64,000 bases of DNA from Candidatus Coprovivens sp. (lineage in GTDB: Bacteria; Bacillota_I; Bacilli_A; RF39; UBA660), in contig JBJFGS010000031.1 in the NCBI GenBank assembly GCA_051892935.1, forward strand, positions 32,001 to 96,000, written 5' to 3'. Shown here piece by piece: positions 1-64,000 of the stretch; within the stretch, counting starts at the first letter, position 1; each line of letters begins with the position of its first letter. The translations under genes and the position numbers were made by a program. The notes beneath the pieces were generated by a model. The model had not been told where the DNA came from. It searched no databases and was given only the letters and a program-made list of their open reading frames with translations.

Positions 1-3
1 GAT

Positions 4-936
4 TTGAATAAGAAATGGGAATATAAATTAACACCTCCAAATAATGATGGAAGATATTTAGTATCATCTATTACAGAAGCTAATGATGGTTATATTATAG
101 TTGGATATGTACATGATGATATTACAATTGATGGTATCGATAAAAAAGGAGAAGAAGATGCTTTTATTTTAAAAATTGATAAAGAGGGAAATAAACTTTG
201 GGTTAATACATATGGTGGAACTGATAAAAGAGCATATTTCGCAATTGGAGGTCAAGTTGAGAATGGAAATATTATAGTTATTGGTGATACAGAATATTAT
301 GAAAATAGAACAAAATTATCTGATGAAATCAATATATTTGAATATTCTAATAAAACGGGAGAATTAGTAAGTGTAAAAACACATTTACATTCTGAACAAT
401 TTAGTGGTTCTGGTATTTCAAATATATCTTGTGCTTTTGGTGGAGTAATATCTAATGAAAATGGTTATGTATTTACTGGGTTTACTGCATTTGATGAATT
501 TGATGGACTTAAGCCTTCTGAAAATCCTGATTTTGAAAGATATCATCACAACTCTTTTGTTATATATAATACACAGCCTTCGGTTTACGATATTAATAAA
601 AATGAAAAAAATGGTGGTTCTATTGATTTATCAGCTTCAAATTCTATAGCTGGTGAAGTAATAACTATAATTGTTAATCCTAGTGATGGTTATTTGTTTG
701 ATAATTTAACTATTTTAGATAATGATAATAAAGTTGTTGAATATAGCAAAATGAGTGATAATATGTATTCTTTTGTAATGCCTGATTCGGATGTTTTTAT
801 TGAAGCTTATTTTTTAGAAGAAATAAAAAATCCAGAAACTGGCGATATTATATTGATATCTATTGTGGCTATCTTATTGCTTGTTTTGTGTATTATTTGT
901 ATTAGGAAAAGATTTAATATATTTGTAAATTATTAG
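4..936 (+). CDS. C-terminal part of a cell-wall-anchored surface protein (beta-propeller-like repeats, InlB-B-like domain, NPETG sorting signal); probably truncated by the window edge
   Basis: Ends NPETG + hydrophobic helix + RKR tail (LPXTG-like sorting signal); repeats like ILKIDKEGNKLWVNTYGG; no convincing start before position 4. Confidence 0.65.
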   Translation: MNKKWEYKLTPPNNDGRYLVSSITEANDGYIIVGYVHDDITIDGIDKKGEEDAFILKIDKEGNKLWVNTYGGTDKRAYFAIGGQVENGNIIVIGDTEYYENRTKLSDEINIFEYSNKTGELVSVKTHLHSEQFSGSGISNISCAFGGVISNENGYVFTGFTAFDEFDGLKPSENPDFERYHHNSFVIYNTQPSVYDINKNEKNGGSIDLSASNSIAGEVITIIVNPSDGYLFDNLTILDNDNKVVEYSKMSDNMYSFVMPDSDVFIEAYFLEEIKNPETGDIILISIVAILLLVLCIICIRKRFNIFVNY

Positions 937-1169
937 TTATTTACAAATTCTTTGTAAAAAAATAAGGATATTTTATTACTGAAATATCTTTTTATTTTTC
1001 GACATAATTCGACATATATCTTTATTTTATATATAGTCAATGATATAATGTATATTGTAGGATAGTAGTTCTATATGAGATATGATTTAACCTACGTGAT
1101 TTATCCATAATACTTTGAGTATTTTGGTTAATGATTATTTCTATTTTGATAATGAGGAGGTGAATAAAG

Positions 1170-1661
1170 GTGAAAAAGAAAAGAACATTTTTAGTAGTAG
1201 CTTTATTAGTTGCTGCATTAACTCTTGCTGTAGGTTATTCGGCTATAACTAAAAATTTAGAAGTTACGGGTTCTGCTTCAGCAACTACAGATGATTCTAA
1301 TTTTAAAGTAAGATTTACAGGAACTCCAGCAACAAGTGATGCTGATAAAGTAACAGCTTCAATTACTAGTGAATTAGCTGCAACAATTGATGTTAGTGGC
1401 TTAACTACAACAGGTGATACTGTAACTGCTACTTATACAATTGAAAATTATAGTTCTGAATTAGGAGCTGCTCTTGCAGTAGGAGCTATAACTAATAATA
1501 ATAGTGAATATTTTGAAGTAACAGCTTCATTAGGTGCTGCTTCTATTGCTGCAGGAGCAACAACTACTTTAACTGTGACTGTTAAATTGGTAAAGACTCC
1601 AATTGTAGATCAAACAACAAGTATTAAAGTTCCAGTAACAGCAACTGCAACAACTATTTAG
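1170..1661 (+). CDS. Secreted TasA/CalY-like protein with SipW-class signal peptide
   Basis: MKKKR + hydrophobic stretch + VGYSA cleavage-type motif; Thr/Ala/Ser-rich beta mature region; RBS GGAGGTG; lies just upstream of a SipW-type peptidase. Confidence 0.6.
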   Translation: MKKKRTFLVVALLVAALTLAVGYSAITKNLEVTGSASATTDDSNFKVRFTGTPATSDADKVTASITSELAATIDVSGLTTTGDTVTATYTIENYSSELGAALAVGAITNNNSEYFEVTASLGAASIAAGATTTLTVTVKLVKTPIVDQTTSIKVPVTATATTI

Positions 1662-1696
1662 TGATATTTGGCTTAAAGTAGGCAAGGGGATGAGTT

Positions 1697-2815
1697 ATGA
1701 AAAGAAATCAATTAAAAACGTATTTTTTGCAAGTATTATTGATAATAATTTTAATCCTTGCTCTCTTTAAACCAAATATTGTATCTAATATGGTAATGGC
1801 AATTATTTTGTTTATATATATGATAGTTGTATTTTTCTTGTTAAAGAAAAGAAAAATATTATCTATATATTATAAACAAGTAACTATTTTAATGGTTGGT
1901 TTAGCTATTATTTATTTAGGATTGTTTTATTTATTAGGTGTATACTTTGGTTTTTATAAATCACCTGTTCCTTTTGGATTATGGGGCATAATACATTACA
2001 TTTTACCTTTTTCTGTGATTGTTATTTCATCTGAAATTATTCGATATGTATTCTTATCACAAAAGAGTAAAATGTCTGGTATTTTAACTTTTGTAGCAAT
2101 GGTTCTAATAGATATTGTTTTATATACAAAAGTTTACGATATGGGGAGATTGGATGATATTTTAGCAGCTGTTGGTTTTGTTGCTTTTGCTTCTGTATCT
2201 TGTAACTTATTATATAACTATATTACTAATAGATATGGTTATATGCCAGTTATGATATATCGTCTAATTACAGTTTTATATGCTTATATTATCCCTATTC
2301 TTCCGGATGTATATATATTCTTTAGATCTATTGGTAGAATGATATATCCATATTTAGTTTACTTAGTAATTGAATATACATATTCAAAAACGAAAGTAGC
2401 TAGTGAATATAGATTTAGAAATCTAAGATTAATTAATACGACAATACTAGTTGTTGTAATAGGATTATTAGCAATGCTTATATCATGTAAATTTAAGTAT
2501 GGTATTTTAGTAATTGGTTCTGAAAGCATGACAGGAGCTATTAATAAAGGTGATTCAATTATATATGAAAGTTATAATAATCAATCTCTTAGTGAAAACG
2601 ATATTATAGTTTTTGAAAATAATAATATGCAAGTAGTTCATAGAATTGTTGATATAAAAAATGTTAATAACAAAAATCGTTACTATACAAAAGGTGATTT
2701 TAACCAGAGTAAAGATATTGGTTATATTACAGATGAAGATATAATTGGAATAGTAAAATATAGAATTCCATATATTGGATATCCAACCTTATGGTTGAAA
2801 GAAATGATTGATTAG
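1697..2815 (+). CDS. Multi-TM membrane protein fused to a C-terminal SipW/S26B-type signal peptidase I
   Basis: Motifs GSESM..GD, VVHRIV (Ser/His dyad), YYTKGDFN, IPYIGY; multiple N-terminal TM helices. Confidence 0.8.
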   Translation: MKRNQLKTYFLQVLLIIILILALFKPNIVSNMVMAIILFIYMIVVFFLLKKRKILSIYYKQVTILMVGLAIIYLGLFYLLGVYFGFYKSPVPFGLWGIIHYILPFSVIVISSEIIRYVFLSQKSKMSGILTFVAMVLIDIVLYTKVYDMGRLDDILAAVGFVAFASVSCNLLYNYITNRYGYMPVMIYRLITVLYAYIIPILPDVYIFFRSIGRMIYPYLVYLVIEYTYSKTKVASEYRFRNLRLINTTILVVVIGLLAMLISCKFKYGILVIGSESMTGAINKGDSIIYESYNNQSLSENDIIVFENNNMQVVHRIVDIKNVNNKNRYYTKGDFNQSKDIGYITDEDIIGIVKYRIPYIGYPTLWLKEMID

Positions 2816-2830
2816 AAAGGAGTAGAATAT

Positions 2831-3946
2831 ATGAAAAGAAAACAAGTTAATGCTATATTAGTTGATCAAACTATAAGAAGAAGAAAAATATTAAATTATA
2901 TATTTATAATTATTGCTTTAACAATCTTATTTAGTTTTTTCTTAGCTTTATATATTTTGAATAATAAAGTTTATTATGTTAATTATAAAGAAAATAGTGA
3001 ACTTGATTATAAAGTATATCTAAAAGAAAATGAATTCTTTGATACTAATTATTTAGGTAAGGATCGTCAGTATATAGCTAGTATAATTGATTATATAGAT
3101 GCTAATTTTAATTATAAATTAGAAGTCGATGATAAAGATATAGATTATCAATATTCTTATAAAATAGTAGCAAATGTAGATGTAAAGGAAAAGAATTCTG
3201 ATAATAGTCTTTATAGTTATAGTAAAGTATTAGAGCAAAAAGATTCTATTGATACAAATAGTAATACTGATTTAATAATATATAAAGATTTAAAAGTAGA
3301 TTATAACTATTATAATGAACTTATTAAAAAATTTGTTAATACTTATGGTTTAGATGATACTGAAAGTACATTAACAATTAGTATGTATGTTAATGTATTA
3401 GGTAATTGTGATAGCGTTGATTTTAATAAAAATGAATCAGTTATTTCATTAGTAATTCCTTTAACTACAAAAACAGTTGGTATTGATATTAGTTATGACT
3501 TATTAGATGAAGATTTAGAAAATATTATGATATGTAAGGATAGCAATTATTTCGGTACAATACTAATTATAATGATGATTATTGTTTTAGGTGCTGATGT
3601 TTATTATGTTGTTGCTCTTTCAAAGTATGTAGTTATTACTAGAACTGCTGAAACTATATATGATAAGGAATTAAAGAAAATACTAAATAATTATAAGAGT
3701 TATATTCAAAAGATTAATAATGAATTTGATTTAAGAGGATACCAAGTATTAAAAGTTGATACTTTTAATGATATGTTAGAAATAAGAGATACTGTTTGTG
3801 AACCTATTTTAATGGTAGAAAATAAAGAAAAAACAGGTGTATTCTTCTTAATACCAAGCAGTAATAAAATATTATATTCTTATAGTTTAAAAGTAAGTAC
3901 AATAAAAAAAGAGATAAGAAAAAATGAATACAGTAAGAAGTCATAA
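2831..3946 (+). CDS. Membrane protein, DUF5305-like (SipW-operon associated)
   Basis: Two TM helices flanking an extracellular beta domain; C-terminal VDTFNDMLEIRD..EPIL motif; operon context. Confidence 0.55.
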   Translation: MKRKQVNAILVDQTIRRRKILNYIFIIIALTILFSFFLALYILNNKVYYVNYKENSELDYKVYLKENEFFDTNYLGKDRQYIASIIDYIDANFNYKLEVDDKDIDYQYSYKIVANVDVKEKNSDNSLYSYSKVLEQKDSIDTNSNTDLIIYKDLKVDYNYYNELIKKFVNTYGLDDTESTLTISMYVNVLGNCDSVDFNKNESVISLVIPLTTKTVGIDISYDLLDEDLENIMICKDSNYFGTILIIMMIIVLGADVYYVVALSKYVVITRTAETIYDKELKKILNNYKSYIQKINNEFDLRGYQVLKVDTFNDMLEIRDTVCEPILMVENKEKTGVFFLIPSSNKILYSYSLKVSTIKKEIRKNEYSKKS

Positions 3947-5111
3947 AAATATGCAAAAACATGTTAGATATTATAAAATATTTCCTATTCTAATTCTTTT
4001 CTCTTTTTTCTTTATTAGTATAGGGTATGCTGCTATAAATTCTATTACTATGGAAGTTAGTGGTGTTGCTGTTGCTAATGTTCAAACAGGGGTCTTTATA
4101 ACTAGTGCAACAACAAATGATTCGTTATCTACTGTTGATAATTATTATAAAACAATGCTTGAAAGTACGACTACTTTATCAACAACAATTTCAACTTCAT
4201 CTGTGGTTTATACTATTACAATATTTAATAATACTTTAGAAAAACAAACATTTACTGGTGTTAAATATGAAGAAGAATTCTATGATAATGAAAATATAGT
4301 ATTTGAACTAGATGGAATAGCTGTTGGAGATTCTTTAGAACCAAATGAAAGTAAAACATTTAATATTTCTTTCCATTATTTAGATTATAATATCGTAAGT
4401 AATAATGTTTTAAAATCATATTTAAATTTTGAATTTAAGAAAACTTATTCTGTTCAATATATAAATTTTTCAGATGATGAAGTTACTACTAATAATTATC
4501 CAACGATGGCTATTGAAGGGGAATCTTTAGTAGTTAATTTTGTAGATGTTGTACCTAATCTAGTAGTTAGTATGGATGATAATGAATTATTAAAAGATAC
4601 TGATTATAGATATGTTGATAATGTTTTAACAATACCTAATGTTAATGGTGATATTATAATTAGAATTAATACAATAGTTGGTCCTGTTCAAGGAACAGAT
4701 GGTAATTACTTTGAGGGTAGTGCTATACCTGGAAATGGTACTGTATTAGAAGATAAATGGACTGGTGATGTTTATAATTTAACACTTGGAATACCGGCTG
4801 GTATTGGATCTGTTACTACTTATACTTATACAGTTAGGTTAACTAATAATACAGAGTATGTTTGGACTAATTTGCAAAATACAGATACAATTATAAATTC
4901 TGGTGGTGGTTTTTTAGGAAAAGCATTACAAGGATTTAGTTCTTCATTATCAAGTAATACTTTAAATCCAGGAGAGACATTAACTATTACATTTACTATT
5001 AGATATAGAGTTAATTTTGATTGTTCAGCACAAGGACAAACTATAATAAAATTAAATACTAATGGTGAAGAAAAGCAAATTGAACTTAATATTAATTTCT
5101 CAATGACTTAG
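3924..5111 (+). CDS. Secreted protein with SipW-class signal peptide and Ig-like domains
   Basis: N-terminal hydrophobic helix ending SIGYAA; beta-rich repeats (YTITIFNN..LEPNES, YTVRLTNN..LNPGET). Confidence 0.55.
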   Translation: MNTVRSHKNMQKHVRYYKIFPILILFSFFFISIGYAAINSITMEVSGVAVANVQTGVFITSATTNDSLSTVDNYYKTMLESTTTLSTTISTSSVVYTITIFNNTLEKQTFTGVKYEEEFYDNENIVFELDGIAVGDSLEPNESKTFNISFHYLDYNIVSNNVLKSYLNFEFKKTYSVQYINFSDDEVTTNNYPTMAIEGESLVVNFVDVVPNLVVSMDDNELLKDTDYRYVDNVLTIPNVNGDIIIRINTIVGPVQGTDGNYFEGSAIPGNGTVLEDKWTGDVYNLTLGIPAGIGSVTTYTYTVRLTNNTEYVWTNLQNTDTIINSGGGFLGKALQGFSSSLSSNTLNPGETLTITFTIRYRVNFDCSAQGQTIIKLNTNGEEKQIELNINFSMT

Positions 5112-5206
5112 TGTATACTAGTATATTGAAGGAGATTAAATTTTTTGAGTAGTATATTTGCTTGTATAAATTTGAAATAAGTTAATATTTTCAAAGTACG
5201 AATAGT

Positions 5207-5250
5207 AATTTCTAAAGTGCAATTTTGGCACTTTAGAAATTTCTTTTTTT
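5207..5250 (+). terminator. Intrinsic terminator after the SipW operon
   Basis: AATTTCTAAAGTGC-loop-GCACTTTAGAAATT followed by a T-tract. Confidence 0.7.
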
Positions 5251-5312
5251 ATTTATGTAATACTAACAAATGATAACTTTTTTGTTATAATGTTATTAAT
5301 GGAGGTGCTAGA

Positions 5313-6161
5313 ATGTCTGAAAAAGAATTAGATTCAAGTATAAATGATTATATTGAAACTGAAACACCTAAAAATTATATAAAACAATTGCAATGGGATA
5401 TGGCTATTGGACTTCAAGAAGTTGATAACTTAAAACCATCTAAGTATTTAGAAAAGTTGTTACAAGAAAATGTAACAGGTGAAAAAACAATTTATGAAGT
5501 TGAACATGAATTAAAACAATATTATGTAGAAAAAGATATAACTGATAAAATAATACAAGGAGAATTTGAATGTGATTTAGTTTCAACTAGAATAGTTCAA
5601 TTACTAGAAGAAGATAATTTTGAATTATCAGTAGACTATATAAAATATATTCATGAATATTTATTTAAAGATGTTTATGAATTTGCAGGAGAATTTAGAA
5701 AAGTAGATTTTTCTAAACATGAAAAGATATTAAATAATGATTCAGTTGCTTATGGTGATTGCAAACTATTAGAACAATCATTAGATTATGATATATCATT
5801 AGAAAAAAATAAGAACTATAATGAAATGAATATAGTTGATGTAATTAATAATATAACTAACTTTTCTTCAAGTATATGGCAAATACATCCATTTAGAGAA
5901 GGTAATACTAGAACTACTGCAGTATTTATAGAAAAGTATTTAGTATCACTTGGATATGATGTAGATAATACTATGTTTAAAGATAAATCTGTTTATTATA
6001 GAAATGCTTTAGTAAGAAGTAATTATTTTAATAATTATTTAAATATTAAAGAAGATAATAGTTTTTTAGTTAAATTTTATGAAAACTTATTATTAGGTAA
6101 AAATAATAATTTACATTCAAAAGATTTGATTGTAGAAGAGTTGTTTGATAAGAATAATTAG
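5313..6161 (+). CDS. Fic-domain protein (N-terminal VbhA-like helix, class II Fic-like)
   Basis: Fic motif HPFREGNTRTT; N-terminal AIGLQEVDNL segment; TGTTATAAT promoter and GGAGG RBS upstream. Confidence 0.85.
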   Translation: MSEKELDSSINDYIETETPKNYIKQLQWDMAIGLQEVDNLKPSKYLEKLLQENVTGEKTIYEVEHELKQYYVEKDITDKIIQGEFECDLVSTRIVQLLEEDNFELSVDYIKYIHEYLFKDVYEFAGEFRKVDFSKHEKILNNDSVAYGDCKLLEQSLDYDISLEKNKNYNEMNIVDVINNITNFSSSIWQIHPFREGNTRTTAVFIEKYLVSLGYDVDNTMFKDKSVYYRNALVRSNYFNNYLNIKEDNSFLVKFYENLLLGKNNNLHSKDLIVEELFDKNN

Positions 6162-6320
6162 ATGCTGATACGAACTTATTGATATTAGGTTTGTATCAGT
6201 TTTTTTAATGGTTATTAAAATAAAAAAGTATCATTGATACTATTTTTTGTTGACTTCGATAAAATAGTGAATATAATAATAGGTAATAAATAGGGTCCCA
6301 TAAGGGTAGAAAGGAAATAA

Positions 6321-6665
6321 ATGAAGTGAAGGGCAATTAATGAGGAAGTAGCAGAATATTTAAAAGATGTAAGAAGAATAATTAAGAAACCTAACAATTT
6401 AATAATGTCTGATAATAGAGAAAAGAATAAAAATTTTTATAAGAAGTTTAAGTATGATAGAAAAAGAGTAATTAATGTATTAAATAAATTAAAAAAAGAA
6501 GATTTTAGATATAAAACAAAGAATGAACATGAAACTTATGAATATGAATATTTATATGTATTTAGTATATGTTGTGAAGAGAATATAGAAGTGTATTTAA
6601 AGATTAATAAATTAACAAATAAAGTAATAATAGTTTCTATGCATGAAACAGAATATAAGGTTTAG
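6321..6665 (+). CDS. MqsR/RelE-like toxin of a type II TA pair; frame open from 6330, RBS-linked ATG at 6321 followed by in-frame TGA at 6327
   Basis: Frame reads RAINEEVAEYLKDVRRII..NREKNKNF..VYLKI..IIVSMH; the C-terminal YLKI/VSxH pattern is typical of MqsR-like toxins; abuts the antitoxin gene. Confidence 0.6.
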
Positions 6666-6674
6666 GTGAGATTT

Positions 6675-7676
6675 ATGAAAAAGTTTTGTGATAAATGTTT
6701 AAAAGATGTAGAAGTAGTTTATAAAGAAGAGAATACAAAAGAATTTATTGATGATATAGAAATAGAATATTTAGAAAAGTATTATATATGTAAAGAATGT
6801 AATCATGAATTCTATGATGATCTTCATGATTATAATATTGATGCAGCTAATTATGAATATAGAAAAGCGATAGGAATGATTACAATTCCTGAAATAGAAG
6901 AAATAATAGAAAAATATAATATAGGTAAAAAGCCATTATCTTTAATATTAGGACTAGGTGAAATAACTATTACTAGATATTTAGATGGTCAGAATCCTAC
7001 TAAAGAAAATTCAGAGTTATTAAAGAATATAAAAGATAATCCTTGTTTATATGAATTATATTTATTAGGTAATAAAGATAAAATAACTGAAGTAGCATTT
7101 AAGAAATCATTAGGTAAAACTAAGCAGTTACAGATGAATGAAGAACATTCTAAGTTATATGATAGTGCTTTATATATAGTAAAAAAATTAGAAGATACTA
7201 CTCCTTTAGCAATACAAAAAATATTATATTTTGCACAATGTTTTAGTAATAAGTTTATGAAGAAGACATTATTTGTAATGCCAGCTGAAGCTTGGATACA
7301 TGGCCCAGTATATAGAGACATATATGATTGTTTTTCATATTATAAAAATAATGCTATAAATTATAGTGAATTATTAAGTGAACATGAATTTAGTTTAGAT
7401 ACAGAAGAAAAAGAATATTTAGATTCTATTATTAAGTATTTTGGATGTTATAGTGCGAGAGTTTTAAGAGAGATGACTCATTTAACTAAGCCATGGCAAA
7501 TGGCTCGTGAAGGTTTAAATAAAGATGAATCTTCTAATAGAATTATTGATTTAAAAGATGTTAATTATTATGTAGATGAAATTAGTAAAGAATATAATAT
7601 AAATAAAATAGATGACTTAAAGCAATATAGTACTGACTTATTTGAGAAGGCTTTGAGTAATTTGGAGAGTAGATAA
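6675..7676 (+). CDS. Antitoxin: MqsA-like Zn finger + HTH fused to a Panacea (DUF4065/SocA-like) domain
   Basis: CDKC...CKEC; LSLILGLGEITITRY HTH; IQKILYFAQ, EAWIHGPV, LREMTH..PW Panacea motifs. Confidence 0.85.
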   Translation: MKKFCDKCLKDVEVVYKEENTKEFIDDIEIEYLEKYYICKECNHEFYDDLHDYNIDAANYEYRKAIGMITIPEIEEIIEKYNIGKKPLSLILGLGEITITRYLDGQNPTKENSELLKNIKDNPCLYELYLLGNKDKITEVAFKKSLGKTKQLQMNEEHSKLYDSALYIVKKLEDTTPLAIQKILYFAQCFSNKFMKKTLFVMPAEAWIHGPVYRDIYDCFSYYKNNAINYSELLSEHEFSLDTEEKEYLDSIIKYFGCYSARVLREMTHLTKPWQMAREGLNKDESSNRIIDLKDVNYYVDEISKEYNINKIDDLKQYSTDLFEKALSNLESR

Positions 7677-8216
7677 GGGGCATGCTTTTTTAGTGTTTTT
7701 TTAGAAAGTGAAATGACTTATATGTTTTCGAGTAAGATGAGTAATATAAATTCTAGTTTTTATTAAAAAATGATAAAGCTTAATCTAAATAATTATTTTA
7801 ATTATCTAAAAAGATGACAGATTCTTGATGTAGAGTTATTCTTAAAGAATTTTCATCTAGATGGGAACTAAAAGATATGTAATCAACTGGCTGTCAACTA
7901 GCTTTATGGAATTGACTATTAGATAATAATTGCGAAATTATCTTATAGTAAAATAAATTCTCGTAAAAGGGAACTTTTAGAAAAATATTAATAAAATAAC
8001 AACTGTGTTGTAAATGGAACACTTGGGAAATAATAGTAAATAATAATCAATGTATATTAAATTTATGAAAGCAATATATAGCTAATATGATTAGTTTTTA
8101 GACATCGCGACCAAAACATTTGAAATTAGAATATTTATGATATCTAATGTTTAGATATAAATCGACAAATATTGCACATTTTTATAGTGTAATAAAAAAG
8201 AAGAGGAGATGATTTA

Positions 8217-9737
8217 ATGACTGAAGCTGAAGTAATTGAGATAATAGAATATTTAAAAACGTACAAAACTGAAACAAATAAAATAGAAGCAAAGACTGCT
8301 TCAGTAGATTTTCCTAAAAAATGTTATGATACTTTTTCTAGTTTTTCAAATAAATATGGTGGAGTTATTATATTTGGTGTAAATGAAGAAAAAGGTTTTG
8401 AAATAGAAGGTGTTTATGATTTAAATGACTTACAAAAGAAAATAAGTTCATTATGTAGCGATTCAATGTCACCAGCCATAAGACCTGATATTTTACCTAT
8501 AAAGTATGAGGGGAAAGATTTACTAGCAGTTAAAGTTGATGAGATAATACAAAATAAAAAACCATGTTTTTACATTCCTAAAGGATTAAATAAAGGATCT
8601 TATACAAGAGTTGGTGATAGCGATGAAATAATGACTGATTACGAAATATATGCTTTACAAAGTTATAATGATCATATATTTGAAGATACTAGACCAACAA
8701 GAAGGTCTACAGTTGAAGATTTAAATCATGAAGAATTGATTAAATATGTAAATAAAGTAAAGGAAAGTAAGCCAAACTTTGCAAAAAATGACTTTGATAA
8801 ATGTTTGAAACTATGCGGCATAACAGATAATAGTGAAGACAAAGTATACCCAACGTTAGCTGGGACTATGTTATTTGGTGAATATCCTCAATCATATTAT
8901 CCACAATTATTTGTTGCATGTGTTGTTGTACCGGGCATAGAATTAGGTGATACTGGTGCAATGGGAGAAAGGTTTATTGATAATAAAAGAATTGAAGGTA
9001 CTATCGAAGAAATGATAACAGGTACTATGAACTTTTTAACACGTAACATGAAAACAAGCGTTATCATAGATTCTAGAGGCCAAAGAATTAATAGAACTGA
9101 ATATCCGTTAGAAGCATTAAGAGAAGCTGTTGCTAATTCTCTTATTCATAGAGATTATAGTACACAAACAGAAAATGCTTATGTTTCTGTATACATGTAT
9201 AACGATAGAATAGAAATTATTAATCCAGGTACACTTTATGGAACAAATAAACTTGAAAAATTAGGAACAGCAACAACTATGGAATCAAGAAACCCAACAA
9301 TTGTAAAAATTCTTGAAGAAAAAGGAGACGTAATTGAAAATCGACATTCAGGAATACCTACAATGAAAAGAGAAATGAAAAAATATGGATTACCTGAACC
9401 AGAGTTTTATGAAGAAAGAGATAGTTTTAAAGTAATATTTAGAAATACTAGTCCTAAACTTGATCAACAAGTTAGTGATCAAGTTAGTGGTCAAGTCGGT
9501 GGTCAAGTCAGTGGTCAAGTCAGTGAACAACAAAAATTAGTATTGAACTTTTGTATACAACAAAAATCAACTAAAGAAATAATGTTACACCTTGGAATTA
9601 ATTCTAGAAGATATATTAGAGAAAAAATAATTAAACCTTTAGTTGATGAAGGTAGATTAGATTATACTAATAAAAACCATATTAATGCGAGTAATCAAAA
9701 ATATATAACAGTAAAAAATGAAGAAACAGAAAAATAA
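8217..9737 (+). CDS. AlbA_2/Schlafen-like domain + RecG-C-like ATPase (HATPase_c_4) + wHTH protein
   Basis: IEAK..SSFSNKYGGVIIFGV; YPLEALREAVANSLIHRDY; SRNPTI; C-terminal HTH. Confidence 0.85.
   Translation: MTEAEVIEIIEYLKTYKTETNKIEAKTASVDFPKKCYDTFSSFSNKYGGVIIFGVNEEKGFEIEGVYDLNDLQKKISSLCSDSMSPAIRPDILPIKYEGKDLLAVKVDEIIQNKKPCFYIPKGLNKGSYTRVGDSDEIMTDYEIYALQSYNDHIFEDTRPTRRSTVEDLNHEELIKYVNKVKESKPNFAKNDFDKCLKLCGITDNSEDKVYPTLAGTMLFGEYPQSYYPQLFVACVVVPGIELGDTGAMGERFIDNKRIEGTIEEMITGTMNFLTRNMKTSVIIDSRGQRINRTEYPLEALREAVANSLIHRDYSTQTENAYVSVYMYNDRIEIINPGTLYGTNKLEKLGTATTMESRNPTIVKILEEKGDVIENRHSGIPTMKREMKKYGLPEPEFYEERDSFKVIFRNTSPKLDQQVSDQVSGQVGGQVSGQVSEQQKLVLNFCIQQKSTKEIMLHLGINSRRYIREKIIKPLVDEGRLDYTNKNHINASNQKYITVKNEETEK
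9468..9527 (+). repeat. 5 x 12-bp imperfect coding tandem repeat (QVSG-type linker)
   Basis: caagttagtgat caagttagtggt caagtcggtggt caagtcagtggt caagtcagtgaa. Confidence 0.85.
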
Positions 9738-10132
9738 TTTTTCTGTTTTTTGTTTTATAATGAAAACGATTATAAAATTACTTTATTAGGTGAATTACTT
9801 TTTAAATATGGAGTTAATAATGGTGGTATAAAAGAAGATAAATAGAAATTTATTTTATTTTGGGATAATATCAATTACTTTTGTTTTTGTTTGAGCATAA
9901 TTTTATATAGTAACAACTTAATGAATATATTTTAATAATATATATAGTTAATTATAGTATGTAAGTATATCTATATATAATAGTATTAATCTTTATAACT
10001 AGTATAGTTATAAAAAAGACTATATAATCTTATATACTAAAGGAGATTAAGTATTAATCTCTTTTTCTTTGTTGTTCTCTTGTTTTATTTAGGAGAAAGA
10101 TTATAATATGTGGTAGAAGAGAGGTAGAGTGT

Positions 10133-11227
10133 GTGAAGAAATATAAATTAAAAGTAAAACTATTAGTATATGGATTTCCTTTTCTAGATGAAAAGTTTGT
10201 AATTGATAATTTTGAATTAAAAGCTGAAAAAATAGATTTGTCTGTAATTGAAAAAAGCATAGAAGATAATCCATTTATTCCTGCTGGATATATGTTAAAT
10301 TGTACTTTTCAATTAAAAGATGATGAGAATACTTATTATAATTGTTTCGAAACCGTTGAGGAGCTTGAGTATAATGTTTCAAACGATAAAGCTAAAAGCA
10401 AAGAAACTGTTATAAAACATTTTTTTGAATTTAGTGAACTTGAAGAATTAATAAATAATTTTAAGAAAAAGTTAAGATTGATATATAATTTGAGAATAAT
10501 TTTTCCAGTGTGCAAAGTTTCTATTATGGATGAAAATGATAAGTTGGTTGGATACTTTATTAATTATAAAGATTTTCCTTCACAGCATGGTTTAGGTGTG
10601 CTCTTTGATAAAGAAAAATTTAGTAAAAATAGTAGAAGTGGTTTTGATTTAAAAAGTTTTCTTTTGACGGAGAAGTCAAATGTTAAGTTTAATAGAGCAA
10701 TGTCGTTGTTTAATGACTCCTTTGAATCTAGTGATGTTTCTGTGAGATTTTTATTGCTATTTTCTTGCTTAGAGGCTTTATTTATAACTTCAAAAACTGA
10801 TATTACTGAAAACTTAGCTGTATGTACAAGTAGGATTTTATTATATGATTCTAGTGTAGAAGAAAAAGTCATGTATGATAGGATTAAGGAATTGTATGAT
10901 TATAGATGTAAGTTTGTTCATGGAAGGCAAATAAAGAACATTACTTATGAACTAGAGTTAGAATTAAGAGAAATAGTAAGGTATGTGTTACTTATTTATT
11001 GGAATATTTGTATTTCTGGAAAAACATCAAATCAAATTATTAAAGCATTAAAAAATAATGAAAAAATATCGTTACAAACAAGAATGTATGCCAAAACTAT
11101 AAGATGTGATGATTATTCACAGGCTTATAAAGAAATCTTGTGTACTATTGCTTTAGAAATAGCTAAAGGTAATGTCAGAATAACAGAACAAGAAAATGGT
11201 GTTATAAAAGCCGTAGAGGAAATATAA
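10133..11227 (+). CDS. HEPN-domain protein (ApeA-like), putative defence RNase
   Basis: FSCLEALF and LYDYRCKFVHG (R-x4-H HEPN motif). Confidence 0.7.
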   Translation: MKKYKLKVKLLVYGFPFLDEKFVIDNFELKAEKIDLSVIEKSIEDNPFIPAGYMLNCTFQLKDDENTYYNCFETVEELEYNVSNDKAKSKETVIKHFFEFSELEELINNFKKKLRLIYNLRIIFPVCKVSIMDENDKLVGYFINYKDFPSQHGLGVLFDKEKFSKNSRSGFDLKSFLLTEKSNVKFNRAMSLFNDSFESSDVSVRFLLLFSCLEALFITSKTDITENLAVCTSRILLYDSSVEEKVMYDRIKELYDYRCKFVHGRQIKNITYELELELREIVRYVLLIYWNICISGKTSNQIIKALKNNEKISLQTRMYAKTIRCDDYSQAYKEILCTIALEIAKGNVRITEQENGVIKAVEEI

Positions 11228-11281
11228 AAATGGTTAACTAAATTTTACTAATATTTCTTACTTTGTTATAATTATTAGTAG

Positions 11282-12211
11282 GTGATGTCTATGTTAATTC
11301 GTAATAATAAACTATTAAAACAAGATAAATTTAAATTAGAAAAAGATTTACAAGTATTTATAGAAAATCATATACCAGATATCCTTGGTGAAGAATATGA
11401 ATTTGTATGTACTGAATTTATAGTAGGAGATTTTAGAATAGATTCATTAGCTTTTAATAAAGAAACAAAATCTTTCATAATAATAGAAGATAAAAAAGTA
11501 GAAAATAAAAGTCTAGTAGATCAAGGTCTAACTTATCTTAAATTACTAAGAGATAGAAAAGCTGACTTTATATTAAAGTATAATGAAATAAAAGGAACTA
11601 ATTATAATATTAATGATATAGATATATCTCAATCTAAAGTATTATTCTTTTCTCCATATTATAATAAGTATCAAATCTATTCTTCAGACTATCAAAACAT
11701 ACCATTTGAATTATATAAAGTAACTAGATATGAAGATGATATAGTTGATATAGAGAAGATAGAAAAGACTAGTAAAGAAAAAATGGATAATTCTATATTC
11801 TCTTCCTTATTAACTACTAAAGATAATAAGGAAGAGATAAAAGTGTATACTGAAGAAGAACATTTAGAAAAATGTACTGAAAAAGTAAAAGATATTTATT
11901 ATAGTTTAAAAAATAGAATACTTGAACTTGGAGATATTGATTTGGATATTAAGAAAGTGTATATAGCTTTTAAAGGAATTAGAAATATTGTTGATTTAGA
12001 AATATTTAAGAACTTTGTTCAAGTTAATATTAATATGAAAAAAGGAACTTTAGAGGACCCTTTAACTATTATGAATTGTTATGTATTAGATGATGGTAAA
12101 GTAATTGGTCATCATGGTAATGGAGATTATTATATATCTATTTATAATGAAGATGAAGTAGACAAAGTAATTCCTTTTATTAAACAATCATTAGAGATAA
12201 ACAAAAAATAG
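11282..12211 (+). CDS. PD-(D/E)xK nuclease-like N-terminus + DUF5655 domain protein
   Basis: EKDLQ..RIDSLAF..IIIEDKK..DQGLTY; C-terminal KKVYIAFK, GHHGNGDY. Confidence 0.7.
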   Translation: MMSMLIRNNKLLKQDKFKLEKDLQVFIENHIPDILGEEYEFVCTEFIVGDFRIDSLAFNKETKSFIIIEDKKVENKSLVDQGLTYLKLLRDRKADFILKYNEIKGTNYNINDIDISQSKVLFFSPYYNKYQIYSSDYQNIPFELYKVTRYEDDIVDIEKIEKTSKEKMDNSIFSSLLTTKDNKEEIKVYTEEEHLEKCTEKVKDIYYSLKNRILELGDIDLDIKKVYIAFKGIRNIVDLEIFKNFVQVNINMKKGTLEDPLTIMNCYVLDDGKVIGHHGNGDYYISIYNEDEVDKVIPFIKQSLEINKK

Positions 12212-12359
12212 TATAAATTCATAAAATAAAGACTTTTGTGGGGACAAAAGTCTTTTTTAGTGTCTAATTTGATGTTAAAATAAGGATTAAAAATTATGAA
12301 TGTGTTATACTTTTTGTATAGAATAAAGTACAGATAAGTACATAGTAGGAGTGAACAAC

Positions 12360-13928
12360 ATGAATAATAAAAAAGAACAAGAAAGAGAAGAACTTCATAA
12401 AACAATATGGAAGATAGCTAATGAACTTAGAGGTTCAGTAGATGGATGGGATTTTAAGCAATATGTTTTAGGATTATTGTTTTATAGATTTATTTCCGAA
12501 AATATAGAACATTATGTTAATGATAATCAAAGAAAAGCTGGTATAACTAATTTTGAATATAGAAATATTAGTGATGAACAAGCTTTAATGGGGAAACAAC
12601 AAATATTAGAAGAAAAAGGATTATTTATATTACCAAGTGAATTATTTTGTAATGTAAGAATTAATGCATCAAAAAATGAAAACTTGAACGTAGTTATTTC
12701 AAATATATTTAATAATATTGAAGCCTCTGCTAGAGGTACTGCATCTGAAAATGATGTTAAAGGTTTATTTGATGATTTTACTATTGATAATAAATTAGGT
12801 AATACAGTTGATGAAAGAAACGAAAAATTAGTAAAATTACTTAATGCTATCGGTGATTTGAAACTAGGTGATTATTACGATAATAACATTGATTTATTCG
12901 GAGATGCTTATGAGTTTTTGATGACTATGTATGCATCATCTGCAGGTAAGTCAGGAGGAGAATTCTTTACTCCTCAAGAAGTTGGAGAATTATTAGCTAG
13001 AATAGTAATTCAAGATAAGACATCAGTTAATAAAGTATATGATCCAGCTTGTGGATCTGGTGGATTATTATTAAAATTCGCTAAAATCCTTGGTAAAGAA
13101 AATGTAAGAGATGGTTTTTTTGGTCAAGAAATAAATTTAACTACTTATAACTTAGCTAGAATTAACATGTTCTTACACAATATAAATTATAATAATTTTC
13201 ATATAGCGAGGGGAGATACATTAATTCATCCAGAACATTGGGATGATGAACCATTTGATGCAATCGTATCTAATCCGCCATATTCAATTAAGTGGGCTGG
13301 AAAGGAAAATCCAATTTTGATAAATGATGAAAGATTTTCTCCAGCAGGTGTATTGGCACCTTCTTCTAAAGCTGATTTAGCATTTACTATGCATATGTTA
13401 TCATGGTTAAGTCCAAAAGGAACAGCTGCAATAGTTGAGTTCCCTGGTGTACTATATAGAGGTGGAGCAGAACAAAAGATAAGACAATATATGATTGACA
13501 ATAACTTTGTAGATGCAGTTATTCAGTTACCATCTGATTTATTCTTTGGAACATCAATTGCTACATGTATTTTAGTATTAAAGAAAAATAAATCAGATAA
13601 CAATATCTTATTTGTAGATGCCAGTGAGGAATTTGTTAGAAATACAAATAAAAATAAATTGTCTGATGAAAATATAAACAATATAGTTAATTTATTAAAA
13701 GAAAGAGAGTCAGTTGAAAATAAAACTTATTTAGCTACTTATGATGAAATAAAAGAAAATGATTATAATATATCTGTAAATTCATATTTAAAAACAAATG
13801 CTGGTGAAGTAGAAATAGATATAGAAGAAGTAAACAAAAAATTAGCTGAAATAGTTCCAAGACAACAACAAATAAGAAATGAATTGGAAGAAATAATCAG
13901 AGAATTGGAGTCTGATTATTATGAGTAA
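12360..13928 (+). CDS. hsdM: Type I R-M methyltransferase subunit
   Basis: GEFFTP, YDPACGSGG (motif I), SNPPY (motif IV); ATG 12360 after AGGAG. Confidence 0.95.
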   Translation: MNNKKEQEREELHKTIWKIANELRGSVDGWDFKQYVLGLLFYRFISENIEHYVNDNQRKAGITNFEYRNISDEQALMGKQQILEEKGLFILPSELFCNVRINASKNENLNVVISNIFNNIEASARGTASENDVKGLFDDFTIDNKLGNTVDERNEKLVKLLNAIGDLKLGDYYDNNIDLFGDAYEFLMTMYASSAGKSGGEFFTPQEVGELLARIVIQDKTSVNKVYDPACGSGGLLLKFAKILGKENVRDGFFGQEINLTTYNLARINMFLHNINYNNFHIARGDTLIHPEHWDDEPFDAIVSNPPYSIKWAGKENPILINDERFSPAGVLAPSSKADLAFTMHMLSWLSPKGTAAIVEFPGVLYRGGAEQKIRQYMIDNNFVDAVIQLPSDLFFGTSIATCILVLKKNKSDNNILFVDASEEFVRNTNKNKLSDENINNIVNLLKERESVENKTYLATYDEIKENDYNISVNSYLKTNAGEVEIDIEEVNKKLAEIVPRQQQIRNELEEIIRELESDYYE

Positions 13929-15306
13929 GATAAATGATTTAATTAAAGAATTATGTCCTAATGGTGTTGAGTATCATAAACTTTGTGATATTGGTGAAAT
14001 ACTAAGTGGGTTAAAAAGCAAGAGCAAAGATGATTTTAATAATGGCGAATCAAAATATATAACTTATGTTAATGTCTTTAATAACTTAGCAGTTGATTTT
14101 AGCAAATATGAATTAGTTAAAGTTAAAGAAAATGAAAATCAAAACGAATTAAAATATTGTGATGTTATTTTTACAACATCATCAGAAATAGCAGAAGAAA
14201 CAGGAATGACAAGTGTTGTATGTATAGAACCTGAAGAAAAATATTACTTAAATAGTTTTTGCTCAATATATAGATTTAATGATGAATTTATAAGTAAAAT
14301 TAATCCTAATTTTATAAAACATTTATTTAGATCAAATGATATTAGAGAAAAAATTATAAAATGTGCAAATGGTGTAACTAGATTTAATCTTAGTAAAAAA
14401 GATTTTATTAAAATAGATATACCAATACCACCATTAGAAGTTCAAAATGAGATAGCAATTATTCTTGATAAATTTGGCGAGCTAGAGGCGGAGCTAGAGG
14501 CGGAGCTAGAGGCGAGAAAGAGTCAATACGAGTTTTGGCGTGGTAAGATTTTTGCAGATAAAGAAACTAAGTATAACAAAGTAAAATTTAAAGATATTGC
14601 AACAATTACAAGAGGAGGAAATTTCCAAAAAAAAGATTATGTAGAAAATGGAATGCCTTGTATACACTACGGACAAATATATACTCAATTTGGTCCGTAT
14701 ACTGATAAAGTAATATCATATATACCAAAGGATATATTTGATAAACAAAGAAAAGCAAAACATAACGATGTTATTATGGCTGTAACAAGTGAGAATTATG
14801 AAGATGTATGTAAATCTGTTGCATGGATTGGTAAAGATGAAATTGCAGTAAGTGGACATAGTGCAATAATATCTTCTGAACAAAACGCAAAATATTTATC
14901 ATATTATTTTAGTAGTAGTGTATTTCAAAAAGAAAAATTAAAATACGCTAGGGGAGTTAAGGTAATTGAATTCCCGCCAGAAAAACTAAATGAAATTGAG
15001 ATAGCATTACCACCAATGGAAGTTCAAAATAAAGTAGTACATGTTTTAGATAATTTCGAAACACTATGTAGTGACCTTGGAATAGGGCTACCTGCAGAAA
15101 AAGAAGTGAGAAGACAACAATATGAATATTATCGCGATATGTTGTTGACCTTTGCAGACAGTAATGAGATAATCTTACAAGACAAGACAAGACAAGACAA
15201 GACAAGACAAGACAAGACAAGACAAGACAAGACAAGACAAGACAAGACAAGACAAGACAAGACAAGACAAGACAAGACAAGACAAGACAAGACAAGCAAT
15301 AATTAG
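13921..15306 (+). CDS. hsdS: Type I R-M specificity subunit (TRD1-TRD2), ending in a translated SSR (QDKTR repeats)
   Basis: ELCPNGV start, IPIPPLEVQ, LEAELEARK, GLPAE..RRQQYEYYRD conserved regions (type IC-like). Confidence 0.95.
   Translation: MSKINDLIKELCPNGVEYHKLCDIGEILSGLKSKSKDDFNNGESKYITYVNVFNNLAVDFSKYELVKVKENENQNELKYCDVIFTTSSEIAEETGMTSVVCIEPEEKYYLNSFCSIYRFNDEFISKINPNFIKHLFRSNDIREKIIKCANGVTRFNLSKKDFIKIDIPIPPLEVQNEIAIILDKFGELEAELEAELEARKSQYEFWRGKIFADKETKYNKVKFKDIATITRGGNFQKKDYVENGMPCIHYGQIYTQFGPYTDKVISYIPKDIFDKQRKAKHNDVIMAVTSENYEDVCKSVAWIGKDEIAVSGHSAIISSEQNAKYLSYYFSSSVFQKEKLKYARGVKVIEFPPEKLNEIEIALPPMEVQNKVVHVLDNFETLCSDLGIGLPAEKEVRRQQYEYYRDMLLTFADSNEIILQDKTRQDKTRQDKTRQDKTRQDKTRQDKTRQDKTRQDKTSNN
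14479..14514 (+). repeat. 3 x 12-bp perfect repeat GAGCTAGAGGCG (ELEA) in the hsdS central conserved region
   Basis: Read directly; analogous to the TAEL repeats of EcoR124I HsdS. Confidence 0.9.
15181..15295 (+). repeat. Simple sequence repeat (GACAA)23
   Basis: 23 perfect pentamers counted, 115 bp. Confidence 0.95.
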
Positions 15307-15901
15307 GCTATTACAATATGTATTCGGAAGTATAAAAGTTTCACTTGAAGATATTGCATACTACTCAAAGGATAGAATAAGTCATACAGAACTTAATGAA
15401 AATAATTATGTAGGAGTAGATAATTTATTACAAAATAAGAGGGGTAAAACAAATTCAACACATATTCCTACTTCAGGTAATTCAATTAAATTTATAAAAA
15501 ATGATATTCTAATAGGGAATATAAGACCTTATTTAAGGAAGATTTGGTTAGCAGATTGTACTGGTGGTACAAATGGAGATGTACTTGATATTAGAATAAA
15601 TAATACAGAATTTGTATATCCTAAATTTTTGTACTATATATTATCTTCAGAAGATTTTTTTGAATATAATAATTCAACCTCAAAAGGTTCTAAAATGCCA
15701 AGAGGTGATAAACAAGCTGTAATGAAATACGAGTTTTTCTTGCCTTCAATTGAAGTTCAAAGAAAAATAACAAGTATATTAGATAAATTTGATAAATTAG
15801 TAAACGACATTTCAGAAGGTTTGCCCGCAGAAATTGAATTAAGAAAACAACAATATGAATATTATAGAAATAAATTATTAGATTTTAAGGAAGTGAATTA
15901 A
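15296..15901 (+). CDS. hsdS: Silent third HsdS TRD + conserved region, out of frame (+1) behind the SSR
   Basis: Open frame AIIRLLQYVFG..NIRPYLRKIW..GTNGDV..KGSKMPRGDK..GLPAEIELRKQQYEYYRNKLL; contains track ORF 15629-15901; no start or RBS of its own. Confidence 0.85.
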   Translation, partial: AIIRLLQYVFGSIKVSLEDIAYYSKDRISHTELNENNYVGVDNLLQNKRGKTNSTHIPTSGNSIKFIKNDILIGNIRPYLRKIWLADCTGGTNGDVLDIRINNTEFVYPKFLYYILSSEDFFEYNNSTSKGSKMPRGDKQAVMKYEFFLPSIEVQRKITSILDKFDKLVNDISEGLPAEIELRKQQYEYYRNKLLDFKEVN

Positions 15902-15902
15902 A

Positions 15903-18900
15903 ATGAATAGTATTGGTTTAATAAGTGAAAATGACAACTCAACAGTATTAGCTGAATATACAGGTTTGAATAGAGTAGCTACATCTTTTCAAAGTGAAGA
16001 TGCCTTAGAAAAAGAATTAATTAATACTTTAATTGAACAAGGTTATGAAAGATTATATATTAATGATGAAGATGAATTGATTCTTAATCTAAGAAAACAA
16101 TTGGAAAAACTCAATAATTATCATTTTACTGATGGAGAATGGGATTATTTATTTGCTAAAGTTATTGCTAATAAAAATGATTATATTATTGAGAAAACTA
16201 GATTAATACAAGAAGATTATAAACAAGAACTAACTTTAGATTCAGGTGAAAAAAGAAATGTATATTTAATTGATAAAAATAATATTCACAATAATAGTCT
16301 TCAAGTATTGAATCAATATGTTAATAATGATGGTAATTTTGATAATAGATATGATGTTACTATTTTAGTTAATGGTCTTCCTTTAGTTCATGTCGAATTA
16401 AAGAAAAGAGGAGTAGATTTAAGAGAAGCTTTTAACCAAATAGAAAGATATCAAAGAGATTCTTTCTGGGCTGGTTCTGGATTATATAACTTTGTTCAAA
16501 TATTTGTTATCTCAAATGGAACATTAACTAAATATTATTCTAATACTACTAGAGAATTCCATATAAATAACCAAAAGAAAAAGAAATCTAATTCATTTGA
16601 ATTTACTTCTTATTGGGCAGACCAAAAAAATAATGGAATTACTGATTTAATTGATTTTGCTAAAACATTTTTTACTAAGCATACTTTATTAAATATACTA
16701 ACTAAATATTGTGTATTTACTAGTGAAGAAGACTTACTTGTAATGAGACCTTACCAAATAGTTGCAACTGAAAAAATATTAAATAGAATTACAATTGCAT
16801 ATAACAACAAGTTCTATGGAACATTAAAGTCAGGTGGATATATTTGGCATACAACAGGATCAGGAAAAACATTAACTTCATTTAAGACATCTCAATTAGC
16901 AAGTAAACTAGAATTTATTGATAAAGTATTATTTGTTGTTGATAGAAAAGACTTAGATTATCAAACAATGAAAGAATATGATCGTTTTAAGGAAGGTGCA
17001 GCCAACTCTAATACTTCTACGAAAATATTAGAAGGTCAATTAGAAGATGATAATTGTAAAATAATAATTACTACAATCCAAAAACTATCACAATTTATTA
17101 AAAAGAATGCTGATAGTGAAGTGTTTAATAAACATGTAGTATTTATATTTGATGAATGTCATAGATCGCAATTTGGTGAGATGCATAAATCGATTATTAA
17201 GAAGTTTAATAAATATTATATATTTGGATTTACTGGTACTCCAATATTCCCAGAGAATGCTAGAACAATAAAAGGTATATCTGAAACAACAGAACAAATC
17301 TTTGGAGAAAGATTACATACTTATACAATAGTAAATGCTATAGCTGATAAGAATGTATTACCTTTTAGATATGAATATGTTGGTAGAGTAGATGTATCTG
17401 AAGATGTAAAAGATGAAAAAGTTTATAGTATAGATGAAGAAAAATTATTTGATAATCAAATAAGAATTAGTTTAATTACTGAATATATTATTGAATATTT
17501 TAGCACTAAAACAAAAACTAGTGAATCATATGTTTATTCAACCTTAGATAACGTAATTGAAGTTGCTAAAAGACAAGATACAGAAGAAATAAAATCTAAA
17601 AAGAATATTAATGGATTTAATTCTATATTTGCAGTATCTAATATTAAAATGGCAAAAGAATACTATGAAGAATTCCAAAAACAATTAAGAATAAAAAATA
17701 GTAATTTAAAAGTAGCTTTAATATATTCATATGGTGTTAATGGAGAAGATGGAGTTATTGATGAAAACTCGGAATCAACAGAAGCTTTAAGCATTGATGA
17801 TAGAACATTCTTAGATAATGCTATTAAAGATTATAACAAGATGTTTGGAACTAGTTATGACACATCATCAGAAAGATTTCAAAATTATTATAAAGATGTT
17901 TCATTGAGAATAAAGAATAGAGAAATTGATATATTAATAGTTGCAAATATGTTCTTAACAGGATTTGATGCTAAAACATTAAATACATTATGGGTAGATA
18001 AGAACTTAAAATGGCATGGCTTAATTCAAGCATTCTCTAGAACTAATAGAATTTTAAATAGTGTTAAAACTTATGGTAATATCGTTTCATTTAGAAACTT
18101 AGAAGATAGACTTAATGAGGCATTAGCTAAATTCGGCGATGAAGAAGCTCATGGAATAGTATTATTAAAACCATATAATGATTACTACTATGGATATGAA
18201 GATGATAATGGTAAAACATTTGAGGGTTATAAATCTTTGGTAGAGAAACTTACTTCTAAATTTGCACCAGGAGAACTAATGCAAAGTGAAGCAGAACAGA
18301 AAAAATTTATTAAACTATATGGTGAAATATTAAAAGTAACAAATATATTATCTTCATTCGATGAGTTTAAAGATGATGAATTAATCAATGAAAGAGATAA
18401 ACAAGATTACCATAGCATCTATATCGAACTTTATAATGAATTTAGAAATAAAGCTAAACAAGAAAAAACTGATGTTACTGAAGATGTAGTATTTGAAATG
18501 GAATTGATTAAATCAATAGAAGTTAATATTGATTACATCTTAGGATTAGTTAAGAAATACCATGATAGTAACATGGAAGATAAAGAGATTCTTGTAACTA
18601 TTCAAAAGACAATCATGGCAAGTCCAGATTTGAGAAATAAGAAAGATTTAATCATGGCATTCATTGAATCATTAGATCAAGACTCAAATGTATATGCTGA
18701 TTTTGAATCATTTATGAATAGTAAAAAGAAAGAAGAATTAGATAAGATAATTGCTGAAGAAAATCTTAATAAAGAAGAAACATATAACTTTATTCAAAGA
18801 TCATTTGAACAAGGAAGAGTAGAAACGAATGGAACAGAAGTATCTAATATACTTCCTCCTATGAATATGTTTACTCCAACAAATGATAGACAAGAAAAGA

Positions 18901-18971
18901 AAAATAAGGTTATTGATAAACTATTAGAATTCTTTGATAAATTCTTTAGCATTTCAAGTAATAAAATGTAA
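15903..18971 (+). CDS. hsdR: Type I R-M restriction subunit
   Basis: YDVTILVNGLPLVHVELK nuclease motif; HTTGSGKT Walker A; DECHR; FTGTP; QAFSRTNR. Confidence 0.95.
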   Translation: MNSIGLISENDNSTVLAEYTGLNRVATSFQSEDALEKELINTLIEQGYERLYINDEDELILNLRKQLEKLNNYHFTDGEWDYLFAKVIANKNDYIIEKTRLIQEDYKQELTLDSGEKRNVYLIDKNNIHNNSLQVLNQYVNNDGNFDNRYDVTILVNGLPLVHVELKKRGVDLREAFNQIERYQRDSFWAGSGLYNFVQIFVISNGTLTKYYSNTTREFHINNQKKKKSNSFEFTSYWADQKNNGITDLIDFAKTFFTKHTLLNILTKYCVFTSEEDLLVMRPYQIVATEKILNRITIAYNNKFYGTLKSGGYIWHTTGSGKTLTSFKTSQLASKLEFIDKVLFVVDRKDLDYQTMKEYDRFKEGAANSNTSTKILEGQLEDDNCKIIITTIQKLSQFIKKNADSEVFNKHVVFIFDECHRSQFGEMHKSIIKKFNKYYIFGFTGTPIFPENARTIKGISETTEQIFGERLHTYTIVNAIADKNVLPFRYEYVGRVDVSEDVKDEKVYSIDEEKLFDNQIRISLITEYIIEYFSTKTKTSESYVYSTLDNVIEVAKRQDTEEIKSKKNINGFNSIFAVSNIKMAKEYYEEFQKQLRIKNSNLKVALIYSYGVNGEDGVIDENSESTEALSIDDRTFLDNAIKDYNKMFGTSYDTSSERFQNYYKDVSLRIKNREIDILIVANMFLTGFDAKTLNTLWVDKNLKWHGLIQAFSRTNRILNSVKTYGNIVSFRNLEDRLNEALAKFGDEEAHGIVLLKPYNDYYYGYEDDNGKTFEGYKSLVEKLTSKFAPGELMQSEAEQKKFIKLYGEILKVTNILSSFDEFKDDELINERDKQDYHSIYIELYNEFRNKAKQEKTDVTEDVVFEMELIKSIEVNIDYILGLVKKYHDSNMEDKEILVTIQKTIMASPDLRNKKDLIMAFIESLDQDSNVYADFESFMNSKKKEELDKIIAEENLNKEETYNFIQRSFEQGRVETNGTEVSNILPPMNMFTPTNDRQEKKNKVIDKLLEFFDKFFSISSNKM

Positions 18972-19041
18972 AAAGCAATGGTAAAACATTGCTTTTTTAG
19001 TGTGTAAAATCTATAATAGAGATTAATTTATAGGAGGGTTT

Positions 19042-19635
19042 ATGAAGGAAGCTAAAATATTAACATATATATTTGGATTAAGTTTAATAATTGCTTGCTG
19101 CTTGCTTTTATTTGTTCCGGTATTAAAACATGGTATTTGTTATGATATTGTGATGGGAATAATTACAGGTTTAATCGTATCTTTAATGGGAGTTGTTGCT
19201 CAGTATTTTATTCAAAAAGGTAGAATTAAAAATGATATATTTAATTGTTATTTTGATTTGTATAAAAAAATATATAATGTAGAAAAAATGCATACTTTTC
19301 TGGGGTATAATTGGATTTCGTTATATAAAAAAATGGAAAATTTTTCAGTAGAATACTCAAAATTAGTTTCTGAATATTCTGGTTTTATTAATAATAAATA
19401 TAATTTATTATATAAAAAATTAAATCCTAGTATTAAGGTTGATTATGATATATATAACATAAAAAATATCGCGAAGTTATTGTTTCCGTTTAATCATAAG
19501 AATTTTAAAGAAATTATTGTACCATTTAAGTTGGAATTAGAAAAATCATTAAAAGTTTTAAATAAAAATAAGTTTAATAAAGAGTTTGATGAATATAAAA
19601 GAATTAGTAAACTTATTTTAGGAAGAAAAGTATAG
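19042..19635 (+). CDS. Hypothetical membrane protein (2 N-terminal TM helices)
   Basis: ORF with GGAGG RBS; hydrophobic N-terminus. Confidence 0.6.
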   Translation: MKEAKILTYIFGLSLIIACCLLLFVPVLKHGICYDIVMGIITGLIVSLMGVVAQYFIQKGRIKNDIFNCYFDLYKKIYNVEKMHTFLGYNWISLYKKMENFSVEYSKLVSEYSGFINNKYNLLYKKLNPSIKVDYDIYNIKNIAKLLFPFNHKNFKEIIVPFKLELEKSLKVLNKNKFNKEFDEYKRISKLILGRKV

Positions 19636-19639
19636 TGTT

Positions 19640-19782
19640 ATTTTTTTGATTTACTTGTAAAGCAAAAAAATTAATTCTAAGCCTAAGGTCTTAGAATTCT
19701 AAAGTTGAAACTACAGGTTCAACTTTGTTCTAAGAGACTTATTATATAAGGCTCTTAGAAATTAAATAAATCATTAATTATT
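19640..19782. repeat. Triple-hairpin ~140-bp repeat, copy 1
   Basis: Hairpins at 19673-19698, 19701-19726 and 19728-19760; homologous to 20903-21046. Confidence 0.85.
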
Positions 19783-19944
19783 ATAAAAAGATAACGTTTA
19801 TATTATTTACTGCTGTTCACTGCCGTTCACTAGTGTTTGTTTTAAGAATTTATTGAATAGTAATGTTATTTTTTTCAAAAAAACTGTAAAAGTGTGATTT
19901 TCATGATAAATTATTATTTTTTATGTTAGAATACTTGTAACGAG

Positions 19945-20832
19945 GTGTTTTGTATGGATTATAAATTTAATGGTGCTTTAAATGAGTTTTTATCTGATGT
20001 TGGAGATATAAATGAAGATGAATTAAATGAGAGATTGCAAGAATTTGTAGAAAAGTATAATAATGGTGAGATTGATTATGAAAATATAGCAATGGATCAA
20101 GCATATGAGTTACTAGAAGAAGCTGAGAATACAAAGTCAAAGAAAAAAGCTATTAAGTTAGCTGAAGAAGCTTATGAAATTTGTCCTGATTGTTTTGATG
20201 CAGTTATATTCCGAGCAAGTTTAGAGGATAATCAAACAAAGAGAGAAGAATTATTGAACGAAGGATTGGAATTTGAAAAAGACAGATTAACTGAAGAAGG
20301 GTATTTTGAAGAAGGAAATATTGGGAAATTTTATGGTATCTTTGAAACAAGACCTTATATTCGAGGACTATCTTGTAAGGTTTATAATTTAATTGCTCAA
20401 GGTAAAATAAAATTAGCAATGGAAGTATGTAAAGAAATATTGAGACTTAATGAAAACGATAATACAGGTATAAGATATTTACTTGCTGCTATATATGCAT
20501 ATTTCGAAGATGAAAAAGAATTACTATCACTATATGAAAAATATCCAGAAGAAAATTTATCAATATTATTTCCTTTATTAGCTTTATATTATAAAAAGGA
20601 AAACTATGAGAAAGCTAAAGAATATTTGTTAAAGATAAATAAAAATAATAAAAATTTTATTAAGTTATTTAAAGGTACATTTGAAGAAAATGAAGATATA
20701 CCTAGTGGTTATTATAGTTCTGGCGGTTCTTCAGAAGTTGCTATGTATATTAATAATTATCAATTTTTAGTTATGACAATGCCTTGTCTTGATGAATTTG
20801 TATTAGAATATAGTAAAAATTCTAAAAAATAA
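19945..20832 (+). CDS. TPR-like hypothetical protein
   Basis: ETRPYIR..ILRLNENDNTGIRYLL helical-repeat family pattern. Confidence 0.6.
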   Translation: MFCMDYKFNGALNEFLSDVGDINEDELNERLQEFVEKYNNGEIDYENIAMDQAYELLEEAENTKSKKKAIKLAEEAYEICPDCFDAVIFRASLEDNQTKREELLNEGLEFEKDRLTEEGYFEEGNIGKFYGIFETRPYIRGLSCKVYNLIAQGKIKLAMEVCKEILRLNENDNTGIRYLLAAIYAYFEDEKELLSLYEKYPEENLSILFPLLALYYKKENYEKAKEYLLKINKNNKNFIKLFKGTFEENEDIPSGYYSSGGSSEVAMYINNYQFLVMTMPCLDEFVLEYSKNSKK

Positions 20833-20902
20833 GAAAGTCTATTTATAAAAAGTCTATTTATTATAAGATAGACTTTTTCTTATGTACTAAAAAACATGGT
20901 CT

Positions 20903-21046
20903 ATTTTTTTGATTTAATAAAAGTCAAAAAGATTAATTCTAAGACCTTAGGCTTAGAATTCTAAAAGTTGAAACTACAGGTTCAACTTTGTTCTAAGAGA
21001 CTTATATTAATAAGGCTCTTAGAACTTAAATAAATCCTTAATTATT
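20903..21046. repeat. Triple-hairpin ~140-bp repeat, copy 2 (first hairpin inverted)
   Basis: Direct repeat of 19640-19782; 20935-20960 is the exact reverse complement of 19673-19698. Confidence 0.85.
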
Positions 21047-21113
21047 TTAAAGTAGTTATGTTATAATAATACTACTTGTATAAACTTAAATATTAAGGAG
21101 GTCTTGGATATAT

Positions 21114-23243
21114 ATGATATTAATAATAGCTGAAAAACCATCACTAGCTAGAAATATAGTAAGTGCTATTGGTAATATGAAAAGAAATGATGGTTTTTAT
21201 TCTAATAATGAATACGTAGTATCATGGGCTTTTGGTCATCTATTTAGTTTGGCAGATATAGAAGACTATGAAGATAATCCTCCTAAAGAAGTAAGATGGA
21301 AAATGGATAACTTACCATGTTTTCCTAAAAAGTTTAAATTTAATTTAAAGAAAGACTCTAGTAAACAAGTAGATGCTGGAGTAATGAAACAATTTAATAT
21401 AATAAGTACTTTATGTAATAGAGAAGATGTAGTAAAAATCGTTAATGCTGGCGACTCTGATCGAGAAGGAGAAATAATAGTAAGACTATGTATTGAGAAT
21501 GCATTAAAAACTGAAAAAGAAATATATAGATTATGGTTACCAGATCAGACAAGTGAAACTATATCACAAGGTTTAAAAGAAATGAAGTTAGATAGTGAAT
21601 ATGATAATCTAGCTAATGAAGGATTTGCTAGAACATATATAGATTGGCTATATGGTGTTAATTTAACGAGGTATGCAACACTTAAAACAGGTACTTTGTT
21701 AAGGGTAGGTAGAGTAATTATTCCAATAGTAAAAGCAATCTATGATAGAGATATGGCAATAAGAAACTTTGTACCAGAGATGTACTATGGTATGTGGAGT
21801 AATGAAGAAACTAATGGTGAATTAGTTGAATTAAATAGTAAAGAAAAGTTTGATAAAAAAGATCAAAAAAGAGCACAAGAATTGTGCGATAAATATAATA
21901 GTGTAGATGCTATAGTTGTGGATAAAAAAGTAAAAAAAGATACAATGAATCCACCTAAGTTATTTTCTTTAACTAAATTACAAAATTTATTAGGTAAAAA
22001 ATATAAAATACCAATGGATAAGTCTTTAGAAGTAGTACAAAGATTATATGAAAATGGTTATTTAACATATCCAAGAACTAATTCGGAGTATTTAGCAGTA
22101 GCTGAGAAGGATAAAGTTAAAAAGATAATTGATAATATTAGTAAGATAGGGTATCCAGTTAAGTTTAAGGATAAGAAGACAATATTTGATGATAGTAAGA
22201 TTGAGTCACATTCAGCAATAACTCCAACATATAAGATTCCTAGTAAAGAAAGTTTAACTGAAGAGGAGTTCTTAATATATCAGACTGTATTTAAAAGATT
22301 TGTTGCAGTATTCTGTAGTGATGAATGTAAGGTAGAGAAGACTGAGATTAAGATTAGTGTTGGTGAGTATGAGGATTTTGTACTTAAAGGTATGACAATA
22401 GTAGAACCAGGATGGACAAAGTTCGATTCTCCTAGTAGTAAAGATAAGATACTACCTAATTTAAGCATTGGTGATAAAGTTAATACGTTATTTAAGTTAA
22501 AAGAAAAAGAAACTACTCCGCCAAAACATTATACAATAGAAACTTTGAATAATTACTTAATGAATCCTTTTAAGGAAGATAAGAAAGAATTAGATGAAAA
22601 GTACGAAGAGATGAAAGAAGCAGGGGAAGAAGTTGATGATACTGAAGATTATAAAGCAATATTTGAGGGATTAGAACTTGGTACAGAAGCAACAAGAACT
22701 GGTATTATAGATAATGCTAAAAAATCAGAGTACATTGCATTAAAGAAGGATGTTTATACGATATTGCCTGCAGGAGAATTCTTAATAAATTCTTTAATGC
22801 AAATGGAAATATCTATGGATAAATATAAGACAAGTGAGATGGGCAAAGCATTAAAGAAAGTTTATCATGATGAAATAAGTGTTTCTGATTCTGTAGATTT
22901 AGCAAAAAAAGAGATACAAGAAGTATTTACAAAGAAGGAAGTAGCTATAGAAAAAGATACTGATATTGGATTTTATGGTGATGTAGTTGGTAAGTGTCCA
23001 TTGTGTGGTAGTGATGTTATAAAGAATAGATATGCATATGGATGTAGAGACTATCAAAATTGTAAGTTTAAAATAAGTACGCAAATATGTGGTAGATGGA
23101 TATCTAAAAGTAATGTAGAAAAGTTACTAAGTGAGGGGATGACTTCTAATATTGAAGGATTTGTTTCAAAAAATGGTAAGAACTTTAATGCAAGACTTAA
23201 ATTAGATAGTGATAACAAGGTAGTGTTTGATTTTAGTAATTAA
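21114..23243 (+). CDS. topB: Type IA DNA topoisomerase (topoisomerase III-like)
   Basis: IAEKPS, DSDREGE (Toprim), LTYPRT active Tyr, HSAITPT, LGTEATR, C-terminal Zn-ribbon/Toprim_Crpt-like. Confidence 0.85.
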   Translation: MILIIAEKPSLARNIVSAIGNMKRNDGFYSNNEYVVSWAFGHLFSLADIEDYEDNPPKEVRWKMDNLPCFPKKFKFNLKKDSSKQVDAGVMKQFNIISTLCNREDVVKIVNAGDSDREGEIIVRLCIENALKTEKEIYRLWLPDQTSETISQGLKEMKLDSEYDNLANEGFARTYIDWLYGVNLTRYATLKTGTLLRVGRVIIPIVKAIYDRDMAIRNFVPEMYYGMWSNEETNGELVELNSKEKFDKKDQKRAQELCDKYNSVDAIVVDKKVKKDTMNPPKLFSLTKLQNLLGKKYKIPMDKSLEVVQRLYENGYLTYPRTNSEYLAVAEKDKVKKIIDNISKIGYPVKFKDKKTIFDDSKIESHSAITPTYKIPSKESLTEEEFLIYQTVFKRFVAVFCSDECKVEKTEIKISVGEYEDFVLKGMTIVEPGWTKFDSPSSKDKILPNLSIGDKVNTLFKLKEKETTPPKHYTIETLNNYLMNPFKEDKKELDEKYEEMKEAGEEVDDTEDYKAIFEGLELGTEATRTGIIDNAKKSEYIALKKDVYTILPAGEFLINSLMQMEISMDKYKTSEMGKALKKVYHDEISVSDSVDLAKKEIQEVFTKKEVAIEKDTDIGFYGDVVGKCPLCGSDVIKNRYAYGCRDYQNCKFKISTQICGRWISKSNVEKLLSEGMTSNIEGFVSKNGKNFNARLKLDSDNKVVFDFSN

Positions 23244-23306
23244 GATGACTAAATTTAAATAAATATTTTGGCTAGTTATTTTTGTTTAAAAGAGAAAAGT
23301 TAAACA

Positions 23307-23665
23307 AAAAAAGTACTAAATTTGATGGTTTAGTACTTTTAAAATGTTTAAAAAACAAGTTTAGTTTAAAGTCTTTTCTTAGATGAAATAGTGTATTAAA
23401 ATATTCTTTCGAGACGACTTAACTTAGATGTTTAAACCTTTAATTTCGAAAGAAAGAAGGTGGTCCTATGAAGGGAAAAATACATGGAATACTTAGTTAT
23501 TCTAGTAGTACTACTTGTTATTGTAGAAAAGACTTTCAGGGGAGAATAAAAAAAGAGCAAACGAAAACATCTAATTGGAGTTAGATGTTTTCTCATGTTC
23601 AAATGGACTAAGAAACATCTGACTCTATTAAGACGTCTCTTTTTATATCCATTTATATTATACTA
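23307..23665 (+). repeat. Type I TA-like module, copy 1
   Basis: Near-identical to copies at 25184-25578 and 33697-34091 from ~23431 onward; 5' part diverged but keeps the AAAAGTACTAAA/TTTAGTACTTTT hairpin. Confidence 0.85.
23484..23549 (+). CDS. 21-aa hydrophobic peptide MEYLVILVVLLVIVEKTFRGE, putative type I toxin (copy 1)
   Basis: GAAGGGA RBS, hydrophobic core + charged tail; identical in three copies. Confidence 0.65.
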   Translation: MEYLVILVVLLVIVEKTFRGE

Positions 23666-23817
23666 TAAATAATGTAAAATAGTACTAAATATTTTTGTTT
23701 AGTGCTTTTTAAGTACTTAAAATAGAAGTTATAATTTCATATTGAAAAACTATAGATTAGTATAATTAATTTATAAGAAATAAAAAATTGTATGTTAGTA
23801 TGATATAATTTGTATAG

Positions 23818-24993
23818 GTGTTTTTTATGATAAAAGAAATATTTACAGAATTAATTTGTGAAGCCAAAGATGGAAAAGTTTTTATAGATGGTGAGGAATG
23901 GCCGATAGGTTTTAATACTGTTATATCAACTGATGGTCGTGAAGTCGTTTATAGAAATGAAAGGAATTTGTCTGAACTTATTATAAAAGATGAAGAAATC
24001 TTTCTAAAAGTATTAGAAGATTATGTTAATTTGGAGTTGTCTTATAAACGTAAAGTTCCTAGCTTTATTATGAATAAAGAGAGAAATACTATTAAATGGA
24101 TTATGGCTTACTTATTTGTTAATGCCACAACTGAAGATTTTATTAATCCTGTTTCTTATATGAAACGACGAATAGCTTTTTTGAATGATACAACATTTTC
24201 TTATTTAAATGAACCAGTTTCTTTGGAAATAGGGAATCACTTTTTAAATAGTTCTATTAAAATTCAAAATAGTATACATAGTATTGCGATGGAAACTCCT
24301 TATAGAATAGATATTTGTTTGGTAAATTCTATTGATAGTAAGGAAGTTTCTTATCCTTTAGCTACTGTTACTTATGGTATTTGTGAAGATAACGGCGAAA
24401 AAGTTTGTTATGTTTATAGCTTAATGAAACCTAAATCAAAAGTATCTACTGAAGAAGAAGCATATTATGATAAAAAAATAGCTCGTATGTTGTATAAATT
24501 AAATGAAGGTATAGAAAGTTATGAAGTTTCTGAATATTTCGATTATAAAGAAGGAAATTCAAAATATTATCCTGAGGGGAATATTACAGATGTAACTCCA
24601 TCGTTTATTTTATCTTTAAGTGTTTTTTTATCATTGTTGCAAAGAGAAGGTATTCATCATTTAAAAGCTATACCTTATTTGCCTGTTCGTTATTTATCTA
24701 GGGATATTATTGCTAGTGACGTTAAGGAAGAAGATACAAGGTATCAACTTAAACTACGAAATGATAAAATTCAAGAGAATATTACTAATAAGTTTATTAG
24801 AACATTTCGTAGAATAGCTTTTCATACTCCTGATGTAGAAGTTTTATCTGTACCTTATGAATTATCAGAGTATTTAGAATTAAATATAAAGGATAAGGAA
24901 CATATGATTAGTAATCCTATTTTAGAAGATGTTGCTGTAGCTGTTTATCAAATGGATGATAATATAAGAAAAGGATTTCATAAGAATTTTTAA
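23818..24993 (+). CDS. Hypothetical protein (391 aa)
   Basis: Long ORF with TGATATAAT promoter and AGGTG RBS; no recognised motif. Confidence 0.7.
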   Translation: MFFMIKEIFTELICEAKDGKVFIDGEEWPIGFNTVISTDGREVVYRNERNLSELIIKDEEIFLKVLEDYVNLELSYKRKVPSFIMNKERNTIKWIMAYLFVNATTEDFINPVSYMKRRIAFLNDTTFSYLNEPVSLEIGNHFLNSSIKIQNSIHSIAMETPYRIDICLVNSIDSKEVSYPLATVTYGICEDNGEKVCYVYSLMKPKSKVSTEEEAYYDKKIARMLYKLNEGIESYEVSEYFDYKEGNSKYYPEGNITDVTPSFILSLSVFLSLLQREGIHHLKAIPYLPVRYLSRDIIASDVKEEDTRYQLKLRNDKIQENITNKFIRTFRRIAFHTPDVEVLSVPYELSEYLELNIKDKEHMISNPILEDVAVAVYQMDDNIRKGFHKNF

Positions 24994-25098
24994 AGCGAAA
25001 AAATATGAGGCTTTTCTTCGTTTTTGTTTGTGAATATATTAGTAAATTAATGTTTATAGGTTTTATAGTTCAGATGATTGGTATGATATAATAAAAGT

Positions 25099-25257
25099 AT
25101 CTAATTATCTTTACATTTTTAGTCTTAAGCCTTTAGTTTTAATTATCTGTGTCAATATTAAGTGATATTAAATAAAAAATAATAATTGTATTTTTTATGA
25201 ATAGATACGTAAAAAATCAAATAAAAAAGTACTAAAAAAAATTATTTAGTACTTTTT
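25099..25257 (+). ncRNA. Putative crRNA-like / tracr-complementary small RNA containing a degenerate CRISPR repeat (25136-25174)
   Basis: TGATATAAT at 25084-25092; 25114-25171 aligns with the tracr locus 25777-25830; ends at the same terminator hairpin that follows the array. Confidence 0.45.
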
Positions 25258-25399
25258 AAATTCGTAAAAAACTATTTTAGTTTTTCTGCTTTTCTTTAGT
25301 ATAATAATATATTAAAATAGTGCGTTGAGACGTTTAAATAGGTGTTTTTAAACCTTTATTTTCGAAAGAAAGAAGGTGGTCCTATGAAGGGAAAAATAC

Positions 25400-25465
25400 A
25401 TGGAATACTTAGTTATTCTAGTAGTACTACTTGTTATTGTAGAAAAGACTTTCAGGGGAGAATAA
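25400..25465 (+). CDS. 21-aa putative type I toxin peptide (copy 2)
   Basis: Same sequence as copy 1; TATAAT at 25300-25305 upstream. Confidence 0.65.
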   Translation: MEYLVILVVLLVIVEKTFRGE

Positions 25466-25566
25466 AAAAAGAGCAAACGAAAACATCTAATTGGAGTTAG
25501 ATGTTTTCCGACGTTCAATTGGACCAAGAAACATCTGACTCTATTAAGACGTCTCTTTTTATATCC
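25463..25566 (-). ncRNA. Putative antisense antitoxin RNA (equivalents at ~23547-23650 and ~33976-34079)
   Basis: Minus-strand TATAAT conserved in all copies (25573-25578, with extended TG here); 12-bp stem 25479-25490/25497-25508 followed by a T-rich run. Confidence 0.5.
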
Positions 25567-25692
25567 ATTTATATTATATCATAATTATATTTGTTTTTGT
25601 TATAGTTTTAAATATTTAATAGTATATGGTTAAAATATATTTATTCTTAATATTAATTTTGTATATTTCTTTTTACCAATAAATACCAATAA

Positions 25693-25701
25693 TGTTATAA
25701 T
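25693..25701 (+). promoter_or_regulatory. Probable cas9 operon promoter (extended -10 TGTTATAAT)
   Basis: Consensus match; preceded by a TACCAATAA direct repeat. Confidence 0.5.
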
Positions 25702-25736
25702 ACAAGTAATTGGTGATGATATGAAAAACGATGACA

Positions 25737-25833
25737 TAAAAAAAGACGGCTAACCGTCCGAAACACATATTGTGAGCATTTAGGCTTAAAGCTTTATTTT
25801 AACTCTCTATGTCATCTTAAATGGTATTAAGAC
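25737..25833 (-). ncRNA. tracrRNA: tracrRNA
   Basis: 25-nt perfect anti-repeat (25806-25830); GUUAAAAUAAAGC nexus; GACGG/CCGTC terminator with T-run; promoter TTGACT-17-TAGTAT (25868-25840, extended TG). Confidence 0.92.
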
Positions 25834-25869
25834 AACTTAATACTAACAAAAAAATGGAGGTAAGTCAAT

Positions 25870-28800
25870 ATGAATAAAAAATATAATATAGGTCTTGATA
25901 TAGGAACTACATCTGTTGGTTGGGCTGTAGTTGAGTCAGATACACAAAAAATTATAAGAAAAGGAAAAGGAAAAAATCGTAAAGCACTTTGGGGTGTTAG
26001 ACTTTTTGAGGAGGCTTCAACTGCTGAAGGAAGACGAAGCTTCAGAAGTACAAGACGTAGATACGATAGAAGAAGAAATCGAATTAAGTTGTTACAAGAG
26101 GAATTTAAAAATGAAATGAATAATGTAGATCGTGATTTCTTTAAAAAATTAGAAGAATCAAAATATCATGTGACTGATAAGTTTAATAAAACAGTTGTAT
26201 TAACAGCAGAAGAGAAAAAAATGATTCGCGAGTATAATAATCAATACAAAACTATATATCATTTAAGAAGTCGTTTAATTAATGACGATAGTAAAGCTGA
26301 TATTAGATTGGTTTATTTAGCAATTCATCATATTATTAAATATCGAGGAAACTTTTTATATGCTGTTGATAATTTTAATGTTAGTAGTTTAAACATAGAA
26401 GAAAAAATAAGAGAAGTAATGTATTCCTTTGTTAATCTTGTTCCTGCATTAGGAATATCAGATGATTATGAAAATATTGTAAGCATTAATAAAATATCAC
26501 AAATAATGATTAATCCTTCTAAAAATGATGTAAAAGTAGAATTAAGAGAGGTATTAAAAGATTTTTGCAATAGTAATAAATTTGCAACAGAATTTTGTAA
26601 AATGATTGTTGGAAATAAATTTAATTTAAAAGATTTATTTGCTTTAGAAGAAATTAATAAATTACAAATTAGTTTTGATGGTACTGATTATGATGATAAA
26701 TACGAAGAACTAGAAAATATATTAGGAGATAAAATTGAAACTTTAGATTTATTAAAACAATTATATGATACGTTATTCTTGAAAAAACTATTTAAAGGTA
26801 AAACTAATGTAAGTTTATCAGAATTAATGGTAGACAAATATAATCAACATAAAAATGATTTAAGCTTATTAAAGCAATTATTTAGATATGATAGAAAAAA
26901 ATATAACTTAATATTTAGAAGTGTGACTGCAAGAAAAAAAGATAATAACCATACTGAAAGAAAAGAGTATATTTGCTATTATGAACAATATATACACAAT
27001 AAAATTTCTTTTTATGATTTAAGTAAAGAATTAGACAAATATATTCCTGATTTATTAGAATTAGCTGATTTAGAAATTTGTCAAAAATGGAATAGTATTA
27101 AAGAAAGGTATGCAAATGGAGATTTTTTACCAAGAATTACTGATTCAGATAATGGGAAATATCCATATCAATTAAATAAAGATGAGTTAGTTAAAATAAT
27201 TGAAAATCAAGGTAAATATTATCCATTCTTATTAAACGAAGTAAATGATAAGTATAGAATTGTTAAATTACTAGAATTTAAAATTCCTTATTATGTTGGA
27301 CCTTTAGTTTCTGATAAAAAAAGTGATTTTGCTTGGATGGAAAGAATAACACCTAATGTAAAGATTACTCCTTTTAATTTTGATGATGTTGTTGATAAAG
27401 AAACTACTGCCGAGAAATTTATAAAAAGAATGATATCTCATTGTTCTTATTTATTAGATGAGTATGCTTTACCAAATAATTCTATATTGTATTCTAGATA
27501 TAAAGTTATGAATGAATTAAAACAAATTAAAGTTAATGGTAATAAAATTCCTATTGATATTCAACATAAGATATTAAACGATTATTTTATGAAAACATCA
27601 GGTACTATTACAGATAATAAGTTTAAAAGTTATTTAAGAACTTTACCTGATTTTGGTATGTACGAAAATGATATTAATGTTACTGGTTATTCGGCAGATG
27701 GTCAATTTGCTAATAATATGCAATCTTTTGTAGATTTCTTTGGAGAGAATGGAATATTTGAAAGTACTTCGTATAACGAAGAAGATGCTGATCAGATTAT
27801 TGAATGGATTACAATATTCGATGATAAAGATGTATTGGAAAAAAAGGTTAGAAAAGAGTATAACGAGTTGGGTGAATTTAGCATTAAAAAGATAGTAAGT
27901 AAAAAATATTCTGGATGGGGAAGTTTATCTAAAAAATTATTATGTACACCTTATTATAAAGATAGGAAGTCAGGAATTAGTAAATCAATATTGGATTTGA
28001 TGTATGAAACAGAAGATAATTTTATGCAAATAATTAATAATGATGAATACAAATTTCAAGGATTGATAAAAGAAGAAAATGTTATTAAAGATACAACAAA
28101 AATAAATTATGATTTAGTTAAAGGATTGGCAACATCACCTTCTACTAAAAAAGGAATATATCAAGCCTTAAAAGTAGTAGATGAAATTGTTGATTATATG
28201 GGATATGAACCTGAAAATATCATGATTGAAATGTCAAGAAATGAAGATAAAAAAGAACGCAAGGATGATAGAAAAAAATATCTAACTAAGTTATATGATA
28301 AATTTAAAGAAGAAATTAACAATTATTCTCAATTGTCTTTAGAGCTAGATGATTTAGATAAAATTGATACAACTAGATTGTTTTTGTATTTTATTCAAGA
28401 AGGTAAATGTTTGTATACAGGAAAACCATTAAATGTGGATGATTTAAGTAGTTATGAAATAGATCATATAATACCAAGAACGTTAATTAAGGATGATTCT
28501 CTTGATAATAAGGCGTTAGTTTTAAGAGAGTGTAATCAGACAAAAAAAGATAGTTTTGTTCTTCCATCTATGTATAATACATTTGAAAATAGAAAATGGT
28601 GGCAACATTTAAAAAAAATTGGATTAATGTCTGCTAAAAAATTTCACAATTTAATTAGAACTGAATATAGTGATGAGGATATTCAAGATTTTATTAATAG
28701 ACAATTAGTTGAAACGAGACAAATAACAAAGCATGTTGCTAATATTCTAAATAATTTTTATGAAAATACAAAAATTGTATATTTAAAGGCAAATTTATCT

Positions 28801-29943
28801 CATAATTATCGTGAAAGATATGAATTATTTAAATTTAGAGAAATAAATGATTATCATCACGCTCATGATGCTTATTTAGCAGCAGTATTAGGTGAGTATA
28901 AAGAAAAATATATGACTAGAAACGTTAATTATGAAATGATGCGTGAATTAAATTCAAGGATTAAAAGTTCTGGTAATTACAAAAAATTTAATTATGGTTT
29001 TGTAATTAATAGCTTAGATAATGAAATAAATGATTGTATTTATGAATTATCTAAAAATATGATTAATAAAGATACTGGTGAATTATTATTTGATTCTGAT
29101 AAATTCAATAAAATAGTAGAAGATACTTTATACCGAAATGATATTTTAATTAGTAGAAAGACTGAAATTAGGAGCGGAGAGTTCTATAATCAAACTAAAC
29201 AAAAAAAGGGTGGCAAAGGTGTGCCTTTAAAAGGCAATATGCCGATTGAATTATATGGAAGTTATACTAGTTTAAATCCTTCTTATGCTGTAATGGTTAG
29301 TTATACTAAAAAAGGTAAAGAAAATAGAAAAATGGTTGGATATCCTATGTATTTTAATGGAAAAGCTGAAGAAGATAAAATATTATATTATAAAACTCTT
29401 TTAGGTTTAAATGAAAATGATAATGTTGAGATTTATGATAAGAAAATACCTTTTTACTCATTAATAAATTGGAATAATCAGGCGTGTTATTTAGTTGGGG
29501 CATCAGACAATGTAGAAGTATGTAATTCTAAACAGTTTAAATATTCAAAAGAGTTTATGAAAAAAAATAAATATTCTTTTAATGTTTTATTTAATGGAGC
29601 AAAATATGATGATGAAGAAAACTATAGTAAATCTTTAGATGAAATAATTAATTATATTGTTAATAGATTTGAAAAAGATTATGTTTTGTTTAGTAATTTA
29701 GTAGTAGAGTTAAAAAAGATTGTTAGTTATGGTGATTATTCTGTGTTTAATGTTCAGGAAAAAGAGAATATAATTAAACAACTTACCTTATTACTAAATT
29801 GTAGAAGTGATAATGCAAATTTCAAATTTTTAAATGATAAGTATTCAAGTGCGTTTGGTAAGAAAAATGATCGTATAATAGAAAGTTGTTTTGTATCTAA
29901 TTTATCTGTAACAGGGTTAAAGGAAAGTAAGCATGAGTTTTAG
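25870..29943 (+). CDS. cas9: Type II-A CRISPR nuclease Cas9 (1357 aa, catalytic residues intact)
   Basis: GLDIGT RuvC-I, Arg-rich bridge helix, IEMSR, DHIIP HNH, HHAHDAYL. Confidence 0.98.
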   Translation: MNKKYNIGLDIGTTSVGWAVVESDTQKIIRKGKGKNRKALWGVRLFEEASTAEGRRSFRSTRRRYDRRRNRIKLLQEEFKNEMNNVDRDFFKKLEESKYHVTDKFNKTVVLTAEEKKMIREYNNQYKTIYHLRSRLINDDSKADIRLVYLAIHHIIKYRGNFLYAVDNFNVSSLNIEEKIREVMYSFVNLVPALGISDDYENIVSINKISQIMINPSKNDVKVELREVLKDFCNSNKFATEFCKMIVGNKFNLKDLFALEEINKLQISFDGTDYDDKYEELENILGDKIETLDLLKQLYDTLFLKKLFKGKTNVSLSELMVDKYNQHKNDLSLLKQLFRYDRKKYNLIFRSVTARKKDNNHTERKEYICYYEQYIHNKISFYDLSKELDKYIPDLLELADLEICQKWNSIKERYANGDFLPRITDSDNGKYPYQLNKDELVKIIENQGKYYPFLLNEVNDKYRIVKLLEFKIPYYVGPLVSDKKSDFAWMERITPNVKITPFNFDDVVDKETTAEKFIKRMISHCSYLLDEYALPNNSILYSRYKVMNELKQIKVNGNKIPIDIQHKILNDYFMKTSGTITDNKFKSYLRTLPDFGMYENDINVTGYSADGQFANNMQSFVDFFGENGIFESTSYNEEDADQIIEWITIFDDKDVLEKKVRKEYNELGEFSIKKIVSKKYSGWGSLSKKLLCTPYYKDRKSGISKSILDLMYETEDNFMQIINNDEYKFQGLIKEENVIKDTTKINYDLVKGLATSPSTKKGIYQALKVVDEIVDYMGYEPENIMIEMSRNEDKKERKDDRKKYLTKLYDKFKEEINNYSQLSLELDDLDKIDTTRLFLYFIQEGKCLYTGKPLNVDDLSSYEIDHIIPRTLIKDDSLDNKALVLRECNQTKKDSFVLPSMYNTFENRKWWQHLKKIGLMSAKKFHNLIRTEYSDEDIQDFINRQLVETRQITKHVANILNNFYENTKIVYLKANLSHNYRERYELFKFREINDYHHAHDAYLAAVLGEYKEKYMTRNVNYEMMRELNSRIKSSGNYKKFNYGFVINSLDNEINDCIYELSKNMINKDTGELLFDSDKFNKIVEDTLYRNDILISRKTEIRSGEFYNQTKQKKGGKGVPLKGNMPIELYGSYTSLNPSYAVMVSYTKKGKENRKMVGYPMYFNGKAEEDKILYYKTLLGLNENDNVEIYDKKIPFYSLINWNNQACYLVGASDNVEVCNSKQFKYSKEFMKKNKYSFNVLFNGAKYDDEENYSKSLDEIINYIVNRFEKDYVLFSNLVVELKKIVSYGDYSVFNVQEKENIIKQLTLLLNCRSDNANFKFLNDKYSSAFGKKNDRIIESCFVSNLSVTGLKESKHEF

Positions 29944-30805
29944 GACAGTTGTTATTACAAAACAATCAAAAATTAGTTATAAAAATAAATTTTTGGTTGT
30001 AAAACAAGATAACGATGAAAAATATGTTCATCTATCAGAGATAGATACGATAATAGTAGATTCTATATCTGTATCTATTTCTGCCTATCTTTTAAAGGAA
30101 TTATCTGATAATAAAATAAACATTATATTTTGTGATGAGAAACATAATCCTTTTGGAGAATTGTCTTCGTATTATTCCAGGCATAATACTAGTAAAAAGA
30201 TAAAAGAGCAGATAGCATGGAAGCAATCTGATAAAGATAAATTATGGTCAAAGTTAGTAAGAAATAAAATTGTTAATCAAGCTATGTTATTGAGGAAGAT
30301 TAATTCTGAAAAATTTGAATTAGTTTTGAGCTATGCGGATGAAGTTGTTAATGGAGATAAGACAAATCGAGAAGGACATTCAGCTAAAGTTTATTTCAAT
30401 GCTTTATTTGGTATGGATTTTGTTAGAAATGAGTCTGATGATATTAATGCGGCATTGAACTATGGTTATGCTATATTATTATCTACGGTAAATAAAGAAG
30501 TTGTTTCAAATGGTTATTTAACGCAATTAGGTGTTCATCATAAAAATGAATTTAATGAATTTAATTTAACTTGCGATTTGATGGAACCTTTTAGAGTTAT
30601 CATTGATAATTTTGTATATTTTAACCAAGGTAGGAAATTAGATACTAATTATAAATTAGATATTGTTAATATTTTTAATAATACGTATAAGTATCAAGGT
30701 AAAAATTATGTATTGAAAGATATTATAAAAATGTTTGTAAAAAATACTTTGAGCTCAGTAGAAGATTTGGATAGTTATAAGGAATTTGTATATTATGAGG
30801 GATAG
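29933..30805 (+). CDS. cas1: CRISPR integrase Cas1 (type II)
   Basis: NREGHSAKVYF, NAALNYGY, GVHH, DLMEPFR. Confidence 0.97.
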   Translation: MSFRTVVITKQSKISYKNKFLVVKQDNDEKYVHLSEIDTIIVDSISVSISAYLLKELSDNKINIIFCDEKHNPFGELSSYYSRHNTSKKIKEQIAWKQSDKDKLWSKLVRNKIVNQAMLLRKINSEKFELVLSYADEVVNGDKTNREGHSAKVYFNALFGMDFVRNESDDINAALNYGYAILLSTVNKEVVSNGYLTQLGVHHKNEFNEFNLTCDLMEPFRVIIDNFVYFNQGRKLDTNYKLDIVNIFNNTYKYQGKNYVLKDIIKMFVKNTLSSVEDLDSYKEFVYYEG

Positions 30806-31115
30806 AGTTATGAGAACGATAGTATTTTTTGATTTACCAAATATTTATGCAAAAGACAAAAGAAATTATTTGAAATTTAGAAAATATTTAATAAATGAAG
30901 GTTTTATAATGATGCAAGAATCGGTTTATTCAAAAATTGTGTTGAACTCTCAACAATCTGAATTTCTAGTAGATAGATTAAAAAAGAATGCTCCCAAAAA
31001 AGGATTAATTCAAGTTTTAACGATTACGGAAAAACAATATGCTCAAATAGAATATATTATTGGTCAAAGCAATTCAAAAATCGTGGATAGTGAAGATAGG
31101 TTGATTGTACTATGA
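30795..31115 (+). CDS. cas2: Cas2
   Basis: MRTIVFFDLP, GFIMMQESVY, ITEKQY. Confidence 0.97.
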   Translation: MRDRVMRTIVFFDLPNIYAKDKRNYLKFRKYLINEGFIMMQESVYSKIVLNSQQSEFLVDRLKKNAPKKGLIQVLTITEKQYAQIEYIIGQSNSKIVDSEDRLIVL

Positions 31116-31786
31116 ATGTAATAGTCGAATATTTTGATAATATAATAAATTTAAAATTAGATGGTGTTAATGTTGTGGAAATAGAAAATAAAAAGTATTT
31201 TTATAGATTTGTTAATGATCTTTTTTCTATTTGTAATGATGGCTTTGCTGATGATATTACTTTTTTCGAAGAAGAACTAGAAAAAAATATGAATGGAAAA
31301 CTTAAGGTATTTGTTGATTTTTTTGATTTTCAGTTTGATTCCAAAAAATATATTAATGATGTTAGTAAATATGTTAATGAAAATATTGATGATGAAGATA
31401 AAAATGATTTGTTTAATTTGTATAATAGAATTATCAAAGTTTATAAAAAACTATTGAATAGTGTAGATTTACCATTATCTGTAGAAAGTGAAGTTTCAGT
31501 TGATACAATTACAAAATTAGTTAAAGTTAATATTAACTCTAAAGTAGAGTTGTTGGATAATTTGTTTTTATTGGTTGATTTAGAAAAAGTTTTAAAAACT
31601 AATAATTTATTGATATTTATTAACTTAAAGCAATACTTAACAAGAAATGAACTAGTTGAATTATATAAATATGCCATTTACAATAATATTCAATTATTAT
31701 TAGTAGACTCACAGTCGTATGGTGGTACTTTAGAATATGAAAAAAAGCTTATAATAGATGAAAATCTAGATGAATTTATGATATAA
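31112..31786 (+). CDS. csn2: Csn2 (short form)
   Basis: Follows cas2; IFINLKQYLT..IIDENL Csn2 pattern; 224 aa. Confidence 0.9.
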   Translation: MNVIVEYFDNIINLKLDGVNVVEIENKKYFYRFVNDLFSICNDGFADDITFFEEELEKNMNGKLKVFVDFFDFQFDSKKYINDVSKYVNENIDDEDKNDLFNLYNRIIKVYKKLLNSVDLPLSVESEVSVDTITKLVKVNINSKVELLDNLFLLVDLEKVLKTNNLLIFINLKQYLTRNELVELYKYAIYNNIQLLLVDSQSYGGTLEYEKKLIIDENLDEFMI

Positions 31787-31868
31787 TTAGTGTGATATGA
31801 CATAGAAAATACCATTTATAAAACATTAAATTCTCTATGGTAATGTTGATATAGATCTAAAATTTGAG
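31779..31868 (+). promoter_or_regulatory. CRISPR leader with promoter and ATTTGAG leader-anchoring sequence
   Basis: TGATATAAT 31779-31787; ATTTGAG directly before repeat 1. Confidence 0.8.
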
Positions 31869-33686
31869 GTTTTAGGTCTATGTCATCTTAAATGGTATTA
31901 AAACGTAAAGATAAAATAATTTCTATAACTATATGTTTTAGGTCTATGTCATCTTAAATGGTATTAAAACTGATATAGACTATTCAAAACATACCTTAAA
32001 GTTTTAGGTCTATGTCATCTTAAATGGTATTAAAACTTACATATTTCTACAATGAATTAATATAGAGTTTTAGGTCTATGTCATCTTAAATGGTATTAAA
32101 ACAGCAAGTGAGCGGTTAAGCTCCGTAAATCTGTTTTAGGTCTATGTCATCTTAAATGGTATTAAAACGTGTAATGGTTGGAGCTGCATTCTTAATTTGT
32201 TTTAGGTCTATGTCATCTTAAATGGTATTAAAACTAATTATAGAGAAAATTATAATAATCAAGTGTTTTAGGTCTATGTCATCTTAAATGGTATTAAAAC
32301 TAATAATAATGGTGGAATAACACTAGACAAGTTTTAGGTCTATGTCATCTTAAATGGTATTAAAACTCCTCAACATTTAACAAGCAATAGTTCAATGTTT
32401 TAGGTCTATGTCATCTTAAATGGTATTAAAACTTCTACAAGCAAATAAAATGGTTGAGATTAGTTTTAGGTCTATGTCATCTTAAATGGTATTAAAACTT
32501 AAAATGTAGAGGTTATCAATATGAAGTAGTTTTAGGTCTATGTCATCTTAAATGGTATTAAAACGGAAGTAATCGGTAATGAAGAAGATAGATAGTTTTA
32601 GGTCTATGTCATCTTAAATGGTATTAAAACTATCCACCATATATTACAAAAGAAGAATTTGTTTTAGGTCTATGTCATCTTAAATGGTATTAAAACGATA
32701 AAAAGAATGATGAGGTTATTAAGTACGTTTTAGGTCTATGTCATCTTAAATGGTATTAAAACCTTATGATATGTTCAATGATAAATATGAACGTTTTAGG
32801 TCTATGTCATCTTAAATGGTATTAAAACGACTTAGCTTCTACTTTAGATAAACCTACAGTTTTAGGTCTATGTCATCTTAAATGGTATTAAAACTAAAAT
32901 ATCAAATGGAAAATAATGATTTAAGTTTTAGGTCTATGTCATCTTAAATGGTATTAAAACATAAAAAACTTATATAATAAATTAAAAATAGTTTTAGGTC
33001 TATGTCATCTTAAATGGTATTAAAACAAGTTATGTTTTATTGTGGTACTAGACCAGGTTTTAGGTCTATGTCATCTTAAATGGTATTAAAACATAAAATG
33101 TTTTGTGGAATGCCATCAAGAAGTTTTAGGTCTATGTCATCTTAAATGGTATTAAAACCAAAATTATATTTAATATGGCAAAACTCAAGTTTTAGGTCTA
33201 TGTCATCTTAAATGGTATTAAAACAAGTCTTTGACTTCATATATATTATAACATGTTTTAGGTCTATGTCATCTTAAATGGTATTAAAACTGCTTAACAT
33301 TTGATTCAATTATAAGAAATGTTTTAGGTCTATGTCATCTTAAATGGTATTAAAACTCTTTTTCTACTCATAACATATGCTTCCGTGTTTTAGGTCTATG
33401 TCATCTTAAATGGTATTAAAACACTTCAATAATAAAGGATACGAATATCTAAGTTTTAGGTCTATGTCATCTTAAATGGTATTAAAACCAAGTTTATATT
33501 TCTCACCATTTGAAGTTTGTTTTAGGTCTATGTCATCTTAAATGGTATTAAAACTGTGGGTTTTATGGTATCACTTGAGGGACAGTTTTAGGTCTATGTC
33601 ATCTTAAATGGTATTAAAACTAGGGGCTTGGGAAATATTAAAAGCAAGTAGTTTTAGGTCTATGTCATCTTAAATGGTATTAAAAC
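31869..33686 (+). CRISPR. CRISPR array: 28 identical 36-bp repeats GTTTTAGGTCTATGTCATCTTAAATGGTATTAAAAC, 27 spacers of 30 bp
   Basis: Strict 66-bp period from 31869 to 33651. Confidence 0.99.
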
Positions 33687-33696
33687 AAGAAATAAA

Positions 33697-34091
33697 AATT
33701 GTATTTTTTATGAATAGATACGTAAAAAATCAAATAAAAAAGTACTAAAAAAAATTATTTAGTACTTTTTAAATTCGTAAAAAACTATTTTAGTTTTTCT
33801 GCTTTTCTTTAGTATAATAATATATTAAAATAGTGCGTTGAGACGTTTAAATAGGTGTTTTTAAACCTTTATTTTCGAAAGAAAGAAGGTGGTCCTATGA
33901 AGGGAAAAATACATGGAATACTTAGTTATTCTAGTAGTACTACTTGTTATTGTAGAAAAGACTTTCAGGGGAGAATGATAAAAGAACAAAAGAAAACATC
34001 TAATTAGTGCTAGATGTTTTCTCGCGTTCAAACGGACTAAGAAACATCTTTCACGAATAAGACGTCTCTTTTTATATCCATTTATATTATA
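33697..34091 (+). repeat. Type I TA-like module, copy 3 (right flank; includes the array terminator ~33737-33770)
   Basis: Starts 10 bp after the last CRISPR repeat; direct repeat of copy 2. Confidence 0.9.
33913..33978 (+). CDS. 21-aa putative type I toxin peptide (copy 3)
   Basis: Identical peptide; stop changed TAA to TGA, so termination is preserved. Confidence 0.65.
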   Translation: MEYLVILVVLLVIVEKTFRGE

Positions 34092-34234
34092 CTATATAAA
34101 AGAATAATTATAAATATTAAGTTTAAAAGAAACTATTTTACGTAAAATAAACTGAATATTGGCAGTATCTATTGAACTTGATTTACATATTTTATATAAT
34201 TAATACTCATGTTTAAAAAAGGGGTGTTTTTTTT

Positions 34235-35143
34235 ATGAATATATTAAATAAATTAAGTGAATTAACTAGTATAGATAGTAAGTATTGGATATTGATTTTT
34301 AAAACATTAATATTCTTTATAGTACTAGATATTATTAAAAAAATAGTTATTAAAATATTTAAGAAAATTAAAGATAGTAAAAAAGAATATATTTATACTC
34401 AGAAATTAAAACTATTTATATCTTTTATTAAATTACTTATTTTTATTTTAATATGGGGGAGTTATTTAAAAGGTTTTATAACAATAATAAGTTTTGTTTC
34501 AGCAGCTTTTACTATTGCATTAAGAGATATTATTCTAAATTTCTTTGCTGGCCTTTATATAAAAATGTTAAAACCTTTTCAAGTTGAAGATAGAATAGAA
34601 ATAAATAATTATAAAGGTGATGTTGTTAATATTAATACTTTAAATTTTGAATTACTTGAAGTTGATAATAAAGACTTTATGGGACAAAGTACTGGCGTTA
34701 TTACTCATGTGCCAAATTCTACTATCTTTTCATATCCGCTTCGTAATTATGATAAGGCATTTAAATATATTTGGAATGAAATAGTTGTTAATGTACCTTT
34801 AGATTTCGAAGTAGAAAAAGTACGTAAAATATTGTATAGAATTGTCAGTAAAAATGATGTTATTGACAAAGTTCCTGATAATGTAAAAAAAGATATTAAG
34901 GATATTTCAACTGATTATAGAATATATTATACAGAGTATAAGCCTGTTATTTATTGTAAAGTAGTTGGAGATTATGTTGAGTATACATTAAGATATTTAG
35001 TTGATCCTAGAAAAGCAAAATATGTTAATTCTAGTATATGGAAACATATTTTGATTGCTCATCAAAAAGGTGAGATAGTACTTTATAATAAAAGTGTTGA
35101 TTATAAAGATGATGAATTCGAAAAAGAAAATAATGGGAAGTAA
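34235..35143 (+). CDS. MscS-family mechanosensitive channel
   Basis: NFFAGLYI..KPFQVEDRIEI..GDV..VPNS motifs. Confidence 0.85.
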   Translation: MNILNKLSELTSIDSKYWILIFKTLIFFIVLDIIKKIVIKIFKKIKDSKKEYIYTQKLKLFISFIKLLIFILIWGSYLKGFITIISFVSAAFTIALRDIILNFFAGLYIKMLKPFQVEDRIEINNYKGDVVNINTLNFELLEVDNKDFMGQSTGVITHVPNSTIFSYPLRNYDKAFKYIWNEIVVNVPLDFEVEKVRKILYRIVSKNDVIDKVPDNVKKDIKDISTDYRIYYTEYKPVIYCKVVGDYVEYTLRYLVDPRKAKYVNSSIWKHILIAHQKGEIVLYNKSVDYKDDEFEKENNGK

Positions 35144-35186
35144 AGAATATACATGTTATAATGATGAGTAAGGAGATGGAGTTTTT

Positions 35187-35738
35187 ATGAATAATAATGT
35201 TAATAATACTTCTAATGCTGTTGTTATTTTAGCTGCAATATTGGCAGTAGCTTTAGTTGTTGGGATAATTAAAGTTAGAGTTTTAAATGAAGATATTAAT
35301 GAATTAACGGAAAGAATTAGTAAATTAGAAAAAGCTAATGGTGGAACAAACTATGAAGAAGATACATATGATGTTAGTCTTTTTAAAGAAATATCTATTT
35401 CTGATATAGCTAGTGAATCTAAAAAAGAAACTATAGTAGTTTGGTTAGGTCTTCCTACTTGTGGATATTGTAAGGCTTATGCACCATTACTTGCTGAAGT
35501 AGCAGATGAATACGGAGTGGTAGCTAGATATGTAGATGTTAGTGCAATGACTCAAGATGATTATGATACTTTAGTTTCTTTAAGTGGCAAGGGTGATTAT
35601 GAAGGTTTTGGAGCTTCATTTACTGGTACACCATTTACAATGATTATTAAGAATAATCAAATAATTGGCGGTATTAATGGTTATGTTGAAAAAGATAGTA
35701 TTAGAGCTGCCTTTGAAAGTGCTGGAATAAAAAAATAA
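35187..35738 (+). CDS. Membrane-anchored thioredoxin-fold protein
   Basis: N-terminal TM, CGYC, GTPF cis-Pro motif. Confidence 0.8.
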   Translation: MNNNVNNTSNAVVILAAILAVALVVGIIKVRVLNEDINELTERISKLEKANGGTNYEEDTYDVSLFKEISISDIASESKKETIVVWLGLPTCGYCKAYAPLLAEVADEYGVVARYVDVSAMTQDDYDTLVSLSGKGDYEGFGASFTGTPFTMIIKNNQIIGGINGYVEKDSIRAAFESAGIKK

Positions 35739-35889
35739 ATCTAATAAATAAGTTTTATATTTATATAATGAAATAATATATTATTCTTTATTGTATAGTT
35801 TTGTTATTTTTGATATTATGGAAATGGATATTTGAAAACGTAGTCAGTATGGAATTTCTTCTATACTGGCTTTTTCACTTTAGAAGGAG

Positions 35890-36570
35890 ATGTATTATAT
35901 GAAGATAATTTTATTGGGTGGTAAAGCAAATAGTGGTAAAGATTCAGCAGCAGCATATATGGCTGAGTATTATAGAAGTAGAGGTTTGGATGTTGTTAAT
36001 ATTCAGATTGCTTATTATATAAAAATGTATGCTAAAGAAATTGCTAAATGGGATGGAGATAATGAAACTAAGCCTAGACAATTATTACAAGATTTGGGTA
36101 CTGAATTAATAAGAAAACAAATAGATGAGTATTTTTTTATTAAAAGAATTATTCAAGATATTGATATATATTCAAGATATTTTGATATAATTACAATAAG
36201 TGATGGTAGATTACCAGAAGAATTTGCAGCTATTAAGTTAGCTTATCCAGAAACTGTAACTGTTCATTTGACTCGCCCTAATTTTACATCTAGATTAACT
36301 AAAGATCAGAAAGCTCATGTTACGGAAGCACTAGTAGATGATATTGAATATGATTATGATTTAGTAAATGATGGTACATTAGAAGATTTACAACTTAAAA
36401 CTATTGAGTTAATTAGACAAATTGAAAAAGAAACTAAGTTTGAAAGACATGTTGTAAAACGTCCTATTGTAAAGGAAGAAAAGAAAACAGAAGAAGTTAA
36501 AACAGAAAATAAAGATACAAAGAAGACATCTAAGAAAACAGCAAAGAAAACAGGAAAAGAAGACAAGTAA
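35890..36570 (+). CDS. P-loop (deoxy)nucleoside monophosphate kinase-like protein
   Basis: GKANSGKD Walker A; PRQLLQDLGTE; ISDGR; Lys-rich tail. Confidence 0.6.
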   Translation: MYYMKIILLGGKANSGKDSAAAYMAEYYRSRGLDVVNIQIAYYIKMYAKEIAKWDGDNETKPRQLLQDLGTELIRKQIDEYFFIKRIIQDIDIYSRYFDIITISDGRLPEEFAAIKLAYPETVTVHLTRPNFTSRLTKDQKAHVTEALVDDIEYDYDLVNDGTLEDLQLKTIELIRQIEKETKFERHVVKRPIVKEEKKTEEVKTENKDTKKTSKKTAKKTGKEDK

Positions 36571-36629
36571 TCTTCTTTTTTTATGGATAATTTGTTTTAA
36601 TTAGTTAGTTTTGTTATAATTCATTTTAG

Positions 36630-37346
36630 GTGATTTTTATGAAACGTGTAGGAATTATTTTTGCAATGAGAGAAGAACTAGAAGCTTTAAAGGAATTTTT
36701 AGTATTAGAAAAAGAATATAATATTTTTGAATTAGCGTTTTATGAAGGTAAAATAAATGAAGTTGAGTGCATTTTAGTACAAAGTGGAGTTGGTAAAGTT
36801 AATGCTGCTCGTACTACTCAAATACTTATAGATAATATAAAAGTTGATTATATTTTTAATATTGGTGTAGCTGGTGGTGTAGATGATTCACTTTCTGTTG
36901 GTGATATTGTTTTAGGTGAAAAATTAGTTCAACATGATTTTGATATTACAGCATTTAATCATGAAAAAGGTTATATACCAAGTGTTGGGGTGTATATTGA
37001 TACTGATACTTATTTATTAACTTTAGCAGATGGTGTTTTAAAAAAATTGGAGGATATTAGCTTTAAAAGAGGTGTAATAGCTTCTGGAGATATATTTTGT
37101 ACAGAACTAAAAATGAGCCAGAAAATAAATACTAAGTTTAATGCGTTATGTGTAGAGATGGAAGGTGCTAGTATTGCACAAGTTTGTTATTTGAGTCATA
37201 TTCCATTTTTAATTATTAGGAGTATTTCTGATGTACCAAATAATGATAATGTTATTACTTATGAAGAATTTTTAAATACGAGTTGTAGAGTTGTAGCTAG
37301 AGTAATGGAAAAATTATTAAAAGAATTAAGCAATGTTGAATTATAA
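36630..37346 (+). CDS. mtnN: 5'-methylthioadenosine/S-adenosylhomocysteine nucleosidase
   Basis: SGVGKVNAA, ASGDIF, VEMEGASIAQ, RSISD. Confidence 0.93.
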   Translation: MIFMKRVGIIFAMREELEALKEFLVLEKEYNIFELAFYEGKINEVECILVQSGVGKVNAARTTQILIDNIKVDYIFNIGVAGGVDDSLSVGDIVLGEKLVQHDFDITAFNHEKGYIPSVGVYIDTDTYLLTLADGVLKKLEDISFKRGVIASGDIFCTELKMSQKINTKFNALCVEMEGASIAQVCYLSHIPFLIIRSISDVPNNDNVITYEEFLNTSCRVVARVMEKLLKELSNVEL

Positions 37347-37387
37347 ATGTTGAAAATTATTTTGTAAAATAATACAATATAATATAT

Positions 37388-38101
37388 ATGATTGGGGAAG
37401 TATTTATGAGAAAGAATTATCCTGTTTATTATCTAGATTTGAGAGATAGTTTAGATTTAATTGCAAATAAATTATTATATGCAAAGGAATGTGGTGATGG
37501 TTTATATTGTGATTTGAGTGGCTTGGCGATATTAGGTGCTCCTAATGGTGTTTCAATGACTAAAGTTATTTGTTCGGATGATGTTAATAGTGTGGATGAT
37601 GTTTATAAAGCTATTACAGGTTTAAGTGTTGAAGAATATAATAATAGAATGAAAGCAATTAGAGAAGAAGCTACTTTATCTTTAAAAGAAAATAGAGAAA
37701 AAATGATGCAATTAGATAGTAAAATAATTTCGTTGCTACCTGAAATTTCTAGTCAAGGTCTTTCTCTTATTATTCCAGCTTGTAGTGAAGAGTGGAAAAG
37801 TATGGTGGAAACAAATTCTCATAGTGAATTAGGTAGACTTTATTTATATAGTATTTATCAAGTTTTAATGTCATTGAGTCAAGGGAAAAGTATTGAAGAA
37901 GTAAAAAAAGAATATGATGATTTGGCATTAGATGGTGTAGCAGCAACAAGAGTAAAAGAAGCTATATTTAAATTTTCACCTAGAGGTTTAGAATTCTATA
38001 AAGCTGTTTCAACTAAAAAGGAATTATTAATGAAATTTAAAAAAATAGTTGAAAGAACTACTGAAGATAATAAACGTAAAAAAGGTGTTAGTTTGAAATA
38101 G
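37388..38101 (+). CDS. Hypothetical protein
   Basis: ORF only. Confidence 0.6.
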   Translation: MIGEVFMRKNYPVYYLDLRDSLDLIANKLLYAKECGDGLYCDLSGLAILGAPNGVSMTKVICSDDVNSVDDVYKAITGLSVEEYNNRMKAIREEATLSLKENREKMMQLDSKIISLLPEISSQGLSLIIPACSEEWKSMVETNSHSELGRLYLYSIYQVLMSLSQGKSIEEVKKEYDDLALDGVAATRVKEAIFKFSPRGLEFYKAVSTKKELLMKFKKIVERTTEDNKRKKGVSLK

Positions 38102-38165
38102 GATGAAACTAGAACTTCTATTCTAGTTTTTTTATGCTATAATACTATTTATTTAGGGGGATTTT

Positions 38166-38994
38166 ATGGTAAAAGATGATGTCGTTTTGGCACAGAAGAT
38201 TATTTCACGCTCTGAATTTAATTTTGGTTGTGAAAATACTTTTCATAATTCTTCAGCTATTTACAGATTTAGTAATGAAAGATTGCAAGATTATGGAGAA
38301 TATTTTGTTAATAAAAATAAAGTTTTAAGTGTAATAAGTTCTGGAGATCAAATATTAAATGCAATTTTAAATGGTGTGAAAGATATAGATGCTTTTGATA
38401 TTAGTGTTTTTCCTAAGTATTTTTTGTATTTAAAAATAGGTGCTATTAAGTCTTTAAGTAGAGAAGAGTATTTAAATTTTTTTTTGTGATACGAATTATA
38501 GTGCTGAAGATTATGATGATATGTATGAAAAAATACGAGAAAATTTAGATGAGGAAATAAAGGAATTTTGGGATGGATTATTTAATTTTTTTGATTGGCA
38601 AGATATTTATAATTCAACACTATTTTCAAGTGAACCATATTTTATTTCTGTTGCTATTGAACAAAATAGATATTTACAGAATGATGAATCTTATAATGAG
38701 TTAAGAGATTCTATAAATGATGTCAATATAAATATATATGAAGGAAATATTTTTGATTTAGTAAATTCTTTAAGTAGTAGGTATGATTTAATATATTTAT
38801 CTAATATTTTTTATTATAATGATGCGAATGATTATAGGGAATTACTTGGTAAGTTATTGTTAACTGATAATGGTATAACAATAACTTATCTTTATAGAGT
38901 TAATGAAAAAATTAAAGAGTTTTTTAGTAGTGATGAATATGAATTTGAAAAATTTGTAAATGTAGATTCGGGAATTATGATTTATCATAAATAA
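38166..38994 (+). pseudogene. DUF3419/BtaA-like SAM-binding protein split by a frameshift in a T9 tract (38477-38485)
   Basis: VLSVISSGDQILN..DAFDIS in ORF1 and YDLIYLSNI in ORF2; T8 would give a continuous frame NFFCDTNYSAEDYDDMYEK. Confidence 0.7.
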
Positions 38995-39033
38995 TAGTGT
39001 ATAATATAATATGTATATATGCTATGAGGTGAT

Positions 39034-39819
39034 ATGATGCATTTTTGGGAAGAGTTAGAAGATTGTAAATATGATGAAAATGAATATTTGGTTGATTATT
39101 TAATTGAAATAGTAAAAGATGAAAAAATAGATAGTTTGGAAGATTTGCAAGCTTATGAAGATAAATATTTTACTGAATCTAATATGTCTAGAGAAGATTG
39201 GGTAAAATGGTATGAGGAATCGTTTGAACATTTACCAGAAATTGATGAAATGATTAATGATGATGTGGCTTTAAAGGTTAAACAATTAAGATCAGAATTA
39301 GAAGTTACTAATGACATTGAAGTAAAAATTAATAATATTGTTACAATTTGTGCTTTATTAGAAAAAGAGGTTTGTTTTGTTGTCGAATTGTATAATCTTA
39401 TAATGGGTGATACTAATTTACCTAAAAAAGTCATTAATGTTAATGATAATAGAAATATTGTAATATGTGGAAGTATGAAAGTGAAAGATGATATTTTAAA
39501 GAATGCTTTGGTTTTACAAAGTAGGGGATTTGATGTTTTACTTCCTGAGGAGTGTATGAGAGGTGAAAATAAAAAAATTGCATCTCGTGCACATTTTGAT
39601 CGAATAGCAAATCCTGATAATAAGGTAGTGTTGATTATTAATGTAACAAAGAATGGTATAGATAATTATATTGGACCTAATAGTTTAGCCGAAATAGCAA
39701 TGGCGTTTTATTATAATAAAAGAATTTATTTATTGAATGATATTTATGAACCTTATAAGGATGAACTAGTTGGATGGGGTGTTATTCCTTTAAAAGGTAA
39801 TTTGGATAATATAAAATAA
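39034..39819 (+). CDS. Protein with C-terminal nucleoside 2-deoxyribosyltransferase-like domain
   Basis: IVICGSMK..YIGPNSLAEIAMAFYYNKRIY pattern. Confidence 0.5.
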   Translation: MMHFWEELEDCKYDENEYLVDYLIEIVKDEKIDSLEDLQAYEDKYFTESNMSREDWVKWYEESFEHLPEIDEMINDDVALKVKQLRSELEVTNDIEVKINNIVTICALLEKEVCFVVELYNLIMGDTNLPKKVINVNDNRNIVICGSMKVKDDILKNALVLQSRGFDVLLPEECMRGENKKIASRAHFDRIANPDNKVVLIINVTKNGIDNYIGPNSLAEIAMAFYYNKRIYLLNDIYEPYKDELVGWGVIPLKGNLDNIK

Positions 39820-39871
39820 TTTGTGGATTAGTAAGTATCTTTATTTTTATATTTCGATGAACTTATAATAG

Positions 39872-41266
39872 GTGATAATTATGTATGATGAAGAAGTGAA
39901 AAAAATATTATTAGATAATATAAATGCTATACTAGGGGATAGAAAAGATGAAGAGCTTAAGAAGTATTTATTAGAAAAAGGTAAAAAAGCTTATGTATAT
40001 TATCAACAATATGGTATGGAAGCAATGTTAAGTATGTTAAAAGTAAAGATACCTGAAATGATAGGTGAATATGATAGAATGCATGAAGCTTACTTGACTC
40101 AGAAGTATGATCTTGATAATAGATTTGGAATAAGTATATCTTTTGAATTAATTGATTTAATCAATATAATGAGACAATGTTCTAGTAGCGAAGAGTTTGA
40201 GTTAAGGAAGAATGAATATATTTTATCATTAGGTGGTTTACCTATATTAGATGGTATTAGAGAAGTTACTTATGAAGAAATACAAAATATATATAAAAAT
40301 ATAATTGATAATGTAGATTGTATTACACCAGAAGTAGAAGGTAAGATGACTGCTACTATAAATAGTAATGTTCCTTTATTTGATGAAAATGGTAATATTA
40401 ACCAGGAGTTATTTAATTTTAAATATTTAGAGAAAGTTATTGAATTTGCTAAAGAGCATAATTTAGAAGTTCGTTTACATACCTTGGTATGGCATAAACA
40501 TTTTCCTCTAGTGTTGCGTAATCAACCTAAAGAAATTGTTAGGGAATTTTTGAAAGTTTATTTTGATAAAATAGCTAATTTGGGTGGTGAAGACTTTTCT
40601 TTTTATACAGTAGATGTTATTAATGAAATTGTTACTGATTCTAAAGATGATACAGAAGAAGATTTACGTAAGTCAGAATGGAGTAAGCTATTTGGAAGTG
40701 AGTATTATGTTGATGTATTAAGACTTGCTAGGGAAAGTTTTGGCCCAAATACTAAGATAGCTTATAACGAATATGATGAACAAGTACCCAATAAAAGAGC
40801 TCGTATAATGAGAGTTATTAATGAGATAAAGAAAAGGCAAAGAGATGGTGAAAGACTTCTTGATGTGTTTGGTATGCAAGCTCATTATACACAATATACT
40901 GAAGATAAAGATATTAAGGAAGCATTTTCGGATTTATCAAAAACTGGTTTAGAGTTACAAGTATCTGAGCTAGATGTTTCTTTTCATCAACAAGAAAATA
41001 ACTTGCAAATGAATAGGGTATTTAGAACTATATTTGATTGTGCTTCTTCGTATAATTTAGATTTAATTAATATGTGGGGAGTTAGTAAAAATATTTCTTG
41101 GAAAAGAGGAGAGTGTCAAACTTTCTTAGATGAACAAGGTAATGTAAATAAAAATGTTGAAAAGTTAATTAATGGTTTTAGTAGAAAAAGAATTGTCCAA
41201 AGAAAAAAAATTGAAATAGAAAATGAAGTAGGTAAATCATCAAGTTATTCACAGCAAGAACAATAA
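39872..41266 (+). CDS. GH10 (endo-1,4-beta-xylanase-like) domain protein
   Basis: HTLVWH, DVINE (acid/base), YNEY, GMQAH, VSELDV (nucleophile). Confidence 0.8.
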   Translation: MIIMYDEEVKKILLDNINAILGDRKDEELKKYLLEKGKKAYVYYQQYGMEAMLSMLKVKIPEMIGEYDRMHEAYLTQKYDLDNRFGISISFELIDLINIMRQCSSSEEFELRKNEYILSLGGLPILDGIREVTYEEIQNIYKNIIDNVDCITPEVEGKMTATINSNVPLFDENGNINQELFNFKYLEKVIEFAKEHNLEVRLHTLVWHKHFPLVLRNQPKEIVREFLKVYFDKIANLGGEDFSFYTVDVINEIVTDSKDDTEEDLRKSEWSKLFGSEYYVDVLRLARESFGPNTKIAYNEYDEQVPNKRARIMRVINEIKKRQRDGERLLDVFGMQAHYTQYTEDKDIKEAFSDLSKTGLELQVSELDVSFHQQENNLQMNRVFRTIFDCASSYNLDLINMWGVSKNISWKRGECQTFLDEQGNVNKNVEKLINGFSRKRIVQRKKIEIENEVGKSSSYSQQEQ

Positions 41267-41311
41267 TTATTATTTGACAAATAGAGCAATTGAGATTAAA
41301 ATAGCGTTATA

Positions 41312-41535
41312 AACGTTGATTGAGAAGAGTATTATGTAGAAATATTCTAGAGAGTTAGTGATTGGTGGAAACTAATATAGGATACATAAGAAGACACTCA
41401 GGAGTTGATTAGAAAATACATATCTAATCCGGTTAATAGCCGTTATATATAAAGAGATTATGAATATCATAATAATTTGGGTGGTACCGCGGATTTAACA
41501 GTTATTCGTCCCTTGTGGATGTTTAACTGTTTTTT
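41312..41535 (+). promoter_or_regulatory. T-box riboswitch with Asp (GAC) specifier
   Basis: Promoter TTGACA-17-TAAAAT (41274-41302); AGAGA and GGTGGAA stem I motifs; GAC at 41393-41395; CCGTTA; T-box AATTTGGGTGGTACCGCG at 41474-41491; terminator 41497-41535. Confidence 0.92.
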
Positions 41536-41561
41536 ATTTATAAAGAAAGGTGGAAAAAATT

Positions 41562-43322
41562 ATGTTAGAAAAGTTTAAACATTATAATATTAATAATGTA
41601 GGAGAGGAAGTTACTTTAGTAGGTTGGGTTTCTAAAGTAAGAAATCTTGGAGGCTTAGTATTTATTGATTTAAGAAATAGAACAGGTATTATGCAAGTAG
41701 TAGTAAGACCTGAAAATGAATATTACTCTGTTGCTGAGTCGTTAAAGAATGAATATGTAATCGAAGTAACTGGTAAAATTGTCGAAAGAGAAAGTAAGAA
41801 TACTAAGCTAGAGACTGGGGAAATAGAAGTAGAAGTTAGTAAGTTAGTACTTATCAACAAGTCAAAAGAAGTTCCGTTTGCTATTCAAGATGAAACTAAT
41901 GCATTAGAAGATACTAGATTAAAATATAGATATCTGGATTTAAGAAGAGAATCATTAAAAAATAATTTCGTTATTAGAAATGATATTACTTTTGCTACTA
42001 GAAAATTTTTGAATAGTTTAGATTTCTTAGAAGTTGAAACTCCTATTTTATGTAAGTCAACTCCAGAAGGGGCTAGAGACTATTTAGTACCTAGTAGAGT
42101 TAATAAAGGTAAGTTCTATGCATTACCACAATCTCCACAAATATTTAAACAGTTATTAATGGTATCTGGATTTGAAAGATATTTCCAAATAGCTAAATGT
42201 TTTAGAGATGAAGATTTAAGAGCAGATAGACAACCTGAATTTACACAGATAGATGTTGAGATGTCATTTGTTGATGAAGATCAAGTTATGTGGTTAGGTG
42301 AAAACTTAGTAGCTAGTATTTTTAAAGAAGTAAAAGGTATTGATGTTGAACTTCCATTAATGAGAATGAAATATGATGATGCGATGGCTAAATATGGTTC
42401 TGATAAACCTGATTTAAGATTTGGTATGGAAATACAAGATATTACTGAAGTATTTAAAGATACTGAATTCATGGTATTTAAAAATGTAATTAGTGAAGGT
42501 GGAGTAATTAATGCTATAGTAGTTAAAGATGTTGCTGATAAGTATTCTAGAAAAGAATTAGATAAATTGACTGATTATGTTAAAACTTATAGAGCTAGTG
42601 GTTTAGCTTACTTAAAATATCAAGAAGAAGTAAGTGGATCAATTTTCAAAGTAATGAGTGAAACTGAAGTTAATGCTGTTAGAGAAACTTTAGGTGTAGA
42701 AAATAACGATTTAGTATTAATTGTTAGTGGAGTTTATAAAATTGTTAAGGTTGCTCTTGGTGCATTAAGATGTAAATTAGCTAGAGACTTAGGTTTAATC
42801 AAACCTGGTGATTATAAGTTATTATGGGTTACTGATTTTCCTTCATTTGAATATAGTGAAGAAGAAGGAAGATATATGGCTTGTCATCATCCATTTACTG
42901 CGCCTAAAGATGAAGATGTTGATAAGTTATTAACAGATAAAGCTAATTGTTATAGTAAAGCTTATGACATTGTAATTAATGGATATGAAGCTGGTGGTGG
43001 ATCTATTCGTATCCATGATGAAAAAGTACAAGAAACTATGTTTAAAGCTTTAGAATTGACTGATGAAGATATTCAAAATAAATTTGGTTTCTTCGTTGAT
43101 GCTTTAAAATATGGTTGTCCTCCTCATGGTGGATTTGCACTTGGTTTAGATAGACTTACTATGTTACTTGCTGAGACTGAAAATATTCGTGATGTTATTG
43201 CATTTCCTAAGACTGCAAGTGCTACTGATTTAATGTGTGAATGTCCAAGTAGTGTTGATGAAGCTCAACTTATTGAACTTGGTCTTGCTTTAAGAGAAGA
43301 AAAGAAAAATGAAGAAAATTAA
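41562..43322 (+). CDS. aspS: Aspartate-tRNA ligase, bacterial type with GAD insert
   Basis: STPEGARDY, LPQSPQ, FRDEDLRADRQPEFTQ, PPHGGFALGLDR. Confidence 0.97.
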   Translation: MLEKFKHYNINNVGEEVTLVGWVSKVRNLGGLVFIDLRNRTGIMQVVVRPENEYYSVAESLKNEYVIEVTGKIVERESKNTKLETGEIEVEVSKLVLINKSKEVPFAIQDETNALEDTRLKYRYLDLRRESLKNNFVIRNDITFATRKFLNSLDFLEVETPILCKSTPEGARDYLVPSRVNKGKFYALPQSPQIFKQLLMVSGFERYFQIAKCFRDEDLRADRQPEFTQIDVEMSFVDEDQVMWLGENLVASIFKEVKGIDVELPLMRMKYDDAMAKYGSDKPDLRFGMEIQDITEVFKDTEFMVFKNVISEGGVINAIVVKDVADKYSRKELDKLTDYVKTYRASGLAYLKYQEEVSGSIFKVMSETEVNAVRETLGVENNDLVLIVSGVYKIVKVALGALRCKLARDLGLIKPGDYKLLWVTDFPSFEYSEEEGRYMACHHPFTAPKDEDVDKLLTDKANCYSKAYDIVINGYEAGGGSIRIHDEKVQETMFKALELTDEDIQNKFGFFVDALKYGCPPHGGFALGLDRLTMLLAETENIRDVIAFPKTASATDLMCECPSSVDEAQLIELGLALREEKKNEEN

Positions 43323-44622
43323 TTTTTCAGAATTAAAAAGTTATTATAATGAAGTAGTTGAACTTCATGGATTTGTTGAAAAGGTAAGAGATTTACAATA
43401 TGTACAATTTCTTATCTTAAGAGATAGGTCTGGTAGTGTACAAGTAACATTAGAGAAAGATGGTAGTTTAGAGGCATTAAATGAAATTGTTACGAATTTA
43501 AAATTAGAAAGTACTGTTAAAGTAACTGGTAAAGTATTAGAAAATGAGAAAGTTAAACTTGGTGGGTTAGAAGTAATACCTACTATGATAGAAATAACTA
43601 GTGAACCAAAAGAAGAATTACCAATAAATTATAAGGATTTAAATGGGACAAATTTGGACACCAGGATGGATTATCGATTCTTAGATTTGCGTAATGAAAA
43701 GAATCTATTAATGTTTAAAGTGCAAAGTTGTTTTGTAGAAGCAATGAGAGATTTCTTATATAAGAATAATTTTATGGAAATACATACTCCTAAATTAATA
43801 GGAGCTGCTTCTGAATCAGGTAGTGAAGTATTTGAAGTTAAGTATTTTAAAGATAAAGCTTTTTTAGCACAGAGTCCACAGTTTTATAAACAAATGGCGA
43901 TAGCTGCAGGATTTGAAAAAGTCTTTGAGGTAGGTCCAGTATTTAGAGCAGAGAATTCTAATACAAATAGACATGCTACTGAGTTTACAGGATTCGATTT
44001 AGAATTTAGTTATATTGATTCATACGAAGATGTAATGGAAATAGAAGAAGATATCCTAATAGCTGGTTTAACTAAAGTAAAAGATTTGTATGGTAATGAT
44101 ATTAAGAGACTTTATAATATAGAAGTAGTTATTCCTAAAAAACCATTTCCAAGAATTAAATTACAAGATTTATATCAAGAAATACATAAGAGATATAAAT
44201 ATGAAATACCTACTGAAGATGTAGGAGATATGAATAGTGAAGCTGAAAAATTAGCTTCTCGTTATGCAATGGAAGAATATGGACATGAATTTATATTTAT
44301 AACTGATTTTGCTAAAACTAAAAGGGCTTTTTATCATATGAGAAAAGATGATATTCCACAGGGATATGACTTAATTTGGAGAGGTACAGAAATTACTACA
44401 GGTGCGCAAAGAGAACATAGATATGATATATTATGTGAACAAGCTAAAGAAAAAGGATTAGGTAAGGACGTAGAGTTTTATTTAGAATTCTTTAAATATG
44501 GATGTCCGCCACATGGTGGATTTGGTCTTGGAGTAGATAGACTCACAATGTTATTATTAGGAACCTCTTCTTTAAAAGAAACAATGTTTTTATTTAGAGG
44601 ACCTAATAGGTTAACACCATAA
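43309..44622 (+). CDS. aspS: Second aspartate-tRNA ligase, archaeal-type (AspRS2)
   Basis: 437 aa, no GAD insert; LAQSPQFYKQ, FRAENSNTNRH, GAQREH, PPHGGFGLG. Confidence 0.85.
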   Translation: MKKINFSELKSYYNEVVELHGFVEKVRDLQYVQFLILRDRSGSVQVTLEKDGSLEALNEIVTNLKLESTVKVTGKVLENEKVKLGGLEVIPTMIEITSEPKEELPINYKDLNGTNLDTRMDYRFLDLRNEKNLLMFKVQSCFVEAMRDFLYKNNFMEIHTPKLIGAASESGSEVFEVKYFKDKAFLAQSPQFYKQMAIAAGFEKVFEVGPVFRAENSNTNRHATEFTGFDLEFSYIDSYEDVMEIEEDILIAGLTKVKDLYGNDIKRLYNIEVVIPKKPFPRIKLQDLYQEIHKRYKYEIPTEDVGDMNSEAEKLASRYAMEEYGHEFIFITDFAKTKRAFYHMRKDDIPQGYDLIWRGTEITTGAQREHRYDILCEQAKEKGLGKDVEFYLEFFKYGCPPHGGFGLGVDRLTMLLLGTSSLKETMFLFRGPNRLTP

Positions 44623-44630
44623 GGATTTAT

Positions 44631-45317
44631 ATGAAATATCAATATAGTGAAATAGATATGGCTTATGTTTATCGAAATCCTGAAGAATTCATTATTCCTG
44701 AAAATTTAGCAGCTTGTAAATTATTATGGAGTAAGAATATTTTTACTAAAATGTGTAATAATTATGATAATGAATTTTCGTGGATTACTATAAATTGTTT
44801 GTCTAGAGAAAATCAAGGTATTTTTGATTATTTAAGTAAAATAGATAATAGATTTGGAGCTACTTGGGGTGGTATTGGTCTTATTGTACCTATTAAACCA
44901 GAGCCAGGAATTGATACATTTGAAGCATTTAAGGAATTAATAGATTCTTTTGAAGTACAAGATGTTCAAAAAGACGGATGTATGGATTATGAAGAATTTA
45001 TGAGAATGTATACAGATTGTTATAGAATTATAGATAATCCTGAATATGTTTATGTTCCAAAACCTAAATTAGATGATTATGATGATGCTATGGAATACTC
45101 TAGAGCTTTTGATAGATATGTTGAATCAACATTAGTACCTATGAAATTAAGAGTATTTGATGAAAGTAAAATGACTAAATCATTTGAAGAATATATTAAT
45201 GATAGTAGATTTAAAGGTTTGTATGATGAAGATAATAGAAAGATTTATTATAATCAGATGTATTATCATGCACACATGAGATATAAAAGAGAAAGTAAAA
45301 CACCTAAATTAAATTAG
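44631..45317 (+). CDS. Hypothetical protein
   Basis: ORF only. Confidence 0.6.
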   Translation: MKYQYSEIDMAYVYRNPEEFIIPENLAACKLLWSKNIFTKMCNNYDNEFSWITINCLSRENQGIFDYLSKIDNRFGATWGGIGLIVPIKPEPGIDTFEAFKELIDSFEVQDVQKDGCMDYEEFMRMYTDCYRIIDNPEYVYVPKPKLDDYDDAMEYSRAFDRYVESTLVPMKLRVFDESKMTKSFEEYINDSRFKGLYDEDNRKIYYNQMYYHAHMRYKRESKTPKLN

Positions 45318-45412
45318 GTGTTTTATAATTTGTTTTAAAATACATAATTAAATGTATTTTTTTTACTTTTTTTAATTTATATGTGTTATAATTCTAATAG
45401 AATAATAAAGAG

Positions 45413-46711
45413 GTGTTTATAATGACTGATAGAGAAACTAATATAAGAAGTGTTTTGTTTTTAGTTATAGGTATATTGCTTCTATTATCATTAGTTATTT
45501 GTATATATATTGTTATTGGAGAAAAGGATCTTGTTAAAACTGATGCTGTTGTTACTGATGTAAAAAAAGATGTTAATGGTACCGGAAAAAATGATATTTA
45601 TTTAACATATGAAGTTGATGGTACTTCTTATAAATATAATTATTATACAAAAGATGATCTTAATGTAGATGATATTGTTTCAATTTATTATCATTCAAAG
45701 AATGCAACATCTGTTACAACATTTAAAGTTCCAAAAATTATATTTATTTGTCCGGTTATTGGTTTAGTATTATGTATTTTAGGTTTATATGAGTTATTTA
45801 AAAAGAATACTAGCGATGATGGAGAAGAAGATTTTAAAACTTCTGTAATTGGTGTAGTTGGTAATACACAGCAATTGAAAATTGTTGCGGATACTGAAGC
45901 TCAGGAATATGAAAAAACTCCAGAAGAAAAAATTGAACCGGTAGTTAAAACTATAAAAAAAGTTGTTACTGTTCAAACTAATAGCTCAGTTGATACTGCA
46001 ACGCCAACAAAAAAAGAAGAAGTTGTTGAATCAGTAGAAAAACCAAAAATTTCTTCACCAATTATAATTGAAAAGAAGACTGAACCGGTGGTAAAACCAG
46101 CTCCAAAAGCTACTCCAGCTATGGTTGAGGCTGAACCTACTAAAAAAGAAGAACAAGTTATTAAACCTGAACCTGTTGTTACAAAGACTGAGGACGTAAA
46201 ATCCACATCTGCTCCTGTTCCTGAAGATGTTGTTATTCCAAAACCAGCAGTTTCATCATCAGTAACAGATGATATAGTTAAAAAAGTACAAAATACGATG
46301 GTTTCTGCAGATAGTAAAAAGGTTACAATAGATGAAGATGATATTAAACAAGCTATTAAGGACGTTTTAAAAGAAGTAATTGCTGAAGTAAAAGAAGAAA
46401 AGACACCTCCAAAAAAAGTTGAACAAAGAAGAGTATTACCAAATTATTACTATATTTCAGGAACTTCATTAATATATGAAGAAGCTGGTAAAGAAGCCAA
46501 AGAAATCAGTTTAAAGACAGTAAAAAAGGTTGTTAGAACTGTTAATAGTGAAGGAAATGTAGTTAAATTAATTGTTTCAAATGATGAAATAAAGTGTATT
46601 TTAACAAATATGAAGAATATTGATTTGGAACAGGTTGCAAGTTTGTTAAATAATAAAATGCGTACAATAGATGAAAGTTTTAAAGAAGAAGTTGAATATA
46701 AAGAATATTAA
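45413..46711 (+). CDS. Membrane protein (DUF3592-like N-terminus, Pro/Glu/Lys-rich linker)
   Basis: TM-beta domain-TM followed by a low-complexity region. Confidence 0.6.
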   Translation: MFIMTDRETNIRSVLFLVIGILLLLSLVICIYIVIGEKDLVKTDAVVTDVKKDVNGTGKNDIYLTYEVDGTSYKYNYYTKDDLNVDDIVSIYYHSKNATSVTTFKVPKIIFICPVIGLVLCILGLYELFKKNTSDDGEEDFKTSVIGVVGNTQQLKIVADTEAQEYEKTPEEKIEPVVKTIKKVVTVQTNSSVDTATPTKKEEVVESVEKPKISSPIIIEKKTEPVVKPAPKATPAMVEAEPTKKEEQVIKPEPVVTKTEDVKSTSAPVPEDVVIPKPAVSSSVTDDIVKKVQNTMVSADSKKVTIDEDDIKQAIKDVLKEVIAEVKEEKTPPKKVEQRRVLPNYYYISGTSLIYEEAGKEAKEISLKTVKKVVRTVNSEGNVVKLIVSNDEIKCILTNMKNIDLEQVASLLNNKMRTIDESFKEEVEYKEY

Positions 46712-46745
46712 AAAATATAAATATTTTATTCTATATTAATGATGG

Positions 46746-47222
46746 ATGAGTATTATGAATAGAAAAAACAGAAAAATTGGTATATTTTCGATACTTTGTT
46801 TTGTAGTTGGATTATCATTATATTTAGTAGGAATTATTTTATTATTTAGTTCTTCATTAAGAAATATATCTTTATTTAGTATTTTCTTTTCTAAATTAGT
46901 ATTTACTACTGAATTAATACGAAAGCTCAAAGTATTGGGAGTTATCTTATTTGTTATAGGATTTATTGTATTTATGATAGCAGTTATTTCATTATATAAA
47001 AATAATGATTCAATGGATAATCATAAGAATCTAATCATAGAGGGGAAAGCTGATGTTATAACGTTAGTTATTATGACATATGTAATGATTTTTATGGTAG
47101 TAATATGTTTATTATATGATGAATTAATTGGTGCGTTATTATTTGGTATTACTATTGTAATACAGACTTTATTAAATAGTTTGTTGATTTCTTATTATAG
47201 TAAAATGTATAGAAAAAAATGA
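46746..47222 (+). CDS. Hypothetical 4-TM membrane protein
   Basis: Hydrophobicity pattern. Confidence 0.6.
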   Translation: MSIMNRKNRKIGIFSILCFVVGLSLYLVGIILLFSSSLRNISLFSIFFSKLVFTTELIRKLKVLGVILFVIGFIVFMIAVISLYKNNDSMDNHKNLIIEGKADVITLVIMTYVMIFMVVICLLYDELIGALLFGITIVIQTLLNSLLISYYSKMYRKK

Positions 47223-47274
47223 AAAGGTATTTTATATATCTTTTTTTATTGTTATAATTTTATTAGGTGATAGT

Positions 47275-47631
47275 ATGGATAATAAGAATAGAATTGTTGA
47301 TAAGTTTCTTGATAAATATGCTGAACGTAGTAGTAGAAAGACAGAATTAGTAAAAGTATATGTTAAACCAGCTAAGTGGAGAAGCTGTGTTGGCTTTATT
47401 ATTTCAACTATATTCTTTCTTTTATTATTAACTATATTTACTATAAAATTTTATTACTTTGTTATGTTATTTGTATCACTTATTATAGCTATTTATTATG
47501 GTATTAATTTATTTACAGAAAAAGGATTAGGGCTTCCTAGAACTATTGAAGTGGTTGTTGAAGAAGATGATTCCATAGAGGAATCAGAATTGAATAATCA
47601 AGAAAAATCTGATAGATATAAAGTACAATAA
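47275..47631 (+). CDS. Hypothetical membrane protein
   Basis: Two TM helices; AGGTGA RBS. Confidence 0.6.
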   Translation: MDNKNRIVDKFLDKYAERSSRKTELVKVYVKPAKWRSCVGFIISTIFFLLLLTIFTIKFYYFVMLFVSLIIAIYYGINLFTEKGLGLPRTIEVVVEEDDSIEESELNNQEKSDRYKVQ

Positions 47632-47691
47632 TTATTGAAGTAGTCGATAATTATTGTACTTTTTTTTATTTAAGGTTATAATTTATAATAG

Positions 47692-48261
47692 GTGAGAAAT
47701 ATGAATATAGGAATAGATATTGATGATACAATTACTCATACTTATGAAACTTTACTTCCTATGGTAGCTATTAGATATGGGATGAATTTAAAAAAACTAC
47801 AATTGCAAAAACCTTCATATGCAATGCTACGAAATATGTTACCTAATTATGAAACTTTTGCATCTGAAAGTCTTCCTGTTGTGGCTAAAATTGTTCCATT
47901 AAGAGATGGTGTTATTGATGTTTTAACTAAGTTAAGAGAGCAGGGGCATAAAATAATTTTTATGACAGCACGAAATAATGCTGAATATAAGGATCCTTAT
48001 AAGATAAGTCATGAATTTTTAGAAGTAAATGGTGTTCCTTATGATAAATTGTTAGTTAATATTGAAGATAAGGCTCAACAATGTATTGTAGAGAATATTG
48101 ATTTATTTATAGATGATAATAATGATAATTGTCGTTTAGTTCATAAAACAGGAATTGAAACTTGGCAATTTGGTACTATATTTACTCAAAAGATTAAGGG
48201 TATTGATAGAGTTGATTCTTGGAACGAGGTCTATAATAGAATACAAGAAATGTGTGCTTAG
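47692..48261 (+). CDS. HAD-family 5'(3')-nucleotidase-like protein
   Basis: IGIDIDDTI, MTAR, FIDD. Confidence 0.8.
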   Translation: MRNMNIGIDIDDTITHTYETLLPMVAIRYGMNLKKLQLQKPSYAMLRNMLPNYETFASESLPVVAKIVPLRDGVIDVLTKLREQGHKIIFMTARNNAEYKDPYKISHEFLEVNGVPYDKLLVNIEDKAQQCIVENIDLFIDDNNDNCRLVHKTGIETWQFGTIFTQKIKGIDRVDSWNEVYNRIQEMCA

Positions 48262-48340
48262 GATGATTTTATATCATCTTTTTTATTGTATTTTTTTATA
48301 CAAAATGATATATTATATAATAATTTTGAGGGGGACTTTT

Positions 48341-48793
48341 ATGAAAGTTATATTTTTGGATTTTAATGGTGTTTTAGATACTTGGTTTGATATGGATAAT
48401 ATTAATTACGATAATTTACAACGTTTAAAATGGATAGTTGATGAAACGGATGCTAAAGTTGTTATTAGTTCTTCTATTAAAAGAAATTATGTTAGAACAG
48501 GTGTTATGGGTGGTATTTTATTAAAATTGGTAAATTGTTTGTTAGATGAAGGAATAGATGTTATTGGTGTTACTCCTAATGCTGAGACTAGAGAATATGA
48601 AATAATGATGTATTTACATGATCATCCTGAAATAGATAATTATGTTATATTAGATGATGATTATGATATGGAAAGATTATCTGAACATTTAGTAAAATTA
48701 CCTCCACAAAGTATTGGTCAGAATCAACTTGGATTGCAAAAGCATTATGCTGAAGCAGCAATTGCAATTTTGAAGAATGATTTTAAAAGATAA
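48341..48793 (+). CDS. HAD-domain protein (HAD_SAK_2-like)
   Basis: MKVIFLDFNGVL, VVISSS, YVILDDD; GAGGGG RBS before ATG 48341. Confidence 0.75.
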   Translation: MKVIFLDFNGVLDTWFDMDNINYDNLQRLKWIVDETDAKVVISSSIKRNYVRTGVMGGILLKLVNCLLDEGIDVIGVTPNAETREYEIMMYLHDHPEIDNYVILDDDYDMERLSEHLVKLPPQSIGQNQLGLQKHYAEAAIAILKNDFKR

Positions 48794-48863
48794 AATATTA
48801 TTCTGATTTAGAATAATATTTTTTTATGGTATACTATATTTATTGATAAGGTAGTGTGATAGT

Positions 48864-49607
48864 ATGAATAATCGTAAAGATTTCTTTTATGGTGCTGGTT
48901 TTGATGAAGTTAATCAAAATGATCAGTCTGTAAATAATGGTTTTAGCAATCAAAATATGCAGAATCCGAATATGCAAAATCAATTTTCTAAATCTCCGGA
49001 TAATATGTTTAGTAATGCTCAACAATTTTCTAATGCTAATGAAATGTTAAGTAATCAAGGAATACCAGTTTCACAATTTCAAAGTAGTATGCCTAGTAGT
49101 GGACAAGAGTTTTCTAATAACAATAATCAATTTGTTAATGCTCAACCTGTTAATAATTTGATTAATAACCAGAATAGAAATGTTAATAATGAAAATAAAA
49201 ATGGTTTTTTAAAAGTTTTATTAATGCTTTTTTTCTTAATTGGAGTTATTTTATTGTTATTTGTTTTTGGTCATAAAACTTTATCATGCGAACAAGAAGT
49301 TGAATTATATACTTCTTCTGTAAAGATGAAGTATGATATAGAATACTGGTTTGGTAAGGGTACAAGTAAAAATATGATTATGGAAGTTGATTTAGTTAAT
49401 TTAAATGAAAGTAGTAAAGATCTTATTATTGATGAAGTGAAAGAGTTAGCTGATTCTCTTGAAGAAGATAATACAAGTGTTAAAATAGATGAATCTGAAG
49501 AGTCTATAGTATTAACTGTAAAAAAGAAAATTTCTTTTGACGATGAAGTTGAATCATATGATAAAGAAAGAAACAATCTTTTAGATAATGAATATATTTG
49601 TAAATAA
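48864..49607 (+). CDS. Membrane-anchored protein with N/Q-rich N-terminus
   Basis: Low-complexity N-terminus, single TM, KTLSC domain. Confidence 0.6.
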   Translation: MNNRKDFFYGAGFDEVNQNDQSVNNGFSNQNMQNPNMQNQFSKSPDNMFSNAQQFSNANEMLSNQGIPVSQFQSSMPSSGQEFSNNNNQFVNAQPVNNLINNQNRNVNNENKNGFLKVLLMLFFLIGVILLLFVFGHKTLSCEQEVELYTSSVKMKYDIEYWFGKGTSKNMIMEVDLVNLNESSKDLIIDEVKELADSLEEDNTSVKIDESEESIVLTVKKKISFDDEVESYDKERNNLLDNEYICK

Positions 49608-49631
49608 GAATATTAGTTTTAAGGTGATTTT

Positions 49632-50600
49632 ATGATTATACCAAGTTTTTTGAAAGAGAATGATATTATTGGTGTAACTGCTTGTAGTTGTGGTGTTTTA
49701 AAAAAAATAGATAAGTATGAAAAGAGTATTAAGCAATTTGAAGATAGAGGATTTAAAGTAATTGAAACAAGTAATGTAAGAACTGCCGGTGTAGTTAGTG
49801 GCGATAAAGTAACTAGAGCTAGGGAATTAGAAAGTTTATTTATAGATAAAAATGTCGATGCGGTAGCAATTGCTAGTGGTGGGGACTTTTTATATGATAT
49901 GCTTTCAGAAGTTGATTTTGATATATTGAAAAATAATGTTAAATGGTTAATTGGTAGTAGTGATCCAACTAGTTTACTTTATATATTAACTACTAATTAC
50001 GATATAGCTACTATATATAGTCCATGTAATATGTCTGGATTAAGTAGTGAAAGTTTACATAAATCTTATTTAGATTATTTTAATATATTAAAGGGAAATT
50101 TAGTTAAACAGGAAAAATCATTATTTTTTGAAAATAATGAGATAGATGATTTATTTGATCAACCTAATGAGTGGATTAATATAAATGGAGATGTTTTGGA
50201 AGAAGGTATTCTTATTGGGGGATGCATTGAGGTACTTAAAGATGTTATAGGAACTAAATTTGATAAGACTAATTCTTTTTTGGATAAATATAAAGATGAA
50301 GGTCTTATATGGTATTTTGATGTATTTAGTATGAGTAGTGAAAATCTTTACAATACTTTGTTGCAATTTGATAACGCAGGATGGTTTAGATATACTAATG
50401 CTATTATTATTGGTAAAGTGAGATTTCCTAGTACATTTACAGATATGAAATATGAAGATGCTATAAAAAAAGCATTATCTAATATAAAGATAGTATATAA
50501 TTTTGATTTGGGTCATGTTAAGCCATCTTTTACAATGATAAATGGTATGAAAGCTAGAGTAGTAAGTAATAGTGAAGAAGGATATATGGAGTTTTTATAG
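49632..50600 (+). CDS. Peptidase S66 (LD-carboxypeptidase/MccF-like)
   Basis: GSSDPT, GGCIEVL, DLGHVKP. Confidence 0.85.
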   Translation: MIIPSFLKENDIIGVTACSCGVLKKIDKYEKSIKQFEDRGFKVIETSNVRTAGVVSGDKVTRARELESLFIDKNVDAVAIASGGDFLYDMLSEVDFDILKNNVKWLIGSSDPTSLLYILTTNYDIATIYSPCNMSGLSSESLHKSYLDYFNILKGNLVKQEKSLFFENNEIDDLFDQPNEWININGDVLEEGILIGGCIEVLKDVIGTKFDKTNSFLDKYKDEGLIWYFDVFSMSSENLYNTLLQFDNAGWFRYTNAIIIGKVRFPSTFTDMKYEDAIKKALSNIKIVYNFDLGHVKPSFTMINGMKARVVSNSEEGYMEFL

Positions 50601-50657
50601 TATATATTGATAAATTATGAAAAGATTATGAAAAATTATTAATCTTTTTTTTATTTC

Positions 50658-50708
50658 TTGCATATATTATATGTCGGAGGTATAATTTAATAGTTCGTTA
50701 TCGAACTA
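50658..50708 (+). promoter_or_regulatory. Sigma-A promoter plus palindromic MarR-type operator
   Basis: TTGCAT-17-TATAAT (50658-50686); TAGTTCG-ttat-CGAACTA (50691-50708). Confidence 0.7.
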
Positions 50709-50723
50709 GTTTGGGTGAGTTGT

Positions 50724-51155
50724 ATGGAGAAGTTGTCTATAATTCATGAAATAAAAAAAATTAATGGTGATATATTTCGTGGTATTTCTAATAGATATAA
50801 AAGAATGAATGTTGAAATAACACCGATGCATGCTAAAATTTTAATAACGATTTATAGAAGTAATACTCCATTGTGTCAAAAAGATTTGGAAGGACCTATC
50901 TCTTGCAATAAGTCAACTTTATCATCAATTATCTCTACTATGGAAAAGAATGGTTTATTATCGAGACAAGTAAGTGAAACAGATTCAAGAATAAATTATT
51001 TGGTGTTAACAAGTAAGGGATTGGAAATGGTTGATTTTTTAAGAGAAGATAGAGCTTTTACTGAAGAAGTTTTAACTTATGGAATTTCAAATAGTGAATA
51101 TACAACTTTTATGCAAGTGGTCGATAAGATTAGAAAGAATATAGAAAGGATTTAG
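50724..51155 (+). CDS. MarR-family transcriptional regulator
   Basis: QKDLE..KSTLS..MEKNGL..DSRIN.LVLTSKG. Confidence 0.9.
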   Translation: MEKLSIIHEIKKINGDIFRGISNRYKRMNVEITPMHAKILITIYRSNTPLCQKDLEGPISCNKSTLSSIISTMEKNGLLSRQVSETDSRINYLVLTSKGLEMVDFLREDRAFTEEVLTYGISNSEYTTFMQVVDKIRKNIERI

Positions 51156-51159
51156 AATT

Positions 51160-52920
51160 ATGTTTAAATTGTTTAAAAATTTGACAAAGAGGGAATTAAT
51201 ATATGCTTTAATTTGTATATGTTTAGTTGCAGTATCTGTATGGTTAGAATTAAAAGTTCCTGATTATATGAGTACCATTACTCAACTTGTACAAACTGAA
51301 GGAAGCAAAATGTCCGAAATATTAGAACAAGGTGCTTATATGATATGTTGTGCTTTTGCAGGATTAATCTGTAGTGCTATTGTTGGATATTTTGCAGCTA
51401 GAGTTGCTTCTAGTTTTTCAGCTAATATAAGGAAGAAAATATTTGAAAAAGTTGAAAACATGGGAATTGCTGAAATAAAAAAATTCTCTACTAGTAGTTT
51501 AATTACAAGAACTACTAATGATGTTACTCAAGTAGAAATGCTAATAGGTATGGGGTTACAAGCAATGGTTAAAGCTCCTATAATGGCAGTATGTGCTGTT
51601 ATGAAAATTTTAAATAAGGGGCTTGAATGGTCTATTCTTACGGCTTGTTGTGTGGCAATGCTATTGTTTGTAGTTATTTGTTTGATGATTATTGTATTGC
51701 CTAGATTTGAAAAAGTTCAAAAATTAATTGATAAGATTAATGGGGTTACTAGAGAAAACTTGTCTGGTATTAGAGTAATAAGAGCTTTTAACGCAGAAAA
51801 GTATCAAACTAATAAGTTTAAGAAAGTAAATGATGATTTAACAGAAATGCAATTATTTAATCAAAGATGTTTTTCTGTTATGAATCCTGTTATGAATTTA
51901 GTAATGCATAGTTTAACATTAGGAATTTATATAATAGGTGCATTTTTGATTCAAGAAGCTGGAATGTTAGACAAAATTACTTTATTTAGTAATATGGTAG
52001 TTTTTTCTAGTTATGGAATGCAAGTTATTATGTCGTTTTTAATGTTAGCAATGATATTTATGATGGTACCTAGAGCACAAATATCTGCAAGACGTATTAA
52101 TGAAGTGTTAGATGAAGAAATAACTATTGTAGATGGAGAATTTGATGGTGAAACAAATGAAGTTGGAACTGTTGAATTTAAGAATGTTTCATTTAAATAT
52201 CCAGATGCAGATGAATATATTTTGAAAAACATTTCATTTAAAGTTAATAAAGGTGAAACCATTGCATTTATAGGTTCTACTGGTAGTGGTAAATCAACCC
52301 TTATTAATTTAGTACCAAGATTTTATGATGCTACAGATGGTGAAGTATTAGTAGATGGTATTAACGTTAAAGATTATAAACAAGAAGCTTTACATAATAA
52401 GTTAGGATATGTTCCACAAAAAGCAGTTATGTTTACAGGTACTGTAGAAAGTAATGTAACTTACGGGGATAATGGAAAAGGTGAAATATCTTTAGATAAA
52501 GTAAAAGAAGCTGTTGAAGTTGCTCAAGGAACTGACTTTGTTTCAAAAATGGATAAACAGTATGAAGCTCATATTGCGCGTGGAGGTACTAATGTATCTG
52601 GTGGACAAAAACAAAGACTAGCTATTGCGAGAGCTATTGCAAGAGATCCAGAAATATATATTTTTGATGATTCTTTTTCAGCTTTAGATTATAAGACTGA
52701 TGCAGTATTAAGAAAGGAATTAAAAAAATATACAAAAGATGCAACAAGTATAATTGTTGCTCAAAGAATAGGAACAATTATTAATGCTGATAAAATAGTT
52801 GTTCTTGATGAAGGTGAATGTGTTGGAATAGGAACTCATAAAGAGTTACTTAAAAATTGTAAAGTATATAAAGAAATTGCTTTATCACAATTATCAAAGG
52901 AGGAATTGGAAGATGCCTAG
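51160..52920 (+). CDS. ABC exporter permease/ATPase (heterodimer subunit 1)
   Basis: GSTGSGKS, VSGGQKQR, degenerate DDSFSALD. Confidence 0.92.
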   Translation: MFKLFKNLTKRELIYALICICLVAVSVWLELKVPDYMSTITQLVQTEGSKMSEILEQGAYMICCAFAGLICSAIVGYFAARVASSFSANIRKKIFEKVENMGIAEIKKFSTSSLITRTTNDVTQVEMLIGMGLQAMVKAPIMAVCAVMKILNKGLEWSILTACCVAMLLFVVICLMIIVLPRFEKVQKLIDKINGVTRENLSGIRVIRAFNAEKYQTNKFKKVNDDLTEMQLFNQRCFSVMNPVMNLVMHSLTLGIYIIGAFLIQEAGMLDKITLFSNMVVFSSYGMQVIMSFLMLAMIFMMVPRAQISARRINEVLDEEITIVDGEFDGETNEVGTVEFKNVSFKYPDADEYILKNISFKVNKGETIAFIGSTGSGKSTLINLVPRFYDATDGEVLVDGINVKDYKQEALHNKLGYVPQKAVMFTGTVESNVTYGDNGKGEISLDKVKEAVEVAQGTDFVSKMDKQYEAHIARGGTNVSGGQKQRLAIARAIARDPEIYIFDDSFSALDYKTDAVLRKELKKYTKDATSIIVAQRIGTIINADKIVVLDEGECVGIGTHKELLKNCKVYKEIALSQLSKEELEDA

Positions 52921-55084
52921 ACCTGGTGGACCTGGACCTAGAGCTACTGAAAAATCAAAAGATTTTAAAGGCTCTATGTTGAGATTATTTAAAAATTTAA
53001 AACCATGGAAATATATCATGGGTTTAGCATTATGTCTTGCAATGATTAGTGCTATTTTTTCTTTAGTTGCTCCTGATAAACTTTCAGATTTTACAGATAC
53101 TATTACAGAAGGGATTTCTCCAAATATTGAAAAATTACGAGAAGTTGGTGAAGCGATAGGAGAAAATATGGCTTCTGTAGATATGCAAGCTAAAATGGAT
53201 ACTCTTTTTAATGAAGTTAATATGACACAAGATGAAAAGATAGAAGTTCAAAATATCTTTAGTAAAATGATGATAGCTAAAGATGATGATGAATTAAGTA
53301 AATTAATGTTGTCTTTGTCTGATAAGGTATTAGTTTATTTATTAGAAGATATTATAATTGATGGTTCTTCTATTAGTTCTGATGATCAGGTTAAATTACT
53401 TAGATTATCTAGTGAAATGGGAGATGAAACAGGAACGGAGAAAGCATTAGGATTAATTGATGAATTGCCTGATTCTATTTATAGTTTGGTAAGACCTTCT
53501 ATAGATATGGAAAAAATAAAATCAATTGCTTTATTAATGGGGATTCTTTATCTTTTAAGTTCTTTATTCAATTTTATTCAGGGCTTTTCTCTTACAACTG
53601 TTTCAAATAGATTTGCTAATAAATTAAGAAATAGTATAAGTAGTAAGATAAATAAGTTACCTTTAAAATATTTTGATACTCATGAAAATGGTGATGTATT
53701 ATCAAGAGTTACTAATGATGTTGATACTGTTGCTCAAAATTTAAATAATAGTCTTGCTACACTTGTAACTAGTATTACATTATTTTTAGGATCTATAATA
53801 ATGATGTTTGTTACTAATTGGATTATGGCTATTACAGCTATTTTATCCAGTATTTTGGGATTTGTGTTAATGTTTACAATTCTTGCTAAATCACAGAAGT
53901 ATTTTAATCAAAAACAAGAAGCTCTAGGAGAAATGAATGGATATATTGAGGAGATGTATTCAGGTCATAATGTAGTAAAAGCTTATAATGGTACTAAAGA
54001 AGCTTTCAATGAATTTAATAGAATTAATAATAAGTTATACGATACAAATAAGAAAAGTCAGTTCTTATCAGGACTTATGCATCCTATAATGGGTTTTATT
54101 GGTAATTTTGGTTATGTAATGGTTTGTATAGTTGGTGGATTATTAACAATGAATAATATTATTTCATTTGGTGTTATTGTTGCATTTATGATTTATGTAA
54201 GATTATTTACAAATCCACTTTCGCAAATTGCTCAAGCTATGAGTAGTTTGCAATCGACAGCTGCAGCATCAGAAAGAGTGTTTGAGTTCTTAGATGAAAA
54301 GGAAATGCCTTCACAGGATGATATGAAAAAAAGATTGAATAGATCTAAAGTAAAAGGAGAAATAGAATTTAAACATGTTAAATTCGGTTATGATGCAGGT
54401 CGAACTATAATAAAGGATTTTAGTGTTAATGTTAAACCTGGTCAAAAAATAGCTATAGTAGGACCTACTGGTGCTGGAAAAACAACTATGGTTAATTTAC
54501 TTATGAAGTTTTATGATATTAATAATGGTCAAATTTTAATAGATGGTGTTTCAACTAGTGAATTGACTAGAGAAAATATACATGATTTATTTATTATGGT
54601 TTTACAAGATACTTGGTTATTTGAAGGTAGTATTAGAGATAATATAAAATTTAATAATGAGGATGTAACTGATAGAGAAATCTGGGAAGCATTAAGAGTT
54701 GTTGGGGTTGATCATTTTGTTAAAACATTACCTGGTGCATTAGATTATGTAATTAGTGATAATGATACTATCAGCCAAGGTCAAAAGCAGTTACTTACTA
54801 TTGCGCGTGGTATGATTGAAGACGCTCCGTTCTTAATATTAGATGAAGCAACAAGTAATGTTGATACAAGAACTGAGGAATTAGTACAAAAAGCGATGGA
54901 TAAATTAACAGAAGGTAGGACTTCATTTATAATTGCTCATAGATTATCAACAATTAAAAATGCTGATGTAATTTTAGTAATGAATGAAGGAAATATAATT
55001 GAACAAGGAAGTCACGAAGAATTAATGAAACTTGGTGGATTCTATGAGAAGTTATATAATAGTCAATTTGAAAAGACAATTTAG
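52913..55084 (+). CDS. ABC exporter permease/ATPase (heterodimer subunit 2)
   Basis: GPTGAGKT, ISQGQKQ, LDEATS; AGGAGG RBS before ATG 52913. Confidence 0.92.
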   Translation: MPRPGGPGPRATEKSKDFKGSMLRLFKNLKPWKYIMGLALCLAMISAIFSLVAPDKLSDFTDTITEGISPNIEKLREVGEAIGENMASVDMQAKMDTLFNEVNMTQDEKIEVQNIFSKMMIAKDDDELSKLMLSLSDKVLVYLLEDIIIDGSSISSDDQVKLLRLSSEMGDETGTEKALGLIDELPDSIYSLVRPSIDMEKIKSIALLMGILYLLSSLFNFIQGFSLTTVSNRFANKLRNSISSKINKLPLKYFDTHENGDVLSRVTNDVDTVAQNLNNSLATLVTSITLFLGSIIMMFVTNWIMAITAILSSILGFVLMFTILAKSQKYFNQKQEALGEMNGYIEEMYSGHNVVKAYNGTKEAFNEFNRINNKLYDTNKKSQFLSGLMHPIMGFIGNFGYVMVCIVGGLLTMNNIISFGVIVAFMIYVRLFTNPLSQIAQAMSSLQSTAAASERVFEFLDEKEMPSQDDMKKRLNRSKVKGEIEFKHVKFGYDAGRTIIKDFSVNVKPGQKIAIVGPTGAGKTTMVNLLMKFYDINNGQILIDGVSTSELTRENIHDLFIMVLQDTWLFEGSIRDNIKFNNEDVTDREIWEALRVVGVDHFVKTLPGALDYVISDNDTISQGQKQLLTIARGMIEDAPFLILDEATSNVDTRTEELVQKAMDKLTEGRTSFIIAHRLSTIKNADVILVMNEGNIIEQGSHEELMKLGGFYEKLYNSQFEKTI

Positions 55085-55109
55085 GATTGTCTTTTTTATG
55101 TTATAATTA

Positions 55110-55922
55110 ATGTATGATAGGATGTTATTTATGAATGAGAAATTTATAGAATTAAGAAAACAGTATTATTATTCAGTTTTAAGTGTTTCTCCGGAGATGC
55201 TTTATTCAATATTACCATCTCCTAGTTTTACTAATTTTTTAGATATAATGAAAGGTGTTATTGAATCATTAGATGAAGAGATAATGTATTATTTTAATGA
55301 GTTACGAAGTACTCTTGATGAAGAAGATAAACAATTATATATAAATGAATTAAATGACATACAAAAAAAACGAAAAATATGTGAGAAGATTTTAAGTGAT
55401 TCTTATACTATTTCAACAGAAGAAAAAGTTGACGAAACTAAAAAAATAAATATAATATTCGGTGTAACTCCGAGTGGTTCTATTGCTTTTTTAAATGATT
55501 TAAAGAGAAATATAGATGAACATTATTATGAAGAGATAATTGAATTGCTTGATCAGTTAGAAAATGGAGAACTAGTAAATAATCAAGAAAAAGTTAGAAG
55601 ATTTAATTCTAATAATAGTAAATTATCTGGATTAATGGAGTTAAAAGGTTTTCAAATAAGATTGTTATTTAGGCAATTACCCAAAAATATTATTTATATT
55701 GATATGGTTAGAATTAAGAAAGATGACAGAGTTACTAAAGATTTTCAAGAGCCGATTAGAAGAATGACATTGTTGACTCAGGATTTTGAAAGTAAAAAAA
55801 GAAGAATAAAAAATAATGATAAAGTAGATGAATTGATAATAGAAGGTGAAGAAATGATGGCTACAGTTAGGCGTTTCTTAGAAGAATCACTAAAAAAAAG
55901 GAGAGGTAAAAATGGAGAATAG
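55110..55922 (+). CDS. Hypothetical protein with possible RelE/Gp49-like C-terminal domain
   Basis: LMELKGFQIRLLF..IYIDMVRIKK resembles the RelE-fold core. Confidence 0.4.
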   Translation: MYDRMLFMNEKFIELRKQYYYSVLSVSPEMLYSILPSPSFTNFLDIMKGVIESLDEEIMYYFNELRSTLDEEDKQLYINELNDIQKKRKICEKILSDSYTISTEEKVDETKKINIIFGVTPSGSIAFLNDLKRNIDEHYYEEIIELLDQLENGELVNNQEKVRRFNSNNSKLSGLMELKGFQIRLLFRQLPKNIIYIDMVRIKKDDRVTKDFQEPIRRMTLLTQDFESKKRRIKNNDKVDELIIEGEEMMATVRRFLEESLKKRRGKNGE

Positions 55923-56190
55923 TATAAAGTCTAAATTATTAGAGATAAAGAAAAATACTGTTGTTCTTCAAACATATTCTTCTTATGTTGTTACTTTATC
56001 TGATATTTTTTTAAAAGATATTTCGTTATTTAAATTAGTTTGTGATACGTATGGATTAGAAGCTGATGATATCTTTGCATTATTAAAAAGTGGAGATATA
56101 AAGTGTATTCCTTTACTTGATGAAATAGTACAATTTTGTGTTTTAGTTAATGAAAAAAAAGATACTAAAGATATTGAATTTAGACGTTAG
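55912..56190 (+). CDS. Small hypothetical protein overlapping the upstream gene
   Basis: GAGGT RBS; 11-bp overlap. Confidence 0.55.
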   Translation: MENSIKSKLLEIKKNTVVLQTYSSYVVTLSDIFLKDISLFKLVCDTYGLEADDIFALLKSGDIKCIPLLDEIVQFCVLVNEKKDTKDIEFRR

Positions 56191-56240
56191 ATTTATCTAA
56201 TGTTTTTTTTATGATATAATGTTTTTAGGATTGTGATGAT

Positions 56241-57077
56241 ATGAAGAAAGTAAATGTTAAAGATGTTGATGTAGTTGAAAATGAAATTACTTTAAAAAAA
56301 TTAAATATTAAAAAGATATTAATTATAATATTAATGGTTATTGTAACTTTAGTTGGACTCTTTTTTTGGTCTACTAAAGTGAGGTGGAATGCTGAGATAG
56401 AAGATTATTATGAAGTATTGTATTATGGTCAAGAAAGTATAAAAATTGATGAATTAACTAATTTTTATGGAGAACAAATAGAATCTAGTGTTGATAGTAC
56501 AGAAGCATTATTGATGTATTGTAGTAGTGAATATGGAAAAAAATGTATAACAGGAGATTTTAATGATAGTTTTGAAAACTTATTAAGAAACCCTAGTATA
56601 GTAATAAATATTGTTATTTTAATTGATTTAGTATTACTATTTATATTATTTAAAGATAAATATGTATCTAAAGTATGTTCTTATATATTGTTTATTTTGA
56701 TATTAGTATTAGGTTTATTTAATGTTGGTAAAGTTATTTTTAATTTTGCAAATTATTATTCATTTGTTAATGATACTGAATATGTTGTTGAGGGAGAAAT
56801 AATAGGTCAATTGGTAACTAATAATGATAGTGAGTTTTATCCAGTAGTAAAGTATACTACTGAACAAGGAGAATTTATTACTTATATAGAATCTTCTTTG
56901 GATGGTCAATTAGATAGTTTTAATTCTAATAAAATAACTATATATTATGATAAGATTGATAATAGTCTTTGTACTATAAAAGAAAGTTTAATTAAGTATT
57001 TATTGCCGTTAATAGTTGGAATTTTATATATAATATTGTCTATATTTTATTTTATAGTTATAAGAAAGAATAATTAA
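56241..57077 (+). CDS. Membrane protein (DUF3592-like C-terminus)
   Basis: Multiple TMs; YPVVKY..ITIYYD pattern. Confidence 0.55.
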   Translation: MKKVNVKDVDVVENEITLKKLNIKKILIIILMVIVTLVGLFFWSTKVRWNAEIEDYYEVLYYGQESIKIDELTNFYGEQIESSVDSTEALLMYCSSEYGKKCITGDFNDSFENLLRNPSIVINIVILIDLVLLFILFKDKYVSKVCSYILFILILVLGLFNVGKVIFNFANYYSFVNDTEYVVEGEIIGQLVTNNDSEFYPVVKYTTEQGEFITYIESSLDGQLDSFNSNKITIYYDKIDNSLCTIKESLIKYLLPLIVGILYIILSIFYFIVIRKNN

Positions 57078-57135
57078 ATGGTGGTGTTCAATCACCTTTT
57101 TTTGTGATATAATTTATTAATAATAGGATAGTGGG

Positions 57136-59274
57136 TTGATTAACATGAAAAGAGTGTTACAATTTATAATTTTATTACTATTATCTTTTGTTATGCCTGC
57201 AATGGTATTAGCAGAAAGAATAGAATCTGATTTATCTTCTACTATTGATATAATAAAAAAATTTGAAATTGGTGAAGTAATTGTTACTAATGTTGGATAC
57301 ACAAGATATTCGAATATTTTATCTACTGGAAGAGCTGGGGTTTTATTTAATGGTAATATTACTAATAATTATGTTAGAGATGTTGATTTAGAATTAACTT
57401 TAAATGTATATAATAAAAATAAAAAGATAATTGAAAAAAGAATATCTGTTGTTAATATTCCAGCTAAGGGCAAGACTGTATATAATCAATATTTATATGC
57501 TGATGAAATTGATGTTAAATTGGATGACATATATTATTATTCTTTGGAAGCTGATATTGTTTCTGATGTGGAAATATTGGAAAAAGGTCAGAATGATAAA
57601 TATTATTTTGAGAACTATAATATAATAGTTGAGGTTGGGGAAAATAATGTTTTTTTCGTACAAGAATCTTTTGATGCTGTTTTTAATAAAAATGTTGTTC
57701 CATTAAATATAGGTATTCCTTTTAGACATACTTATGTAAGAAATGATGGAAGTAAAGTAAATAAAAGAGCTGTTATAAGTGATATAGTGGTTGAGGATTA
57801 TTATAGCCTTTTTACAGAAGAAGGATTAAGATATTTAAAAATTGGTAAAGAGGATAAAGAAAGTATTACGAAGAATTATAACTTTAAATATACTTATAAT
57901 GTTGGTAAAGATACTTTAAAAGATAATGACGAATTTGTCTTTTATTTAATTAATAATTTAACAGTTAAAACTGATGGTATTAGTTTTAAAATAATAATGC
58001 CAAAAGAGTTTTCAGAAAAAAATATAAGATTTATTGATGCAAATGGAATAAATGTTGAAAATGTAAATTATACAGTTAAAGATAACGTTATAGAGGGAAA
58101 AATTGATGATGTTATAAATCCTGGAATTAGTTATGCTATTAGTATAGAACTAGAAGATGGTTATTTTGTTAATTGTTCTAGTAATGTTAGTAGATTAACG
58201 ATAATTAGTTTTGTAACTCCTTTATTATTCTTGATAATTGCTTTGATAGTATTATTTGTTAATAAACATAATCATAAAAAAGTTACTTTTGAAAGCATAT
58301 ATTTTAATGAAAAGTTAAATAGTTTAGAATTAGGATATTTATATAGTGGAGATATTAAAGATAGTGATATTGCTTCTTTATTATTTTGTTTAGCTAATAA
58401 AGGGTATATTGAAATAGAAAAGAGTAAAAAGAATTATTCTATTATAAAAAAGCGTGATTATGAAGAAGATGATCGTTTAGAAATGGCTTTTATGAATGAG
58501 TTATTTTTATCAAAAGATGTGGTATCTAAAAAAGAATTATTATCTTCGTTGGAAGATTTGAAAGATATAATTGTTGTTAAACTAGGAAAGAAAAGAAAAA
58601 ATAAAATATATAATAGAAAAGTATTTAATTATAAATTATTATTTTGGATAATGATTTGTATAACTTTAGTACTTAGTATTACTAATATATTTATAGAATA
58701 TCAACCTAGTGTTATAGTTGTAAATTGTATTGTTACTATAATTGGTTATATTATTTTGTTAAATAGTGTTGTTAGTAAGAATAGTATGATAGAAAAAATA
58801 TTGTATTCTCTAGTTTCTTTAATATTAATTGTTTCGCCTATTGTTTTAACTTCTTATAAAGCATATTTACAAGATATATTATATATTATTATATATATAG
58901 TAAGTATTATATCTATTTTAATAATTGCATGTATAGCTAGTATATTGAGTGATAGAACTAAATATGGAAATAAAATGTTAAGTAAGATAAGTGCTTATAA
59001 AAATTATTTAGTTTTTTGTAATGATGAAGTTATTAATAAAGAATTAAACGATAATGAAAATTGTGTATATGAAGTATTACCATATGCAATGGCATTAGGT
59101 ATATCTGATAAATGGATAAATAGATTTATTGATAAAGATATTATAAAACCTATATGGTATAGTACTAATGAAGAATTTGATTTAAATAATTTCTATTTGG
59201 ATATTTTGAATATTTATTCTGATATGTTTATAGGTCTTCAAAAAAAAGAAGAAATAGATAATAGTAAAAAATAA
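57136..59274 (+). CDS. DUF2207-like membrane protein
   Basis: LANKGYI, RTKYG, LPYAMALG..W motifs. Confidence 0.75.
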   Translation: MINMKRVLQFIILLLLSFVMPAMVLAERIESDLSSTIDIIKKFEIGEVIVTNVGYTRYSNILSTGRAGVLFNGNITNNYVRDVDLELTLNVYNKNKKIIEKRISVVNIPAKGKTVYNQYLYADEIDVKLDDIYYYSLEADIVSDVEILEKGQNDKYYFENYNIIVEVGENNVFFVQESFDAVFNKNVVPLNIGIPFRHTYVRNDGSKVNKRAVISDIVVEDYYSLFTEEGLRYLKIGKEDKESITKNYNFKYTYNVGKDTLKDNDEFVFYLINNLTVKTDGISFKIIMPKEFSEKNIRFIDANGINVENVNYTVKDNVIEGKIDDVINPGISYAISIELEDGYFVNCSSNVSRLTIISFVTPLLFLIIALIVLFVNKHNHKKVTFESIYFNEKLNSLELGYLYSGDIKDSDIASLLFCLANKGYIEIEKSKKNYSIIKKRDYEEDDRLEMAFMNELFLSKDVVSKKELLSSLEDLKDIIVVKLGKKRKNKIYNRKVFNYKLLFWIMICITLVLSITNIFIEYQPSVIVVNCIVTIIGYIILLNSVVSKNSMIEKILYSLVSLILIVSPIVLTSYKAYLQDILYIIIYIVSIISILIIACIASILSDRTKYGNKMLSKISAYKNYLVFCNDEVINKELNDNENCVYEVLPYAMALGISDKWINRFIDKDIIKPIWYSTNEEFDLNNFYLDILNIYSDMFIGLQKKEEIDNSKK

Positions 59275-59351
59275 CTTTAATTAAATGTTAGAAGTAATCA
59301 ATAGATTACTTCTTTTATTTATGATATAATAAAAAATATAAAATAGGTGGT

Positions 59352-60155
59352 GTGGCTATGATGAAACAATTAAAAGCCAAATTTGAAGTTGGAGATGAAG
59401 TAGCTGTTATTAGTAATGGTAGTATCGGAATAATAAAAAGTATTATTTCTTATTTAGGGGAAGGAGATAATATATATCTTGTTACTTTTAATGGATTAGA
59501 TAAAACGTGTGTTGAATCGAATTTGAGAATTTCTAGAAAGAAATATACTTCTTTAGCAGTTGATATAAAAGATATTGGTATTAACTTTATGATAGAAGAT
59601 AAGTTTAAAGAAATAATAGAAATGTTAAAGTTGAAACATCCAAATGATGAAAAAGAACAATTATCAAATGCTTTAAAACTACATAGTTATTTGGTCTTGA
59701 ATGAAGAAAATGATACAGAAATTACTAATATAGGAAATAGTGTTTTAAAAAATCAATTATATCATGGGCTATTTAATGGAGAAACTGATCCAATTGTTAA
59801 TTCATATATATTTAGTGAAATATTACATAAAATTGGAATGGATGTTTTAAATGTTGTATTAAAATTAGAAAAGTCAACTTTTTATGTTGCTAATTTAGTA
59901 TTAATAGGTGAAGATTATTATTATTTTGATTTAAGTTTAGAAAAAGAATTATTTAGGGAAAATGGTTCTGATATAAATAATTTTATAGTATGTTGTGGAG
60001 CTTTAGGAAGAGAAAGTTATGAACAATTTTTTAAGCCACTTTGTTTAATTGATTTTAATGATAGACTTGCACCTAATACTTTACCTAAAAATATAGCGCA
60101 GAAGGATATAGATATAGATTTAGTTAATAAACTATTAAATATGGAGTTAATGTGA
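59352..60155 (+). CDS. Hypothetical protein (SH3-like N-terminus, degenerate transglutaminase-like core)
   Basis: KFEVGDEV..; YVANLVLIGEDYYYFDLS resembles the HAWNxV..WYxxD motif. Confidence 0.4.
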   Translation: MAMMKQLKAKFEVGDEVAVISNGSIGIIKSIISYLGEGDNIYLVTFNGLDKTCVESNLRISRKKYTSLAVDIKDIGINFMIEDKFKEIIEMLKLKHPNDEKEQLSNALKLHSYLVLNEENDTEITNIGNSVLKNQLYHGLFNGETDPIVNSYIFSEILHKIGMDVLNVVLKLEKSTFYVANLVLIGEDYYYFDLSLEKELFRENGSDINNFIVCCGALGRESYEQFFKPLCLIDFNDRLAPNTLPKNIAQKDIDIDLVNKLLNMELM

Positions 60156-60156
60156 T

Positions 60157-60642
60157 ATGAAAATTAATAAAAAACTAATTAATAACTTATTTAGTGAAGA
60201 ATTAGTTTTAATGATGTATCAATTATTAGAAGAATTTCATTCATTAGATTATGATGAAGATACAATATTTAATGTATTAAAAAAATTTAATGAGTCATTT
60301 AGAATGGGAATGTATTTATTAGCTTTAGAAAAAAACTATGATAATGTTTCTTTTAGAATAAATCGTGTTAATAAGAAAATTAATATTATTAGAAAAGAAC
60401 AATTCTTAGAAGCTTATGAAAATAAATGTGTTGAAGATTTTTTAAAGAAACTTGGTAAAAGTGATAAGATTTCTTTGATGAGTGATTTAGGTGTTGATTT
60501 GCCATTAGATGAAAGAATGAAACTTGCTAAAAAAGAATTGGATTATTATAGAATAATTAGTAATTCAGTTATGCTAGATCAAGCTAGTGACAAAAGAGAT
60601 GGAATTGATACATTTTTAAAATATAAGAAAGAAGATGTTTAA
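60157..60642 (+). CDS. Hypothetical protein
   Basis: ORF coupled to the upstream gene. Confidence 0.55.
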   Translation: MKINKKLINNLFSEELVLMMYQLLEEFHSLDYDEDTIFNVLKKFNESFRMGMYLLALEKNYDNVSFRINRVNKKINIIRKEQFLEAYENKCVEDFLKKLGKSDKISLMSDLGVDLPLDERMKLAKKELDYYRIISNSVMLDQASDKRDGIDTFLKYKKEDV

Positions 60643-60724
60643 ATTATTTAGAATAATAAAGATTTAAATAGTTTAAGCTTTTTTTTAATATATGATAAAA
60701 TTATTTTTAGAGAGGTAGTTATTA

Positions 60725-61657
60725 ATGAGTAATTTATTAAGTAAAATAGAAAAAACAACAAAGTATGTTAGTGAAAATTCTAAATATGTTTCGATTAATT
60801 ATAAAAAGATAGATAGAATTATTGAAGGTGGTGAATTCAATAAAATAAGTTATTGGTTAAAGTCTAATCCTTTTGGAATAATGGATCTTGGTTATAGGAA
60901 TCTTGTTAATTTTTTGCTTGTTTATCATACGATAGGTGATTATTGTTTTTGGGGTGAACCAAAGTGGACAATTGAATCCGCAGTAGGCAAGTTGGATGGT
61001 TCTTATGCAATTATGTATTTATTAATTGATAGATTTAATAAAAATCAAGATTTTAATATGTCATATGATGAATTTAAAGATTTATTAAAAGGGAATATTG
61101 AAATACCTTTATTGGAAGAAAGATATAATTGTTTAGTTAAAATGAATAAATATTTAGATAGTATTGCTAAAGATTTCTATAATGAAATAAAAGATTATAA
61201 AGATGATATTTCTTTATTAGATTATATTATTAATAGTTTTGATTATTTTAATGATGAATGTGATTATAAAGGTGAAAGAATATATTTTTATAAAAGAGCA
61301 CAATTAATTACATCTGATATTTTGCATGTGAGAAAACTATTAGAAGATGTAGAAGTTAATTATACTAATTTAATGGGATGTGCTGATTATAAAATACCAC
61401 AAGTGATGAGATGTTTAGGAATGATTGAATTCAATGATGAACTGGCTAGTATGGTGGATAATTATCAAGAGTTATCTTATGGTAGTGAAATGGAAGTAGA
61501 AATAAGAGCTAATAACTTAGTTATTATTAATTATATTTATGAAAAACTTGAAGGTAAAGTTTCAAGAATGGATATAAATGATTATATTTGGTTACTTGGA
61601 CAAGATAAGAGTAAAATGGTTAAACCATATCATAGAACAAAGACAATTTATTATTGA
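60725..61657 (+). CDS. Queuosine salvage protein (DUF2419/Qng1 family)
   Basis: FYKRAQL, ADYKIPQVMR, EVEIRA, DYIWLLG, PYHRTKTIYY. Confidence 0.85.
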   Translation: MSNLLSKIEKTTKYVSENSKYVSINYKKIDRIIEGGEFNKISYWLKSNPFGIMDLGYRNLVNFLLVYHTIGDYCFWGEPKWTIESAVGKLDGSYAIMYLLIDRFNKNQDFNMSYDEFKDLLKGNIEIPLLEERYNCLVKMNKYLDSIAKDFYNEIKDYKDDISLLDYIINSFDYFNDECDYKGERIYFYKRAQLITSDILHVRKLLEDVEVNYTNLMGCADYKIPQVMRCLGMIEFNDELASMVDNYQELSYGSEMEVEIRANNLVIINYIYEKLEGKVSRMDINDYIWLLGQDKSKMVKPYHRTKTIYY

Positions 61658-61683
61658 TATTTAATTACTTTAGGGGTGATTTT

Positions 61684-62199
61684 ATGTTTATTGATTTTAA
61701 AAGGGAAGTTATTGATTACTTAGATTTACAAGAATACTTAAAAGAAAATGATATTAATTTACCAAAATATAGAGTAGCTGTTATTTCTTTAATGATGGAT
61801 GAAAATAAGAGAATTCTATTACAGAGAAGAGGTCCAAAATCGAGAGATGAATTTGGTAAATTAGAAGATATAGGTGGAGCTTTCGAGGAAAGTGATAATA
61901 CTTTTAAGGAAGCTATGAATAGAGAAATACTAGAAGAGGTTGGTAATGAAATTAATTATTCGATTGATCAATTAGTAGGTGCTTGCTTGGTTAAGAAATA
62001 TGATTCTAGAACAAATCAAGATGTTAATTGGTTATTTCTTTTATATAAATGTACTTATATAGGTGGAATTCTTAAAATAAATGAGCCTGGTAAGTGTTTG
62101 GGATATGAATTTTATAAATATGATGAATTACCTAAAGATGAAGTTGCATCTACTACATTGTCTTTTTGGAATTTCTATTATAGTAAGTGTGATATGTAG
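61684..62199 (+). CDS. NUDIX hydrolase
   Basis: GGAFEESDNTFKEAMNREILEEVG Nudix box. Confidence 0.85.
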   Translation: MFIDFKREVIDYLDLQEYLKENDINLPKYRVAVISLMMDENKRILLQRRGPKSRDEFGKLEDIGGAFEESDNTFKEAMNREILEEVGNEINYSIDQLVGACLVKKYDSRTNQDVNWLFLLYKCTYIGGILKINEPGKCLGYEFYKYDELPKDEVASTTLSFWNFYYSKCDM

Positions 62200-62270
62200 A
62201 AAAATTTTATATTAAGAAAACTGCTTTGGCAGTTTTTTGCATTTCTTAATAATAATTGTTAATACTATAA

Positions 62271-63743
62271 ATGATGAAAAAGATGGAAATTAAAAGTATT
62301 TGGACTAAAGATATTCATTTAAAAGAAGTAAATAGTTTAAAAGATAATATAGATGTTGATGTTTTAATAATAGGAGGAGGATTAACAGGAATAAGTTGTG
62401 CTTATTATTTGAAAGATAATAATTTAAAAATAGCTGTTGTAGAAAAAAATAATGTCGGAATGGGAGTTACTTCTAGAACAACAGGTAAAATAAATTATTT
62501 ACAAGAAACAATTTACTCTGATTTAGAGGAGAGATATTCGTATGAAGTTGCTAAAAGGTATTATGAATCACAGGTATTAGCTATTGATGAATTTAAAAGA
62601 ATTATTAAAAATGAAGAGATAAATTGTAATTTTGAACAAGTAAAATCTTATATTTTCACTAATAAAAGTAGTGAAGTTGATAATATTAAATTGGAAGAAA
62701 ATATTTTAGAGTCTTTTGGTGTTGAAGTTAATAGATATACTTTTATGGATAATGATTTGAAGTGTAAATATGCAATATCTGTTAATGATACTTATACATA
62801 TCATCCTTTAAAATTTTTATATTCTTTGAGAAATATTATAGAGAGCCAAGGAATTAATATTTATGAAAAAACTGAGATAATTGAAATTGTAAAAAAGAGT
62901 GATAGTTATATTTGTTACACTAAAGATAATAAGATAGTAGCTAAAAAAGTTATTATAGCTTGTCATTATCCTTTTTTCTTGAAACCTTATATGATGCCTT
63001 TAAAAGTTTATACAGAAAAATCATATATAGTTGTAGGTAAAACTAATGATTATAAAAGAGAATCTTTAATAACTACATCTATGCCTGTTAAGTCAATTAG
63101 ATATTTTGGTAATAAATATGTTTTTTATTTGGGTAATTCACATAATATATGTAATAAATTGAATGAAGTTGAAAATTTTAATAATACATTAAGAGAAGCT
63201 CAAATGTTAGGTATTAAAGCAGAATATATATGGTCTAATGACGATATGATGAGTATTGATAGAATACCATATATTGGAAGATTAGAAAAAGATAATGAAA
63301 ACTTGTTAATCGGAACAGCTTATAGTACATGGGGAATGACTAATGGATTACTTGCTGGTTACATACTTAGTAATATGGTAAATGGGAAAAGAACAGATTA
63401 TGATGATATATTTGATCCATTAAGAGTATGCTCCTTAGATTGTTTTTTAAATATGGGAAGTAGTATAAAGAGTTTTATTCAAAATAAAGTTGTTAAAAAT
63501 AAAGAGTGGTATAGTAATAGAATAAAATATGAAACTAGAAATGGAAAAAAAGTGGCAGTTTATATTGATGATAATAAGGAATATGTAGTATTAAGTAATT
63601 GTCCTCATATGGGATGTACTTTAATATTTAATGAAATAGAGAAAACTTGGGATTGTCCTTGTCATGCATCTAAATTTGATTTAAATGGTAAATGTATAAA
63701 AGGACCTAGTAGTTATGATATAAGTTATAGAGAAGAATCTTAG
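62271..63743 (+). CDS. FAD-dependent oxidoreductase with C-terminal Rieske domain (YhfW-like)
   Basis: IIGGGLTG; CPHMGC and WDCPCHASKF. Confidence 0.9.
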   Translation: MMKKMEIKSIWTKDIHLKEVNSLKDNIDVDVLIIGGGLTGISCAYYLKDNNLKIAVVEKNNVGMGVTSRTTGKINYLQETIYSDLEERYSYEVAKRYYESQVLAIDEFKRIIKNEEINCNFEQVKSYIFTNKSSEVDNIKLEENILESFGVEVNRYTFMDNDLKCKYAISVNDTYTYHPLKFLYSLRNIIESQGINIYEKTEIIEIVKKSDSYICYTKDNKIVAKKVIIACHYPFFLKPYMMPLKVYTEKSYIVVGKTNDYKRESLITTSMPVKSIRYFGNKYVFYLGNSHNICNKLNEVENFNNTLREAQMLGIKAEYIWSNDDMMSIDRIPYIGRLEKDNENLLIGTAYSTWGMTNGLLAGYILSNMVNGKRTDYDDIFDPLRVCSLDCFLNMGSSIKSFIQNKVVKNKEWYSNRIKYETRNGKKVAVYIDDNKEYVVLSNCPHMGCTLIFNEIEKTWDCPCHASKFDLNGKCIKGPSSYDISYREES

Positions 63744-63780
63744 GATTCTTTTTTTGTGATATACTAAGTGGGGTGGTAGT

Positions 63781-64000
63781 ATGAATCAAGAGTTAATGGG
63801 AGAGTTTATTGCTCAAGGAAGAAAAAATAAAGGGTTAACTCAGGAACAATTAGCTGAAAAAATCAATGTTGATAGAACAGTTGTCTCAAGATGGGAAAGA
63901 GGTATTTCTGCTCCTGATATTTTTTTATTAAAAGATTTAGCTGAAATTTTAAATGTTAGTGTTGTAGAACTTCTGAACTGTAAAAAAGATGAAAAGATTT
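63781..64000 (+). CDS. XRE-family HTH regulator (truncated by window end)
   Basis: MNQELMGEFIAQGRKNKGLTQEQLAEKINVDRTVVSRWERG translated by hand. Confidence 0.85.
   Translation, partial: MNQELMGEFIAQGRKNKGLTQEQLAEKINVDRTVVSRWERGISAPDIFLLKDLAEILNVSVVELLNCKKDEKI

Follow-up and report, generated by a model that had tools for sequence, protein, structure and literature searches.

Organization of the type II-A locus and its toxin modules

The window, that is the whole 64,000-nucleotide stretch of DNA that we analyzed, contains an intact type II-A CRISPR-Cas locus. On the plus strand, cas9, cas1, cas2, and csn2 (25870–31786) are followed by a CRISPR array (31869–33686) made up of 28 identical repeats (36 nt) and 27 spacers (30 nt). 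A functional-looking tracrRNA gene occupies 25737–25840 on the minus strand, with a promoter at 25868–25840, a terminator at 25759–25744, and its anti-repeat at 25797–25836, and it matches RF02348 at 25.3 bits, which is under the gathering score. This is the layout of the clade, in which the tracrRNA gene precedes cas9 and is transcribed divergently from it. A promoter scan located a plus-strand promoter-like site with a TG extension (25672–25701) upstream of the tracr terminator; its motif aligns across five genomes of the genus, and it is the likely promoter of cas9. Judging from the position of this site, the cas9 leader would be a perfect antisense of the tracrRNA gene. Comparison of the array with a phage collection returned no spacer-length match, four spacer patterns searched against viral contigs gave 0 matches each, and a search of the genome and of the retrieved loci with all 27 spacers found partial matches of 20–23 nt only.

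The locus is flanked by copies of a small toxin module. Downstream, the array trailer and toxin module C (33687–34091, plus strand) form a direct repeat of 25174–25578. The upstream copy consists of an array-trailer copy with two hairpins (25174–25299, plus strand, recognized by its identity to 33687 onward and by its fold), the second of which (about 25224–25257) is terminator-like, and of toxin module B (25300–25578, plus strand), with a TATAAT at 25300–25305 and a 21-aa hydrophobic ORF at 25400–25465. Aligned in ungapped register (offset 8513), 25184–25463 equals 33697–33976 in 280/280 bases and 25174–25183 matches in 8/10, which bears out the original prediction that a common trailer and terminator follow both the last array repeat and the upstream element described below. 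Beyond the perfect 280-bp block, modules B and C show 18 mismatches within the next 81 nt. The perfect identity of the block reflects recent recombination or gene conversion. A further copy in the window, toxin module A (23290–23650, plus strand, ORF 23484–23549), carries neither the repeat-like element nor the trailer-specific part, and the three copies are mosaic. The trailer-specific 50 nt are likewise absent from the toxin module of G006.

The toxin peptide of 19–21 aa is kept in frame with conservative changes in five copies from three species, and it matches the Pfam Ibs_toxin family at 12.8 bits, under the cut-off of 27. On the minus strand of module B we predict a convergent antisense RNA (about 25566 to 25475) with its own −10 motif and a terminator at 25508–25479. 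With its conserved hydrophobic peptide and predicted antisense RNA, the module looks like a classical type I toxin-antitoxin system. It also lies next to tracr in two further species.

A tracr-like element adjoins the cas locus

Between a 391-aa gene of unassigned family (23818–24993, plus strand) and the upstream trailer copy lies a degenerate sequence that the original prediction had described as a solitary repeat-like element. We could align 25118–25171 with the tracr locus at 25779–25830 in 43/54 identical columns, with nine substitutions and two single-base insertions, so that the similarity over about 54 nt holds, as does the GTTTTA with which the repeat-like part was said to start at 25136. 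A profile of 47 unique tracr loci of other organisms, from which the window's own tracr was excluded, matched exactly 25118–25171, scoring 10.7 bits, with an E-value of 0.026 for the window and 0.74 for the 1.81-Mb genome. This is the top non-CRISPR match of the whole genome, the runner-up reaching 6.1 bits at an E of 21. Because the match is weak on a genome-wide scale, part of its weight comes from the position of the element, which adjoins the cas locus.

The element has two parts. Its first 18 nt (25118–25135, minus strand) are nexus-like and identical to the nexus region of the window's tracr at 15/18 positions. They are followed by a 38-nt anti-repeat/repeat hybrid unit (25136–25173, no strand assigned), which is 2 nt longer than the CRISPR repeat, as is the tracr anti-repeat, and which stops at the same point as the last array repeat when both are placed in a common register. 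Judging from the nexus-like stretch that it has kept, and from a bulge segment longer by 2 nt, the element is tracr-derived rather than a plain repeat. Local alignment scores lay between 60 and 74 over all tracr loci compared with the element and separated no lineage; as they are no guide to whether the source was G019-like or G000-like, we dropped the proposal that the element descends specifically from a G019-type tracr.

Contigs of two other runs span the same arrangement from the 391-aa gene to toxin module B, one (X1) covering 23768–25578 with 88 differences and five gaps and the other (X2) covering 24663–25317 with 24 differences and two gaps. The arrangement is thus not an assembly quirk. 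The element was seen only in these contigs of near-identical strains. As a sequence observation it is real, and the earlier observation as a whole is partly confirmed.

The element has lost the structure of a tracrRNA gene

Next to the nexus-like part, 25073–25117 (minus strand) appears to be what decay has left of the 3′ part of a tracrRNA gene: traces of the terminator hairpin persist in its T-run and CTAA loop, the stem is lost, and local alignments of the element to 48 tracr loci reach as far as about 25073–25088. A scan for terminators and promoters listed no terminator at this decayed 3′ part. The minus-strand RNA of 25073–25180 folds at −3.7 kcal/mol (z +1.6), a stability that 195/200 shuffles match or exceed; for the real tracr, the value is −22.2 kcal/mol (z −2.3). 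The element gave no Rfam match, and none to RF02348 at E values up to 10. By fold, scan, and Rfam, it therefore lacks the nexus hairpin, the 3′ hairpin, and the intrinsic terminator of a functional tracrRNA gene; all tracr 3′ structure is gone. Its predicted minus-strand duplex with the repeat reaches −22.7 kcal/mol, compared with −38.4 kcal/mol for the real tracr and −9.3 ± 2.7 kcal/mol for shuffles, the best of which reaches −21.4 kcal/mol.

Within the decayed 3′ part, on the plus strand, lies TGATATAAT (25084–25092), which resembles an extended −10 motif and aligns opposite the T-run of the tracr terminator. The extended −10 claimed for this position is present as a motif, but the promoter scan lists no promoter there, because no −35 hexamer reaches 4/6.

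The element lies where a relative carries its tracrRNA gene

In G019, the gene order is topoisomerase, 391-aa gene, tracr, cas9, cas1, cas2, csn2, and array, so that the orthologue of the 391-aa gene (63% identical) directly precedes tracr-cas9. The nexus lies about 117 nt from the 391-aa stop codon in the G019 tracr and about 125 nt from it in the window's element, which occupies the orthologous position. In G006, by comparison, the order topoisomerase, toxin, tracr, cas9 equals that of the window's present downstream locus. The anti-repeat is identical in G000, G006, G018, and G019, with Cas9 proteins only 55–72% identical. For the 391-aa protein itself, PADLOC and Pfam gave no match, and a metagenome scan with it found no relatives.

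Searches of related sequences did not recover the element: it was found neither in G006, G018, or G019 nor among 74 metagenome loci, and a 74-nt element query against about 26–27 genus genomes gave short, chance-level matches only.

Hybrids without cas9 in related gut bacteria

These 74 metagenome loci carry the anti-repeat pattern. The 51 in which it ends in AAGA and is followed by cas9 are all intact (51/51). In 16/74, the pattern ends in AAAA, as in a repeat, marking them as tracr::repeat hybrids, and cas9 is found in 0/16, with at least 1500 nt of downstream sequence present for 14/16. The hybrids fall into nine junction groups, in five of which another repeat follows exactly one 30-nt spacer on. 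One type of hybrid contig (L057) is 98% identical to the cas9-bearing L060 and L062 over 4.15 kb, up to the anti-repeat, and its homology to L083 picks up again beyond the L083 array. Genomes of the order give a similar picture: 26/401 carry the pattern, three of the 26 are hybrids, and a Cas9_REC match is found in 0/3 hybrid genomes vs 2/2 control genomes. Both sets of hybrids were found by an exact 28- or 32-nt pattern and speak to the existence of the process rather than to its rate. By all appearance, deletions like the one proposed below recur among related gut bacteria.

A deletion scar as the probable origin of the element

Among three alternatives, the original prediction had listed the scar of an older cas locus, and it is this reading that our analysis supports. 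We consider it probable (roughly 0.7) that the element is a pseudogene-like scar of an earlier type II-A locus, deleted by recombination between anti-repeat and repeat. Its left part is tracr-specific, its right end continues in register into the array trailer, the relative G019 has tracr-cas9 at its position, and hybrids of like architecture without cas genes occur elsewhere, both among the metagenome loci and among the pattern-bearing genomes.

The layout of the clade provides the substrate for such an event. Because tracr lies upstream of cas9 and points away from it, the anti-repeat and the array repeats form direct repeats of one another, and on reading the sequences about 25 consecutive nt are identical in both. 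The earlier type II-A locus would have followed the 391-aa gene immediately, an arrangement still seen in G019. A crossover between the anti-repeat and the final repeat of the array would have removed cas9-cas1-cas2-csn2 together with the array, so that the tracr 3′ part, the nexus, and a hybrid of anti-repeat and repeat became joined to the array trailer and to the toxin module behind it. This hybrid would have had no tracr promoter, since the promoter sat on the cas9 side. It would then have decayed, collecting its nine substitutions and two insertions and losing the terminator stem. The present locus, which runs from toxin module B through tracr and cas9 to the array, its trailer, and toxin module C, would be either a later re-acquisition or the survivor of a tandem duplication. 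We infer this order of events (deletion, decay, later locus), and most likely the element has no present function. That a decayed scar adjoins an intact locus with 400-bp toxin repeats on both sides suggests that the immune system was lost and then regained at the same site.

Two observations complicate this history. The element diverges by about 20%, whereas the adjoining trailer diverges by 0% when compared with the array trailer, and one recent event cannot explain both. An extra step must therefore be assumed, for instance gene conversion or a renewed gain of the locus through recombination within the toxin/trailer repeat. Furthermore, in none of the 74 metagenome loci or the genus genomes did we find a scar adjoining an intact locus, so that the proposed history stands without a second example.

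Alternative origins and functions

The same uncoupling of element and trailer divergence would fit another origin, in which the tracr region was duplicated locally and one copy decayed, without the loss of any cas operon. Trailer and toxin would then have come to lie beside this copy secondarily, by insertion or gene conversion of a mobile toxin module, and the multi-copy, mosaic character of this module, with its perfect B/C block that gives way abruptly to mismatches, lends itself to such a scenario. Against this, the junction coincides exactly with the repeat-unit end, in array-end register, as in the 16 independent-looking hybrids. Nor do the trailer-specific 50 nt belong to the toxin module in copy A and G006, and the site of the element is orthologous to that of the G019 tracr. 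We regard a local duplication as unlikely.

A second group of explanations grants the element a present role. Since a perfect extended −10 motif and clear pairing with tracrRNA have been kept, a residual or exapted role is possible in principle: a plus-strand RNA running from TGATATAAT to the trailer terminator (about 25099–25257) might pair with tracrRNA as a scaRNA-like decoy or guide and tune crRNA maturation or Cas9 loading. Besides the motif and the downstream terminator, a predicted duplex of −25.4 kcal/mol between the plus-strand element and the tracr anti-repeat favors this idea, since 0/2905 random 39-mers from the window reach that value. Cas9-regulating scaRNAs have also been reported in type II-A loci, according to the accessible part of a preprint (Feussner et al., 2026). 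The pairing, however, is what homology alone gives. Pairing is indeed predicted, as the original prediction had it, but with 17/19 rather than 18/19 of the first repeat-like nucleotides paired, and the substitutions that were said to preserve pairing through G-U wobbles do so in only 3/6 cases in the repeat-like part, no different from transition-biased random decay. As a sponge, the second of the alternatives listed earlier, one copy at −25 kcal/mol would have to compete with 28 genuine repeats that pair better, at −36.5 kcal/mol each, and with a putative cas9 leader perfectly antisense to tracr. We also found no counterparts in G006, G018, G019, the 74 metagenome loci, or 26 genus genomes. 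The sponge is thus not supported, and we hold a decoy or regulator to be quite improbable, whether as a primary function or as an exaptation of the scar. Were the exaptation real, it would couple the neighboring type I toxin to the availability of Cas9-tracrRNA, or buffer the level of tracrRNA, and would amount to a type II counterpart of CreTA born at a deletion junction.

Still less probable is that the element encodes a crRNA mimic (scaRNA-, CreA-, or tracr-L-like) that would guide Cas9-tracrRNA to the toxin 5′ UTR and so make the toxin Cas9-dependent, which was the first of the earlier alternatives. Toxin modules do lie on both sides of the cas locus, and the 13-mer preceding the repeat-like part does match the toxin 5′ UTR at 11/13 positions (25346–25358 and 33859–33871). 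This match, however, is at chance level: the 13-mer has four matches with at most two mismatches in the window vs 4.96 expected, and 72/100 shuffles give at least four. The guide-like stretch is moreover the homologue of the tracr nexus. Cas9 guide RNAs reportedly need an asymmetric bulge, and the predicted duplex of the element with tracrRNA has none. The toxin module, for its part, has its own predicted antisense RNA with promoter and terminator, and the toxins of copy A, G006, and G004 do without such an element. Repression of the toxin in a CreTA-like manner is thus not supported. Finally, mere chance resemblance within AT-rich intergenic DNA, for which the genome-wide E-value and the high composition bias might speak, is hardly credible for the top non-CRISPR match of the genome, found at an orthologous tracr position and in array-trailer register.

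Relation to known systems

The proposed deletion resembles the contraction of CRISPR arrays, in which recombination between direct CRISPR-type repeats deletes the intervening DNA; array collapse and contraction of this kind are described in the accessible part of PMC12477760. It differs in that one partner is the tracr anti-repeat, that the cas operon is lost as well, and that a tracr::repeat hybrid is left behind. In the literature searched we found no description of recombination between anti-repeat and repeat or of an orphan tracr; similar elements may be listed in the supplements of PMC10120712 and the 2026 preprint, and the accessible parts of PMC12302355 and PMC10478742 have no bearing on either subject.

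Type II-A loci of this layout would share a general weakness. Because their anti-repeat directly repeats every array repeat, a single recombination deletes the whole immune system and leaves a recognizable hybrid. The signature of this hybrid could serve as a simple sequence marker with which to count the loss of CRISPR-Cas9 in genomes and metagenomes, and deletions of this type may be one origin of cas-less arrays and of lone tracr-like sequences.

Standalone repeat units (SRUs) are also lone repeat-like sequences outside an array and near cas9, and those of type II mostly look like spurious, functionless duplications, as stated in the accessible part of a preprint (Shmakov et al., 2023; PMC10120712). 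The element described here differs from SRUs in being, as far as its sequence tells, tracr-derived, with an origin traceable to a deletion junction and not to the duplication of a repeat. With scaRNA, the Cas9-regulating scaRNAs, and tracr-L it shares that a repeat-like sequence able to pair with tracrRNA is encoded near cas9. In the accessible descriptions, however, scaRNAs (including that of F. novicida) and tracr-L are conserved and have guides that match a promoter or 5′ UTR; our element was not found in other species, and its match is at chance level. For annotators, the case is a warning against inferring a regulatory RNA solely from a single repeat-like sequence that has a good −10 motif and lies next to cas9.

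In the CreTA systems of type I, the crRNA-like CreA RNA represses the CreT toxin through Cascade. The window resembles this arrangement in that a toxin lies beside the cas locus together with a repeat-like element, but the toxin here resembles a classical type I toxin with its own predicted antisense RNA. A parallel for the toxin module may be found in Clostridioides difficile, where type I toxin-antitoxin modules adjoin CRISPR arrays and likewise combine a small hydrophobic toxin with an antisense RNA at the array end, as the accessible part of Maikova et al., 2018 (PMC5961336) reports; those arrays are of type I-B, whereas the modules here flank a type II-A locus. Within toxin module A, a match to the Rfam family sau-19 at 23303–23356 (29 bits, gathering score 80) corresponds to a terminator-like hairpin.

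Homology of the element to the tracrRNA gene

The window contains a complete type II-A locus, consisting of cas9 (25870-29943), cas1 (29933-30805), cas2 (30786-31115), csn2 (31112-31786) and a CRISPR array (31869-33686) in which 27 spacers, each 30 nt long, separate 28 identical 36-nt repeats. Upstream of cas9, the minus strand carries the tracrRNA gene (~25840 to 25737), with a promoter-like site at 25868-25840 and a terminator at 25759-25744; it is predicted to fold well (-22.2 kcal/mol, z -2.3), and its Rfam tracrRNA match is weak (25.3 bits, below the gathering score of 70). The sole good plus-strand promoter-like site near cas9 (25672-25701, with a TG-extended -10) sits upstream of the tracr terminator; transcription from it would probably give cas9 a 5' leader that is a full antisense of the tracrRNA and contains a repeat-like stretch. 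The cas9 -10 motif (window 25672-25870) aligns across five genomes of the genus, including loci L009, L048, L050 and L010, and many metagenome loci (among L051-L124) likewise have it upstream of tracr.

The element at 25118-25171 aligns with the tracr locus at 25779-25830, with identity in 43 of 54 columns. We confirmed the other landmarks of the original prediction: the GTTTTA start at 25136, the extended -10-like motif TGATATAAT at 25084-25092, the array trailer beginning at 25174 (25184-25463 equals 33697-33976 at 280 of 280 bases) and a terminator-like hairpin at ~25224-25257. A profile of 47 unique tracr loci, built solely from other organisms, matches exactly 25118-25171 with 10.7 bits (E 0.026 within the window and 0.74 across the whole genome), which is the top match outside the CRISPR locus, the runner-up reaching 6.1 bits. 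The 18 nt preceding the repeat-like part are identical to the tracr nexus region at 15 positions, and the repeat-like unit measures 38 nt, 2 nt over a repeat, the extra being at the position of the anti-repeat's bulge. Judged by sequence homology, the element derives from tracr rather than from a plain repeat; an Rfam search with it returned no match.

Local alignments to 48 tracr loci reach leftwards to ~25073, and in this flank remnants of the terminator T-run and of the CTAA loop are kept while the G+C stem is lost. TGATATAAT aligns opposite the T-run and may thus have arisen as a side effect of decay. The element's minus-strand RNA is predicted to be unstructured (-3.7 kcal/mol, z +1.6). 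Because the anti-repeat is identical across four genomes of the genus (G000, G006, G018 and G019) despite Cas9 identity of only 55-72%, the element's changes look like decay and not like another functional variant.

Gene order in relatives and a proposed deletion

The source assembly comprises 53 contigs and is 92% complete. Contigs from two other public runs span the element and its flanks at ~95-96% identity, so the arrangement is real and common to related strains. Among the 26 other genomes of the genus, four contain Cas9 relatives, and none was found to contain a similar element. In G019, the order is topoisomerase, 391-aa gene, tracr, cas9, cas1, cas2, csn2 and array, without a toxin module. 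The 391-aa gene (63% identical to the window's copy at 23818-24993) directly precedes tracr there; hence the element occupies the position of G019's tracr. The order in G006 (topoisomerase, toxin, tracr, cas9 through to the array, then mscS) matches the window's present downstream locus. G004 (C134; L010 ~1300-1400) has an intact-looking tracr gene adjoining a toxin module, and no Cas9 match was found in this 93% complete genome; its anti-repeat end is neither clearly tracr-type nor repeat-type. In G018 (L050, C9), the homologous type II-A locus is found across the topoisomerase gene, on its opposite side and in a different gene context, indicating that the locus has moved within the genus.

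We infer the following order of events as a whole. Recombination of the anti-repeat with the last repeat would have deleted a locus behind the 391-aa gene, and the tracr 3' part and a hybrid unit would have stayed behind, along with the trailer and a toxin module. The hybrid, its tracr promoter gone, would then have decayed, and the intact downstream locus would have been regained or be the surviving copy of a duplication. Because divergence is uncoupled, at ~20% in the element versus 0% in the trailer, a further step is assumed, in which the 280-bp perfect block between the trailer/toxin copies would be a tract of recent recombination or conversion. The element is real and probably an inert scar. 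Neither 74 metagenome loci nor the 26 other genus genomes yielded a second scar next to an intact locus; an intact hybrid beside a live array would be prone to a new deletion in its turn, so that only decayed scars may coexist with a locus.

Recombination between repeats and the contraction of arrays are established processes (PMC12477760). We found no published description, supplements aside, of cas operon loss through recombination between anti-repeat and repeat. Shmakov et al. (PMC10120712) regard most standalone repeat units of type II loci as spurious.

Fresh hybrids in other genomes

Scanning metagenome contigs with an exact 28-nt anti-repeat pattern yielded 74 loci. All 51 loci of one set end in AAGA (tracr-type) and have a cas9 match; none of the 16 ending in AAAA (repeat-type hybrids) does, and 14 of these extend downstream by at least 1500 nt. 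Six further AAGA loci lack a cas9 match (four with short flanks), as does a single locus with another ending. The 16 hybrids form nine junction groups, two of them weak (L102, with a flank of 25 nt, and L112, with the ending AAAAT). Five groups retain a residual array, with a further repeat exactly one 30-nt spacer after the hybrid, and in the remaining groups non-repeat sequence follows. Contigs of the L057 type are 98% identical to the cas9-bearing L060 and L062 over 4.15 kb, up to the anti-repeat, and their homology to L083 resumes behind that locus's array; on sequence comparison, one locus is represented here by both a deletion allele and an intact allele. Among 401 genomes from the order, 26 contain the pattern and three of these 26 are hybrids; no Cas9_REC match was found in the three (91-93% complete), and both control genomes with a tracr-type ending have one. 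These hybrid sets, picked by exact pattern and with some contigs possibly from the same strain, show recurrence, not frequency. The deletion pathway to which the scar points recurs and is easy to count.

Deletion junctions of other kinds may underlie the tracr-type anti-repeat ends without cas9 in the metagenome loci L123 (~5563-5660), L106, L100 and L064; L123 has a degenerate repeat beyond a spacer-length gap after the anti-repeat.

Regulatory readings of the element

A preprint (Feussner et al. 2026) reports scaRNAs that regulate Cas9 in II-A loci. The element's plus strand is predicted to pair with tracrRNA at -25.4 kcal/mol, as its homology entails, and its RNA could titrate tracrRNA as a sponge; the effect would be small, against 28 genuine repeats, each pairing at -36.5 kcal/mol, and the putative antisense cas9 leader. 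Several substitutions had been noted as allowing G-U pairs with tracrRNA; three of six are compatible, no more than chance.

Cas9 guide RNAs require an asymmetric bulge. A crRNA mimic acting on the adjacent toxin is disfavoured, since this bulge is absent from the predicted tracrRNA duplex, the guide-like part is itself homologous to the nexus, the toxin has its own predicted antisense RNA, and the match proposed with the toxin 5' UTR (11/13), which does exist, is at chance level (4 found versus 4.96 expected). All kinds together, a regulatory role appears quite unlikely.

Toxin modules and other features

Modules A (23290-23650), B (25300-25578) and C (33813-34091) each encode a 21-aa hydrophobic peptide, whose frame G006 (21 aa) and G004 (19 aa) keep, the changes being conservative; a longer ORF from the ORF finder lacks conservation. 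A predicted convergent minus-strand unit (-10 motif; terminator at 25508-25479) overlaps the 3' end of module B. By sequence, the modules are built like type I toxin-antitoxin systems, with a small hydrophobic peptide and a predicted convergent antisense RNA; the Pfam Ibs_toxin match is sub-threshold (12.8 bits versus 27). In C. difficile, type I toxin-antitoxin modules adjoin CRISPR arrays (PMC5961336). Copies B and C have in common a ~50-nt stretch of trailer that is absent from copy A, and form a mosaic in which identity is perfect to 25463 and the next 81 nt contain 18 mismatches.

A toxin-antitoxin-like module adjoins the tracr gene in three species (the window; L009 ~1560-1860; L010 ~1500-1800). 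In the window, ~400-bp direct repeats (trailer plus module) flank the entire cas locus and could mediate its excision or re-insertion. A recurring terminator-like hairpin with the stem AAAAAGTACTAAA ... TTTAGTACTTTTT (23303-23356, 25226-25257, 23680-23710; L049 ~10270-10300) is found 3' of several genes and ahead of every toxin module, with a weak match to Rfam sau-19 (29 bits versus a gathering score of 80). Elsewhere, ~26 copies of the 5-nt unit ACAAG at 15177-15306, reported as a 10-nt-period repeat family, may form a contingency (phase-variable) tract, and a T-box leader lies at 41307-41516 (RF00230, 141 bits).
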